64,000 nt of DNA from assembly GCF_006345805.1 (NCBI RefSeq), contig NC_043016.1:12400001-12464000 (forward strand), in the 5' to 3' direction. The stretch's first letter is position 1. Every line of letters begins with the position of its first letter. The position numbers and the translations under genes were made by a program. The stretch is from Octopus sinensis. Its lineage: Eukaryota. Below are positions 1-64,000 of this stretch, one piece after another. A model generated the notes under the pieces. It was given only the letters and a program-made list of their open reading frames with translations, did no database searches and had not been told where the DNA came from.

Positions 1-1807
1 CTTGATGTGTTGCATGCCACATTGTCTATGTAACACCAATGATAGTTTGCAAGCAAATTGTTTGATACTTTGCATGGTAGGAGATTGGAGTTGAGAGCTT
101 TGCTAGTGCTGATTAAGATTCTTTTTTGCTTTTTTTAAACCAATGAAGGGCATCCAGCCGTAGAAACATTGCCAGATCAGACTGGGCCTGGTGCAGCCTT
201 CTGGCTTCCCAGACCCCAGTTGAACCGTCCAACCCATGATAGCATGGAAAGCGGATGCTAAACGATGATGATGATGTATGTGTTTTTTGAGTAAGATTTG
301 CAATGTAGCATCTTCGAAAAATAACTTCTATAGCCTTAGGTTGACCAATGCTTTGTGGATTTTGCACAGAGAAACTGTATGAATGTCTATTGTGTGAATA
401 TAGACATTTTATAAGCAGTGCTTGCCACCATTTTTGAAAACCTGTGGGATAGGGTTGGCCAGAGGAAAAAGAACATCTGGTGCTTAAAAATCTCCCAAGT
501 AAGTCTCCATCTGACTCATGCTATCAAGGAAAAATGGATGTTAAGTAAATGAACTAGCATGGTCAATGAGTGTAATGGCATGAATCCCATGTTGTCATTT
601 GAAGACTCAGTGATATAAAAGATGAGTCTTAAAATATTTGAGGATTGGCATAGGAAGATAATGGGTCTGGTAATACTTTAGGATTGTGATGATTTTAGCC
701 CAAATTCTAGCATTTGGCATTGTTGATATAGAATGCAGTGATTCCTTCATTTTGTGATTTTTGCCAGTTCTTTAGGATTTTAATTGTTTAGATTTTTCTG
801 GTGTCTGATGACAGGGTGGGGTCTAGTGAGGCTTTAGATGGAACATGCATATATTACTTTTCCTTCATATGTAGGCGTGGCTGTATGGTAAGAAGTTTGT
901 TTCCCAACTGTGTGCTCCTGGGTTCATACCCACTGTGTGGCACTCTGGGCAAGTGTCTTTCACTATAGCCTTAGGCTGACCAAAATTTTCATAGATGGAA
1001 ACTGAAAGAAACCTGTTGTGTGTGTGCTTGTCTTGGCATTGCATAATAGTTATGAGTGTCATCACTGTCATTGAAGCTTCATTTCCAGTCTTCTAAAGAA
1101 ACATGTCTGGTCATGGTGAAATATCAACCAACTTGGAAACGGTGTGTGTTGGCAACAGGAGTCGCATTTAACAGTAGAGAATCTGCCTCAATAGACTTCA
1201 TCCAATTCAGGCAAGCACGGAAAAGTCAGCATTTAAGAGATGATGTTACATGGAATTGTTATGAATATTGTTGTTGTTGATCCTGTTAATTACTTTGTAT
1301 AATGTTTTACTGTTTGTTTTTGTGGTGTGTGTACTTACAATGGTTTACCAATTTTATTGTTCTTTGCTGTATTTTCCTTAGTTCTGTGTTTAGTTTCTTG
1401 ATATTGTGTTTGATGACATTTCTGTTGTGTAAGGTTTTCTTTTTTCTTTTAATGTCACTTTGTGGGATAAGTAATGGTTAGGAAGCATCAACTAATATTT
1501 AAAGAAGATATATGTACAGCAGTGTCTGTTTTGGTGATTGTAGTGCTGTCGAGTTCTGTAGGCCATAACTTTACCTTTTTAAAGTGATCCCCACTGAGCT
1601 TTCTTGAAGTACTTAAGCTGTAGTTAAGTGACAAAACCACAAAATGGATATATTTGGGGGTATTGTGGATTTAGGTCTATCCATAAATTAGTTCTTTTTG
1701 TCTGAAATGAAATCACATCAGTGTCAACTTTGTTTTCTAAGTAGTGCAGGTTGTACTGGAGTTCAAATAATTTCTGACCCATTTTTTTTTTAATTATTTA
1801 ATTTCAG

Positions 1808-1952
1808 TATAAGTGAAAAGAGACGCCAAAAAATGAAAAGTTTAGAGCAAGAAATTGATCGCCTAAAATTAAAAATGTCAGAATTTGCTCGTCTTCAGAA
1901 ATTAAAAGAGAATGCAGATAAAAAAATCAAAACCCTCGATCAAGACATACAG
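1808..1952 (+). CDS. KIF4: Chromokinesin KIF4, internal exon (ISEKRRQKMKSLEQEID...DQDIQ); earlier exons lie upstream of the window
   Basis: ttcAG acceptor 1806-1807, GTatgt donor 1953; peptide aligns with the human KIF4A stalk [22 protein letters not shown]... Confidence 0.93.
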
Positions 1953-2213
1953 GTATGTTTTTTTTTTACCTGTAATTTAAGTTGTCAAAAGATTTACAGA
2001 AGTACAATTTATTTGATAATCTATCTGTGTGTTATTGAATGTAGTAGCCATCTCTTCCAGCCAGTTAGATTGATTTGTGAAAAGTCAATTAGAAGAAGTC
2101 AATAAGTTACAAAGTAGTAAAGCTTCAGCTTTGATCCTCACATCAGTTGTGACAAAAAATGATTCCCTCTAATTTTCTTGTTCCCTTTTGTTACCAACTG
2201 CCCAAGACTTTAA

Positions 2214-2432
2214 CCCTTTAGTGTTCTGATTATTCTATCAAACATAATGCTTATTGATTCCCATTGATTTGAATTAATCCTGCATTATCTCATATCTTCA
2301 AGATCTTGATGTTGTAATTACTTAATGTAGAATAACATTGTAGGGTAGGTGTGAGAGCCTGGACCTGGTCACTTTGAGCATAAAACAGATTAAATATTTT
2401 GGCCGGATATGGCCGGTTTAAATACTAAAGGG
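2214..2432. mobile_element. piggyBac-like MITE family 1 (TTAA|CCCTTTAG...CTAAAGGG|TTAA)
   Basis: TTAA on both sides, 8-bp TIR; degenerate copies near 6070-6293, 10064-10295, 14130-14353, 61050-61273. Confidence 0.8.
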
Positions 2433-3000
2433 TTAAATGATAATCTCAGCACTAATGACATTAGTATGTTTGTGAAAATGTGTAATTTCACTACATAAAC
2501 AACTCAGTTACAATCTCCAACAGTTTTTGCAAGTTTTTGCAAATTTTTTTTCGCATTGATTTTCTGAAATTTTTTACTGTGGATTAGAAAAGGTCACCAA
2601 TTTCATTTTGCTTGGCAGTAAATCTGAATTTTAAGGATTCTCAGAAGACCTGGAAAAATCTAGCAAAATATACAGCAAATATTAAAATCACCTGTGTGAC
2701 TATATATTGGATTTTTTTTTGATTTCCAAAAGCTCCAGTAGCAACAAGGAAAATAAATTCATACCCTAGATGGTACAAGACTGGAAACTGCCTTTCTTGC
2801 TGATTTTTCAGTAGAAACTGGACCTAGCTACAGTCTTTCTTATAATATTAAACCAGGAGATTTTATAAATTTTCTCCTTTTCTTTTGACAGATACATTCC
2901 ATTACTTACAAGATTGCCATATGCTTACAAATAAGGAATTCTCACAAGTAATAATAAATGTCCCCCCCCCCCATTATAGTTTTGTGGTTCTATTTCTTAG

Positions 3001-3111
3001 ATCCTGAAAACCAACCGAGTTAATCTCATAAAGAAAATGAAGAAAGAATCTGACGTTTACCGTAGTTGGAAAATGAAAAAAGATGTGGAAGTTAACAAGC
3101 TTCTACAGAAT
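3001..3111 (+). CDS. KIF4: KIF4 exon (ILKTNRVNLIKKMKKESDVYRSWKMKKDVEVNKLLQN)
   Basis: cttAG/GTaag, 111 nt, phase 0-0; matches human [31 protein letters not shown]. Confidence 0.95.
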
Positions 3112-3294
3112 GTAAGATGTTTTGTTTTTTTTGACTCTTCTTATTTTTGTTCTTTTTCTATTGTGTGAATAATACAGCATATTGCATGTAACTTGGAAAT
3201 TTTAGATCCATATTTGTTTAATATTATTTAATGTATTTAATATTTTTAATTATTTAAAAAAAAACCTATACTATTTTATCTTCTATTTATATAG

Positions 3295-3378
3295 GACCGA
3301 AAAAGACAATTTGAAATCCAAAAGCTACAAAGAGCTCAAGAAAAGCAGCAGGCCATACTTAAAAGGAAATCTGAAGAG
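3295..3378 (+). CDS. KIF4: KIF4 exon (DRKRQFEIQKLQRAQEKQQAILKRKSEE)
   Basis: atAG/GTttct, 84 nt; matches human [28 protein letters not shown]. Confidence 0.95.
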
Positions 3379-3497
3379 GTTTCTGATAAATTCTTCATAA
3401 ATTTTCCTTAATTTTTTGTTGTTTTTTTGTTCTAATGTGCACGACTATGAGATTAACATATGAATAGTATTTTACAAAAAAAGAATCGTACTTTTTT

Positions 3498-3895
3498 CTC
3501 TCTTTTACTCTTTTACGTGTTTCAGTCATTTGACTGTGGCCATGCTGGAGCACCGCCTTTAGTCGAGCAAATCGACCTCGGGACTTATTTTTTGTAAGCC
3601 CAGTACATATTCTATTGGTCTCTTTTACCGAACTGCTAAGTGACGGGGATGTAAACACACCAGCATTGGTTGTGAAGCAATGTTAGGGGGACAAACACAC
3701 ACACATACATATATATATATACCCACATATATGATGAGCTTCTTTTAGTTTCCGTCTACCAAATCCACTCACAAGGCTTTGGTCGGCCCGAGGCTATAGC
3801 AGAAGACACTTGGCCAAGGTGCCACGCAGTGGGACTGAACCCGGAACCATGTGGTTGGTTAGCAAGCTACTTACCACACAGCCACTCCTGCACCT
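3498..3895 (-). mobile_element. SINE family A
   Basis: reverse complement of the 20437 copy. Confidence 0.88.
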
Positions 3896-5510
3896 TTTGT
3901 ACTTTTTAAAAAATTTTTTCACTTGTTTCAGTCATTGGACTGTAGCCATGCCGAGGTACTGCATTGAAGGCTTTTAGTTAAACTAATTTAACTGACTTAT
4001 TTTTAAAGTCTGGTACTTATCTATTAGACTAGCTAAGGTTCTAAATTGTGGAGGCATGAACAAACCAATACCAGTTTTCAAGCAGTGGTTGAAGATCACA
4101 CGCACAATGTGGGCTTCTTTCCATCTCCACCTACTAGATCCGCTCACAAGGCTTTGGTTACCTGGGGTTATAATAGAAGACTCTTGCCCAAAGTGCCACA
4201 CAGAACCCAAAACCATGTGGTAGGAAACCAGACTTCTTATAAGCACACGACCTAGACAAGATAAAATGGTACAATTCTTTTTTTGTAAAATACTATTCCT
4301 ATGCACATTAGACCAAAAAAAAAAGAATAATAATAATTCTTCAACTAATTCCACTTCATTATCTGTGCAAAAAGACTAATAAATTGCCAAGGAATTTCAA
4401 GTTCCTAACTTCTTAAACCTTTGCCTGTCCAAAGTATTTCCATAAGTTTGTCCTGGAGTGTCTGTTCTTGTTTTCAGACCTTTTATTATTAAGTCCTCAG
4501 GACATTTGGCAGTTGAAACAAGTCTACTACTGAGTCTGTCATTATGGGGACGCAAACAAACCAGCAGTGGTTGGGGACCAAACCTGGACACCAAACTGTT
4601 AATTGTTAATTAACATTTTCGTTAAGGATTTAACATCTAAGCTAATTGTGGAAATCATTATTGGACTAATTAATTTCCATTAACATCAATTGAATTGAAG
4701 TTAATGGATTTTAAAGGTGTATTTTGGTGGTTTTAGAGCAAAAACTGATTTTTTTCTGTAATAAAAATTGTTAACGGTTTATTGATAACTTGCGTTACTT
4801 TAGGTAATAATTGACTGATTAATGGTTATTGAAGTTAACTTTTTGGTCAATGGACTAACAGTTAACAAAGGTAACTTTTCGATTAACAGTTCCCAGCTTT
4901 GTTAGGGACAAACACAAAAATTTAAAAATATACACACACATATATATGTACATTATATATACATATACTTTTTGTTTTTCCCCCTCACTGTATAATTTTT
5001 TTTTTTTTTTTGCAATTAGCTTAATTTGATGCTCATTGCATTAAAAATATTAACACCCCGTCACTTAGCGGTTCGGCAAAAGAGGCCGATAGAATAAGTA
5101 CTGGGCTTACAAAGAATAAATCCCGGGGTCGATTTGCTCGACTAAAGGCGGTGCTCCAGCATGGCCGCAGTCAAACGACTGAAACAAGTAAAAGATAGAA
5201 GATACCAATATAATTAACCCTTTTGTTACTATATTTCAGCAGAAATATGCCTCCTTTGTTTTAATTAATTTTGAAAATAACTCAGAATTTAATAAACTTG
5301 ACTTATAAAGCTGGTGTTTAGAACACAAATTACTAAGAAATTTTGATGAAAGTTCTTATTTAGATCACATTAAAACAGGGGGTTTGTAACATAGAACCTG
5401 GGCCAGTTTCAAAAGTGATTTGGCATCCTTTAAATTTTGTTATTCGGTATGTGTCCTGTTTAATGTTGTTTATTGATAAACATAACAAACAAAAAAAATA
5501 TATATTGTAG

Positions 5511-5627
5511 GCTGCCGTTGCAAACAAACGATTGAAAGAGGCTTTAAAGAAACAAGCTCTTGTCAGGAATGATCGTAACAATAATTTTGAAAGATATGAC
5601 GCCAGTGCAAATGCAACAAAATTAAAG
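5511..5627 (+). CDS. KIF4: KIF4 exon (AAVANKRLKEALKKQ...ATKLK)
   Basis: tgtAG/GTatg, 117 nt; matches human AAAANKRLKDALQKQ. Confidence 0.95.
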
Positions 5628-5756
5628 GTATGATGGGTTTTGTTTTTGTTGAATTTTGTATGAATGTAAAAGGAATTTCAGTAATTTAGTTCCTCTCCTG
5701 ATTGTGAAAGGAACTTCGATATTTAACCCTGAGTCAACCTTGATTGAATAAATAGA

Positions 5757-5928
5757 TTGTAGCGGTCTCTGATATCCTCACTGTTTGAGAAACACGGCAG
5801 GAATAATCTCGTTTGAGATTACGGCCATCTTTGGCAACAGGAACAACTCGGCCAAAGATGGCCGTAATCTCAACGAGATTATTCCTGCCGTGTTTCTCAA
5901 ACAGTGAGGATATCAGAGACCGCTACAA
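5757..5928. repeat. Near-perfect hairpin, 79/78-bp arms, 15-nt loop
   Basis: 5757-5835 is the reverse complement of 5851-5928 apart from a 1-nt indel. Confidence 0.95.
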
Positions 5929-6730
5929 GATGATGAAAGGAATTCTAACTTTGAACCATATCGTTTGGGTTTTTTTTTAACCTATCGATATTTGTGATTT
6001 GTTGGTGATTTTGTCGCTTGTTCTAGCAGTGTAAGTGGGTCTGGTTAAATTTGAGTATAAGAATACAACAAAAAACCTTTTCGCATTTAGATTACTCTGT
6101 CAAATTTAATACTTATTTATTGACATTGTTTTGAATTAGTCATGTGTTATCTCGTAGCCTTGAGATTTCAGTGATGCATTTGTTTATATTTAGAATGACA
6201 TTGTAGGGTGGGTGTGAGAGGATAGATCTGGCCAGTTTGACAATAAAACAGGTAAAATATTCAATCTGGCTCATTTAAATGCTTAAGGATTAACTATTAA
6301 CTAATATCCAGTTATTTTTTTGTTTCTTGTTTCATTTTTTAATGTAGAACTTGTAGGATGTTCATTATTATCTTTGTTCCTCTATGATTGCATATATAAT
6401 CTCTTCTTTTATGTATACTTCAAGAAATGTCTTTTCCCAATCTATGATGTGTTTTTATCTATACGATTGAGTAACAAAAACAAGAAAAAAAAGATAAAAT
6501 GTTTGTATTACCAAAGGTTTTACATGATTATTGTATCAAACATGACAGAGAAATATGTTAAGAATTTAAGGGTTATTGAACACCCATGTCCTTGTTTAAA
6601 GCCAATGGCTTCCACCTATAGTGAACTTTTCTACCAACATACACTTTTCTTCCTTACATACACACACACATCTAGTCGAGAATTTGATTATATTGACAAA
6701 ACAAAGTGTAACTTACAATCGTTACTAAGT

Positions 6731-7113
6731 GGAGGCGCAATGGCCCAGTGGTTAGGGCAGCGGACTCGTGGTTGTAGGATCGCGGTTTCGATTCCCAGAC
6801 CGGGCGTTGTGAGTGTTTATTGAGCGAAAACACCTAAAAGCTCCACGAAGCTCCGGCAGGAGATGGTGGTGATCCCTGCTGTACTCTTTCACCACAACTT
6901 TCTCTCACTCTTACTTCCTGTTTCTGTTGTACCTGTATTTCAAGGGGCCGGCCTTGTCACTCTCTGTGTCACGCTGAATATCCCCGAGTACTACGTTAAG
7001 GGTGCACGTGTCTGTGGAGTGCTCAGCCTCTTACACGTTAATTTCACAAGCAGGCTGTTCCGTTGATTTGGATCAACCGGAACCCTCATCGTCGTAACCG
7101 ACGGAGTGCTTCC
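6731..7113 (+). mobile_element. tRNA-derived SINE family D, full length, 7-bp TSD ACTAAGT
   Basis: A-box TGGCCCAGTGG, B-box GGTTTCGATTCC; TSD 6724-6730 and 7114-7120; near-identical to 42059-42441. Confidence 0.9.
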
Positions 7114-7313
7114 ACTAAGTTTGGATGTAACTACTTAGAATTGTAAAAGCTTTTTTTTGTTTGTAATTGTTTCAATGACAACTAAATATATAAACCAATA
7201 AAAAGCATTATAAATCAGAAGTTACCTCTGGATCATTGCCTTTATGATGATATCTATGCATAAATGTCTTTGACAAGAAAGTAATATGTATAATTATGTT
7301 TATATAATGTCAG

Positions 7314-7448
7314 ACACTATTGGAACAAGAATTGGAAGTGAAAGTTCGAGTCAAGGAAGCAAAATACCACTTAAAGAATTTGGTCGAAGACCGAAAAACT
7401 TTGTCTTTGGAGTTGAGGCGCTTGAAAAATTCAGATCCACCTACAAAG
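7314..7448 (+). CDS. KIF4: KIF4 exon (TLLEQELEVKVRVKEAKYHLKNLVEDRKTL...DPPTK)
   Basis: cAG/GTtgg, 135 nt; matches human [30 protein letters not shown]. The ORF-track ORF at 7286 is a different, non-coding frame. Confidence 0.92.
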
Positions 7449-8738
7449 GTTGGTATCTTTTGTTTATAATTTTACTTATAACGCTTAAAATTTATATTAA
7501 GGAATTAAGGTATAAAAGTCTGAATGGGAGAGAATAAGAAATTTAAATGAAATGATCCCATCTCGGATTTCATGGGAAGTTTTTAGGGTTGCTAAAATAT
7601 GTAGAACAATCATTCATCCATCTTTTCCACTTGCTATTTGTAGAAGAATCTTGGAGGTAGAGTCCTCAGGCATCCCTTCCATAGGATCCTATCAGAAGTA
7701 ACCAAAATTACATGCTTCAGCAGGATTACCAAGTATGACGAACTAGCACTGGATGCTATTCGACCAACTCATTCTTTGGTCTACCCCTGGGTCTCCTGCC
7801 AATTGGCATGGCTTGAAGAATCCATCTTGGGATTCTTTCTTGTAACATTCACCTCGTGCTGGTGGTATGTTAGAAGCACCATTTGAGCGTGGTTGTTGCC
7901 AGTACCACCTAACTGGCTCCCATGCCGGTGGCATGTAAAAAGCGCCCACTACACTCTCAGAGTGGTTGGCATTAGGAAGGACATCCAGCTGTAGAAACCT
8001 TGCCAGATCAGATTGGAGCCTGGTGCAGCCTCTTGGCTTGCCAGTCACCAGTCAAACCGTCCAACCTATGGCAGCATGGAAAGCAGACTTTAAACGATGA
8101 TGATGATGATGATGTCCATGGTACCAGAGCTGTGACTTCCCAATGTTTGCCTACTTTGTATTCTTTTAACCAGTTTCTTCTCTTCCGAGGATCAGACACT
8201 GGAACTGGCACACTATTGTGCCAACTCCTGCAATTCTAGCATTCCATTCAGCTTCATGTTTCCCTGTATTCTTGAGATACTTAAACTCTCCACTTGTCTC
8301 AGTGATTCTTTCTTTTATTCTTTTACTTGTTTCACACTCTGGGATGCGGCCATGCTGGGGCACTGTTTCAAAGGGTTTAAGTTGAATGAAGTAATCCCAG
8401 TGCTTTTTTTTCTTTTAAGCCTGTTATTCTGTCAGTCTCTTAGGTCGAACTGCTAAGTTATGGGGATGTAAACAAACCAGCACTGGTTGTCAAGTAGTAG
8501 TGGTGAGACAAATACAAAGATGCACACACATGCTAATATGATGGGGGTTCTTTCAGTCTGCATCTGCCAAATTCACTCAATGCATCAGTTCATAGCTATA
8601 GATGAAACTTGCATAAGATGGCACGCAATGACGCTTGAACTCCCAATCCTGTAGTTGGGAATCAAACTTCTTACCACACAGCCAAGCTGCACCTGATGTA
8701 AAAAATTTTTTTAAAATTTTAATGAATTCCATTTTCAG

Positions 8739-8821
8739 AAACATATAACAACTGATGGTGATGGCAGTCCAAAGGAGGTGAACATTAGTATCAAAAAGTT
8801 AACTGATGAAATTAATGACAG
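8739..8821 (+). CDS. KIF4: KIF4 exon (KHITTDGDGSPKEVNISIKKLTDEINDR)
   Basis: ttcAG/GTttgt, 83 nt, phase 0-2, in frame with both neighbours. Confidence 0.85.
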
Positions 8822-9756
8822 GTTTGTGTTTGTATGTTAATTTTCTGAATGCTAGTGTTACTATATTTCTGTTAAAATGTATTGTTTTCATTCCATTTTG
8901 TTTTCAAAACCGATGAAGAATTTAGTAAACTAACTACGAGGTGCATTCCAGAATTTTTTAGACTTTTTCAGGAGAGACACTTATTAATTTCAAAGAAATA
9001 CAAAACACTATTCTCCTTCAAAGTAGTATCATCTCCCTTAACCCTTTCGTTACTATATTTCTGACCAAATTACACCCCTTATGTGTTTCAATTAATTTCT
9101 AACGTAATCATAAATTTAGTCTGGTTTCATTAAACAACTATAACTTTTTTATTTATCAATGTATTAACGTGATTTTTGGAAGATAATTTAATGAAATGTT
9201 CTCAACCAATTCTATACTATAATTTTTGTCACAAAGTGACTCTAATTGCAGGTAGATACAGGTAAATTCAACAAAATATAAAATTATTAAAATTTTCAAA
9301 CATCGCTATAGAAAATGGGTTATTAGCTAATATTCAATTGGGTATACAACAAAATTTTACGATAGAATTTGTTATTCTGGGTAACTTTCTGATACCCATA
9401 ATAATATTTATGGCAAAATAGTCTTAATTTCATTTAAGGTTGTGGGAAACCACAAACTATCCTTTCTTTCACTTTGTTTACATTTAGTGTAACAGTTCGT
9501 TTCCACCGTAGTTTTCTGATACCCATAATATTTTTGGGTAACTTTCTGATGCCCATAATAATATTTATGGCAAAATAGTCTTAATTTCATTTAAGGTTGT
9601 GGGTCTGAACTTGGAACCATGTGGTTGGGAAGCAAGCTTCTTACCACACTGCCATACCTGCTTATACATAATTCTGTGGATATGTAATATGAATCTAAAT
9701 TCCTTTATATTCTTAAATTTATTGCTATTTTCAATACTATTTCGCATATATTATAG

Positions 9757-9806
9757 AAATGTTCAAATTGCCACTCTTCAGTCAGAAATCCAAGAGGCAG
9801 AAAATG
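9757..9806 (+). CDS. KIF4: KIF4 exon (NVQIATLQSEIQEAEN)
   Basis: atAG/GTaag, 50 nt, phase 2-1; matches human RSAQIADLQQKLLDAE. Confidence 0.92.
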
Positions 9807-9954
9807 GTAAGAATTAATTCTGATTCCTTTTATTTTTTTGTCATTCCAGTCATAATTTTTTCTTTCTTTAAATTTAATTTTTCTTACATATATTTATTGC
9901 AGACATTAATATTAACCTTTTCTCTAAAATCTTGACAAAAATTATTTCTTTTAG

Positions 9955-10031
9955 ATAAATTCAAAGGATGCGTTGAAACGATCCGTAGCATCAATGATTC
10001 TAAAGTTCTTTTGAACTTTTTGATTGAGAAG
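9955..10031 (+). CDS. KIF4: KIF4 exon (DKFKGCVETIRSINDSKVLLNFLIEK)
   Basis: ttAG/GTaag, 77 nt, phase 1-0; aligns with human [23 protein letters not shown]. Confidence 0.9.
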
Positions 10032-10308
10032 GTAAGATTTTTATATTTTTCTTATCTCAACCGTTTAGCATTCAGATTATTCTGTCAAATGTGATGCTTA
10101 TTTTATCCACATTGTGTTGAATCAATCATGTATTTGTTTACTTTTAGAATGGCATTGTAAGGTTGGTGTGATATGCCAGATCTGGCTGATCTGAGCATAA
10201 AATAAGCAGGCTGTATGAGTTGGATCTGATCCTCTACATAAAATAGGTGGAATATTTGAGCTGGATGTAGCCAATGTAAATGCTAAAAAGTTAAAAGAGG
10301 ATATATAT

Positions 10309-10672
10309 CATCATCATTTAACATCTGTTTTCCATGCTAGCATGGGTTGGATGGTTCGAATGGGATCTGGGAAACCAGGAGGCTGCACCAGGCTCCAGTC
10401 TGATCTGGCAGTGTTTCTACAGCTGGATGCCCTTCCTAACGCCAACCACTCCAAGAGTGTAGTGGGTGCTTTTACATGCCACCGGCACGAGGGCCAGTTT
10501 GCTGGTACTGACAACGGCCATGCGCAAATGGTGCTTTTTACGTGCCACCTGCACAGGAGCCAGTCCAGTGGCACTGGCGACGGCCACGCTCGAATGTTTT
10601 ATGTGCCACCAGCACAAGTGCTAGTAAGGTGATGCGGTAACGATCACACTTGAATGGTGTGCTTAACGTGCC
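10309..10672 (-). mobile_element. Stand-alone LINE 3' UTR/(GAT)n tail (family C)
   Basis: catcatcatttaacatctgttttccatgctagc...; many more copies at ~140-275, 7880-8113, 12760-13048, 31344-31700, 38870-39050, 40757-41110, 44933-45215, 46073-46508. Confidence 0.85.
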
Positions 10673-10923
10673 ATATATATAAATAAATGTATGTGTATTT
10701 TTTCACTGTTTACAAATAACACGGGAAAAATAAATAAACAGGTACCAGGGTAGCAAAAATTCAGGCAAGTACCAAGGATATAACAGCCAACTTATAAAGG
10801 TAGAAACTCCAGGTTTTGGTGAAATGTTTTTATATAACATAGATAAATAAATAAATGGAGTAAATGCAGGTGTTATTCAAATCTTTAATGATTTTAATAA
10901 CACCTGCGTTTAACTCCATTTAT

Positions 10924-10959
<36 letters not shown>

Positions 10960-11098
10960 ATATATTTACTGGAAAGCAATATTCTCGTATTGCATTACTA
11001 TTTTCATTGAAACTTCTTCACTGTTCTCGTTCTGTTAACGTTTTGGCGTTCAGACGAGTGTACTGGCATAGATGTGCCAACATTTGAAATATTGTCGA

Positions 11099-11180
11099 GG
11101 TATATGTAGCTGATGAAGATAAATCAAATATACGTTGGCAGACGTATTTTGAAGAATCTGAAACCGGTACTGTAATATCC
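11099..11180 (+). ncRNA. Type I hammerhead ribozyme motif with intact core and GUA cleavage triplet
   Basis: stem I 11099-11109/11170-11180, CTGATGA 11110-11116, stem II AGAT/ATCT plus inner TACGT/ACGTA, GAAA 11160-11163, palindromic stem III ACCGGT, A17 at 11169. Confidence 0.75.
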
Positions 11181-11603
11181 GTTTCTAGGTATTTCATTTT
11201 TCAGATGTTTGTTGCACACACGCATCTTTACTAGTACATACGCAGTGAAGCTATACATTAGCGTCGTATTTATTACGTTCGCTATTTTCCAGTAAATATT
11301 GGTGCTTCGTTGTGCCATTTATTTACTTTTATGTATATATATATATATTCACAATTTAGTAGTTCTCTGCAAAACATGCTTCTTATTGAAGCAAATATTT
11401 ACATATAGCTAGAATGGCAATAATTTTCCATCTAACTTCAAGTTTTCAGTTCCTTTAAGACAGATTTTAGCACAGTCCACTCGACTGTTGGTTCTTTTTT
11501 TATTTATTTATATATTTATTGCAATGTCACTTGCAGGTGAATTAATGTCTTGTAATTTTTCATATTCTCATGCAGTCACATTAATTGAATCTCTTTCATA
11601 CAG

Positions 11604-11774
11604 AGTATCAAAGAACGGATTGATCATAATAATGACAAGTCTGCTGTAAAAGACCTTAAAAATAATTATTTGGAAGCTGTCAAAGAGAAAGACTCAAGTG
11701 AAATGAAAGCGAAATCATTACAGAATCAGCATGAATCAAGTCTTGTGGACTTGCAGCAGAAATATGAAAGCAAG
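11604..11774 (+). CDS. KIF4: KIF4 exon (SIKERIDHNN...LQQKYESK)
   Basis: acAG/GTaac, 171 nt open frame, coiled-coil composition ending like human EQQHQEK. Confidence 0.88.
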
Positions 11775-12727
11775 GTAACTTTTAAATTATTAATCCGAAA
11801 ACACATGTGAGTACTTACGTATGTATGTGTGCACAAATGGTGGTGCCCCAGCATGGCCACAGCTCGTGTGCTGAAACTAGATAAAATAGAATTTAAAAAA
11901 TTATAAAAAGCACAAACTTAAACTCATTGTTATAACATCATCGTCATCATTATCATTGTTTTATTGTTCACTTTTTCATTCTTATGAGTTGGACGAAGTT
12001 TAGTTTAGACAGATTTTCTACAGCCAGACGCCCTTTTGGTGTTGCCAACACTCACCTGTTTTCAAATAAGGTATTATATCTCTCCATGGCCAATCATGTT
12101 CTTGCAGAATATTGGAAATCAAAAACATGCTGCTATGTGAAACAACAACAAGCATTTATGATTAACATGCAATATCAAGTCAAGGAGATACGAGCATACA
12201 CACGTTTGTACAGGCATACATTCTAACACATGTTTCAGCTTCTGTGTATCTAGTCCACTTACAAGGCATTGGATGGTCCAGATGATGCTTGCCCATGGTG
12301 CCACCCAATGGGACTGAACCTAAAATCACGTGTTTGAGAAGTGTACTTCTTAACCACACAGCCATGTTATCTATAATATAAATTGGACATGGGCGATCGT
12401 TGTATTCTTTCTTGTCTTGAGGTTCACAGCCAAACGGCAGGGTGGATTCGCGTGAAAAATGGCACACGTGTGGGGACAGGTGCATAGATTGGAATGCACT
12501 TTGTATTTTTTTCCTAGCCCCCATACTTACTGAGAAAATTGATTAAAGCTTTTCTAGTGGAATTCCCCCTCTTTCTTTCACCATAAAAACAACCAGTTAT
12601 TTAGAAGCTGTTTTCTGACAGGGTGGGGTCAGGAAATGTTCATACAGCTGGAGACTCCAATCGAAACAGGGGACCCAAAATGATAAGGTTGAGAAACGCT
12701 GTTATAGATTATGCCTAATCGAAAACG

Positions 12728-12763
<36 letters not shown>

Positions 12764-13060
12764 AGTGGCACATAAAAAGCACCATCCGATCGTGGCCGTT
12801 GCCAGCCTCGCCTGGCCCCCGTGCTGGTGGCACATAAAAAGCACCATCCGATCGATGGCCATTTGCCAGACTCGTCTGGCACCTGTGCACCCACTACACT
12901 CATGGAGTGGTTGGCGTTAGGAAGTGCATCCAGCCGTAGAAACATTGCCAGATCAAACTGGGCCTGGTGCAGCCTCTGGCTTCCCAGACCCCAGTTGAAC
13001 GGGCCAACCCATGCTAGCATGGAAAGCAGACGCTAAATGATGATGATGATATATATATAT

Positions 13061-13095
<35 letters not shown>

Positions 13096-13538
13096 AGCAG
13101 CTAAACCCAGTTTCACTCGGTCTGTTTGGATGATGTGGCTGTGATCGTTTTCGGCTAGGCATAATCTATAACACCGCTTCTCAACCTTATCATTGTATGT
13201 AGGACTACATAACTCAATGAGTCCTTTCTTTTGGGACATGTGGCTGTTATTTTTAACAGGTCAATCTACCCACTTAGAATCTGGTGTGTATCACAGTATG
13301 GGGGAAACAAACACTGATTGTGTCAAGCAGTGTGGGTGAGCACACGTGATAGGCTTCTTAGCAATTTCTGACTCCCAGAGCATTGTTCAGTGTGGGGCTG
13401 TAGCAGAAGGCATTTGACTGAGGTGTTGTGCAGTGGTACTGAACCTGAAACCATATGGTTGGTAAAATGAGCTTTGTAATCACACAGCCATACCTGTATT
13501 TGATCATTATCATCAGTTAATATCCATTTTCCGTGTTG

Positions 13539-13756
13539 GCATGGGTGGATGGTTTGACAGGAGCTGGCAAGACCAGAGCAACACTTGGTTCCATATTCTG
13601 TTTTGGTATGGTTTCATCATCATCATCGTTTAACGTCCGTTTTCCAGACGTTAAACGATGATGATGATGATGATGATGAAACCATACCAAAACAGAATAT
13701 GGAACCAAGTGTTGCCCTTGGTCTTGCCAGCTCCTGTCAAACCAGCCAACCCATGC
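13539..13756. repeat. Hairpin, ~100-bp arms, 9-nt loop, built from LINE tails
   Basis: 13539-13637 vs 13647-13756. Confidence 0.9.
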
Positions 13757-14009
13757 TCGCTTTCATTGGTTGGATATCCTTCGTAACTCTTTACAGAGTG
13801 TACAGGGTTCTTTTTATGTGGTACAAGCTCTGACATGACTACCTAGTACCCTGCAAGACAAGAACTCCTCAACTGGGATAGGGAGAGTGGCATTTAAGAT
13901 GGTATGGCTTTGTGTTAGTTGAAAGATTTGAGGTATAGAGGGGACAGATGTAGACGTTGTCTGTGGCAGTTTTTAACAAATGGTAAGCTTGAATTTGTTT
14001 AAATTACAG

Positions 14010-14093
14010 ATATCGTTTTTACTAAAACAACTGAAAAATGGGTCAGAGGAAGAAGATAGCCCAGTGCCAAAAGGTGTACACGCAGCACGTAAT
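14010..14093 (+). CDS. KIF4: KIF4 exon (ISFLLKQLKNGSEEEDSPVPKGVHAARN)
   Basis: acAG/GTaagt, 84 nt; start matches human VLYLLSQLQ. Confidence 0.88.
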
Positions 14094-15093
14094 GTAAGTA
14101 GTTATTTTTCTTTTTTTCTGTTTCTATTTTAACCGTTTAGCTTTCAAATCTCTTTGTCCAATTTATTGCTTCTTTCTTCACATTGTCTTGGAATTAATCA
14201 TCCATTATTTCATGGCTTCAAGATTTCAATGGTGTTTGTGTATTTTTAGAAAGACATTGTAGGTACGTGTGAGAGGTTGAATCTGGTTAGTTTTAACTTA
14301 GAACAGGTAGAATATTTTGGCTGGATATGGCCAGTTTAAATGCTTAAAGGTTAAATATTTCCTCAAATATTTCTTACTTTTCAACTTAGCTGATATTAAT
14401 TACAATTTGAATTGTGTGATAAATTAAAAAAAAAGATTCCTTACAATGTTTTTGTACTAGAAATAAAGTTAATTTTTTAATGTCCCAGGGAGACTGGTGT
14501 CTGTGACTAATGCCACTTTATTATGTCATTTAGTCTTTTGGGGCTTAAAGAGTTCAAATGAATTATTAATTTTAAATGATATTTTGATGACAAGATTTCA
14601 GCATTTAGATATCATCATCCACTTTCCCTTGGTTGCATGAATTGGACTGGAATTATGGTGGTAGATTTTTCTATGACTGGATGCCCTTCCTGTCACAAAC
14701 TTTGCCTTTTCTAAGCAAGCTAATATTTCACCAAGCCCAGGCATATTTTTGCACAATACTGGAAATGAATGTTTTAACAATCATGTGATGTTAAGAGAGG
14801 CACTTGCACACACTGATATTTCTTCATGTTTCTGTCTTAGGAGATAAAACTCACAAGGCTTTGGTTGGCCTGGGGCTATAAGACACTTGCCTAAGGTATG
14901 GTTGAACCCAAAATTGGCTGGGAAGCAAACTTCTCAATCACACAGCTACATCTGTATTTATCTATGGATGGATAATTAAATAAAAAAAATTCGTCATCAA
15001 AGACTAAATTTGGAAAATATATATCAAATAACGATAATAAAAGTTTTAATTTTCATATTTATTGACTATTTTTGCATATCTATTTCTTTTTAG

Positions 15094-15210
15094 ACCGTTT
15101 TTGTTCCTGACACTCCAGATATTTTAGATAATGACCCAGACTATCACCCTGATAGCTCCATGGAATTTGACACACCTTATATGAAAGTGACTAAGAAACA
15201 AGCAAAACCT
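15094..15210 (+). CDS. KIF4: KIF4 exon (TVFVPDTPDILDNDPDYHPDSSMEFDTPYMKVTKKQAKP)
   Basis: ttAG/GTgagt, 117 nt, phase 0-0; acidic linker before the CXC domain. Confidence 0.85.
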
Positions 15211-15990
15211 GTGAGTTTAGAATTTTTCAAAATTTACACTTCATATTTGGCTGTAATCAACTCTGGCTATTGCAAACATTCTGTCAGGAATTCTTTACGC
15301 TTGTGATTTTTTTTTTGTTCTTATTTTTTTTTCCTGTAATTTACACAGTTTTATGTGATGCTTATTTCCATTTGTAATAATTTATAAAATTATGGCTTGA
15401 GTCAGTCTTCACAAACGATGGATGCTTATGGTCCAATACTAGTAAATGGAGGATTTTCGGTAGTTTAGATTATCTCCCCTTCTCACATGGTGCTGGTCTT
15501 AAATTACTATTTGGTAATTGTGGCATATCCTCTAGCAGCAGAGAATTTTAATAAATCAAGAATTTATATTGTATGGTATTTGATATGCCCATATTTGTCT
15601 ACAATCTACATATACATGCTACATATACATGGCTTCGATTATTTCCCTTGGCTCACTTTTTGTTTAAATTAAGAAACAACCTAAAAGCATTCCTCACCCC
15701 CCCCCCGCTTCACAGTGTAAATAAAGGATGGAGGAGAAAATAATGAAAATGGTATTTCTTTTCTTTTTAATTTACTTGAGTCGGAAAAGAACGCTTGGTG
15801 CCCATTTTCTCTTGCAGACCCTTCAAGACCACGGGTTCTTAGCTTTTGTTTTTTGTAGCACTCCTTTTTAAGTAGTTGTCATGCCTAGTTCTCATCTAAG
15901 TGATGTTTGAGGTATCACAACTTACTTAACTGAACATAGATGATAATCTTACTCTAAAAGTGGATTGTATAAGCTTTTAACAGGTCATTA

Positions 15991-16225
15991 GGGCGGCGAG
16001 CTGGCAGAATCGTTAGCACGCCGGGGGTGAAATGCTTAGCAGTATTTCGTCTGCCGCTACGTTCTGAGTTCAAATTCCGCTGAGGTCGACTCTGCCTTTC
16101 ATCCTTCCGGGGTCGATTAAAGAAGTACTAGTGACACACTGGGGTCGATATAATCGACTTAATCCGTTTGTGTGTCCTTGTTTGTCCCCTCTGTGTTTAG
16201 CCCCTTGTGGGTAGTAAAGAAATAG
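15991..16225 (+). mobile_element. SINE family B, full length, 17-bp TSD
   Basis: head ggcggcgagctggcagaa, B-box gagttcaaattc; GTATAAGCTTTTAACAG at 15967-15983 and 16226-16242. Confidence 0.9.
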
Positions 16226-16724
16226 GTATAAGCTTTTAACAGTGAAATGATAAAAAAATTGATAAAGACACCAGTTGCAAATTTACTTTATACAAGTTAG
16301 TGACTTCCCTGTACCAGATGAGGTCTCATTTTATTTTAATAATCATTACTAGGCTTATTATGTATAATATAATTACTATTATTTGTAGAATTTAGTATGT
16401 TTATTATGTTACCTCACTGCACCTCCTTGGAGGTGGGATTGCCTTCTTTGAGAACCTCTGCTCTGGACAGATACATAAATTAATGTCTGAATAAGGAGGA
16501 AATCCTAGACATTTGCTTTCCTGGTAGTGAAATGTTTAGCATGGAATCTTGGAGATGATGTACAGCAAGGGTTGTGGGGAAACGACCATAGATTATCGTA
16601 TTAGGAAACGGTCCAGTTCCAACTTCCATGACATTTTCTTGTTGGAATTTAAAATTTTCTCTGGAGGTCTAACTGAGTTTTGTAATATTAAAAGGATTAT
16701 TCTTGATAAATAATATTCGTTTAA

Positions 16725-16941
16725 CCCTTTCGATACCAACCCAGCTAAAACTGGCTCTGTAGTACAAAATGTCTTGTTTTCATAAGTTTTGAATTAAAAT
16801 CTTCCACCAAACCTTAGTCACAATTTATATTCCCAACACTAACTTAATCATAACCAAGTTATTTTACTAAATTCTTTGTTATATTTAAAATTTATTGAAA
16901 GAAACACAGAGCATCTTAACAGAAATATTGTAACAAAAGGG
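16725..16941. mobile_element. piggyBac-like MITE family 2 (CCCTTTCG.TAC...GTAAC.AAAGGG)
   Basis: TTAA flanks; internal sequence shared with 63286-63470. Confidence 0.8.
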
Positions 16942-17178
16942 TTAAATGAATGAATGTATGTACTGTGTTGTTTGCAATATTCTGTGAAATTAAATATTTT
17001 TAGGCAATTGTTTGCAAGTTAAACTTGCAATGTTATTAGAGTTGGTTAGAATGTGTACAAATGATTTGAAAAAAAGGGTTTGATATCAAAAAGGGCAGAG
17101 ATTAAGGAGTAGTGATAGGGCAGAGAATTCGAAGGATGATAAAGGTAGGAAGATGAAAGGGTATTAGGAATGTGTGAA

Positions 17179-17410
17179 GGCGCCGAGCTGGCAGAAACGT
17201 TAGCAAGCCGGGCGAAATGCGTAGCCGTATTTCGTCTGTCGTTACATTGTGGGTTCAAATTCCGCCGAGGTCGACTTTGCCTTTCATCCTTTCGGGGTCG
17301 ATAAATTAAGTACCAGTTTCGCACTGGGGGGCGATGTAATCAACTTAATACCTATTTCTGTCCTTGTTTGTCCCTTCTATGTTTAGCCCTTTGTGGGTAA
17401 TAAAGAAATA
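17179..17410 (+). mobile_element. SINE family B, 16-bp TSD
   Basis: GGTATTAGGAATGTGT at 17160-17175 and 17411-17426. Confidence 0.9.
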
Positions 17411-17694
17411 GGTATTAGGAATGTGTAGGTGGAGAAATGAAAAGATATCCGAAGCATGTGGGTTGAGAAGTGAGAGGGTGTTGCAGGTATATGGACATGG
17501 TGTTGGGAAGCTATTGGGAAATATTAGAAAATAGATAGAGGTAAAAGGCTATTGGGAGTAAGTGGAGAGAATGGTCAAAAGATATCAAGTGTAAGTGGGT
17601 GGAGCAATAAAAGCATATTGGGAATAATTGTCAAATTCTGAAGTGAGGAGATATATTTTTCTCATTAGAACCTTTTTTTGTTTTTCTATTTCAG

Positions 17695-17805
17695 TTGAAA
17701 AGTTGCAGGTGTTTACGCAGTAAATGCAAATCCAAAGTTTGCCCATGTTTCAAGAAGACAGCGTTCTGTTTGCCTTCATGTTCTTGTGCTAATTGTGAAA
17801 ATAAG
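17695..17805 (+). CDS. KIF4: KIF4 exon encoding the Cys-rich CXC domain (LKSCRCLRSKCKSKVCPCFKKTAFCLPSCSCANCENK)
   Basis: ttcAG/GTatt, 111 nt, nine Cys with KIF4/tesmin-type spacing. Confidence 0.93.
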
Positions 17806-18324
17806 GTATTTTAATTATTATTGTTGTTATTGTTGTTGTTGTTTGGGGTAAAGCGGAAAGCTGGCAGAATCGTTAGCATGCCAAGCAAAATGCTTCGTGG
17901 TATTTCGTCTGCCACTGCATCCTGAGTTCAAATTCTGCCAAAGTCGACTTTAATTTTCATCCTTTCAAGATCGATAAATTAATTACTGGTGAAACACTGA
18001 GGTTGATGTAATCAATTAGGCCCCTGCCCCCAAATTTCAGGCCCTGTGTCTTTAGTAGAAAGGATTATTATTGTTTAGAGTGAAATGCTGCTGAAGTCAA
18101 TTTTGCCTTTCATCCTTTGGGGCGGGGTGTGGGGTCAATAAAATAAATACCAGTGGGGCACTGGGGTCAGTGTAATCAACCCCTCCACCCCTCAAATTTC
18201 AGGCTTTGTGTCAAAATAAGGATAGTTATTATTAGAGTTCAAACTGCACCAAGTTGACTTTAACCATTCATCCTTTTTTTTGGGGTGGGGGTGGAGAGAG
18301 TTGATAAAATAGTACTAATTGCAG

Positions 18325-19400
18325 TCATCATCATCATCATCATCGTTTAACATCTGTTTTCCATGCTGGCATGGGTTGGCTGGTTCGACTGGGGTCTGGG
18401 AAGCCAGGAGGCTGATCTGGCAGTGTTTCTATAGCTGGATGCCCTTCCTAACACCAACTACTCCAAGAGTGTAGTGGGTGCTTTTTACATGCCACTGGCA
18501 CGGAAACCAGTCAATGCGGCGCTGCCATCGGCCACGTTCTGATGGTGCTTTTTACATGCCACCGGCATTTGATTTTGATGTTGATGTACTTGACTCAATA
18601 GGTCTCCTCAAGCATGGCATGTCACACTACGATCCAAGGTACTTTTGAGTTGGTTGGTTATGCGACACTGGTGTAGGTTACAGCTGTGATCTCACTTTAT
18701 TTGCCGGGTCTTCTCAGTCACAGGTTTCAGTCTTTTGTCTTTGCCTCTGTGAGGCCCAACGTTTGAAGGTCATGCTTGACCACCTCATTACATGTCTTCC
18801 TGGGTCTACCTCTACCCCGGATTCCTTCAACTGTTTGGGAGTAGCACTTCTTCACACATCTCTCCTCATCCATCCGTAGTACATGACATTACACATCCAG
18901 TGAATCATGCTAGCTTCATTTCTTTCAAGCCTACGCATGTCTTCAGCAGTTACGGCCCATGTTTCACTGCCGTGAAGCATTGCAGTTCATATACATGCAT
19001 CGTAAAATCTACTTTTCAACCTGAGCGAGAGGCACTTTGTCACCAGCAGGGGTAGAAGCTTTCTGAACTTTGCCCAGGCTATTCTTATTCTAGTGGCAAT
19101 GCTCTCTGAGCATCCACCCTCACTATAGACTTGGTCACCTAGGTAGCAGAAGCTATCAACTACTTCTAGTTTCTTCTCCTGGAATTTGATGGAATCAGTT
19201 TTCTGAGCATCTGCAGTGTTTATTGCCCCTGTGCATCTGCTGCACATGAAAGCTATCTTCTCAATTAATCTTCCTTTGATGTTGCTGCACTGCTTATGTG
19301 CCCATAGCTTACACTGGGTATATCTAATGGTGTTTCTACCTACACCTTTTCTACAGATCGAGCAGGGCCACCTACCTGCATAGAGGAGATCCCAGGGGCA
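18325..19400 (-). mobile_element. 5'-truncated RTE-type LINE: ORF2 C-terminus with a Cys/His finger, 3' UTR and (GAT)n tail
   Basis: ORF 18987..19463 with KLEVVDSFCYLGD and SIATRIRIAWAKFRKLLPLL; catcatcat tail at 18325. Confidence 0.85.
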
Positions 19401-20436
19401 ACCTGTCTTGATAAGTAATTGATTTACCCTCCACCCTTTAAAATTGCTGGCCTTGTGCTGCACAAGTGTTGGGCCTCATGGAGGCAATGACCAAGACCTT
19501 TGGCATTTTGTCGTGCTTGAGAAAACGACACATCAAGCTGAGCAAAATTGCAGTCGTGGCACATAAAAGCACCCATTACACTCTCAGAGTGGTTGGCATT
19601 AGGAATGGCATCCAGCCATAGAAAGTCATGCCAAATCAGACTGGAGCCTGGTGCAGCCTTCCAGTGTGCCAGCCCAGTCTAACCGTCCAATCCATGCCAG
19701 CATGGACAACGGATGTTTGATGATGATGATGATGAACTGGCAGAATTGTTACTGCACCAGGCAAAATGCTTTGCATGTCTTCCAGCTTTACATTCTGAGT
19801 TCAAATTCTTTCAAGGTTGATTTTTTGCCTTTTGTCCTTTTGGAGTTGTTGAAATAAAGCACCAGTTGTATAATGGGGTGGGGTTAATGTAATGAAGTAT
19901 CACCTTTAAAATTGCTGGCTTTGTTTTTTTATTTTTTTTTGTTTGAGAATTCAAATTCTGCTGGGGTCAATAAATAAAATTACATGTCATTTATTGAGAT
20001 TAGTTGAGCTTTTAAGGATTTCTTTAAAATGCAAGGATTTGTGTCTGTGTGAAAAAAATTTCTTGTTAATAGAGACTCTCGACAGGTTATCTTGCAACCT
20101 AATTAATTAATTATGCCAGATATTGTTGAGAATTTTCAGTGATATTAACTGCAATGGCGCCCTGCTTTCGGTAAAAGTTGATGGGGATCACTAATAAATG
20201 AAATAGGGAAGGCAAGCAGATCAAGGTCTGTTGAGATGTGATCACAGGTGGAAAGGTGCTCAGTGTTATAGAGATGCTTGTTTATGACTTTATTAATGAG
20301 ATGTTAAACAAGTTATTTTCTAACCTCTTAATTTACACATTTTTTTTTTAATTTCCATATTTTGAATCTGTATATAAAGAAGAATAAGTACACACATTAT
20401 TTTGGGTCACTTATGATTTATTATGAAATTATTGAT

Positions 20437-20840
20437 AGGCGCAGGAGTGGCTGTGTGGTAAGTAGCTTGCTAAACAACCACATGGTTCCGGGTTCAGTCC
20501 CACTGCGTGGCATCTTGGGCAAGTGTCTTCTGCTATTGCCCCGGGCCGACCAATGCCTTGTGTGTGGATTTGGTAGACGGAAACTGAAAGAAGCCTGTCG
20601 TATATATGTATGTGTGTGTATATGTTTGTGTGTCTGTGTTTGTTCCCCCACCATCACTTGACAACCAATGCTGGTGTGTTTATGTCCCCGTCACTTAGCG
20701 GTTCGGCAAAAGAGACTGATAGAATAAGTACTGGGCTTACAAAGAATAAGTCCTGGGGTCGATTTGCTCGACTAAAGGCGGTGCTCCAGCATGGCCACAG
20801 TCAAATGACTGAAACAAGTAAAAGAGTAAAAGAGTAAAGA
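20437..20840 (+). mobile_element. SINE family A, full length (tRNA head, internal (TA)/(TG) microsatellite, (GAGTAAAA)n tail)
   Basis: aggcgcaggagtggctgtgtggtaag...gggttcagtccc...gactgaaacaagtaaaagagtaaaagag. Confidence 0.9.
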
Positions 20841-21847
20841 GAGTTAATGATAGAAAACGGAAATAACATCATGAATGAAACATTTTGGGTCAGAAATAAG
20901 TGGCAGATACCTCAAGAGTACAGTGAAGATATATTTTCGTTCAAATATATATTTACTAGACATCTCTGAACGAAAATATTTGGGATAATATGTTAAGAGG
21001 TTACAGGCTCAGATGAGAAAAGGCATGGTGTTTGAGAGTGGTAGGGAAGGAAGAAAATTATCCTTGGGCTGAAGACCATGCCTGAACGCTTGCTATGAAA
21101 TGCATTCCACTAAAAGCACTCTAGGACCAGTTTGCAAGCAACAGATTAGGTCTTCCACCCAAGTGTATCGTTAATCGAGAGGAGTTGTTCTTGAGGGTGT
21201 ATTCTTGTTTTGTCTTTATTTGTTTCAGTCATTGGACTTCAGTCATGCCGGGAGACTGCCATAAAGGGTTTTAGTCTGATCGATTCCAGTATTTATAAGT
21301 TTGGTGATTGTTCTACCACTATCTTATGCTGGACTGCTAAGTTCTGGGGATGTAAACAAACCAAAATTGATTGCTGGGTGTTAGTGACACACACACACAC
21401 ACATACATGATAAGCTTCTTTCATTTTCCATCTGTGAGATGCACTCACAAGGCCTTGGTTGACCCAAGCTATTGTAGAAGATGAGTATCTGAGGTGCCAT
21501 GCGGTGCGACTGAACTCTGCATGGCCACACCTGTGCTTGATTGTAGGTATTTAAAAAAAGAAAAGAAAAAGGTCTGAATAAGAGCTATTTCTGGTGTACA
21601 CTGTTTGAATGTGATGGAATTGACAGCATTGGGTTGGAGATGTTTTGGGATTTGTTAACCCATACTGCGGTGGAGAGTCGGTGTGGTGCATGAAATTTGG
21701 AAAGAAAGGAAAATGGCAAATGTAGAGTGGTTCTTCTTTATCCTTTCCTTCTACACCATTACCTATGAATAATTAATTGTGCCAGTTGTGTTTTTATAAT
21801 GATTTTTCAATTAAATATTGACAACGTTCTTCTTTCTGTTCTTTCAG

Positions 21848-21922
21848 CCGACATTTTTATTTGACTCATCCACCAGCGATGTGGACAACGAAAATGAAGA
21901 CGACGAAAATGAAGACAACTGA
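21848..21922 (+). CDS. KIF4: KIF4 probable terminal coding exon (PTFLFDSSTSDVDNENEDDENEDN*)
   Basis: long polypyrimidine tract and cAG at 21845-21847, phase 0, TGA at 21920-21922. Confidence 0.75.
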   Translation, partial: PTFLFDSSTSDVDNENEDDENEDN

Positions 21923-22036
21923 AGCGTGAAGAGGGTGTATACCATTCCTTTAACTCTATCTGATAGTTCTACTTAAGTTCTTTCAGCAGCAAACTTTGTC
22001 TAAGGGCATATTTGGCAACCCAACTGTGTGTATATG

Positions 22037-22067
<31 letters not shown>

Positions 22068-22599
22068 ATGTATACATGCTATGATATGCATTTATGTATG
22101 TGTATGAGTGTAATGTAAGTATGCATATGTATACAGTATGTGTGTGTGTGTGTATGTATACATGCTATGATATGCATTTATGTATGTGTATGAGTGTAAT
22201 GTAAGTATGCATACGAATACAGTATGTGTGTGTGTATGTGTAAATGCATGGTGCGTGCGTGTGTTCATTTATATTCCTCTGACTGTCTCATCTCTGAGTT
22301 AGTCATTTCTATTTTCCACCGTGATGGAATATTTTGTCGTCAATAGAAATCAAGCACAAAGAGTCTGAATGTTGTATTGTTTTTAACTGGTGAATGATCA
22401 TCGTGTTTGTGTGATGATGCCAACTCATCTTTATAGTGGCACATCTTTGAGTAAATATGTATCCAATCATTACACTCCCATTTTATTTATTTACGATTTG
22501 AGGGAGTTTTAAAATTTTTTTATTAATTGTTAGCTTCTACACTTTGTATATATATATATATATATGTATATATATACATATGTATATATCTCACCATCA

Positions 22600-23996
22600 G
22601 AGGTTAACTTTAATTTGATGCAGTATGACTTTGTGCCAAGAAGAAGCATTACTGATGCTGCCTTCCTAGTATGGCAACTAGAGGAAAAACACTTAGCGAA
22701 AAAATTAATTAATTAATTAATGAGCCACTGTGCACAGTGGAATGAGAGGAGGAGGATTAACAGAGAAAGTAGTCTTTGTGTGTGGCAGATGTGCAGTTAC
22801 GGTAACACTGAAAATGTACAGAAAATAGAGATCCTCAAATGTCTGGGGGTGGGGTGGGGTGGGGTCCTTAGACTGGGAGGCAGTTTCTGTTACCTGGACG
22901 ACCAAATTGGAGTGGTGGAAGTTGTTCTGGAAGTGTAGTTACTGGAATAAGAACAGGCTGGTCAAAGCTCAGGGAGCTCTTACCTTTGTTGGTAACTAAG
23001 GGTCTCTCCCTCAGAATGAAAGGCAGACAATAAACACTAAAAATGTAGAGAAAATAGACTCCGTGGAATGCAAGGAAGGGGGGGGGGGAACTAGAAGTAG
23101 TTGATACCTTCGATTACCTAAGTGACCAAGTCAGTAATGGGTGGTGGGGGTGGTGCTCCGAGAGTGTAGTTACTAGAATAAAAATAGGCTGGGCACAATT
23201 TAGAGAGCTCCTATCTCTCTTGGTAACAAAGGTCTTTCTCTCAGAGTTAAAGGCAGTTAGTATGGTGCTTGTGTGTGACAGCCATGCTACACAGCAGTGA
23301 AACATGGGCACTGACTGCAGAGGACATGCATCAGGCTTGCAAGAAATGAAGTTAGTGTGCTTCACTGGATGTGTAATGTCAGTGTGCATGTATGATAGAG
23401 TGTAAGCATTTTGAGAGAAAAGTTGGGCATAAGAAGCATCAGATGTGGTGTGCAAGTGAGACAACTGCACTGGTATGGTCATGTGATGCATATGGATGAG
23501 GATAGCTGTGTGAAGAAGTGTCACACTAACTGTGGAGGGAACTTGTGGAATGCTTTGGTGAAGCATGATGTTCGAATGTTGAGCCTCAATGACAAGTGAC
23601 TGAGACCTTTGGTAATATGCCATGCTTGAGAAGACCTGTCGAGCCAAGTGAAGTCATGGTTGTATGACTGGCACCCGTGCTGGTCGCATGTAAAAAAAAA
23701 AAAAAACTCTGTCCGAGTGTTAGGCCTCACAGAGGCAGTGGCAGGTGACCAACACCTTTAGTGATATACTGTGCTCGAGAAAACTGTCAAGTCTTGTGAG
23801 ATCATAATCATGGAACGTAAAAAGCACCCACTACACTCTCGGAGTGGTTGGCGTTAGGAAGGGCATCCAGCTGTAGAAACACTGCCAGATCAGACTGGAA
23901 CCTGGTGCAGCCCCCCCCCCCCACCAGTTATCAGTCAAATTGTCCAACCCATGCCAGCATGGAAAACAGACGTTAAATGATGATGATGATGATGAT
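22600..23996 (+). mobile_element. Degraded RTE-type LINE (RT fragments, internal duplication, 3' UTR and (GAT)n tail)
   Basis: GFVP.RS.TDA.FLV-like codons near 22620, YLDDQ, LREKLGIRSIRCGVQVRQLHWYGHV. Confidence 0.8.
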
Positions 23997-25470
23997 TTAG
24001 ATATTTGATTAAGTCCTGCAGAAATCCATCATTGGTTCCTGTTTGTCATCAGGGTTGGAATAATGGGTATATTGCTCTATTTATGGCACTTGTTGGGTTA
24101 AAGCACACAGAATGCTAAAAGATTAATATTTGAAATTCAGTCATTCTGGGAAACAGAAATGGATTGCAATGGAATCAAGTCGTAGCTTTGAATAACTGTA
24201 TAATAATTGATCTGAATCTTTTGGACAATTTTACATTCGGATTGTGTAATCAAATACGTATCCTGATTTGTTCCTACATAAATTGAGCAACGTCTGCTGA
24301 TGGAATTCATTGGAAAATGGAACATATTTTGAGTATTTAATCAAGAATAAAGAAAAATGTTTACTTTTGCTGACAACAGAGAGATTCTGTATTTGTGTGA
24401 AAGACAGAGTGCATGGTACCTGTGAAGGGTGATGTTGCTGATATCAAGACATGGTAACTGAATGTGGACTGGTTGTGTAAAGGTTGTGTAAAGAAATGAC
24501 CTATACATGCTTCACTGGATGTTTAATGTTAGTGTGTGTATGAATGACGGAGCACAAGAAGTGAGCTGAGGGAATAAGTGGGTGCTGGAGGAAACAAGTA
24601 CTATCATATGAGAGATAGATAGATAGATGCGACTGTGCTGTTGCAGAAGTGTGATTTGTGTGAGAACAAATGCTGAGTAACAGAAGTAATGAAAAGAAAT
24701 TGGAGGAGGAGGAGGAGGAGTGGTTAAAGCTGATTTCAGAACCATGGTGACAAAGGACCACGAGTTGTGAGATGCTGCGCCAAAGGAGACCTGTACATTA
24801 CTTATACAAACATGATATAACGAAAAGATAAAAATGATGATGTTTTATTGTGCACATGTGTGAAAAAGTGAGTGAGGCTTTGTAAGAACATTCTTATTTT
24901 TTTGAAAAGCACTGATAGTCAATAAAATAGTTGAAAGGGAGGACACAAAGTGTTTGTAGCTCATCAAGTATAAACGCTGGGTTTAGCTTTAATGTTAATC
25001 TTTGTAACAGTTAAGTTAGTCTTTAACGTTCAACATTTGGATCATTTAAAAGAAATCTATATAGCGAGCTTAAAAAAAATACTAAATAGTGTTACTATTA
25101 TTTTAGTTTTTCAACAAGTATGGAAATTGGTTTCCTTACTTCTAGATTTGTTTCAGTGTTATTCTGATCTCATTAGTCAACATGTTCTTCATCTTATTGC
25201 AATAGTAGTGAAAGAATGTACATTTGTTAATCTGTGTCAGTTTAGATAAGACAGCTGACGTCCCCAGTTAAACCATATTGATTTATTTTCTTGTTACTTG
25301 GAAATATTAAGTCTGTCATCGACCAATGTGCATTCCGTAATGCAAGATAACAACCCCGAGAGTGTTCCTCTTGGGCCAGTCTAAGTGAGATTTTGGCTCA
25401 ACTACAAGAAGCAATTCACTGCATGTTAACCCTACAGCAACTTGATCTTACATCAAGTTAGTTGCTTAAA

Positions 25471-25674
25471 TCTCTCTATATATAAACAGCAGTTTGTCTG
25501 TCTGTGTGGCTGTCAGGTTGTACCCTCACCCTGACCACGGCTTTCGACCGATTCTGATGAAACTTGACACACACATAGCCCAATGTAATAATTCAAAACT
25601 AACGCAGCGAAAATTTTGAAAAGTTCCCCCAGTTCTGAAAAAAATCGATAAATTCGACATGGGGTCGAGAATCT
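25471..25674 (+). mobile_element. 5' portion of a Helitron-like non-autonomous element
   Basis: A|TCTCTCTATATATAAA start, gtttgtctgtctgtgtg, ccgattctgatgaaacttg: typical animal Helitron/HINE 5' layout. Confidence 0.55.
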
Positions 25675-26003
25675 AAGCTTTTTATATGCAGCACATTAAT
25701 TCAAAACATTATAAATAAATAAGCATTACATTTGACAGAGAAATCTGAATGCTAAAGGGTTAAAATATTTCCTCCAAGATACAGCTCTTGTCCTTTCAAA
25801 ACTGGCAAATCTAACAGTTTTACTTAGTGCAGTGATTCTGTTCAGCTGTCCTTCCTTCATTGTAATCATTGGGCAATGGGACAATTGAATGTTATACCAG
25901 GTTTATATAGTTCTGTCTTATCTAAAACAATGCAACTTCATTGAAAGTTGCTTAGTGACTCCCGAAGTATGTGTGTATGCACATGTGATTATGTGTGTGT
26001 GTG

Positions 26004-26034
<31 letters not shown>

Positions 26035-27019
26035 GTATGTATGTCTGTGTAATATATATGCAATCATTCACAAACTTGCCATTGCACATTTTATAACTCA
26101 AATTTTTCTATGAACTGGATATCTACTATGTTGTATATAATATATATATATTAAAAGGAATTTTTCTCTGTCATTTGGTTAAAAAATATATTTTTTTTTT
26201 TCTTTTCTCAACGTTTGATATATGCATGTCTTCCTTTTCCTGCTGGATCATCTTAATAGGGCTTTGCTCTCATTCAAGGTAGCAGCTGTAGGCTGGGAGA
26301 AGCCTTGTGACAGGCTCCACACCAGAGGCCCAGTGTCACCTTGGAAGATGCAGAGGGTGATTGTGAGCACTGGTGGAGTTGGTTGGTTGGTTCTACACAC
26401 AGTGATGTCTCTGGGGCCACTAACCTGGGATGACCCCAGTCTCATCAAGCAAGCAAGCATGCATTATATGCATGTTTATATAAACTAATGATGGTGCTCT
26501 TGCATTGCTGTAGTTTGGTTGAAACCAGCAGAAGGGAGATTTTAGAATCAAGTATTTTGCAAATAATATTGTTGGTTACAAATTGCCGACAAATCACTCA
26601 CTGGTTTCCTACATTTCTAATGGTAACTATGATGAGTGTATGTTCAGAGAGGCACTTTGGGGCATGTGTTTATTTGGCAAAAAAATAAAATGGCCATCCT
26701 AAAATACAACATATATATATAAAATATAAATATGAGTAATGGAGGTACAGGTATGTGTACCAAGGTTGATAATTACATAACGTCTATATTATTCTGATCT
26801 AATGAGGTGCCTCAATTTAAGTACCTAATTCAACTGAATTATATATATATACATACATACACACACACCCACACCTGTTTCTATGTTGTACTTTATATCC
26901 TGTTAGTGTCATTGTGGTTTACTATTAAACTTGGAGGCATGTCCATGCAGTTTTAGTCCCACCAAATTCCACTTATAAGGTACTGAACAATCTGAAGAAG
27001 ATGATAAAAAATAGCAATG

Positions 27020-27620
27020 TTTTCTCACTGTGGCTCTGTAGTACAAGTAATTGAAAGAACAGCCATGCTACATGTTAGTGAAACATGGGCCATGACTGCT
27101 GAGGACATGTGTAAGCTTGCAAGGAATGAAGCCAGTATGCTCTGCTGCGTGTGTAATGTCAGTGTGCATACTCGACAGTGTAAGTGCCCAGAGGGAAAAG
27201 TTGGATTTAAGAAGCATCAGATGTGGTGTGCAAGAAAGATGATTGCGCTGATATGGTCATGTGTTACGAATGAATGAGGACAGCTGTGTGAAAAAGTGTC
27301 ACACCCTAGCAGTTGAGGGAACCTGTGGAAGAGGTAGGCCCAAGAAAACCTGGGATGAGGTGGAGAAGCACAACCTTCGAACATTGGGCCTTACTGAGGC
27401 AATGACTAGTGACCAAGACCTTTGGAGATATGCTGTGATTGAGAAGACCCGACAAGCCAAGTGAGACCATAACGCATGTGGTACGTAAAAACACCCTTTC
27501 AGCGTGGTCGTTGCCAGAATTGCCTGATTGGCCCTTGTGCCGGTGGCATGTAAAAGCACCCACTACACTCAGAGTGGTTGGTGTTAGGAAGGGCATCCAG
27601 ATGGAGAAACATTGCCAGAT
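27020..27620 (+). mobile_element. RTE-type LINE 3' fragment
   Basis: GTCGRGRPKKTWDEVEKHNLRTLGL...RYAVIEKTRQAK* followed by family 3' UTR. Confidence 0.85.
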
Positions 27621-27624
27621 CAGT

Positions 27625-27838
27625 GGAAGTGAAATGGCCCAGTGGTTAGGGTCGTAGGATTGCGGTTTTGACTCCCAGAGTGTTTATTGAGCGAAAACAC
27701 CTAAAGCTCCACGAGGCTCCGGCAGGGGGGGGTACTCTTTCACTACAACTTTCTTCTGTTGACCTGCTAAAATAATGCAAAGCGCATTGTGACCAGTGAT
27801 GTGTAGTAACATCTGATGGCCTGGTCAGTCACGTGATA
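27625..27838 (+). mobile_element. SINE with family-D head and a different 3' tail
   Basis: shares tggcccagtggttagg...gagcgaaaacacctaaagctccacgaggctccggcagg, then diverges. Confidence 0.65.
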
Positions 27839-28330
27839 TATACACGCATACACACACATATATATATACATATATATAAGTTGGAGGTATTAAAACCAAC
27901 TAAGGGATAGATGTATCCAGAAGCACTGCTGGTAATTACCACAGTATGTATGCTCCTTGTCATAAGGTATACGGTAGTAGGTAATTTAAAAGATAAACCG
28001 CAGATGATGTCTATCAATTGCAATGAGGTAAATACATATTTACCCCAGCCTGATACATGGAAACAGCTGTAAACTTACTCTAACATACTCACATCTTAAT
28101 TAAATAATGGGTTTATAATTCCAAAGATCCGCTTCTCATTTATTTCTCTATTTTCTTATCGTCTCTCTCTCTCTCTCTATATATATATACTATAAACACA
28201 TATGTATATGCATACATACATATATATACACACACGATGGGCTTCTTGCAGTTCCTGTCTACCTAATCCACTCTCAAGGCTTTGGTCAGTCCGAAGTTAT
28301 AGCAGAAGACATTTGGCCAAGGTTCCACAC

Positions 28331-28362
<32 letters not shown>

Positions 28363-28514
28363 ATGAGTAGTTGGCATTAGGAAGGGCATCCAGCTGTAGA
28401 AACTCTGCCAGATCAAGATTGGAGCCTGGTGCAGCCATCTGGTTCGCCAGTCCTCAGTCAAACCGTCAAACCTATGGCAGCATGGAAAGCAGACATTAAA
28501 CGATGATGATGATG

Positions 28515-28549
<35 letters not shown>

Positions 28550-28869
28550 TAATTATATGTGTCTCTTTTGCCAAAGGGTTAAGCAGAGAGTGTGATTTGA
28601 GGGAGTTTTGACTGCTATATCTAGTAAGTCTAGTTACCATGTAGAAGAAGCTTACTCACTGGCATGGTATACAGTTTAATAATATATATAGAATAAAGAA
28701 TATCTAAATTTTGTCTGAAATATTATTTTTTTATGTCACTGAAAATTTTATTTTATTTTGAAGAATATCAGATTATTTTTGGTCAATTTTTGTTCCTTTG
28801 TTCCATTGTTGTTGTTTCACCAGCTTTTAAAAGGATCTTCGTCACTGCAAGAGAAATCATTACAAATAT

Positions 28870-28901
28870 TTATCTCGGTACATATTCAACTGGAGAAGTT
28901 A
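28870..28901 (-). CDS. Probable terminal coding exon (VTSPVEYVPR*)
   Basis: tttatttacttttAG acceptor, phase 1, TAA at 28870-28872; AATAAA on the minus strand near 28748-28758. Confidence 0.6.
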
Positions 28902-30119
28902 CTAAAAGTAAATAAACAAATAAAGAGACCCAATTCCACCAAATGCTTATAACATTGACCCTCAGACGTTAGTTGTGGATAATGGGGAGGGGTTGTCAGT
29001 GGCATCTTTTATCATTTATTTGTTTCAGTAATTAGATTGTGGTCATGCTGGGGCACCACCGTAAAGAATTTTAATCGAACAAATCAATCTCAAAACTTTT
29101 CTTTGTTTCGAAGCCAGGTACTTAATCAATTGGTCTCTTTTGCTGAACTGCTAAGTTATGGGGACGTAAACAAATCAACATTGGTTGTGAAGCATGGGAC
29201 AAACGCATAGACACACACACACATACATACAACAGGCTTTTCTCAGTTTCCATCTACCAAATCCCCTCACAGGGCTACAGCAGAAGACAATTGACCAAGG
29301 CGTCATGCGGTGGGACTGAACCTGAAGCCAGGAAAATATTTTTATTTATTTATTTTCTTTCTATTTTAATGGTGATACCCAGCATGGCCCCGCAACCCTC
29401 AAACAGAAATTTGCAAGGGATGTAAAATGGGAAAGTTGTAAAATAACTGATGTCTTGAGATAATTGTTTCTAACGTAGGTACAGGGCAAAATATTTGAGG
29501 GATGAGGTGTTAATTAATTAAATCACTCACAGTAATTGACTGGTGTTTCATTTTGTCATGCCTTCCCACCACCAAAAGGATGAAAAGCAAAGTTGCCTTT
29601 GTATTCTGAGCTTAAGTTTCAACTTGAGGGTTGTGGCCATGTTGGGAATCACCATTAAAATAGAAATAAAATATATATTTTCCTGGCTTCAGCCCCACTG
29701 CATGGCACCTTGGTCAATTTGTCTTCTACTATAGCCCCATGAGGGGACTTGGGAGATGGAAACAGAAAGAAAGCCTCATCATTTACAGCCAGAACAAATA
29801 CATTGTGGTAACTTAGACTGAATAATTCCATGAATCCACTGCCCTAAATAATTATTTTTAGCACAGGCACAGAGCCTGAAAATTGGTGGAAGGAGTAATC
29901 AATTAAACTGACCCCAGTAGGTGTCTAATATTTTATTTTAATGACCTCCTAAAGGGAGGAAAGATAAAGCTGCCTGCAGCAGAACCAATTACCACAAGGC
30001 ATTTTTCCTATGCACTTAAATTTTGAATTATAAATGGTTGTAATAATGTAAATTCAGCATTAATTCTGTGGTTACTGTTGCACATTGACAAATAGACTCT
30101 ACACTATTTGAATATATAC

Positions 30120-30171
30120 CTTGGACCTGTGATTCTAATTCATTTTGAGGTGATGCCGAGGGTATATGATG
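30120..30171 (-). CDS. Exon (HHIPSASPQNELESQVQ)
   Basis: ttatttcatctcttcAG/GTatat, 52 nt, phase 0-1. Confidence 0.7.
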
Positions 30172-30294
30172 CTGAAGAGATGAAATAACAGTAAAAGACT
30201 GATATCCATTGTTTTTGTTCACCTATGGGGAAAATTGTGGAGGCACACGGTATAGTGGTTAGAGCAGCAGACTCATGGTCGAGGGATCGCAGGT

Positions 30295-31307
30295 TCAAAT
30301 CTCAGAATACTGATTCCATTACATTCCAGGGGGAGAAACTAGAAGTAGTCGATAGCTTCTGCTACCTAGGTGACCAAGTCTGTAGTGAGGGTAGATGCTC
30401 AGAGAGCATTGCCACTAGAATAAGAATAGCCTGGGCAAAGTTCAGAAAGCTCCTACTTCTACTGGTGACAACGGGCCTCTCGCTCAGAGTGAAAGGTAGA
30501 TTGTATGATGCATGTGTATGAACTGCCATGCTACACGGCAGTGAAACATGAACCATGACTACTGAAGATATACGTAGGCTTGAAAGAAATGAAGCTAGCA
30601 TGATCCACTGGATGTGTAATGTCAGTGTGCATACACAACAGAGTGTAAGTGCCCTGAGAGAAATGCTGGACATAAAGAGCATTATATGTGGTGTGCAAGA
30701 GAGACATTGCATTGGTATGATCATGTACTACAGATGGATGAGAAGAGATGTGTGAAGAAGTGTCACTCCCTAACATTGGAAGAAACCCATGGAAGAGGGT
30801 AACTCAGGAAAACGTGGCAAGACAGGCAATGACGAAAGACCAAAACCCCTGAAGATATGCTGTGACTGAGAAGACCTGGCAAGTAAAGGGAGATCACCGC
30901 TGTAGCCTACACCAGTATCACATAACCAGTCCACTTAAAAGGTATGAATCAAGTAAAATCAAAATCAAATGGAAATTGTAGTTGTGGCTGTTACCAGTGC
31001 TGGTGGCATGCGATAAGTATCATCCATCCAAAGGTGGGTCGCTGCCAGACTGGCTTCCCGTGCTGGTGGCATGTAAAAAGCACCATCTGAACGTGGTCGA
31101 TGCCAGCTCTCCCCCCACCCACCCACTGGCTCCCGTAAAAAGCACCCACTACACTCTCAGAGGGGTTGGTGTTAGGAAGGGCATCCAGATGTAGAAACAC
31201 TGCCAGATCAAGATTGGAGTCTGGTGCAACCTCCTGGCTTGCCAGTCCCCAGTTACACTGTCCAACCCATGCTAGCATGGAAAGCGGACGTTGAACGATG
31301 ATGATGA
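30295..31307 (+). mobile_element. RTE-type LINE 3' fragment with (GAT)n tail
   Basis: FQGEKLEVVDSFCYLGDQ...RIAWAKFRKLL...RLYDACV in ORF 30225..30521. Confidence 0.85.
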
Positions 31308-31310
31308 CAT

Positions 31311-31344
<34 letters not shown>

Positions 31345-31964
31345 CATCATCATCATTTAACGTCTGTTTTCCATGCTAGCATGGGTTGGACGGTCCGACC
31401 AGGGTCTGGGAATCCAGGAGACTGCACCAGGCCCAGTCTGATCTGGCAGTGTTTCTACGGCTGGATGCCCTTCCTAACGCCAATCACTCCATGAGTGTAG
31501 TGGGTGCTTTTTTACATGCCACCGGCACAGGGGCCGGAGGAGGCTGGCAAATGGCCACAATCGGTTGGTGCTTTTACATGTCACCGACACGGACGCCAGT
31601 CAGGCGGCACTGGCATCTGCCACGTTTGGCATGGGTATCTTAATTAGTTTCCATTTGATTTTTATTTTGATGTTGGTGTTGATGTACTTGACTCAATAGG
31701 TCTCCTCAAGAACAGAGGGTCACTCTACAATCCAAGGTTAGCACAGCAGCAGGCTGTCATATGTATGTATATTTATATATATATATATGCACACACACAC
31801 AACGGGATACTTCAGTTTCTATCCACTTTGGTCAGTCTGTGGCTTTAGAAGACATTTGTCCAAGATACTACAAAATGGAACTGAATCTGAAATCACATGA
31901 ACGGGCAGCAAAACTCCATAACCACATACCTGTGCATATATTTAAAAATAAAATTCTATCAAAT

Positions 31965-31996
<32 letters not shown>

Positions 31997-32679
31997 AGCA
32001 CACACACACATGTACTGAAGAAAATATGCCTTCATTTTACATTTCTTTAAAATTCTCTTTTACAAATATACGAAAACAAAAATAAAAATTATTCTACCTG
32101 TTGGTCATAATTGATTGTGAGAGAGATTCAACGATGGATTCTTCCTGAAATTAAACACAAGATATGAGCAAGTAATTAGTAAAGCAAACATTAACCCTTC
32201 AGTATTTATATCCGGCCAAAATATTTTCTGTTTTATGCTCAAACCAGCCGGATCCTGCTTCTCACACCTACCCTACAATATCATTCTAAAACAATCATCA
32301 AAATTTCTAAGCTATGAGAACAATGCCGGATTAATTCAAAATAATTGTTATCCATGCTGGCATGGGTTGGATTGTTTTACTGAAGCTGTTTTTTTTTGTT
32401 TTTATTTTAGAATTTTTGTCTATACTGAAAATTATTTATTGATGAACTAACGATAGAGCTTCTAGATAGTCCTTCAATGTGCTAGATGTAGCAGCCAAAT
32501 ATCTTCCGTATCTTACTTTATTGTTTAATAAAAAGTAAAGACACATTAGATAATGTACTCCTATATACACTTTATCTGAAAACAAAAAAAAAAGAAGCTA
32601 AGAGCTTATCATTCATCTAGTCACTTGGACTCTACCATTTCAAAAATAGCCACTAGGAGTTAACCATGAAATGTCTGTC

Positions 32680-33000
32680 TGCTAAGAGTCCATCATACAT
32701 CTATTCACTAAGAGTCCATGAGACACATCTAATCTCTGGGAGTCCACTGTATATCTTGTCACAAAAGAGTTATCATACACAGCCAGCCACCAGAAGTTAA
32801 TCATACATCTAGTTACTATGGGCTCCTCATACATCTATCTAATAAGAGTCCAAGATACACATCTAGCCACTAAGGGTTCCTCATATTTCTATCTACTATG
32901 AGTCCAAGATACACATCTAGCCACTGGAGGTCTACCATACATTTATCAACTAAGAGTCCTCCATACATCTAGTTACCATGGACCATTTTTAGCCACTAGG
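32680..33000. repeat. Degenerate ~27-28-bp minisatellite (catacatctagccactaagagtcc-like)
   Basis: about 11 imperfect tandem units. Confidence 0.75.
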
Positions 33001-33040
33001 AGCTGTACAACTACCAATAAGCAGATGATAAAATACAAAC

Positions 33041-33166
33041 CATTATTTCACTTGCTATCAGATTACTGTCGTCATCCTTGTTACTTTTCTCACTAATAAC
33101 CTTGGCAACTTCTTCTTCTTCCTCCATAGCTCTTGCAGAGTTTGTTACATTCTCAGGTTCAGGCAT
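33041..33166 (-). CDS. Exon (MPEPENVTNSARAMEEEEEVAKVISEKSNKDDDSNLIASEIM)
   Basis: long CT tract and aAG, GTttgt donor, 126 nt, phase 0-0; ORF 33011..33235. Confidence 0.78.
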
Positions 33167-33983
33167 CTTTAAAAAGAAAGAAAGAGAGATAGAGAGTGAA
33201 AGAAAGACAATGATTACCAGTTCAATGACATCCAAAACACTCTAGAATTTTCCTATAAAAATACTTTATTAATTCTAATAAATTCAATACTCGTTGAGGC
33301 ATAGGAGTAGCTGTGTGGTAAGTAGCTTGCTTACCAACCACATGGTTCCGGGTTCAGTCCCACTGCGTGGCACCTTGAACAAGTGTCTTCTACTATAGCC
33401 TCAGACTAATCACAGTTTTGTGAGTGGATTTGGTAGACGGAAATTGAAATAAGCTTGTCGTATATATATATATGTATGTATGTGTGTGTATATGTTTGTG
33501 ATGCTGGTATGTTTACATCCCCGTAACTAAGTGGTTCGGCAAAAGAGACCAATAGAATAAGTACTAGGCTTAAAAGAATAAGTCTTGGGCTTGATTTCTT
33601 CGACTGAAGGCAGTGCTCCAGCATGGCCGCAGTCAAATGACTGAAACAAGTAAAAGAGTAATTGATCAACTCTGAATGTTTACTTCACAATCACGTGTGG
33701 CACTTTGAACAAGTGTCTCCTACTATAGCCCTGGGCCATCCAAAGCTTTGTCATTGTATTTGGTAGATAGAAACTGAAAGAAGCCCATCGTGAATATATA
33801 TATATGTATATGTCTATGTCTATGTGTTTGCGTTTGTGTCTGTCCTCCACTATCACTTGACATTGGGCGTTAGTTTATTTACAGCCCCATAACTTAGCGG
33901 TTCAGCATAAGAGATCGACTGCATAAGTACCAGGCATAAAATGAAAAATTAAGTATTGGGGTTGATTTGTTTGAGTAAATACC

Positions 33984-34217
33984 TATTTCTTATTGCCCAC
34001 AAAGGGCTAAACACAGAGGGGACAAACAAGGACAGACATAGGTATTAAGTCAATTATATCGACCCCAGGGCGTAACTGGTACTTAATTTATCGACCCCGA
34101 AAGGATGAAAGGCAAAGTCGACCATGGCGGAATTTGAACTCACAACGTAACGGCAGACGAAATACCGCTAAGCATTTCGCCCGGCGTGCTAACGATTCTG
34201 CCAGCTCACCGTCTTTA
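33984..34217 (-). mobile_element. SINE family B, 10-bp TSD
   Basis: AGTAAATACC at 33974-33983 and 34218-34227. Confidence 0.88.
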
Positions 34218-35016
34218 AGTAAATACCATCCAAGGCAAGCTCCACAACTGAGTCAAGTAAAAGGTTAAGACAAGCTTAGAGTAATGGATCAAGCATGTAA
34301 CTATACACCACCTTGTGAGTGTAATGCTCTATGCACATAAGATTTGGTACTCCAAAACTGTCTGAGATATATAAATATATGACTTTTATTCTCTTATTTG
34401 TTTCAGTCATTTCAGACTGTGGCCATGCTGGTGCACCTCCTTTAGTCGAACAAATTGACCCCAGGACTTATTCTTTGTAAGCCTAGTACTCATTCTATCA
34501 GTCTCTTTTTCCAAACCGCTAAGTTACAGGGACATAAACACACCAGCATTGGTTGTCAAGTGATGGTGGAGGGACAAACAGAGACACAAATAACAAATAC
34601 ACACACAAGACAGGTTTCTTTCAGTTTCCATCTACCAAATCCACGCACAAGGCTTTGGTCGGCCCGAAGCTATAGAAGAAAACACTCGCTCAAGGTGCCA
34701 CACAGTGGGACTGAACCCAGAACCATGTGGTTGGTAAGCAAGCTACTTACCATAGAGCCACTGCTGCACCTATAAAGATATATGTCTTTTATCTTTTACT
34801 TGTTTCAATCATTAGACTGTGGCCATGCTGGGGCACTGCTTTGAAGAATTTTTAGTTGACTGAATCGATTCTAGTACTTATTCTATCATTCTGTCTAACT
34901 CATGCTAGTATGGAAGATGAATGATGATGATGACGACGATCATGATGATAATGATGACAACGACAACATAGAAGGTTGAAAGTTAGTTTTATAAAATAGT
35001 TAAAAAAACTTCATAC

Positions 35017-35096
35017 TCTATGAGATGAATCTGGCATCTGTGGAACAAGAGCTGTTTCAGCTTTTGTTTCAGGAATTTCCAAGGGGGTGTCATCAT
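35017..35096 (-). CDS. Exon (DDDTPLEIPETKAETALVPQMPDSSHR)
   Basis: tttatttccAG/GTatga, 80 nt, phase 1-0. Confidence 0.78.
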
Positions 35097-35423
35097 CTGG
35101 AAATAAATGAACATTTTTTGGATAAAATAAATTTAATACATAAGAAATACATTTACGTAGTTATTTTCTTTGTTTCTGTAAAATGTGGTAGTGTAGCATA
35201 TGCTTAATAAAACTGCTATTTATGTATCATACTTAATGTATATACACTGTTAATAGGCTAGTTGCTGCAGTATTTGTCCAGAGATAACATCTTCAACGGA
35301 TCTGCTGTGTTAAAAATAATAAGTATCAAAGTTCAGATATGAGTAGCATATGGGAACTGGTATTAAGGAAGGATATAAAATATTAGATTTATAAGCCCTA
35401 AAATTCACTCCATAATTGCCCAT

Positions 35424-35665
35424 GGGCATATGGCGTAGTGGTTAAGAGCACAGGCTACTAACCCCAAGATTCCAAGTGGCCTTAACAATAATAAAAATAA
35501 TAATAATATTGGAAAAACAACTTAGGAATGAGAAACCAGGTTTGAAATTCCCCCAGAACACCTGATGAAGGCTGGAGGGTAAATCAGCTGAAATGTTGTG
35601 TTAACAACAAACAAGATGAGGACAAATATCTGTCAAATGTAAATAACGTACATAATTCCTCATCT
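35424..35665 (+). mobile_element. tRNA-headed SINE (family E) with hammerhead-like tail
   Basis: A-box TGGCGTAGTGG at 35431-35441; B-box region degenerate or deleted; 3' end aaatgtaaataac. Confidence 0.6.
35557..35602 (+). ncRNA. Minimal hammerhead-like motif in a SINE tail (C15.2 replaced by T)
   Basis: aacac-CTGATGA-a-GGCTG-loop-CAGCT-GAAA-tgt-t-gtgtt; stems I and II pair. Confidence 0.55.
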
Positions 35666-36641
35666 CTTAAATATAGAACTGTATTATCCATAATAGATGT
35701 TATCTTGAAACAAATCCTGCAGCAACAGGCCTATCAACACTGTGTATATATTAAGTATGCTATATAGATGGCTATTTGAATACTACCTCACTTGCACATA
35801 CCCAGTCATTAATATAATGTTTTTGTTATGCTCTATGTCGTGAGCTACACGTTAAAAAGAAGTGTATCGGAGATTTCCAGATAATCACTAAAAAAGATTG
35901 CCAAAATCCTGTCTATAAAGTTATCTACAAGGCATTATTAGATGCCTGATCTTCTGGACAAACACTACCACCACAAAGTATCAAAAGACACCAGTGTGTT
36001 CATTACAAACATTGACCTGCACCAAGCAACAAAAGATGCTGATAGTATTTCTACTACAAATACTCTCAGTACCAAAAATCAAAAATGCAACCACAAATAT
36101 CACCATCACCAAATAAAAGAAGATACTATTACCAAGTAAAAGAGGGTACTATCTCAATGAAGGACTTACTATTTCTCACGAGGCCATGTATTTGCATCGG
36201 GGAAGTCCATCTCCAAGCTACAGAACTAGGCATGGTTTGCTTTTTTATTACAGAAGACCATCAGTTTCCCATGTGTATAAGTCTGTCCTCATTACTTCAC
36301 TGATATTGTCCAAAGGAAAGGCGAGATCCCATACAGATTGAGAACAAAATGGTACGTCTCTCACGGTACCCAAGACATCATCTCCACAAAGAAGGTACCA
36401 TTAGTAACAGCAATACCACAAAGCAGCAGAAGGTATTCTTTCACAAGTTAAGACACAATAAGAGAATAAATGGCCATACTGTCTCAGATCTTACTTGTAA
36501 ATACCAATAGGTATTTTACCAGTATTATGAACGATACTTTTGTGAAATAATCACAAGATTCCATTACATTATGAAAACCCTAAAAGTCTTTCCAACACAC
36601 AAACACATAATTAATTTAGATTGAATTTCAAATTTCATTAA

Positions 36642-36862
36642 CCCTTTAGTATTTAAACCGGCCATATCCGGCCAAAAGTATTCTGCCTGTTTTATGTTCA
36701 AACTGGCCAGATCTGGTCTGTCACACCAGCCCTACAATATCGTTTTAAAAATTAACAGCGACCTCATCAAAATCTCATAGCTACAACATAATGCATGATT
36801 AGTTCAAAACAATGAGGATAAAGAAGCATTAATTTTGGCAGAATAATGTGAACACTAAAGGG
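36642..36862. mobile_element. piggyBac-like MITE family 1, opposite orientation
   Basis: TTAA 36638-36641 and 36863-36866, CCCTTTAG/CTAAAGGG termini. Confidence 0.82.
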
Positions 36863-37294
36863 TTAAACATTGAATAAATTGAAATGAAATTAAAAGTCAC
36901 ATTGATTTAGTCAGTTATTTGAATTTCAATATGAAACAGTATTTCAGTGTCAGACCCTCCACCCCTCCCCTACCCACTCACCAGGTGGTGTATATTAATT
37001 GGAAATTATAATCGATTTAAAATCTGGAACTTTAAATATCACAGCCATTTCCTCTATCAAGTGAATACGAGTGGCCAAAATGGGGGTCCACCCAAGGATC
37101 TCTGGAGTAACATTACATGATAGGATGCACACACTCAGAGATTTCCAACCAGGCCTTTTGCCAGGAACTTTTCAGCATCCCCATATATATATATATAATA
37201 ATAATAATATAGGGTGAAATTAATTAATTTGGAATAATCATTAATTTCACCAAGTAGATTTCGGCATGTAAAAGCCCCATTTGAGGAAGGTTTA

Positions 37295-37765
37295 AGTAAT
37301 ACTAAGTAATTAAGGGTTTAGCAACGATTTGCCTCACCACACACCGAATTTAGAAATAGCAGTCAAAGAGTTCTGACTATTCTTTCTACTTAAAAGGGAG
37401 ATCTCAGTAAAACCACAGCACTTAAAAGGCAAACAACGCAGGCAAAAGAGAAATTTAATACACAATTATTCATAATTGTAGAGTCCTACGCTGAAGAGAA
37501 AAATAGTCGGGTAAGACATAATTATGTAATTTTTATGCTTTCCTATGACTTAATTTCGAAACGTATGGCCGTAGGTGACTTAATATAGAATGATTGTCGT
37601 CATTTCTTTCTCTTTTGCCTGCGTTGTTTGCCTTTTAAGAGCTGTGGTTTTACTGAGATCTCCCTTTTAAGTAGAAAGAATAGCCATAACTCTTTGACTG
37701 CTATTTCTAAATTCGGTGTGTGGTGAGGCAAATCGTTGCTAAACCCTTAATTACTTAGTATTACT
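37295..37765. mobile_element. Fold-back element with 159-bp inverted arms (37295-37453 / 37607-37765)
   Basis: arms are near-perfect reverse complements; right end abuts (TA)n. Confidence 0.85.
37481..37580 (+). ncRNA. Type I hammerhead ribozyme motif at the apex of a fold-back element
   Basis: CTGAAGA 37491-37497, long stem II closed by GAAA/TTTC, GAAA-CGT-A 37558-37565, cctacg/cgtagg stem I with a bulge. Confidence 0.65.
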
Positions 37766-38096
37766 ATATATATATATATATATACATACATATACACGAA
37801 GAGGTACTGAATAGTTCCTGGCTTTGGGTAAACAGAAAATACAGGAAGATCAGTTATTCAACATATTCCCCTTCTCAGATTCACTCACTTATTTGTAGCA
37901 GTCCTTCAGTTTTTCTAAGATCTGTAAAAAAGAACTTGGAAAGTTGTGCCTTCAGTCAGGCCTTTCACGATACCTTAAAACCCCTCATATATTTGATCCT
38001 CGCCCCTTTGTTCTTTTACTAAGCTGAAATAAATAAATATTTGATCTGACCCAATCTTACAGCAAAAAGGTAAAACAGAAATAAACTCAAAGGCAC

Positions 38097-38387
38097 CTTT
38101 GGTAGTTTTACTGCAGCGCCATGCATCATCAAGAGAAATAGCTGGAAGAACATATGAAGGCTCAGCAGGTGCAACAGGTGATGCTTTTTCTTCAGCTGTT
38201 TCTTTTGATGCTTCAGGTCTGCCTGTAGTAAGGTACGAAGGGTCTGCCAGAGATTTCTCTCCTGATCTTCCTTTTGTGAGAACATTTCCTATCCTGTCAA
38301 GATCAGAAGACCCATAGTTTCTATCCATGGTCTCTGAAGCGTGTGACAATTTTCTGGTTTTAAAGACTTCTCCATTTTCTCCATAAT
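38097..38387 (-). CDS. Large disordered-region exon (DYGENGEVFK...AWRCSKTTK); donor ambiguous (38097 or 38061)
   Basis: acacAG acceptor, phase 1, ORF 37975..38406; both candidate donors are phase 1. Confidence 0.75.
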
Positions 38388-39764
38388 CTGTGTTAAAATA
38401 AAACAATCAACTGAGTTAGAAACTGAAAATATTAAACTATGTTCTGAGTTCAAATTCCGCCGAGGTCGACTTTGCCTTTCATCCTTTCGGGGTCGATAAA
38501 TTAAGTACCAGTCACGCACTGAGGTCGAATTAATCGACTTAATCCGTTTGTCTGTCCTTGTTTGTCCCCTCTATGTTTAGCCCCTTGTGGGTAATAAATA
38601 AAAAAAAAAAAATTTTTTTAATTATTATTATTATTATTATTATAAAAGAAACCCCTTTGCTATGTTCTGAGTTCAAATTCCATCGAGATGGTTTTTTCTT
38701 TTTGTCATCCTTTCAGGGTCGATAAATTAAGTACAAGTAATAGATACATCCCCTCCCCCAAAATGTTTGCCCCTGTGGCAAATTTTGAAACCATTATAAT
38801 AAAAGAAACCATTGCTATCTATTGCTAAGGCAAGCTGGCAGAAGTCAAATTTGCCCCACCCCCTGTCGTCGTCATCATCATCATCGTTTAATGTCTGCTT
38901 TCCATGCTGGCATGGGTTTGACTGAGGTCTGAAGAGCCAGCAGCTGCACAAGGCTGTAATCCGATCTGGTAATGTTTCTACCGATGGATGCCCTTCCTAA
39001 TGCCAACTACTCTGAGAGTGTAGTGACTGCTTTTTATGTGCCACCAGCATGAGGGCAAGTCAGTGGGTACTGGCATCAGCTTTGGGGGCAGTGTCGATGT
39101 CCCCTCATCCAAAATTTCAGGCCTAGTGCCTTTAGAAGAAAGGACTATTATTATTGTTTCTCTTTATCACAAGCTTTGTTGTATCTCCTGGAGTCTTGCA
39201 TGCAAAGCAGGCTTGCTGCCAGTAGCCTACGGTACCATGCTATCTGTTCTTTTCAGCTATCTAATACTTTCCTGATTATTCTAGCCATGTCAAGGAGGCA
39301 AACCTTTTGTAACAGTTCTACTTGGCACTCTATTCCAATTTCCTTTATATTTGATGCCTTCTGGTGCTATACCCAAGGACTCAACAATAATGGACACCAT
39401 CTTCACCTTCATTTTCCATAGCCGGGCTATTTCGTATTTTGGCATGGATAGACAAGCCAGAGACCTGTGCCGAGTTCCAGTGACTGCTTCGGCATAGTTT
39501 CTATAGTTGGATGTCCTTCAAAGCAACAACAACCAAATCACAGAATGTACTGGGTGCTTTTCCTTGTGGCACCAGCACTGGTGAGGTCACCAAGCATCCA
39601 CAAGAGAAGACCCCTTAACTGAGTGGGCTTTGGTGTTGAAGTGGGTGAAAATAAATTAGGGGGGACAGGAACAGGTGTCTTGCTGAAGAAGTGAACCAAC
39701 CAGGAAGAGAGAGAGAGAGACTGTGAGATGGTGAGGAAATGCTTTCAAGGTATAAGGGGGAGAA

Positions 39765-39768
<4 letters not shown>

Positions 39769-39833
<65 letters not shown>
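39769..39833. repeat. (AG)n microsatellite
   Basis: direct reading. Confidence 0.95.
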
Positions 39834-39835
<2 letters not shown>

Positions 39836-39861
39836 AGGGATAGAGAAGCAGAAAAATTGGT

Positions 39862-39940
39862 ACATATTCTAAAAAAATTGGAATGATACAGAGAAGATTA
39901 GCTTGGCCCCTGCGCAAGGATGACACACAGATTCGTGAAG
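39862..39940 (+). pseudogene. U6: U6 snRNA retropseudogene, truncated at both ends and fused to a SINE
   Basis: acatattctaaaaaaattggaatgatACAGAGAagattagcttggcccctgcgcaaggatgacacacagattcgtgaag matches U6 nt ~18-95 including the ACAGAGA box; 5' stem-loop and 3' oligo-U are absent. Confidence 0.93.
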
Positions 39941-40152
39941 TGGTGAGCTGGCAGAAATGTTAGCATGCTGGGCAAAATGCCTAGCGGTATTTCGTCTGTC
40001 TTTACGTTGAGTTCAAATTCTGCCGAGGTCGACTTTGCCTTTCATCCTCTCGGTGTTGATAAATAAAGCACCAGTTACCCACCGGGGTTGATGTAATCGA
40101 CTTAATCCCTTTGTCTGTCCTTGTTTGTTTCCTCTATGTTTAGCCCCTTGTG
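39941..40152 (+). mobile_element. SINE family B fused downstream of the U6 fragment
   Basis: family-B body and tail gccccttgtgggcaataaagaaataag; more partial copies near 17850, 38430, 43590 and 46590. Confidence 0.88.
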
Positions 40153-40468
40153 GGCAATAAAGAAATAAGAAAAGGTGGGTGGGTAGGTAAGTGTACCAGG
40201 GTGTGAAAATTGTGCAAAACATGCAAAAGGAGGCATTTGCAAAATGCCATTCAGTGAAAGGTGAGATAAGGAAAGGTTAAGAACCATTGTTCTAAAGAGA
40301 CACCTTTCAAACAACAACAACAAAAACAATAGTAATAAACTCAACATATCAACAACAGCAGTAACAACAATAACAACAGTGGCAGCAGCAACAGCAACAA
40401 CAATTAAAACAACAGACAGACCAACAGCAGAAGCAACAATTACACAAATCTAAAAAGACAGCAGAGAC

Positions 40469-40587
40469 CTGTTTTCCTTTCACTGTTTGAGTTCAAGTTA
40501 TCGTTGGATATATTTAAATCTTGCAAGACTGGTTCATCTCCATGTCCCTGTATTATTCCATCTCCATGTCCCTGTTCGTCATCAGAC
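40469..40587 (-). CDS. Exon (SDDEQGHGDGIIQGHGDEPVLQDLNISNDNLNSNSERKT); donor ambiguous (40469 or 40484)
   Basis: ttttAG acceptor, phase-2 start as required; two phase-1 donors (GTctct, GTgaaa). Confidence 0.68.
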
Positions 40588-41759
40588 CTAAAAATTGAAT
40601 TCAACATTTGTTGAAAATGTTTCCACATTTATGAAATGAAATAAGTTATTGTATTCACAATGTTTAGTAAATAGAAACCTGAATTTAAAAAAATGAAAGA
40701 AAAGAGATTTTAAAAAAAAAATGGGAAAAATTCCTATTTTTGATTTTTTAATACTCAATCATCATCATCATCATCATCATCATTTAACATTTGTTTTCCA
40801 TGCTGGCATGGGTTGGATGGTTTGACTGAAAACTGGTAAGCTGGGGAGCTGCACCAGGTTCCAATCTGATTTGGCATGGTTTCTACAGCTGGATGCCCTT
40901 CCTAATGCCAACCACTCCAGGAGTGTAGCGGGTGCTTTTTATGTGCCACTGGCACGGGTGCCAGTTACAAAACACCAACAATGGTCATGAATGAGATCTC
41001 ACTTGGCTTAAGAAGTCTTCTGAAGCACAGTATATCGCCAAAGGTCTCTGTCACCTGTCACTGCCTCTGTGAGGTCCAAAATTCGAAGGGTACTTTTTAT
41101 GTGCCACTTGTATAGGTACCAGTTAATATTAGCATGCCAGGCATTTCATCCATCTGTATGTTCTGGATTCAAATTCTGCTGAGGTCGACTTTGCCTTTCA
41201 TCCTTTTGGGAATGATAAAATAAATACCAGTTGAGGACTGGTGTTTATGTAATTGACTTACACCTCCCCCGAAATTGCTGGCTTAGTGCCAAAATTTGCA
41301 ACTACTATTATATTAAGATCTTTGATACAAATCTACTTGAGAAAGCTGCTGGTTCCATGATAGAAGCTTCTTATTTTGACCCTTGCTTCAATATCAGTAA
41401 TGTTGTATTGATGCAGTATTTCACAGTTTCTAATATTACCTTGCCACTCAATATAGGGCTGAGAGAACAACTGACTCATAGACATCAATTTTCACCTTGA
41501 AACACACATCATGAGTGTTCCAAAGTTGATGATGAAGCTGACTGAATGCTGAGCCAAGCCTTGGCTATTCCAGATTCAATATCATCATAAGCATTTAGCA
41601 TCTGCTTTCCATGCTGGCATGGGTTGGACGGTTTGACCGAAACTGGTAAGCCAAAGAACTGCACCAGGTTCCAGTCTGATTTGGCTTGGTTTCTACAGCT
41701 GGATATAATGAATGATGTTAAGCATTTTCTTAGGTATACCAAGTTTGGTTAGAACTTTC

Positions 41760-42900
41760 CAGAGAGCCCCCACTAAATGCAGAGTCAAATACTTTGGTGA
41801 GCTCTACAAAAGCAATGTAGAATTCGTTGTGTTTTCTAGCTTTTTCTTGTACCTGCCTTAAACTGAAGATGATGTCGAATGTGCCATTACCAGATTGAAA
41901 ACCACGTTAAGTTTTTGGTAACACTGACTCTGAAAGAGGAATATCGAAACTGTTGAGAATCCCTTATGCAAGAATCTTACCAACCACGGGAGACAAAATA
42001 CTCTTCAGTGGTTGTCACATTCACACCTGTTTCCTTTGTGTTTGTAATGGTAGATGATGGAGGTGCAATGGCCCAGTGGTTAGGGCAGCGGACTCGCGGT
42101 CATAGGATCGCGGTTTCGATTCCCAGACCGGGCGTTGTGAGTGTTTATTGAGCGAAAACACCTAAAAGCTTCACGAGGCTTCGGCAGGGGATGGTGGTGA
42201 TCCCTGCTGTACTCTTTCACCACAACTTTCTCTCACTCTTTCTTCCTGTTTCTGTTGTACCTGTATTTTAAAGGGCTGGCCTTGTCACTCTCTGTGTCAC
42301 GCTGAATATCCCTGAGAACTACGTTAAGGGTACACGTGTCTGTGGAGTGCTCAGCCACTTACACGTTAATTTCACGAGCAGGCTGTTCCGTTGATTCGGA
42401 TCAACCGGAACCCTCATCGTCGTAACCGACGGAGTGCTTCCAATGGTAGATGATGGATGCAGACTTGAATTGTTGAGGGACTGATCCCTTGTCCTACATT
42501 AGATTTAGGAATTCACATAGCTTGCTGATCAAACCATTACTACCCCACTTATAGATTTCAACTGGGATGCCATCATTTCATGGAACTTTACTGTTTGAGA
42601 GTTGCTTGATCCGTTTTAAAAAATTTCCTTGATGGTAAGCTTTGCTAAAAAGGATTTGATGGCTGGTCATTGGAGGAAGATTATTGATTACTTCATTCCT
42701 TACATTTGATTTCCTATTTCAGAAATAAGAAAAATATTCTGACCAACGTTCAATGATATTGTTTACATATGTCAGTTTGAACTTCAGTTGGTTGATATCA
42801 GTAGAGAAAAATCCGAGGAAGACTGGAAATTGCAGAGGAATTAATAATTGGGACAGTGTCTGGTAAAGAGTCAATCGAATGACACAAAGATGGTGCACAA
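41760..42900 (-). mobile_element. Second, older RTE-clade LINE RT fragment, interrupted by a SINE D
   Basis: minus-strand IIERWSEYF, DGIPVEIYKWG, KGSVPQQFKSASIIY|HYKHKGNRCECDNH with stops and frameshifts. Confidence 0.75.
42059..42441 (+). mobile_element. SINE family D inserted into an RTE LINE, 13-bp TSD AATGGTAGATGAT
   Basis: TSD 42046-42058 and 42442-42454; LINE RT frame continues across the insertion. Confidence 0.9.
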
Positions 42901-43000
42901 CCAACTAGCTAATTCAGAGAAACAGAGGCCATTGCACTAGGGGTGGGGGGTGGGAGGAGGTTAGAGGATTCAGGAGAGAAGAAACAGATAGATAACTTAC

Positions 43001-43085
43001 TTTATGTATTTTGTTCTGTCCCCTTCTTCACCTGATAAATTGGAAATATCCAATCCAGGAAGAGGGATACCCACATCTCTATGGT
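43001..43085 (-). CDS. Exon (DHRDVGIPLPGLDISNLSGEEGDRTKYIK)
   Basis: ttttcttgttgcAG/GTaagt, 85 nt, phase 1-2. Confidence 0.8.
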
Positions 43086-44350
43086 CTGCAACAAGAAAAA
43101 AAATAGAAAAGGAATTGCAGTAAAAAAATGCAAGTGAGGGCATGGTGCAAGTTGTGACCAATCATTGGCTGACAGTGGATGACATAAACTGTTGGACACA
43201 AGAGAAAATACTTTTGGGTTGGATTTTTTGCTACTGGATCCCTGCACTCTGGGTTCAAGTCCTATCAAGACAACTACACTAGTACCAGTGCATGAAAGAA
43301 TCAGCCAATACACTGTGTAAAGTGGTTGGAGAAATGAGTGTGGGTAACATGAACTTGAGAGGGTACTTTAGTCTTACAGAGGACATGGCAACCCTTCTAA
43401 TGCTGGTGCCATGAAAAACACACCAGTATACCCTACAAGGGTTAGGAATGGCATTCAGCTAGAAATATTTAAGTAACACAGGGTCCTCCAGCCTGTCAGA
43501 TCTTGTTGGACCATTCAACACATGCTGCTGTTGTTGTTATTATTATTATTATTGTTATTATTATTATTATTATTATTACTATTATTATTAAAGTGGTAAG
43601 CTAGCAGAATCGTTACCACATCAGGCAAAATGCTTAGTGGCATTTCGTTCATCTTTATGTTCTGAGTTCAAATTCCACTGAGGTCAACTTTGCCTTCCAT
43701 CCTTTTGAAATCAATAAATTAAGTACCAGTGAAAGACTGGGGTTGATGTAATTGACTAATCCCCTCCCACCAAATTTCGGGTGTGGTGCCTTTTGTAGAA
43801 AGGGTCGTTGGTTGTGGCAGTGCCGCCACCACCACCACCAACACCATTGTGTTCATGCTGAAATATCAAGAGGTGCAGAAGTGGCTGTGTGGTATGTAGC
43901 TCATTTACCAACCACATGCATGGCACCTAGGTCAACTGTCTTCTACTATAGCTTCGGGCTGACCAAAGCCTTGTGAGTGGATTTGGTAGACAGAAGCCCA
44001 TTGTATATAAGATGTGTGTGCATGTGTGTTTGTCCCCCACCATCGCTTAACAACAGATGTTGGTGTATTTACATTCCCGTAACTTAGCGGTTCGGCAAAA
44101 GAGATCCGACAGAATAAGTACCAGGCTTACAAAGAATAAGTCCTGGGGTTGAATTGTTCAACTAAAGACGGTGCTCCAGCATGGTCGCAGTCAAATGACT
44201 GAAACAAGTGCAAAAATAAAAAAAATTAAAAAGGTATTTATGAGTGAGAGTTATTAGCTGTGTTAAGCCAAACCAAGGGATTATCTATTCAAGAGACAAG
44301 GATGTTTGCTTTATTTCATGGAGAATACTGACTGTGATTGTACAACTCAC

Positions 44351-44455
44351 CTTTTCTGCGAGCTGATTGGTAAAGCTTTTTACGAGGTGTTGATGACAAA
44401 GTTTTCAGAGACTGACAGTCAGGTGTTAAAACATCATCAAAGTCTGAGTTGGAGT
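44351..44455 (-). CDS. Exon (DSNSDFDDVLTPDCQSLKTLSSTPRKKLYQSARRK)
   Basis: (TC)n-atAG/GTgagt, 105 nt, phase 1-1, open. Confidence 0.8.
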
Positions 44456-44482
44456 CTATAGAGAGAGAGAGAGAAAATGGTC

Positions 44483-44529
<47 letters not shown>

Positions 44530-44624
44530 GGGAAAGTTTACGAAAATAAACAAAAGACGAAGGCAGGTGGAGTACAAACAAACAAATGTATTAGTATAGC
44601 GCTCAGGAATAGAAATAGAAAAAG

Positions 44625-44662
44625 TCTTTTACGTTTCAAGCCTACGCTCTTCGACAGAAAGA
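44625..44662 (-). ncRNA. Minimal hammerhead-like motif with variant core CUGUCGA
   Basis: minus strand tcttt-CTGTCGA-a-GAGC-gtag-GCTT-GAAA-CGT-A-aaaga. Confidence 0.45.
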
Positions 44663-45442
44663 TACACAGAAAAGAAACAAGGAGAGAAAAAAATGTCTAT
44701 ATACACACACACACAAATAACATCTACAATTGCTGGAAATAAGAGCTAAAAAATATAACTTTATTTTATCCAGTTTCAGCTCACAAGGTGTGGCCATGCT
44801 GGGGCACATATATATAAATACAAGAAGACATAATGATAAATTAATGTATTACGATATATTAAATACATTATGATATAGGTGGCTAAAGCAATTAAAAACC
44901 AAAAAAGTAGAATGCATAAATAAGGGTGCAAATCATCATCATCATTTAGCGTCCGCTTTCCATGCTAGCATGGGTTGGACGGTTTAACTGGGGTCTGGGA
45001 AGCCGGAAGGCTTCATCAGGCCCAGTCAGATTTGGCAGTGTTTCTACGGCTGGATGCCCTTCCTAACGCCAACCACTCCGTGAGTGTAGTGGGTGCTTTT
45101 TACGTGCCACCTGCACAGGTGCCAGACAGAGCTGGCAAACGGCCACGAACAGATGGTGTTTTTTTCGTGCCACCGGCACGGGGGCCAGGCGAGGCTGGCA
45201 ACGGACACGAACGGATGACACCTACAATTGCTAGAAATAGGAGCTAAAGAATATAACTCAAATAGCCACACAAAATCAACCTGATGAGATGTTCAAGGGA
45301 CTGCGAAAGGTCTTTCAAATTACTTCATTCTGTGAGTTTCATCTCACTGGAGAAAGATGTGGCTTGCTACTCACAGTTCCTTGAACATTTCATGAGGCTG
45401 GTATTTGTGTGGCTATTGAGTTATATTCTTTAGCTCCTATTT

Positions 45443-45542
45443 NNNNNNNNNNNNNNNNNNNNNNNNNNNNNNNNNNNNNNNNNNNNNNNNNNNNNNNNNN
45501 NNNNNNNNNNNNNNNNNNNNNNNNNNNNNNNNNNNNNNNNNN
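45443..45542. other. Assembly gap (100 N)
   Basis: run of N. Confidence 1.
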
Positions 45543-45554
45543 AGAGAGAAAGAA

Positions 45555-45636
<82 letters not shown>

Positions 45637-45640
45637 AGAA
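45543..45640. repeat. (AAAG)n microsatellite
   Basis: direct reading; follows the gap. Confidence 0.95.
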
Positions 45641-46511
45641 AAAAAAAACAGAAGTGAAATGAAACTACAAAATTGACGAAGCTTGTTGATCACAACAGTA
45701 ATAAGATTTTGAAAAAAAAAAAGAACAAAAACAAAGTGATGATAAACAATAAAAGATGCTTTGAAAAGGCCTTCCCTCACAAGTGTAAACTGGTGCAGAT
45801 AAGAAATCAGAGGCAGCCACTGACTGGAAGGTGGGGGACATAGGTTGCATTATGTGCCCATAGGAAGAGAAAGAGAGGGCGAGAGAATAAATATTGTATC
45901 TAAATGACTGGTAGATGAGGTGGGGGGGGGTATAAATCACCACACAGCCACAAAGGGTCTGTGGCATATCTCCTAATAGATGAGCCTGGCGATACACCCA
46001 GTACACACATACAAATGCATAGATACACACCGATACACACACATATACACATACACATTCATAAATATATGTATCATCATCATCATCATCATTGTTTAAT
46101 GTCCGTTTTCCATGCTAGCATGGGTTGGACGGTTCAACCGGGGTCTGGGAAGCCAGGGGTTGCACCAGGCTCCAGTCTGATCTGGCAGAGTTTCTACAGC
46201 TGGATGCCCTTCCTAACGCCAACCACTCCGCGAGTGTAGTGGGTGCTTTTTACGTGCCACCTGCACAGGTGCCAGGGGGGGTCCGGCATCGGCCATGATC
46301 GGTTGGAGATTTTAACGTGCCACTGGCACAGAAGCCAGCCCAGGTGGCGCTGGCAATGGCCACATTCGAATGGTGCTTTTTATGTGCCACCGGTACAGAA
46401 AAAAAAGAAAAAAAAAGCACCATCCGAACGTGGCGTTGCCAGCGCCGCCTGGGCTGGCTTCCGTGCCGGTGGCACGTTAAAATCTCCAACCGATCGTGGC
46501 CGATGCCGATA

Positions 46512-47125
46512 CAGTAATCCCTTGCCATATTGTGGTTCACCTATTGCACCCTCAGTACATCATGGATTTTTCAGGCTAATATAGGTAAATTTATATCTAT
46601 TTCTTTATTGCCCACAGGGGGCTAAACACAGAGGGGACAAACAAGGACAAACGGATTAAGTTGATTATATCGACCCCAGTGCGTAACTGGTACTTAATTT
46701 ATCGACCCTGAAAGGATGAAATGGACTCCTCAGTATATCTGGGTTTCTGTGGCTGATTGGTGTTTATATTTTTTCAGATTTTAATTATTTCTGAGGTAAA
46801 ATAAGCATTTTCATGCCTAACAATTAATAAGTAAAAAATACAGTCACAGTACTGCACTGTATAACACATTAATTAAAATATATTAAAAGCAAATACTTAG
46901 TGTACCGTAGATAAGTAAACAAAGAATCACACATACTGTATGAGAAAAGAAACTTGGGAGGTGGGTGTGTGGTGGTGTTTGGTATTTATAATAAAATAAA
47001 TACATACAAATTATAAAAATAATAATAAAAAATTTACAGTACAGAACTGTTTCTACTTTGTGAATTTTCAACAATCATGTGGGTGGGGTTGAAACATAAC
47101 ACCCGTGATAGTTGAGGGATTACTG
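46512..47125. mobile_element. Tigger/pogo-like MITE with TA target duplication, carrying a nested SINE B fragment
   Basis: TA|CAGTAATCCCT...AGGGATTACTG|TA. Confidence 0.75.
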
Positions 47126-48162
47126 TACACACATAGACATTCATATATAAAAACATAAATAATCATACACAAACACATACATATGCATACATACACACAA
47201 ACACATGTCCTTTGTGTTCATTCCCATCTCCAACCTACTGCACACAATCTATTCTCAATTGACAAACCTCCCCCCCCACAACCCAGCTTCCAGACACCAC
47301 CTTACCCCTCACCCACGTCTGCCACCCACTGCATTCCCCTCCATTGTCTCTCATGGACCTGCCTGCACACTATAAGCCATCGTTGAATTTCTTCCCCCAC
47401 AGCATATCCTTCCAATACCCACTACCCCTGCTACTCTAGCTGTGCCCACACATCATGCTCCACCCCCACCTATCTACCACTCTCCTTTTGCAATCTCATA
47501 AGCCCACCCACCAACTCTCCCTCTTCAATAACCAGTCCACTCACCCCACTCCTACCCACCATATCTTCACCATTTTCTCTCTCCCCACTCCCCTGTGAAG
47601 TAGCCATGATTTCTCCTCTAATGCAAGACCCATTTTGCTCTCCCTCAATACTACTCCTCACCTCAGTTGAAGGGATCTTATTTTGCAAGTTACATGGCAA
47701 CCTCACAAGTGCTGGTGCCACATAAAAAGCACCCAGTACACTCTGTAAAGTGGTTGGCGTTAGGAAGGACGTCCAGCTGTAGAACCATGTCAGAGAGCAG
47801 AGTTTGGTGCAGTCATCTGGCTTTTCAGTTCCTGTCAAACCATCTGGGTTCAGACCCACTGTGTGGCACCTTGGGCAAGTATCTTCAACTACATCCTCAA
47901 ACCAACCAAAGCCTTGTGAGTGCATTTGGAAGATGGAAACTGAAAGAAGTTGTTATATACCATGATGATGATCATCATCATTTTATGTTCATTTACCATG
48001 GAAGTGTGAGTTGGGAGGTTTGACAGGAAATGTCAAGTAAGAAGACGGCACCAATCCCTGCTATCTGCTTTGGCTTGGTTTCTTACAGATGGATGTCCTT
48101 CCTAATGCCAACCACTGTACAGAGTGTACTGGGTGCTTATTATGTAGTACAGCCAAGAAAAA

Positions 48163-48411
48163 GAGTTGCCATGAACTCACTGTGATGAGTGGGAAATCCA
48201 GTGTTTTGGACAATGTCCTTCCTTCTTCAGAGAAAAGTTGAAAAGAGGAAAATTAATGAGGCACAGCAGAGTTTTACATTTACTGACTGCAAATTAGAGG
48301 ATGCACAACTGCTGTGTCTCATTAATTTCGCTCTTTTCAACCTTTCCCTGAAAAAGGACATTGTCCAAAACGTTGGATTTTCCACTCTTCACGGCAAGTT
48401 CATGGCAACTC
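48163..48411. mobile_element. Palindromic fold-back/MITE-like element
   Basis: gagttgccatgaact...ttaatgaggcacagcag and ctgctgtgtctcattaa...agttcatggcaactc are imperfect reverse complements over ~105 bp. Confidence 0.7.
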
Positions 48412-48987
48412 ATTTTATTAATTTTACCATGTAATAGAAATTTTGATGATACGGACCAACACCAACCTGCTTGGAGTCTGTCTGATCAAGTGTGACCATG
48501 TGTGTATGTGTGTCTGTGAGTGTGGGTGTGTGTGGGTGCATGTGTGTGTGTCTGTGAGAGTGTGTGTGTCTAAGTATGTGCATGTGTATGTGTGTGGGTG
48601 TGTGTCTGTCTGTGAATATGTGTATGCATGTGTGCCTGTGAGTGTGTGTGCATGTATGCTTGTCAGCATGTGTGTGTGTGTGTCTCTGTGAGCATGTGTA
48701 TCTGTGAGTATGTGCATGTGTGTATGAGCATGTGTGTGTATGTGTGTTTGCTGCCCCCCCCCACCATTACTTGACAAATAGTATTGGTTTGTTTACATCC
48801 TTGTAACTTAGCAGTTCAGTAAAATGGACCAATAAACTAAGTAGCTAACTTAAAAAATAAGTGTTGGGGTCGATTAGTTTGAGTAAAAACCCTTCAAGGT
48901 GGTGCCCCAGCATGGCCACATTTCAATAACTGAAACAAATAAAAGATAGAAGATAGCAAACAAAACTAGTCAAATATTTCCAATTAC

Positions 48988-49099
48988 CTTTTTCTGCTAG
49001 CATCAAATTTGTCTGTAGTTCAGAATTCTTTAAATTGAGATCTTTGATCTGTTGAGATTGACTTGTGGTTTTTAGAAATAATTCTTTGTTTTTATTCAT
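48988..49099 (-). CDS. Coiled-coil gene exon (MNKNKELFLKTTSQSQQIKDLNLKNSELQTNLMLAEK)
   Basis: tttctttgcAG/GTaatt, 112 nt, phase 0-1; ORF 48923..49105. Confidence 0.85.
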
Positions 49100-49453
49100 C
49101 TGCAAAGAAACAAAACAACAATCACATCGGTTCTTAAAGATTCATTAATATTGGTTCCAAATTATGCCACAAGGGCAGCAATTTTGCAGGAGGGATTTAG
49201 TTGATTACAATGACCCCAGTGTTCAATTGGTACTTATTTTATCTACCCTGGAAAAATAAAAGGTAAACATGACCTCAGTGGAATTTGAACTCAGAATGTA
49301 AAGATGGAGGAAATGCTGCCAGTTCATTGCCTTAAAAGATTCATTAATATTAGTTTCTAAAATGGAAAAAAAAAACCTAATTATTTATTATTTTTTTGTG
49401 AGAGGTTGGGCATAGTGAGTTCAGAAATATAAAATAAAAGGGTAAAAAGTAAA

Positions 49454-49763
49454 GACCCCCTTCGGTCATGAATGACCATAGGAATGCACTAAAAAGTTCC
49501 CCTCTGAAGCACTAGCCTGGGCAAGGTTGTTGATGCATACCAGCCTCCTCTCTCCACATCACCGTTGTTATCCAAGAGAAAAGCAAAGCCTGATACAGCT
49601 TGGCACCTGTGATGTCGCAACTCATTTCTACAGCTGAATGAACTGGAGCAACGTGAAATAAAGTGTCTTGCTCAAGAACACAACACACAGCCTGGTCTGG
49701 GAATCAAACTCACTACCTCCTGAGCGTGAGCCTGATACTCTAACCACTGATCATGTGCCTTCA
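49454..49763 (-). mobile_element. tRNA-derived SINE with a CORE-like central segment
   Basis: minus-strand head cagtggttagagtatcagg...gagtttgattccc followed by gtgttcttgagcaagacacttt...ttgctccagt. Confidence 0.65.
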
Positions 49764-51963
49764 TTGGAATATAAAATACCAGTCATGTAACGGGGCTGAT
49801 ACAATTATTAAGCCCCTTTGTTCAAAATTGCTGGCCTTGTGCCTATATTAGAGAGTTCAATGGATTTCTGAAACAACTTAGAAGTAAATGGGTGGAACCA
49901 CTCATCATGATTGTGAGTAGGGAAGGACTCAATCTGCTGCTTCCTGCTTCTTGATGATAGGAAGATCAACCAGTTGTAGAAACCATCCCCAAGCTGAGTT
50001 TGGAGCTTAGTGCAGCCCTTCAACCACTAGCATAGCTAGAGGGGGTGGGAAGAAGGGGGTGGTCCACCCCCACCCCCACCCCGGGAAGCATTTTTGGTCT
50101 GCTGTAGGCAATATGTAATTTTTTGGGAGGCTGGGGGTGGTAAACTGAAAGGCTTCCCTGGGCAGCACAAACTCTAGCTACGCTAGTGCCTGCAGCTCCA
50201 TGCATCTTGTCAAACCATCCAAACCATGCCAGCAAGGAAAATGGATGCTAAATGATGATGATGATGATGATAACATACAAGATGGATGGACAGAGCTGTT
50301 AGAATGTCAGAAAAACATATGCCTTGTGGCATATGTTCCAGTTCTGTACATTCTGAGTTAAATTTCTGCCAAGAAAAATTGTGCCTTTCATCTCTCTGGG
50401 GCTGATGAAATGAAATACCAGTGAAAAACTGGGATGAAAAGTGATGACGCTGACACTTAGATTCAAAACAATTATTATTATTGTTGCTGTTGTTGTCTTG
50501 CTAGAGAGGAGGTACATGGCTGACCCTTATATACTGAGGTGGGTGGGAGGAGTTGAGAAGCAGATAAATGGAAGATAGTGATGGGAGTGCCTGAGCAAAT
50601 TTTCAAGTTACAAGAAGGTGGGCATAAATGGATCATTGGAGGGGAAGGAAGAGTGGCTGCTCTCCTAGAGTGTGAGGGAGAGTAACAGATGGTGAAAGAT
50701 GGAGGTGGAGGTGAATGCAGTGAGTAATAAACAAAAGAGGCTGTGTGGAGAGGGTGAGGTGAGAGACATTGGAGTGGTTCAGAGAGGAGGACAGATCAGA
50801 AAGTATCCGAATGATGTGCAAGGAGCAGGAGTGGTTGAGAAGGAGATATAGAGGTATATAAGGGAGCTATAGTAAGTGGGGGGCGGGGTAGAAATGAGAA
50901 GGCAGAAAAGGGAGAAGGGGTTTAGAATAGAGTATAGCAAAGGAGAGAGATCAGTGGTTGAAGGCATGAAAAAGAGGTGATTGGTGGAAAAAACGTGGGC
51001 AGGGATACTGATGAGAAATAGAAGTGGTTCCAGGAAGGGAAGAGGGATGAAAGTAGATAGAAGGTAGGGGATGAAATATGGACCAATTCAGCTCTTAGAT
51101 GATTACTACAGCTGAGTAGTACCGTTTATAGGGAAGTCACAGGAATTAGGGGATAAGGATAGGGGAAGGGAAAGCTTGATGGAGAGGAGGGTTTGCATGT
51201 ACAAGAATACCAAGTGGTTTTAGGATACCAGTTTTGCTGTAACAGACAGGTCTCCTCAAGTAGAACAGATCGCTAATCATCTCGGTCCTCTGTCATTTCC
51301 TTATCATCATTTTAAGAATTTGAGGAGTTCTTTACTAATCTAAACAAAATTGTTAGCCTGGTGTTTTTATTCTTTTTATTCTTTTATTTGTTTCAGTCAT
51401 TTGACTGTGGCCATGCTGGAGCACCGTCTTTAGTCAAACAAATCAACTCTAGGACTTATTCTTTGTAAGCCTAGTACTTATTCTATCGGTCACTTTTGCC
51501 AACCCACTAAGTGATGGGAACGTAAACACACCAGCATCGGTTGTCAAGCGATCTTGGGGGGACATATACATTTATACAACGGGATTCTTTCAGTTTCCGT
51601 CTACCAAATCCACTCACAAGGTTTTGGTCGGCCTGAGGCTATAGTAGAAGACGCTTGCCCAAGGTGCCACGCAGTGGGACTGAACCCGGAACCATGTGGT
51701 TGGTAAGCAAGCTACTTACCACACAGCACTTCTGCGGTGTATTAAAGGAGATCTTATAAAGTATTTTGCATGGTTTGATAATCCCTTACTAGGACTGAGA
51801 GAGGGAGAGAGAGAGAGAGAGAGTTAACATAAAAAGTATAGAATGAGTGTGCATACTAGACTTGGTAGCAAGCAATGAGTTAATGAATGCTGTGTGTGTG
51901 CACATGCACACACACACACACACACACATGCATGTATGTACATACATATATTTATACACATAC

Positions 51964-52115
51964 CTCCTCCTGAAGCCTGCTGTCTAGTTTTTCTTTAAAT
52001 TCTTCATATACAACTTTTTCTTGTTTTACATCGAATCGACATCTTTCTGAGTTCTGTTTTGCAATCATTATTTCTTGATTCAATTTGTAAATATCCTTAG
52101 CCATTTCTTCTTGGC
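51964..52115 (-). CDS. Coiled-coil gene exon (QEEMAKDIYKLNQEIMIAKQNSERCRFDVKQEKVVYEEFKEKLDSRLQEE)
   Basis: tctctgcAG/GTatgt, 152 nt, phase 1-0; ORF 51952..52152. Confidence 0.87.
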
Positions 52116-52707
52116 CTGCAGAGACAACAACAACAAAAAAAGTTACAGTCAATATCTCTATTTAATAAAAGCCAATATAAATATTGTTTGGCTTGTTGAT
52201 TCCTGCAGTCAAGTTTCTACACTGTATAGGGAGAAAGAGAAAGAATGAGAGAGAGAGAGAGAGAGCAAAAGAGAAAAAGAGAGAGAGAATTAACATAAGA
52301 ACTATGGAATGAGTGTGCATACTAGTCTTGGTAGCAGGCAATGAGTTAAGAAATGTTGTGTATGTGCAAGCATGCACACATGCGCGTGCGTGCAAGCACA
52401 CACACACACTGAGAAAGAGAATCCCAGAGACAGAGGAGGTGAAGGAATCATCACTACCATTTAATGTCTGTTGTCCATGCTGGCATGGATTCTACAGCTG
52501 GATGCCTTTCCTAAAACATCAACTACTTTACAGAGTATGCTGGGTGCTTTCACATGGCACCAACACAGGACTGTTGCAGGACAATTCTCTTCATCAAAGA
52601 AAGCGGCCTTAACACTTCTGCCTAGGAGTTTGAGTCTTCTTGAGCACAACAAGGCGCCGGCATCTCAGTCCTTTGTCATCTCACCTGAAAAGTTAAGCGT
52701 TCTGGAA

Positions 52708-52740
<33 letters not shown>

Positions 52741-53800
52741 CATACACACACATATATATAGTAATTGAAGTATTATATCCATTACAGCCGATCTTACCAA
52801 TTGGTTTCACACTAGCAATTCAATGGTGTGTTTGGTAACAGTCCGATTATGTAATCCTGCACTCATCAGAGGTAGCCATTATATATATGTATATAAATGA
52901 ATGGATTTATTCCTATTTTTACAATAAGGCACCTACTGTTCCAGAAAAGTGGATATCACTAGAATTCATTAGACGATAATTAATGTTGTTGTATTATACT
53001 GACCCTGAAAAGATGGCAGCCCAAGGTGGTCTTGGTGTGATCAGAAATCAGAATGTAAAGAAACATAACTGAAACCTACAAAAACATTTTGTCCTACATC
53101 CTGCTTATTCTATACCCTACTAACTTAAAAAGTTAATAACTATTTCTAAGATAAGGGCAGTAAGTGGGTAGAATTGCAAGCACGGTGGGGGAAATGCTTA
53201 GCAGCATTTTGTCCATCTTTATGTTCTGAGTTCCAGTTCTGTCAAAGTCAACTTTGCCTTTCATCCTTGGGGAATCAATAAAATAAGCACCAGTTGAGCA
53301 TTGAGGTGGATGCAATTTATTTACTCCCTCTGAAATTGCTGGCCTTGTACCACAGTTTGAAACCAATAAATATTTCTAAGACAGGTATCACAAGTCAGGG
53401 GAGAGGGTTGGTTGATTGAACGCTTTCAAGTACTTGACTGGTTCTTTACTTCATGGATCCCAGAAAGATGGAAAACAACATCATCATCATCATTTAATGT
53501 CGTCCTTCCATGCTGGCACGGGTTGGGCAGTTTGACAGGAGCTGGCTAGTTAGGAGCCCACACCAGACTTCTCTGTCTGTTTTAATATGGTTTTTACAGC
53601 TGGATGCCCTTCCAAATGCCAACCACTTTACGGTGTGGACTGGATGTTTTTTACATGGCACCTGCACTGGTGGGGGTCAACAAGTGACTTTACAAAACAA
53701 GTAGAATTTTAATTTGGGGCTCAAAAAAAACTGTAACTAATTATCAAAAAGTATTTCCAGCTGATTTAATTTATTTTCAATTTATTCCAAATTTACTTAC

Positions 53801-53844
53801 GTGCTTGTAGTTCCTCTTTTTTCCGGATAGTTTCAGCATGGAGC
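53801..53844 (-). CDS. Coiled-coil gene exon (LHAETIRKKEELQA)
   Basis: tttttcatcAG/GTaagt, 44 nt, phase 2-1, exactly bridges the neighbouring phases. Confidence 0.82.
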
Positions 53845-54087
53845 CTGATGAAAAACAGAGACACATAATCATATAGAACTGCTGATCATTTATTTACTTT
53901 CTTTTACTTGTTGCAGTCATTTGAGTGTGGCCATGATGGGGCACCACCTTGAATGGTTTTTAGTCACACAGATCGACCCCAGGACTTACTTTTTAAGCCT
54001 AGTACTTATTCTATCATCCTCTTTTGCTGAATTGCTAAGTTACAGGGATATAAAAACACCAACACAAATGCGCGCACACACACACGC

Positions 54088-54128
<41 letters not shown>

Positions 54129-54549
54129 CATTAACGTTTCATCCCCTTCTCCTCCTTTCCCCTTTTTCTCTTTCTCTCAACATCCAATTCCTTCCCTTAC
54201 ATGAAGGAACCTACCCAGTATTCATTCTATATCGAGTGAAAAAACGGTATGGATGATTTGTTTTGGAGTCTAATAATACCATGTATGCCTATGAAGATTT
54301 ACAAACATACTTTCCCAATGATACTCGATTTACCTACCATTATAAACAATACCAAATGTTTTTTCTCAAACCTTTTATGATGTGATACAAGTCTTTGGTG
54401 TAGCAATTGCATGCGGCTGAAGAAGGCTTTTGAACTATCTGTTATGTCGATTATGCATTGATGTAAGAATAAGTTGTTCTATAAAGCCCAAAACATATGT
54501 ACCGCAACATCCTTTGTGTCCTGTTTTTCATTTATTTCATTTGATACAT

Positions 54550-54951
54550 ACTCTTTTACTCTTTTACTTGTTTCAGTCATTTGACTGCGGCCATGCTGGA
54601 GCACCACCTTTAATCGAGCAACTCGACACCAGGACTTATTCTTTTGTAAGCCCAGTACTTATTCTATCGGTCTCTTTTGCCAAACCGCTAAGTAACGGGG
54701 ACATAAACACACCAGCATCGGTTGTCAAGCAATGCTAGGGGGACAAACACAGACACACAAACACACACACGCATATATATACATATACGACGGGCTTCTT
54801 TCAGTTTCTGTCTACCAAATCCACTCACAAGGCTTTGGTCGGCCCGAGGCTATAGTAGAAGACACTTGCCCAAGGTGCCACGCAGTGGGAATGAACCCGG
54901 AACCATGTGGTTGGTAAACAAGCTACTTACCACACAGCCACTCCTGCGCCT
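54550..54951 (-). mobile_element. SINE family A
   Basis: reverse complement of the 20437 copy; similar copies at ~33298-33660 (+), 34379-34770 (-), 43876-44222 (+), 51372-51735 (-), 61840-62082 (+, 3' truncated). Confidence 0.88.
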
Positions 54952-55325
54952 ATATATATATATATATATAGGATGGGGTTCTTTCAGTTTCCATCTACCA
55001 AATCTACTCACAAGGCTTTAGTTGGCCTGAGGCTATAGTAGGAGTCACTTGCCCAATGTGTCTCACAGTGGGTCTGAACCCAGAACTATGTGGTTGGAAA
55101 GTAAGCTTCTTACCACACAGTCACTTATTTATTTATTTATGTGCAGATATAGCTATGAGGTGGAGAAGCTTGGTTCCCAACCATGTAGTTGAGGGTTCAG
55201 TCCCACTCTATTGCACCTTGGGCAAGTATCTTCTACTAAAGCCCTGATCTGACCAAAGCCTTGTGAGTGGATTTGGTAGATGTGAACTGGAAGAAGCCCA
55301 TTGTGTGTATATATATATGTATATA

Positions 55326-55364
<39 letters not shown>

Positions 55365-55416
55365 TCATCATCATCATTTAATGCCTGTTTTCTGTGCTGG
55401 CATGGGTTGTACTATA

Positions 55417-56104
55417 AGGTGTGGCTGTGTGGTAAGAAGCTTGCTTACCAACCACATGGTTCTGGGCTCAGTTCCACTGCATGGCATCTCGGCTAAGTGT
55501 CTTCCACTACAGCCTCGGGCTGACCAAAGCCTTGTGAGTGGATTTTGTAGACAGAAACTGAAAGAAGCCTATTGTATGTATATATGTTTGTGTTTGTCCT
55601 CCTACCATTGCTTGACAACTGAATTTGGTGTGTTTACGTCCCCGTAACTTAGCGGTTCAGCAAAAGTGATCGATAGAATAAGTACTAGGCTTACACATGG
55701 TGATTTAAACAGCATGATTATATTGGGAATAATCAGTAAGCCTTCATTTATAAATGCCAGAACAACATTACTATGGCTTCTGGAAAATGAAATATCATTG
55801 TCACTTCCAACACAGATCTGGTTTTTTCAATTTCTCAAACTGATATATGGTTAGTATCACTTTCTTTACTACGTATGGAACCTTAGAATCCTTGTGAAAG
55901 AGGAAGTGGATTCTGCAGAAATCATTCTTATAAAATATATGAGATTCTGCACGAAGTCACATTACAATTGTTGAAAACTATAAAGGAAAATTATCTGAAA
56001 AATAGAATAAATAACACAAAAGTTCTGGGGTTGATTTGTTTGACTAAAGGCAGTGCTCCAGCATGGCTGCAGTCAAATGACTGAAACAAAAAAATAAAAG
56101 AATA
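55417..56104 (+). mobile_element. SINE family A split by a 311-bp inverted duplication
   Basis: SINE stops at gtactaggcttaca (~55695) and resumes at aagttctggggttgatttg (~56020). Confidence 0.8.
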
Positions 56105-57625
56105 TATTCGATTAATTAGAGAGGGACAGAAAATAGAAAATATGAGAATGTTTATCGATCGCTACAATTATTTTGACCTATCTAGCATTGATCCCTCACA
56201 GTAAGGATACTTAATAACTGGTTTAGGTGTATCTGTCGATGTAGATGTGTCTCTTCAGATGATTGAAAGATGTATCTCATTAAAATAACGTCTGTTCCAC
56301 AAGTTTTCTTCACAGTATGTGTATACAAAAGCAACAAATTAAGGGACAGAGCTTCATTATTATAGAAGATTAATAATAAATATAAGAAGCAGAAAGAAAC
56401 AAATATACAATACAGCGAAAAAAGTATTAAATGTAACTGTTAGCAGATATGGATGTATAATGCCCTCGCTTAGGTTGTATGGCACATGTACACTTGCTCA
56501 TACAAACTTACATCAAGATATAAGCATGCGCATATGGTTAGAAAAAGTCAAAGGCTATGAACCAACCTCTCCTTCACCAAGGTACTTTTTCACTAGAGCT
56601 CATAAATATTTTCTTTATTAATATATCAGAGAAGCAGGAAGCTACTTACAGTTTCTCAGTTTCAAGTTCATTTTTCAGGACAGCATTTTGTTCTTTGATT
56701 GTACTGTAATCAATCATCTGAGGAAGAATAATGATTATTCATTATAGATCATTCATTATTGATTATTCATTACAGATTATTCCTTGTAGGAACATGAGCA
56801 AAGAATGATAATTTAAAATAATAATTTTCAAGGATTTTATTATGAAGATTGGTGTGTAGAAAGATCTAAGCAGTATTATAGGATCACAAGCAATTCATTG
56901 GAGGTCCCTATGTAACATAACCATTGCACACATAGGCATTTGGTCTCATGTTCTAACAATTTTACCAGTCTACAGCTCTGGACTGACAATGTATTTTATT
57001 AAATGTAAAAGGATGAAAAACTAAGCTGACCTAGGTGGGATTTGAACTCAGAGCACAGAGATATGAAACAAGCACCATACACAGCAATGCATTTTGCCTG
57101 ATGCTGTAATAACTTCAATTTGGATTTGTGAATGTCGGTAGTTGATGGGAAAAATATTGGCAAAGAAGGAGTTACAAAGATCTACAGTTCTAGTAAGAAA
57201 TTATTGAGTGTAATTAGTACCAAGTGAAACCAAACATTGCAAATTAGGTTTTTGTAATTTAGTCTCTGATCATTTATATATTTATTTTACATTTTTTTTT
57301 TGTTTTTATTTTTTTTTTTCAGATAATTTTCCTTTATAGTTTTCAACAATTGTAATGTGACTTCATGCAGAATCTCATATATTTTATAAGAATGATTTCT
57401 GCAGAATCCACTTCCTCTTTCACAAGGATTCTAAGGTTTCATACGTAGTAAAGAAAGTGATACTAACCATATATCAGTTTGAGAAATTGAAAAAACCAGA
57501 TTTGTGTTGGAAGTGACAATGATATTTCATTTTCCAGAAGCCATAGTAATGTTGTTCTGGCATTTATTAATGAAGGTTTACTGATTATTCCCAATATAAT
57601 CATGCTGTTTAAATCACCATGTGTA
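55692..57625. repeat. 311-bp inverted duplication (55692-56002 / 57315-57625)
   Basis: arms read as reverse complements with only a few substitutions. Confidence 0.93.
56650..56717 (-). CDS. Coiled-coil gene exon (MIDYSTIKEQNAVLKNELETEKL)
   Basis: cttcctcAG/GTaagt, 68 nt, phase 0-2. Confidence 0.82.
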
Positions 57626-58479
57626 TGTCTGAGGGATTCTGCAAACTACATGTCCAACAATCACTTTGGATATAATTACAATTATCTCAGTTGTTCATTA
57701 TTATAAATTATCATTATTAACTTTTTCAATCTTGCAGCTAATATATCACTGATATTTCAATGAACACTTGCATTAATAGCCTCTTATTTTGACTGATAAT
57801 CTGTGTATTTTGTTAAATTTATGAAACAATATTAGGCTTCCACATCTGCAAAATCATTCTATGATGAATGGATAACTTTATTTTTTTCCTTGGGACTGTA
57901 TTTAAGTCAATGACAATTACAATTAACGATGAAGAGAACAATGACAACAATGATACTGGTAACAACAGACAATCACAATGCCTTCGGTATGTATGCGTGT
58001 GTATATAAACAAGTTTTTAAGCAACCACATTTTTGTGTGCACTTTCTAAGCTTTGAAACCAAGCATTTCTAATAATAATCAATGTTATGACACAGAAGTC
58101 AAAGTTTAAAGTTAAAATCAGTTAAAAATATGTTGGTTATGGCAACAGATAGTTGTGAGGATGATATAAATTTTTGAATAAGAAAAACGATGGGGAAAAC
58201 TAAAGATCAACATGATGGGAGAAAGAACAATTTTAGTTCCAATGACAGTGATGATAATACCCAGGAGCCTGAATCAGCCAATATATGACAATGTTGATTG
58301 TTATTCTAATCTTCATTACTGGTAAGAAATTTAAGTTTAAATTTATATTTATATTAAATCTAAAAGAGAAAAACAGATTTTTTTTTTGATAAAAAAACAA
58401 CTAAGAACACTTTTAAGATAATAAGGAAGTAATAACACAAGAGAAAATTTACAAACTAAAATAGAACTTAGTGACATAC

Positions 58480-58557
58480 ATCACGAAGTTTTGCATTCAA
58501 GAAATCGTTATGTTTGGTTGCTGTTATTTCTTTGTGCCGAGCCTCTTGAATTGCAGT
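58480..58557 (-). CDS. Coiled-coil gene exon (TAIQEARHKEITATKHNDFLNAKLRD)
   Basis: tttttttctctaatttAG/GTatgt, 78 nt, phase 0-0. Confidence 0.78.
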
Positions 58558-59619
58558 CTAAATTAGAGAAAAAAATATGAAAAATGAAAAAAAAGTGATT
58601 ATGAATTGTACAATATGTCATCAAAAAGTGAAACAGTGTGTTGGAAATGATGGGTGTTTCAGTATAAATTAATATGTTTTAAGTTACCTGAATGTTTAAT
58701 TTAGGAAAATATTAATTAACAGTTTTGATAAAGCAAACAGAAAAAATAAATACAAAAAAAAAAGGGAAAACAGTGTGGTATTTTAGAGTTCCATATATAA
58801 TGGAAATGACACAGAATGGCTAAATGGTTAAGAAGTTTATTTCCCAGTCATGAGCACTTGAATTTGATTCTACTGTATGGCTTCTTTGGGCAAGAATTTT
58901 TCAAAAATGCCTCGCATCAACCCAAAACCTGCAAGTGAAATTGGATAGATGGAAATTGTGTGGAAGCTTGTCACAATGTCATGCTGATTCCACCAAGAAT
59001 AATGATAATTCTGAGGAATATTCAGCCACTTACATGTTAATTCAATGAACAGGTAATTCAGTTGATTGAACAACTGAAATAATCAACATCAAAACTGATG
59101 AAGATCCTTCTATTACAAAGGAGAAATACCAAATTTTTTTTTGTTTGGTTTCCCTTTTTAGTTTCTTCAACATTTTTTCCAATTGATTTCATATTTGGTG
59201 TATTGGTGTAGGTTTGCATGATAATCACTGACATGAAATTCATTTTCGCCATAAATCAATAAATAAAGAGTTAACAGCTTTTAAAGTTTGCGAATTTTGG
59301 GTAATTTTAGCTAATTGAAAACCACAGATATATAGGTGCCTGTTTCCATAGTAACAAGCCAAACTGTTATCAAGCTGCTTACCCATGTGGTCATTTTTCA
59401 CTTATTAAATGCTTAAAACACATGAGGTCAGAAGGAGGTGGTTGTAAAAGTAATACCTAAATAGGCCTTAAATCATGCACCAATATTTTTTTTTGGTTGG
59501 TGGGTGTTGCATAATTGTTTGAGTTCCCATATGTAAAATACAAATTCGCAAAAATTTTCTGAAAATTCCCCAAAATACAGGAGTTATTCCCCAAAATACA
59601 GCATGCATAAAGCAAGTTA

Positions 59620-60335
59620 TCTTGCAGGAATTCCCAGCTGCCTCTATGTCACAGAACTGCAGCTCCTCCTCCCTATCGTCTAATTTCTTGGTAAGGGTAT
59701 CCCTAAACCTCTGACCATGTGAAGGGCTCCTAAGCTTCCAAGTCCTTCTTTTCCAGATTGGTCTGGTTTTTGGTATCCTTCTGACCGCAAGTCTAAAGTC
59801 ATTAATTACTAGTCTATGCTGAGGGGTACACTCTTCACGAAGGAGGGTCTTTGTATATAAGAGCAACCATGCATCCTACTGTCTGGTGAGAATGAAATCA
59901 ATCTGACTAGTGGAGTCACCTGATCGATAGGCTATCAGGTGACTAGCTGGCTTCCTGAAGTTGGTGCTGCAGATCAATAGATTATTTGCAGTGCAGAACT
60001 CCAGGAGCCTAGTTTTCTCTTCATTTCTGGTACCAACTCCATGGCTCTCATGTACACCATGGAAGATACCAGGTTGCTGTCTGACATGCCCATTAAAATC
60101 TCCAGTCACAAAGATGAGATCATTGTCACTCGTCTTTGAGGTAGCCTGTTGAAGAATATCATAAAAGTGATCGTTCTGTTCTTTTGGTAGGCCCGCTTGT
60201 TGGGCGTAGGCAGAGATAATTGTAGCTATACCATTCTAGACTAGCCTGAGTTTAAGTACTCTATTGCACACCCTCACCACCTCTATGATCTTATCCACCC
60301 ATTTCTCTGCAAGAAGTATGCCCACACCCTGTATT
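59620..60335 (-). mobile_element. LINE AP-endonuclease domain fragment
   Basis: IISAYAQQAG-like codons near 60210, GDFNGHV, RLLEFCTANNL, SQIDFILTR motifs. Confidence 0.88.
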
Positions 60336-60488
60336 CCATCACTATTACCTTCCCAGAATATATCCCAAAAGGATTAGAGCCATTAGCGTCTGAGTTGTCC
60401 ATGGGGTTAAGCACTTTATGGATGTGAAACCACTGGTAACTCTATGACCAGACATATACTTAACTGAATATATACATACACACATAAT

Positions 60489-60542
<54 letters not shown>

Positions 60543-60865
60543 CACATATGTATATAAATACATACACACACATACACACACACACAGAGTTTTAGTCTAC
60601 CTAATCCATTCACAAAGCTTTGGTTGACCTGGGTCTATAGTAGGAGATATATATCCAAGGTGCATTGTAGTGGGACTGAACTCAAAACCAAGTGGTTAGG
60701 AAGTAAACTTCAAAACCATACAGCCATGCCTGAATATTAAAATTGATCCATAAACTTAATTTTAACATAGAAGCAAGAGGGAAGAGGAAAATCGACTTTA
60801 TGAGAAATTAAGCTTAAATTAATTACAATTATATCCACTTTTTTTGTTTCGTTTTTATAACATAC

Positions 60866-60957
60866 CTCCAACTCATTAACCCTGTTGTATTTTCTGTCAT
60901 TATCTTCCTTCAGTAATTGAAACTTTTCTCTTTCTTCTTTGCTCCTTAATTCATGCA
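60866..60957 (-). CDS. Uncharacterised coiled-coil protein, first exon supported in the window (HELRSKEEREKFQLLKEDNDRKYNRVNELE)
   Basis: minus-strand polypyrimidine tract and gacAG, GTatgt donor; phase 1-0; inside ORF 60737..61030. Confidence 0.8.
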
Positions 60958-62005
60958 CTGTCAACAAAAGCAGAAAGAGAGAAAGAGAGAGAGAGGTGAT
61001 GTGAAATAACAGAAATAACAGCCAAGTCAAATCATACCTTACTGCTTTAACCTTTTAACGTTCAGATTATTCTGTCAAATCTAATGCTTATTTATTCACA
61101 TTGTTTTGAATTAATCATACATTGTCTTGTAGCTTTGATATTTTTGATGAAGTAATTGTTAATTTTTAGAATGATATTGTAGGGTAGGTGTTACATGTTG
61201 GATCTGGCCAGTTTGAAAATTAAAAAGAGAGAATATTCCAACCGGATATGCCAGTTTAAATGCTGAAGGGTTAAAAAAAGTTATGATCTCATTGGATAAT
61301 ATGATTCTTATAAACTGTGTCTGATAAAAAAAAATTGTTGTTGGTGGTGGTGGTGGTGGTGGTGGTGGTGGAAGCAGTATTATTTCAAAGTAGCATTCTG
61401 CATATCTTACTTAACATGAAGAAAGCCACAAAGCTAATGTGTTTGTCTCAAGAAAGCCTCTTGTATAGATATATCATGCTAAAAAGCATTGAAGTGTTTT
61501 GGTAGCAGACACAAAGCATCCAGCACTGGCAGCAGAACTGCTAAATCTAGATTTCTGTATATTTCTGCATGCTTAGACAAATCTAGCCTCTACTGATATA
61601 GAAAAACAGTGATCAAACAAAACAGTGGTGTTGTGATTAGCTGGCAGGCTGGGTAAAAATTCATTATTAGCGACGGAAGTAATATTGGTTCAGAACAGCA
61701 TTCTGTTTATCTTACTTAATGTGGATATGCTGTAGAAAGTTACAAAACTGTGGTACTCATCTCTAGAGAGACTCTCAGTATGGCCATGTCTAGAATGCCT
61801 TTTATTATAGCTTTCTTCTTTTAGGAATGACAACAATATAGGCACAGGAGTGGCTGTGTGGTAAGTAGCTTGCTTACCAACCACATGGCTCCGGGTTCAG
61901 TCCCACTGCGTGGCACCTTGGGCAAGTGTCTTCTGCTATAGCCTTGAGCCGACCAAAGCCTTGTGAGTGGATTTGGTAGACGGAAACTGAAAGAAGCCTG
62001 TCGTA

Positions 62006-62045
<40 letters not shown>

Positions 62046-63285
62046 TGTGTGTGTCTGTGTTTGTCCCCCCAACATCGCTTGAAATATATGCTATAACTAT
62101 TAATTAAATTTGTGTCTAAAAAAGATATTAATACTGTACTATTAATTAAAGATACATGTAATAATTCAGTTTTGGTTTTCAGTTTTAGTGACTCCATTTA
62201 CATTGCATTGACAATGAAGGAAACATGAAGATAACACACTCTCATTTTGAACTACTTTATAAATCTTGGTAGTTGAAATGGGGGAAGGGAAACGGTCAAC
62301 TGTATTAACCCTTTGCCCAAACTGTGTCTCACATGTAACACACAGTGTATCCTTCTCTGGGTATTCATGCATCATATATGATACACATTCCCAAATTTTT
62401 TTCAATTGTAACAAGTATATGTAGACTGTAGCAAGAAATGCAGATGGCAGTTTTATATAAAGGCAACGATAAATATCAGAAAGCAAATGAGTTGTGTTTG
62501 TGTTCAAATGAAATACAATTTTTATTAGTTTCAAAATAATGCTCAACAAATGTAAATTACAAGAGAAATTAAGGTGTGTGTGAAGCATGGCAGGAATACC
62601 ATTTGTAAGACATGAATAATTTCAGTTGCACTTACTACAATTTACAGGTTTTTCCAAATTGGAGCTGATATCAATTCCATGATACAATACAAAGACAAAT
62701 GTCATTATGCAGATACAAATCTTGCTGGAGAAGCCAATTTCAATAAACCGAGTAAAAAGATATAATAAACCTCATAGGTAGTTAAAGGAAACGAATGTTA
62801 AGTGAAGAACTGGGCACAAGAATTCAGAGTTGCTAAAGAGAACTTAGACCAGTAGACATAATGACTGGGAAAGCAAAACTGTAACTTCCCATGTTGTAGC
62901 TGAGGCTGGCAGAATGAGTATCTGGAAAGTATGGTGTTAACAGTTCAACACCTTCACAGCAACTAACTCAACTTTTAGTTTTTACACATGCCTCAGACTT
63001 GGGTGGAAGTTGTTGTTTGGATTTTCACAACACTAACCTTAACTGTTCAGCATCTGTCTCAAAACTCAACTAACTTGTGCTTCGGTAAAAAAAAATAAAT
63101 TTATCATGTCTTACTACACAACTAGCAGAATAACTTGGGACTTATGAAAAGAAAGCTTTATATTACTCAGAATGTATGAAATAAGGGCTAACAAAAAAAA
63201 AAAACTGAAAACAACCATGGCTGTTTAGGACAAATTTACAAAAGTGTTTTGGACAGGCAAAGGGTTAAATGTTTTACTCCATTAA

Positions 63286-63470
63286 CCCTTTCGTTACCAA
63301 CCTTGCTTTCATAAGTTTTGAATTAAAATCTTCCACCAAACCTTAGTCACAATTTATGTTCCTAACACTAGCTTAATGATAACAAAGTTATTTTACTAAA
63401 TTCTTTGTTATATTTAAAATTAATTGAGAGAAACACAGAGCAGCCCAAAATAAATACAGTAACGAAAGGG
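63286..63470. mobile_element. piggyBac-like MITE family 2
   Basis: TTAA|CCCTTTCGTTAC...GTAACGAAAGGG|TTAA, perfect 12-bp TIR. Confidence 0.85.
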
Positions 63471-64000
63471 TTAATGTTATCAATGTGAGGTAGTGAATAG
63501 CTGAAACATCAGGTTGTCAGAAATTAAGCAAGAGATCAGCAGTTCAAGTCTTGTCACTGTCACAACATTGTGCATCCAACCAAAACAAGTAAAAAAACAA
63601 GCAGCTCAGTCTGCTGTATCCTAAGTAGGTGGCACCAAACAGTCAATCACTTAAAACAATAATAATGACCAACCACAGAAAAAGGTTATTTCCAATCAAA
63701 AGACCACCTGCTTATCTCTCAGCCACAAATAGTTTTAGTATTAATCATCTGAAATCTTGTGATGGAAAAGATTAACAGAGCTTAATAGTTATTGTTAATC
63801 CAACCAACCTATGATCAAAGACATTCCAGACATTTTAAAAATATTAAGCAGTATGTATCTATAATTACATTATCCAGTGTGTCCTATTTTTAAGACAATA
63901 AGGGAAATTAATTGCCATTCTTAGCAGGTCAAGATTTCTCCTTGGCTCAAGAGGTTTCCTTTTTGGTTCAAGAAGCTCCTTCCTTGGCTTGAGTGCCCTC

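Follow-up and report, generated by a model that had tools for sequence, protein, structure and literature searches.

The window (the whole 64-kb stretch of DNA that was analysed) carries exons of a kinesin gene on its + strand, and a motif with the layout of a type I hammerhead ribozyme lies inside one intron of this gene. When the open frames of the + strand were concatenated, they retrieved 'chromosome-associated kinesin KIF4A-like' of Octopus sinensis; a cluster member from O. bimaculoides is a 1000-aa KIF4A with a kinesin motor domain. Using tblastn, several exons were located, among them an upstream exon at 9954-10031 (+; ending in DKFKGCVETIRSINDSKVLLNFLIEK; 100% identity over 26 aa to the O. 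sinensis KIF4A-like protein P0001) and a downstream exon at 11604-11774 (+; SIKERIDHNNDKS…QQKYESK). The intron between them, delimited by tblastn and by reading the splice sites, spans 10032-11603 (+), with GT at 10032 and AG at 11602-11603. The motif occupies 11099-11180 on the sense strand of this intron, 434 nt upstream of the 3' splice site, and both the tblastn alignments and the GT/AG sites agree with the exon coordinates, strand and sense orientation given in the initial annotation of this DNA. The same intron also holds a SINE-like repeat and a hairpin.

As had been reported in that annotation, the conserved hammerhead core is complete on a direct reading of 11099-11180 (+). The 5' strand of helix I (positions 2.x; GGTATATGTAG) is at 11099-11109 and its 3' strand (positions 1.x; CTGTAATATCC) at 11170-11180, both assigned from the sequence and a constrained fold. 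The core bases C3-A9, CTGATGA (CUGAUGA in RNA), lie at 11110-11116, as found by eye and by a descriptor scan; a helix II of 43 nt follows at 11117-11159, read from the sequence and from folds, and G12, A13 and A14 (GAA) are at 11160-11162, with GAAA covering 11160-11163. Helix III is represented by the palindrome ACCGGT (ACCGGU) at 11163-11168, that is, by the pair A11163-U11168 (15.1-16.1) and CCGG, and is followed through the GTA (GUA) triplet at 11167-11169 by H17, which is A11169 and not G; by hammerhead numbering, cleavage is predicted between 11169 and 11170 (between GUA and C). Because helix I is open-ended, the topology is that of type I. Helix II consists, in order, of AGAT/ATCT (4 bp at the core), a 3x3 internal loop AAA/AGA, TCAAA/TTTGA (5 bp), a bulged T, ATACGT/ACGTAT (6-7 bp) and the terminal loop TGGCAG. 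At 43 nt, it exceeds by far the helix II of the metazoan hammerheads described so far. The earlier description of stem II as AGAT/ATCT with an extension, and of stem III as self-complementary ACCGGT, matches the sequence; the estimate of ~11 bp for stem I was roughly right, at 10 bp with one bulged A, but only five of these pairs are contiguous beside the core. The bulged A after the 5 bp of helix I and the AAA/AGA loop after the 4 bp of helix II stand at the places expected for a tertiary contact between helices I and II. The pair at 10.1-11.1 is A11117-U11159 here, without the consensus G10.1-C11.1, which is highly conserved (Cervera & de la Peña 2014, PMC4209133); compensatory variants at this pair have been recorded in the cave-cricket pDo500 satellite hammerheads (PMC2837043).

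The frequency of such a motif was assessed with a descriptor that specified CUGANGA, a helix II of at least 4 bp, GAAA, a helix III formed by a palindrome or by a hairpin of at least 3 bp, UH at the cleavage site and a helix I of at least 4 bp. Both strands of the 64-kb window contained a single match, the motif at 11099-11180, and the orthologous O. sinensis locus (L001) contained none. In 1500 first-order Markov windows generated with the dinucleotide statistics of the window, the mean was 0.011 matches per 64 kb; with a palindromic helix III, the expectation fell to 0.0007 per 64-kb window (1500 simulated windows). An empirical control was provided by 60 metagenomic sequences with CTGATGAR … YTGAAACCGGTAC at the right spacing, i.e., with both core boxes and the same GAAACCGGTAC, and in none of the 60 did helices I and II both reach 3 bp. 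These data indicate that a chance origin of the motif in this window is unlikely; a genome of a few Gb would, however, hold some chance examples, and extrapolation gives hundreds of motifs that fit the general descriptor. The Rfam hammerhead models (types I, II and III, HH9 and HH10) gave no match at the gathering score over the whole window and none at E<=10 in scans narrowed to 501 nt and then 111 nt surrounding the motif, and no ribozyme family of Rfam was found on either strand of these three stretches. The lack of an Rfam match may be due to the length of helix II (43 nt) and to a helix III that forms no hairpin.

The orthologous loci of O. sinensis (L001), O. vulgaris (L007) and O. bimaculoides (L008) were then compared with the window by blastn and alignment. 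The intron is 91-95% identical to the window in O. sinensis and O. vulgaris and ~85-86% identical in O. bimaculoides; on these identities, the window would derive from a fourth species, nearer to the vulgaris group. Alignment to all three loci breaks at ~10947-10957 and restarts at 11315-11317. A segment of 348 bp at 10967-11314 (+), with boundaries uncertain by a few bases, is missing from the orthologous intron in all three Octopus loci, which have an empty (TA)n site at this place. The empty site of O. sinensis and O. vulgaris reads CCATTTATTTATTTATCT(C/A)TATATATATATAT-TCAC, one short copy. In the window, the left target copy (10916-10966) consists of CCATTTATTTAT followed by (CTAT)n and (TA)n and aligns with the sequence that the three species have once at the empty site; the right target copy (11315-11349; CCATTTATTTAC…(TA)nT) aligns to the same empty-site bases, and both flanks align to the same ~32 bp of the O. 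sinensis locus, L001 16632-16663. In all, ~35 bp of (TA)n-containing target is present on both sides of the 348 bp. A (TATC)n microsatellite has expanded in the left copy in the window's lineage. The two copies differ more than a very young duplication would predict, though they are microsatellite-like. The (TA)n microsatellite at the insertion point stands at the foot of a conserved intronic hairpin.

Because the target is doubled around the 348 bp and single in the relatives, the alignments indicate that 10967-11314 is an insertion specific to the window's lineage, with a long target duplication; one insertion is also more parsimonious than repeated precise deletions, since the outgroup O. 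bimaculoides lacks the segment as well. Judged by these alignments, the insertion took place after the separation from the O. vulgaris/O. sinensis lineage, so that the copy should show little decay and the family it came from should remain identifiable in the source genome. Given this youth and the little decay expected, A-U at 10.1-11.1 is more likely a family trait than the outcome of two mutations. The empty site in three species further implies that the motif arrived with a lineage-specific mobile insertion; the comparison of orthologous introns, which the initial annotation had proposed as a check, was thus negative for conservation, with O. sinensis, O. vulgaris and O. bimaculoides all empty.

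The same bases could also be read as an intronic RNA of the box C/D snoRNA kind, with box C (UGAUGA) at 11111-11116 and box D (CUGA) at 11158-11161, a reading that is considered extremely improbable. The boxes are in the right order, ~48 nt apart, on the sense strand of the intron, and the CUGA owes its existence to the U at 11.1, a departure from the hammerhead consensus; the Rfam C/D matches, however, are weak, with 8-13 bits where the gathering thresholds are 39-80, UGAUGA is preceded by C instead of a purine, no D' box is seen, and the related species lack the whole 348-bp insert in whose middle the region lies. This candidate was rejected, as no terminal stem adjoins the boxes and hence there is no kink-turn.

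The insert itself is non-coding and has 36% GC, and the ~370-bp non-coding unit between TA-rich microsatellites that had been noted earlier is borne out. Six-frame translations of the insert had no relative among 5.8 billion proteins, and its 64-aa ORF had none among 1.84 billion protein representatives; ARAGORN found no tRNA-derived SINE head, and no Rfam family matched either strand of the insert. A repeat search and folding identified a perfect inverted repeat of 14 nt, with its left arm (ATATTTACTGGAAA) at 10962-10975 and its right arm (TTTCCAGTAAATAT) at 11286-11299, 15 nt inside the right end of the insert. The + strand RNA of 10967-11334, a stretch that runs 20 nt beyond the insert into the right target copy, folds at -106.4 kcal/mol, compared with -79.4±5.5 for shuffled sequences (z = -4.9, 100 shuffles), into a mostly rod-like shape that is closed by the inverted repeat 10962-10975/11286-11299 and contains 14 G-U pairs. 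The minus strand folds at -81.8 kcal/mol, compared with -65.3±4.1 for its shuffles (z = -4.0). The self-complementarity of the insert is therefore real, but specificity for one RNA strand is not clear, because the z values of -4.9 and -4.0 were each obtained against the strand's own shuffles; the difference between the strands is thus no decisive mark of selection at the RNA level.

A cut-and-paste MITE of the TA-targeting, Tc1/mariner type was rejected as the origin of the insert, since the inverted repeat is not terminal and the flanks form a duplication of ~35 bp instead of a TA duplication. The ends and the long duplication argue against a MITE; they point to staggered nicks that were then filled in, as happens during target-primed reverse transcription. 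Judged from ORF length and position, no reverse transcriptase or GIY-YIG ORF lies near the insert (six ORFs of at least 140 aa, the nearest ~4 kb away).

Further copies were sought in several collections. Within the 64-kb window, blastn at word size 7 returned TA microsatellite matches alone and no second copy of the insert, and neither a second hammerhead nor a direct repeat of the unit was found, leaving a single unit and no tandem. Blastn, nhmmer and a relaxed descriptor found no copy in 257 kb of DNA from O. sinensis, O. vulgaris and O. bimaculoides, a sample made up of loci fetched through transposon-derived and KIF4 proteins. A family-specific hammerhead pattern was absent from viral and metagenome contigs, where a relaxed pattern gave 60 chance matches without the helices. 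No homologue that could serve for covariation was obtained from the window, the 257 kb of Octopus loci, or the protein, viral and metagenome collections.

Viroid-like RNAs include molecules of ~350 nt in their size range. The insert has about this length, its rod-like fold (z = -4.9) goes together with a hammerhead, and it appears single-copy in all DNA sampled (64 + 257 kb), with the long target duplication typical of capture mediated by a reverse transcriptase. It could thus be the endogenised copy of a free circular RNA, viroid-like or satellite-like, which replicated exogenously or in the cytoplasm and was reverse-transcribed once by a host retroelement; it would then not belong to a genomic repeat family. 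This origin is judged improbable: the minus strand carries no Rfam ribozyme, the viral and metagenome collections gave no match, a palindromic helix III of 1 bp is a hallmark of genomic metazoan type I hammerheads (PMC4209133, PMC7229834), and 64 + 257 kb is far too small a sample to establish single-copy status.

Metazoan hammerheads are mostly type I, with a helix I of ~6 bp and a helix II of 4 bp, and their helix III, of 1-2 bp with a palindromic loop of 2-4 nt, blocks cleavage of the monomer; an active dimer forms once a second copy is close by (PMC4209133). In the axolotl HHR_Amex1, helix III is a single pair with a palindromic tetraloop, and ~6% of monomers with this architecture were cleaved in one hour (PMC7229834). 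By its sequence, ACCGGU would have exactly the same arrangement. When the core and the helix III bases were constrained to be unpaired, the minimum free energy structure was exactly the hammerhead secondary structure, at -12.8 kcal/mol, with a helix I of 10 bp that includes one bulged A and three G-U pairs, five pairs being contiguous by the core. The unconstrained monomer folds at -16.9 kcal/mol, with part of the core paired with helix III bases. A single ACCGGU is too short for a hairpin, and the (ACCGGU)2 duplex has 6 bp and -10.3 kcal/mol; of the three helices around the core, I and II form in the constrained fold and III solely as an intermolecular palindrome. A double hammerhead (2 x -12.8 plus -10.3) is about equal in stability to two inactive monomers (2 x -16.9). 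Cofolding of two 82-nt copies produced a trivial full-length duplex, which says nothing on the double hammerhead. The weak palindromic helix III, as seen in the sequence, the constrained fold and the literature (PMC4209133), agrees with the dimer requirement that had previously been deduced from stem III.

These features bear on the possible consequences for the host gene. The initial annotation had proposed that the motif could act like the intronic hammerheads of amniotes, cutting KIF4 pre-mRNA during transcription and competing with splicing, and this proposal is not supported by the comparison with the three empty sites. A working intronic ribozyme of this kind would fit the complete core and the placement on the sense strand of a real KIF4 intron, 434 nt before its 3' splice site; nevertheless, it is very improbable, as the motif is not conserved (O. 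sinensis, O. vulgaris and O. bimaculoides all have the empty site), there is one copy whose helix III is unable to form in the monomer, axolotl monomers of the same architecture reach the ~6% per hour cited above (PMC7229834), the competing monomer fold is the more stable (-16.9 vs -12.8 kcal/mol for the constrained fold), and the Rfam models HH9 and HH10 are unmatched. According to PMC2995048, which summarises Dye 2006 and Fong 2009, introns that a hammerhead cuts slowly are still spliced in vivo, and only a fast ribozyme aborted splicing; on that summary, too, regulation of KIF4 is unlikely. The insert most likely has little or no effect on KIF4, and the hammerhead probably belongs to the inserted element, as a passenger rather than a regulator of the gene. 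For any hammerhead on the sense strand of an intron, the orthologous introns should be compared before a regulatory role is proposed.

The main rival reading holds that the motif is a chance look-alike inside a mobile or foldback element of another kind, be it a SINE, a MITE-like element or filler DNA, whose stems happen to flank CUGAUGA and GAAA. Such a coincidence would be in keeping with the absence of an Rfam hammerhead match, with the ease with which both strands of the insert form stems, with the lack of a second copy in 64 + 257 kb and with the extrapolated hundreds of matches in a genome of a few Gb; A-U at 10.1-11.1 and a 43-nt helix II likewise suit AT-rich random sequence, not the consensus. 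It is regarded as unlikely, although it keeps appreciable weight, because the expectations of 0.011 per window, and of 0.0007 for the palindromic type, are low, none of the 60 box-matched controls had both helices, and the coincidence would have had to occur in a young insert that resembles hammerhead-bearing elements in size, GC content, fold and (TA)n target alike. In addition, the 4-bp stem and internal loop of helix II and the 5-bp stem and bulge of helix I reproduce the spacing of canonical metazoan type I hammerheads (PMC4209133), and a MITE, as one form of look-alike, is countered by the non-terminal inverted repeat and the ~35-bp duplication.

Taken together, the complete type I motif, the low chance rate, the empty sites, the long target duplication and the strong fold favour, with moderate confidence, the reading of 10967-11314 as a solitary copy of a hammerhead-bearing, retrozyme-like mobile element. 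Against it stands that one copy is known in 64 + 257 kb, with no family, tandem array or covariation; the solo unit, A-U at 10.1-11.1, the 43-nt helix II and the missing Rfam match also count against it, as do a monomer fold that hides part of the core, a minus strand that folds well too, and target copies that differ. The analysis establishes the motif, the insertion, the target duplication, the fold statistics and the gene context; homology to retrozyme hammerheads, retrotransposition through RNA and low activity are inferred. On this retrozyme-like reading, head-to-tail multimeric transcripts would bring two hammerheads together, their CCGG palindromes would pair into a shared helix III, and each ribozyme would cut after H17. 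The unit-length RNA would then be circularised and copied back to DNA by the reverse transcriptase of a retroelement at staggered nicks. One such copy would have entered the (TA)n microsatellite of the KIF4 intron, doubling ~35 bp of target, and would persist there as a stranded single unit, transcribed as a passenger on the sense strand. Slow or no cleavage, and little effect on KIF4 splicing, would be expected of this copy, the former because no partner hammerhead is nearby, the monomer fold is stabler and 10.1-11.1 is A-U.

A bolder proposal, which is possible but doubtful, is that the insert represents a recently active, undescribed cephalopod family of hammerhead circular-RNA elements, retrozyme-like or endogenised viroid-like, whose ribozyme has a long interrupted helix II and A10.1-U11.1, and which has been mobile since the split from the O. 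vulgaris/O. sinensis lineage. No report of hammerheads or retrozymes in cephalopods was found in the literature searched. If the insert is a real hammerhead retroelement, it would extend circular-RNA retrozyme-like elements to cephalopods, where that literature does not report them, and would offer a dated case for the study of integration, with three empty sites, an intact insert and a target duplication; for metazoan retrozymes, no machinery of integration has yet been identified (PMC7761336).

Among known systems, the amniote intronic hammerheads (HH9, RF02275; HH10, RF02277) resemble the octopus motif in being type I and in lying on the sense strand of an intron of a protein-coding gene. 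They are isolated motifs kept at orthologous sites across amniotes (PMC7761336, and general knowledge); the octopus motif, in contrast, is lacking in three of three congener loci and matches neither HH9 nor HH10. A weak helix III is shared with the hammerheads of newt/salamander satellite 2 and of cave-cricket pDo500, which, according to PMC4209133 (citing Forster 1988) and PMC7229834, are active solely as double hammerheads; these satellites form arrays with thousands of copies, whereas one interspersed copy is found in the octopus DNA.

Penelope-like elements are closer. The target duplications that they leave vary in length, and their preferred sites are microsatellites, which for Naiads means (TA)n (Craig et al. 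2021, PMC8557442), and the insert likewise entered a (TA)n microsatellite and is flanked by a target duplication of unusual length. It differs in having only 348 bp and, by ORF length and position, no reverse transcriptase or GIY-YIG ORF nearby. The min-HHRs in the pLTRs of Penelope-like elements (PMC4209133, PMC8557442) have an unpaired base between A9 and 10.1 and the pair G10.1-C11.1, both of which the octopus motif lacks; the two are alike in type I topology, in a palindromic 15.2-16.2 and loop 3, in dependence on a dimer, and in a short helix I with a helix II that is longer than usual.

Metazoan non-LTR retrozymes, described from corals, mussels and salamanders, are low-GC, non-coding elements of 150-450 bp with type I hammerheads; they occur in tandem, their transcripts are circular RNAs with a high degree of self-pairing, and their mobility probably depends on Penelope-like elements (Cervera & de la Peña 2020, PMC7229834; PMC7761336). 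Unlike retrozymes, which occur as dimers to multimers, the octopus insert is solitary and not part of a head-to-tail array; its helix II has 43 nt where retrozymes have ~4 bp and a loop, its 10.1-11.1 pair is A-U, it has no match to the Rfam model Hammerhead_1, and no second copy is present in 64 + 257 kb. Like retrozymes, the insert is highly self-paired and non-coding, has 36% GC and a length of 348 bp that falls in the 150-450 bp range, and carries a type I hammerhead whose helix III of 1 bp and palindromic tetraloop are like those of HHR_Amex1, and the empty sites in relatives show that it is mobile. Altogether, among the kinds of element described so far, the insert most closely resembles a non-LTR retrozyme or a Penelope-associated hammerhead element.

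The intron of KIF4 that carries the mobile element with the hammerhead motif also contains an AU-rich hairpin at 10839-10935 on the forward strand. This hairpin is approximately 97 nt long and near-perfect, with about 42-45 bp and a folding energy of -52.9 kcal/mol. The mobile element is inserted directly downstream of it, and the target sequence duplicated by the insertion begins at the 3' foot of the hairpin. The hairpin occurs as a single copy in all DNA sampled, and it is conserved in the orthologous KIF4 intron, at the corresponding site, of all three species compared (O. sinensis, O. vulgaris, and O. bimaculoides). Furthermore, compensatory changes are seen at two base pairs of the hairpin, which in O. 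bimaculoides is more conserved than its flanks. A search of Rfam returned no match for the hairpin, which could represent a pre-miRNA-like hairpin or a long double-stranded RNA hairpin (i.e., an editing substrate).

The (TATC)n microsatellite beside the insertion was compared between 10916-10966 of the window and 16632-16663 of the O. sinensis KIF4 locus (L001). Approximately nine units are present in the window, whereas O. sinensis and O. vulgaris have one or two, and the corresponding place in O. bimaculoides is occupied by long tracts of (CT)n and (TA)n. The microsatellite adjoining the insertion is a fast-evolving hotspot. A SINE-like repeat was also identified in the intron at approximately 10307-10620 (forward strand). 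It is abundant, and each of the Octopus loci retrieved contains many copies that are 75-87% identical. The window contains 129 bp (10318-10446) that are missing from the orthologous introns of O. sinensis and O. vulgaris; therefore, at least two lineage-specific length differences are found in the KIF4 intron at 10032-11603.

In the O. sinensis and O. vulgaris (L007) loci, the annotation divides the C-terminal half of KIF4 into separate short models of 140-325 aa, named 'KIF4A-like', 'KIF4B-like', 'uncharacterized', or 'hypothetical'; O. bimaculoides has a single KIF4A model of 1000 aa. The models of the former two species probably fragment one gene.

Elsewhere in the window, a match to the U6 spliceosomal RNA was found at 39853-39962 on the forward strand (70 bits, E = 1e-15). 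The 5' stem-loop is degenerate, a long (AG)n tract precedes the match, and a T-run terminator is not clearly present. The match is probably not a functional gene but a pseudogene or retrocopy derived from U6. An assembly gap of 100 N (45442-45541) is bordered on both sides by low-complexity repeats whose translation gives runs of K, E, and R. Frameshifted LINE fragments lie on the reverse strand at 59471-60235 and 18987-19463; they comprise an AP-endonuclease part and a C-terminal part of the reverse transcriptase that includes a PHD-like zinc finger. At the protein level, the fragments best match Octopus gene models that bear the names 'craniofacial development protein 2-like' or 'reverse transcriptase domain-containing protein', and these models are transposon-derived annotations.
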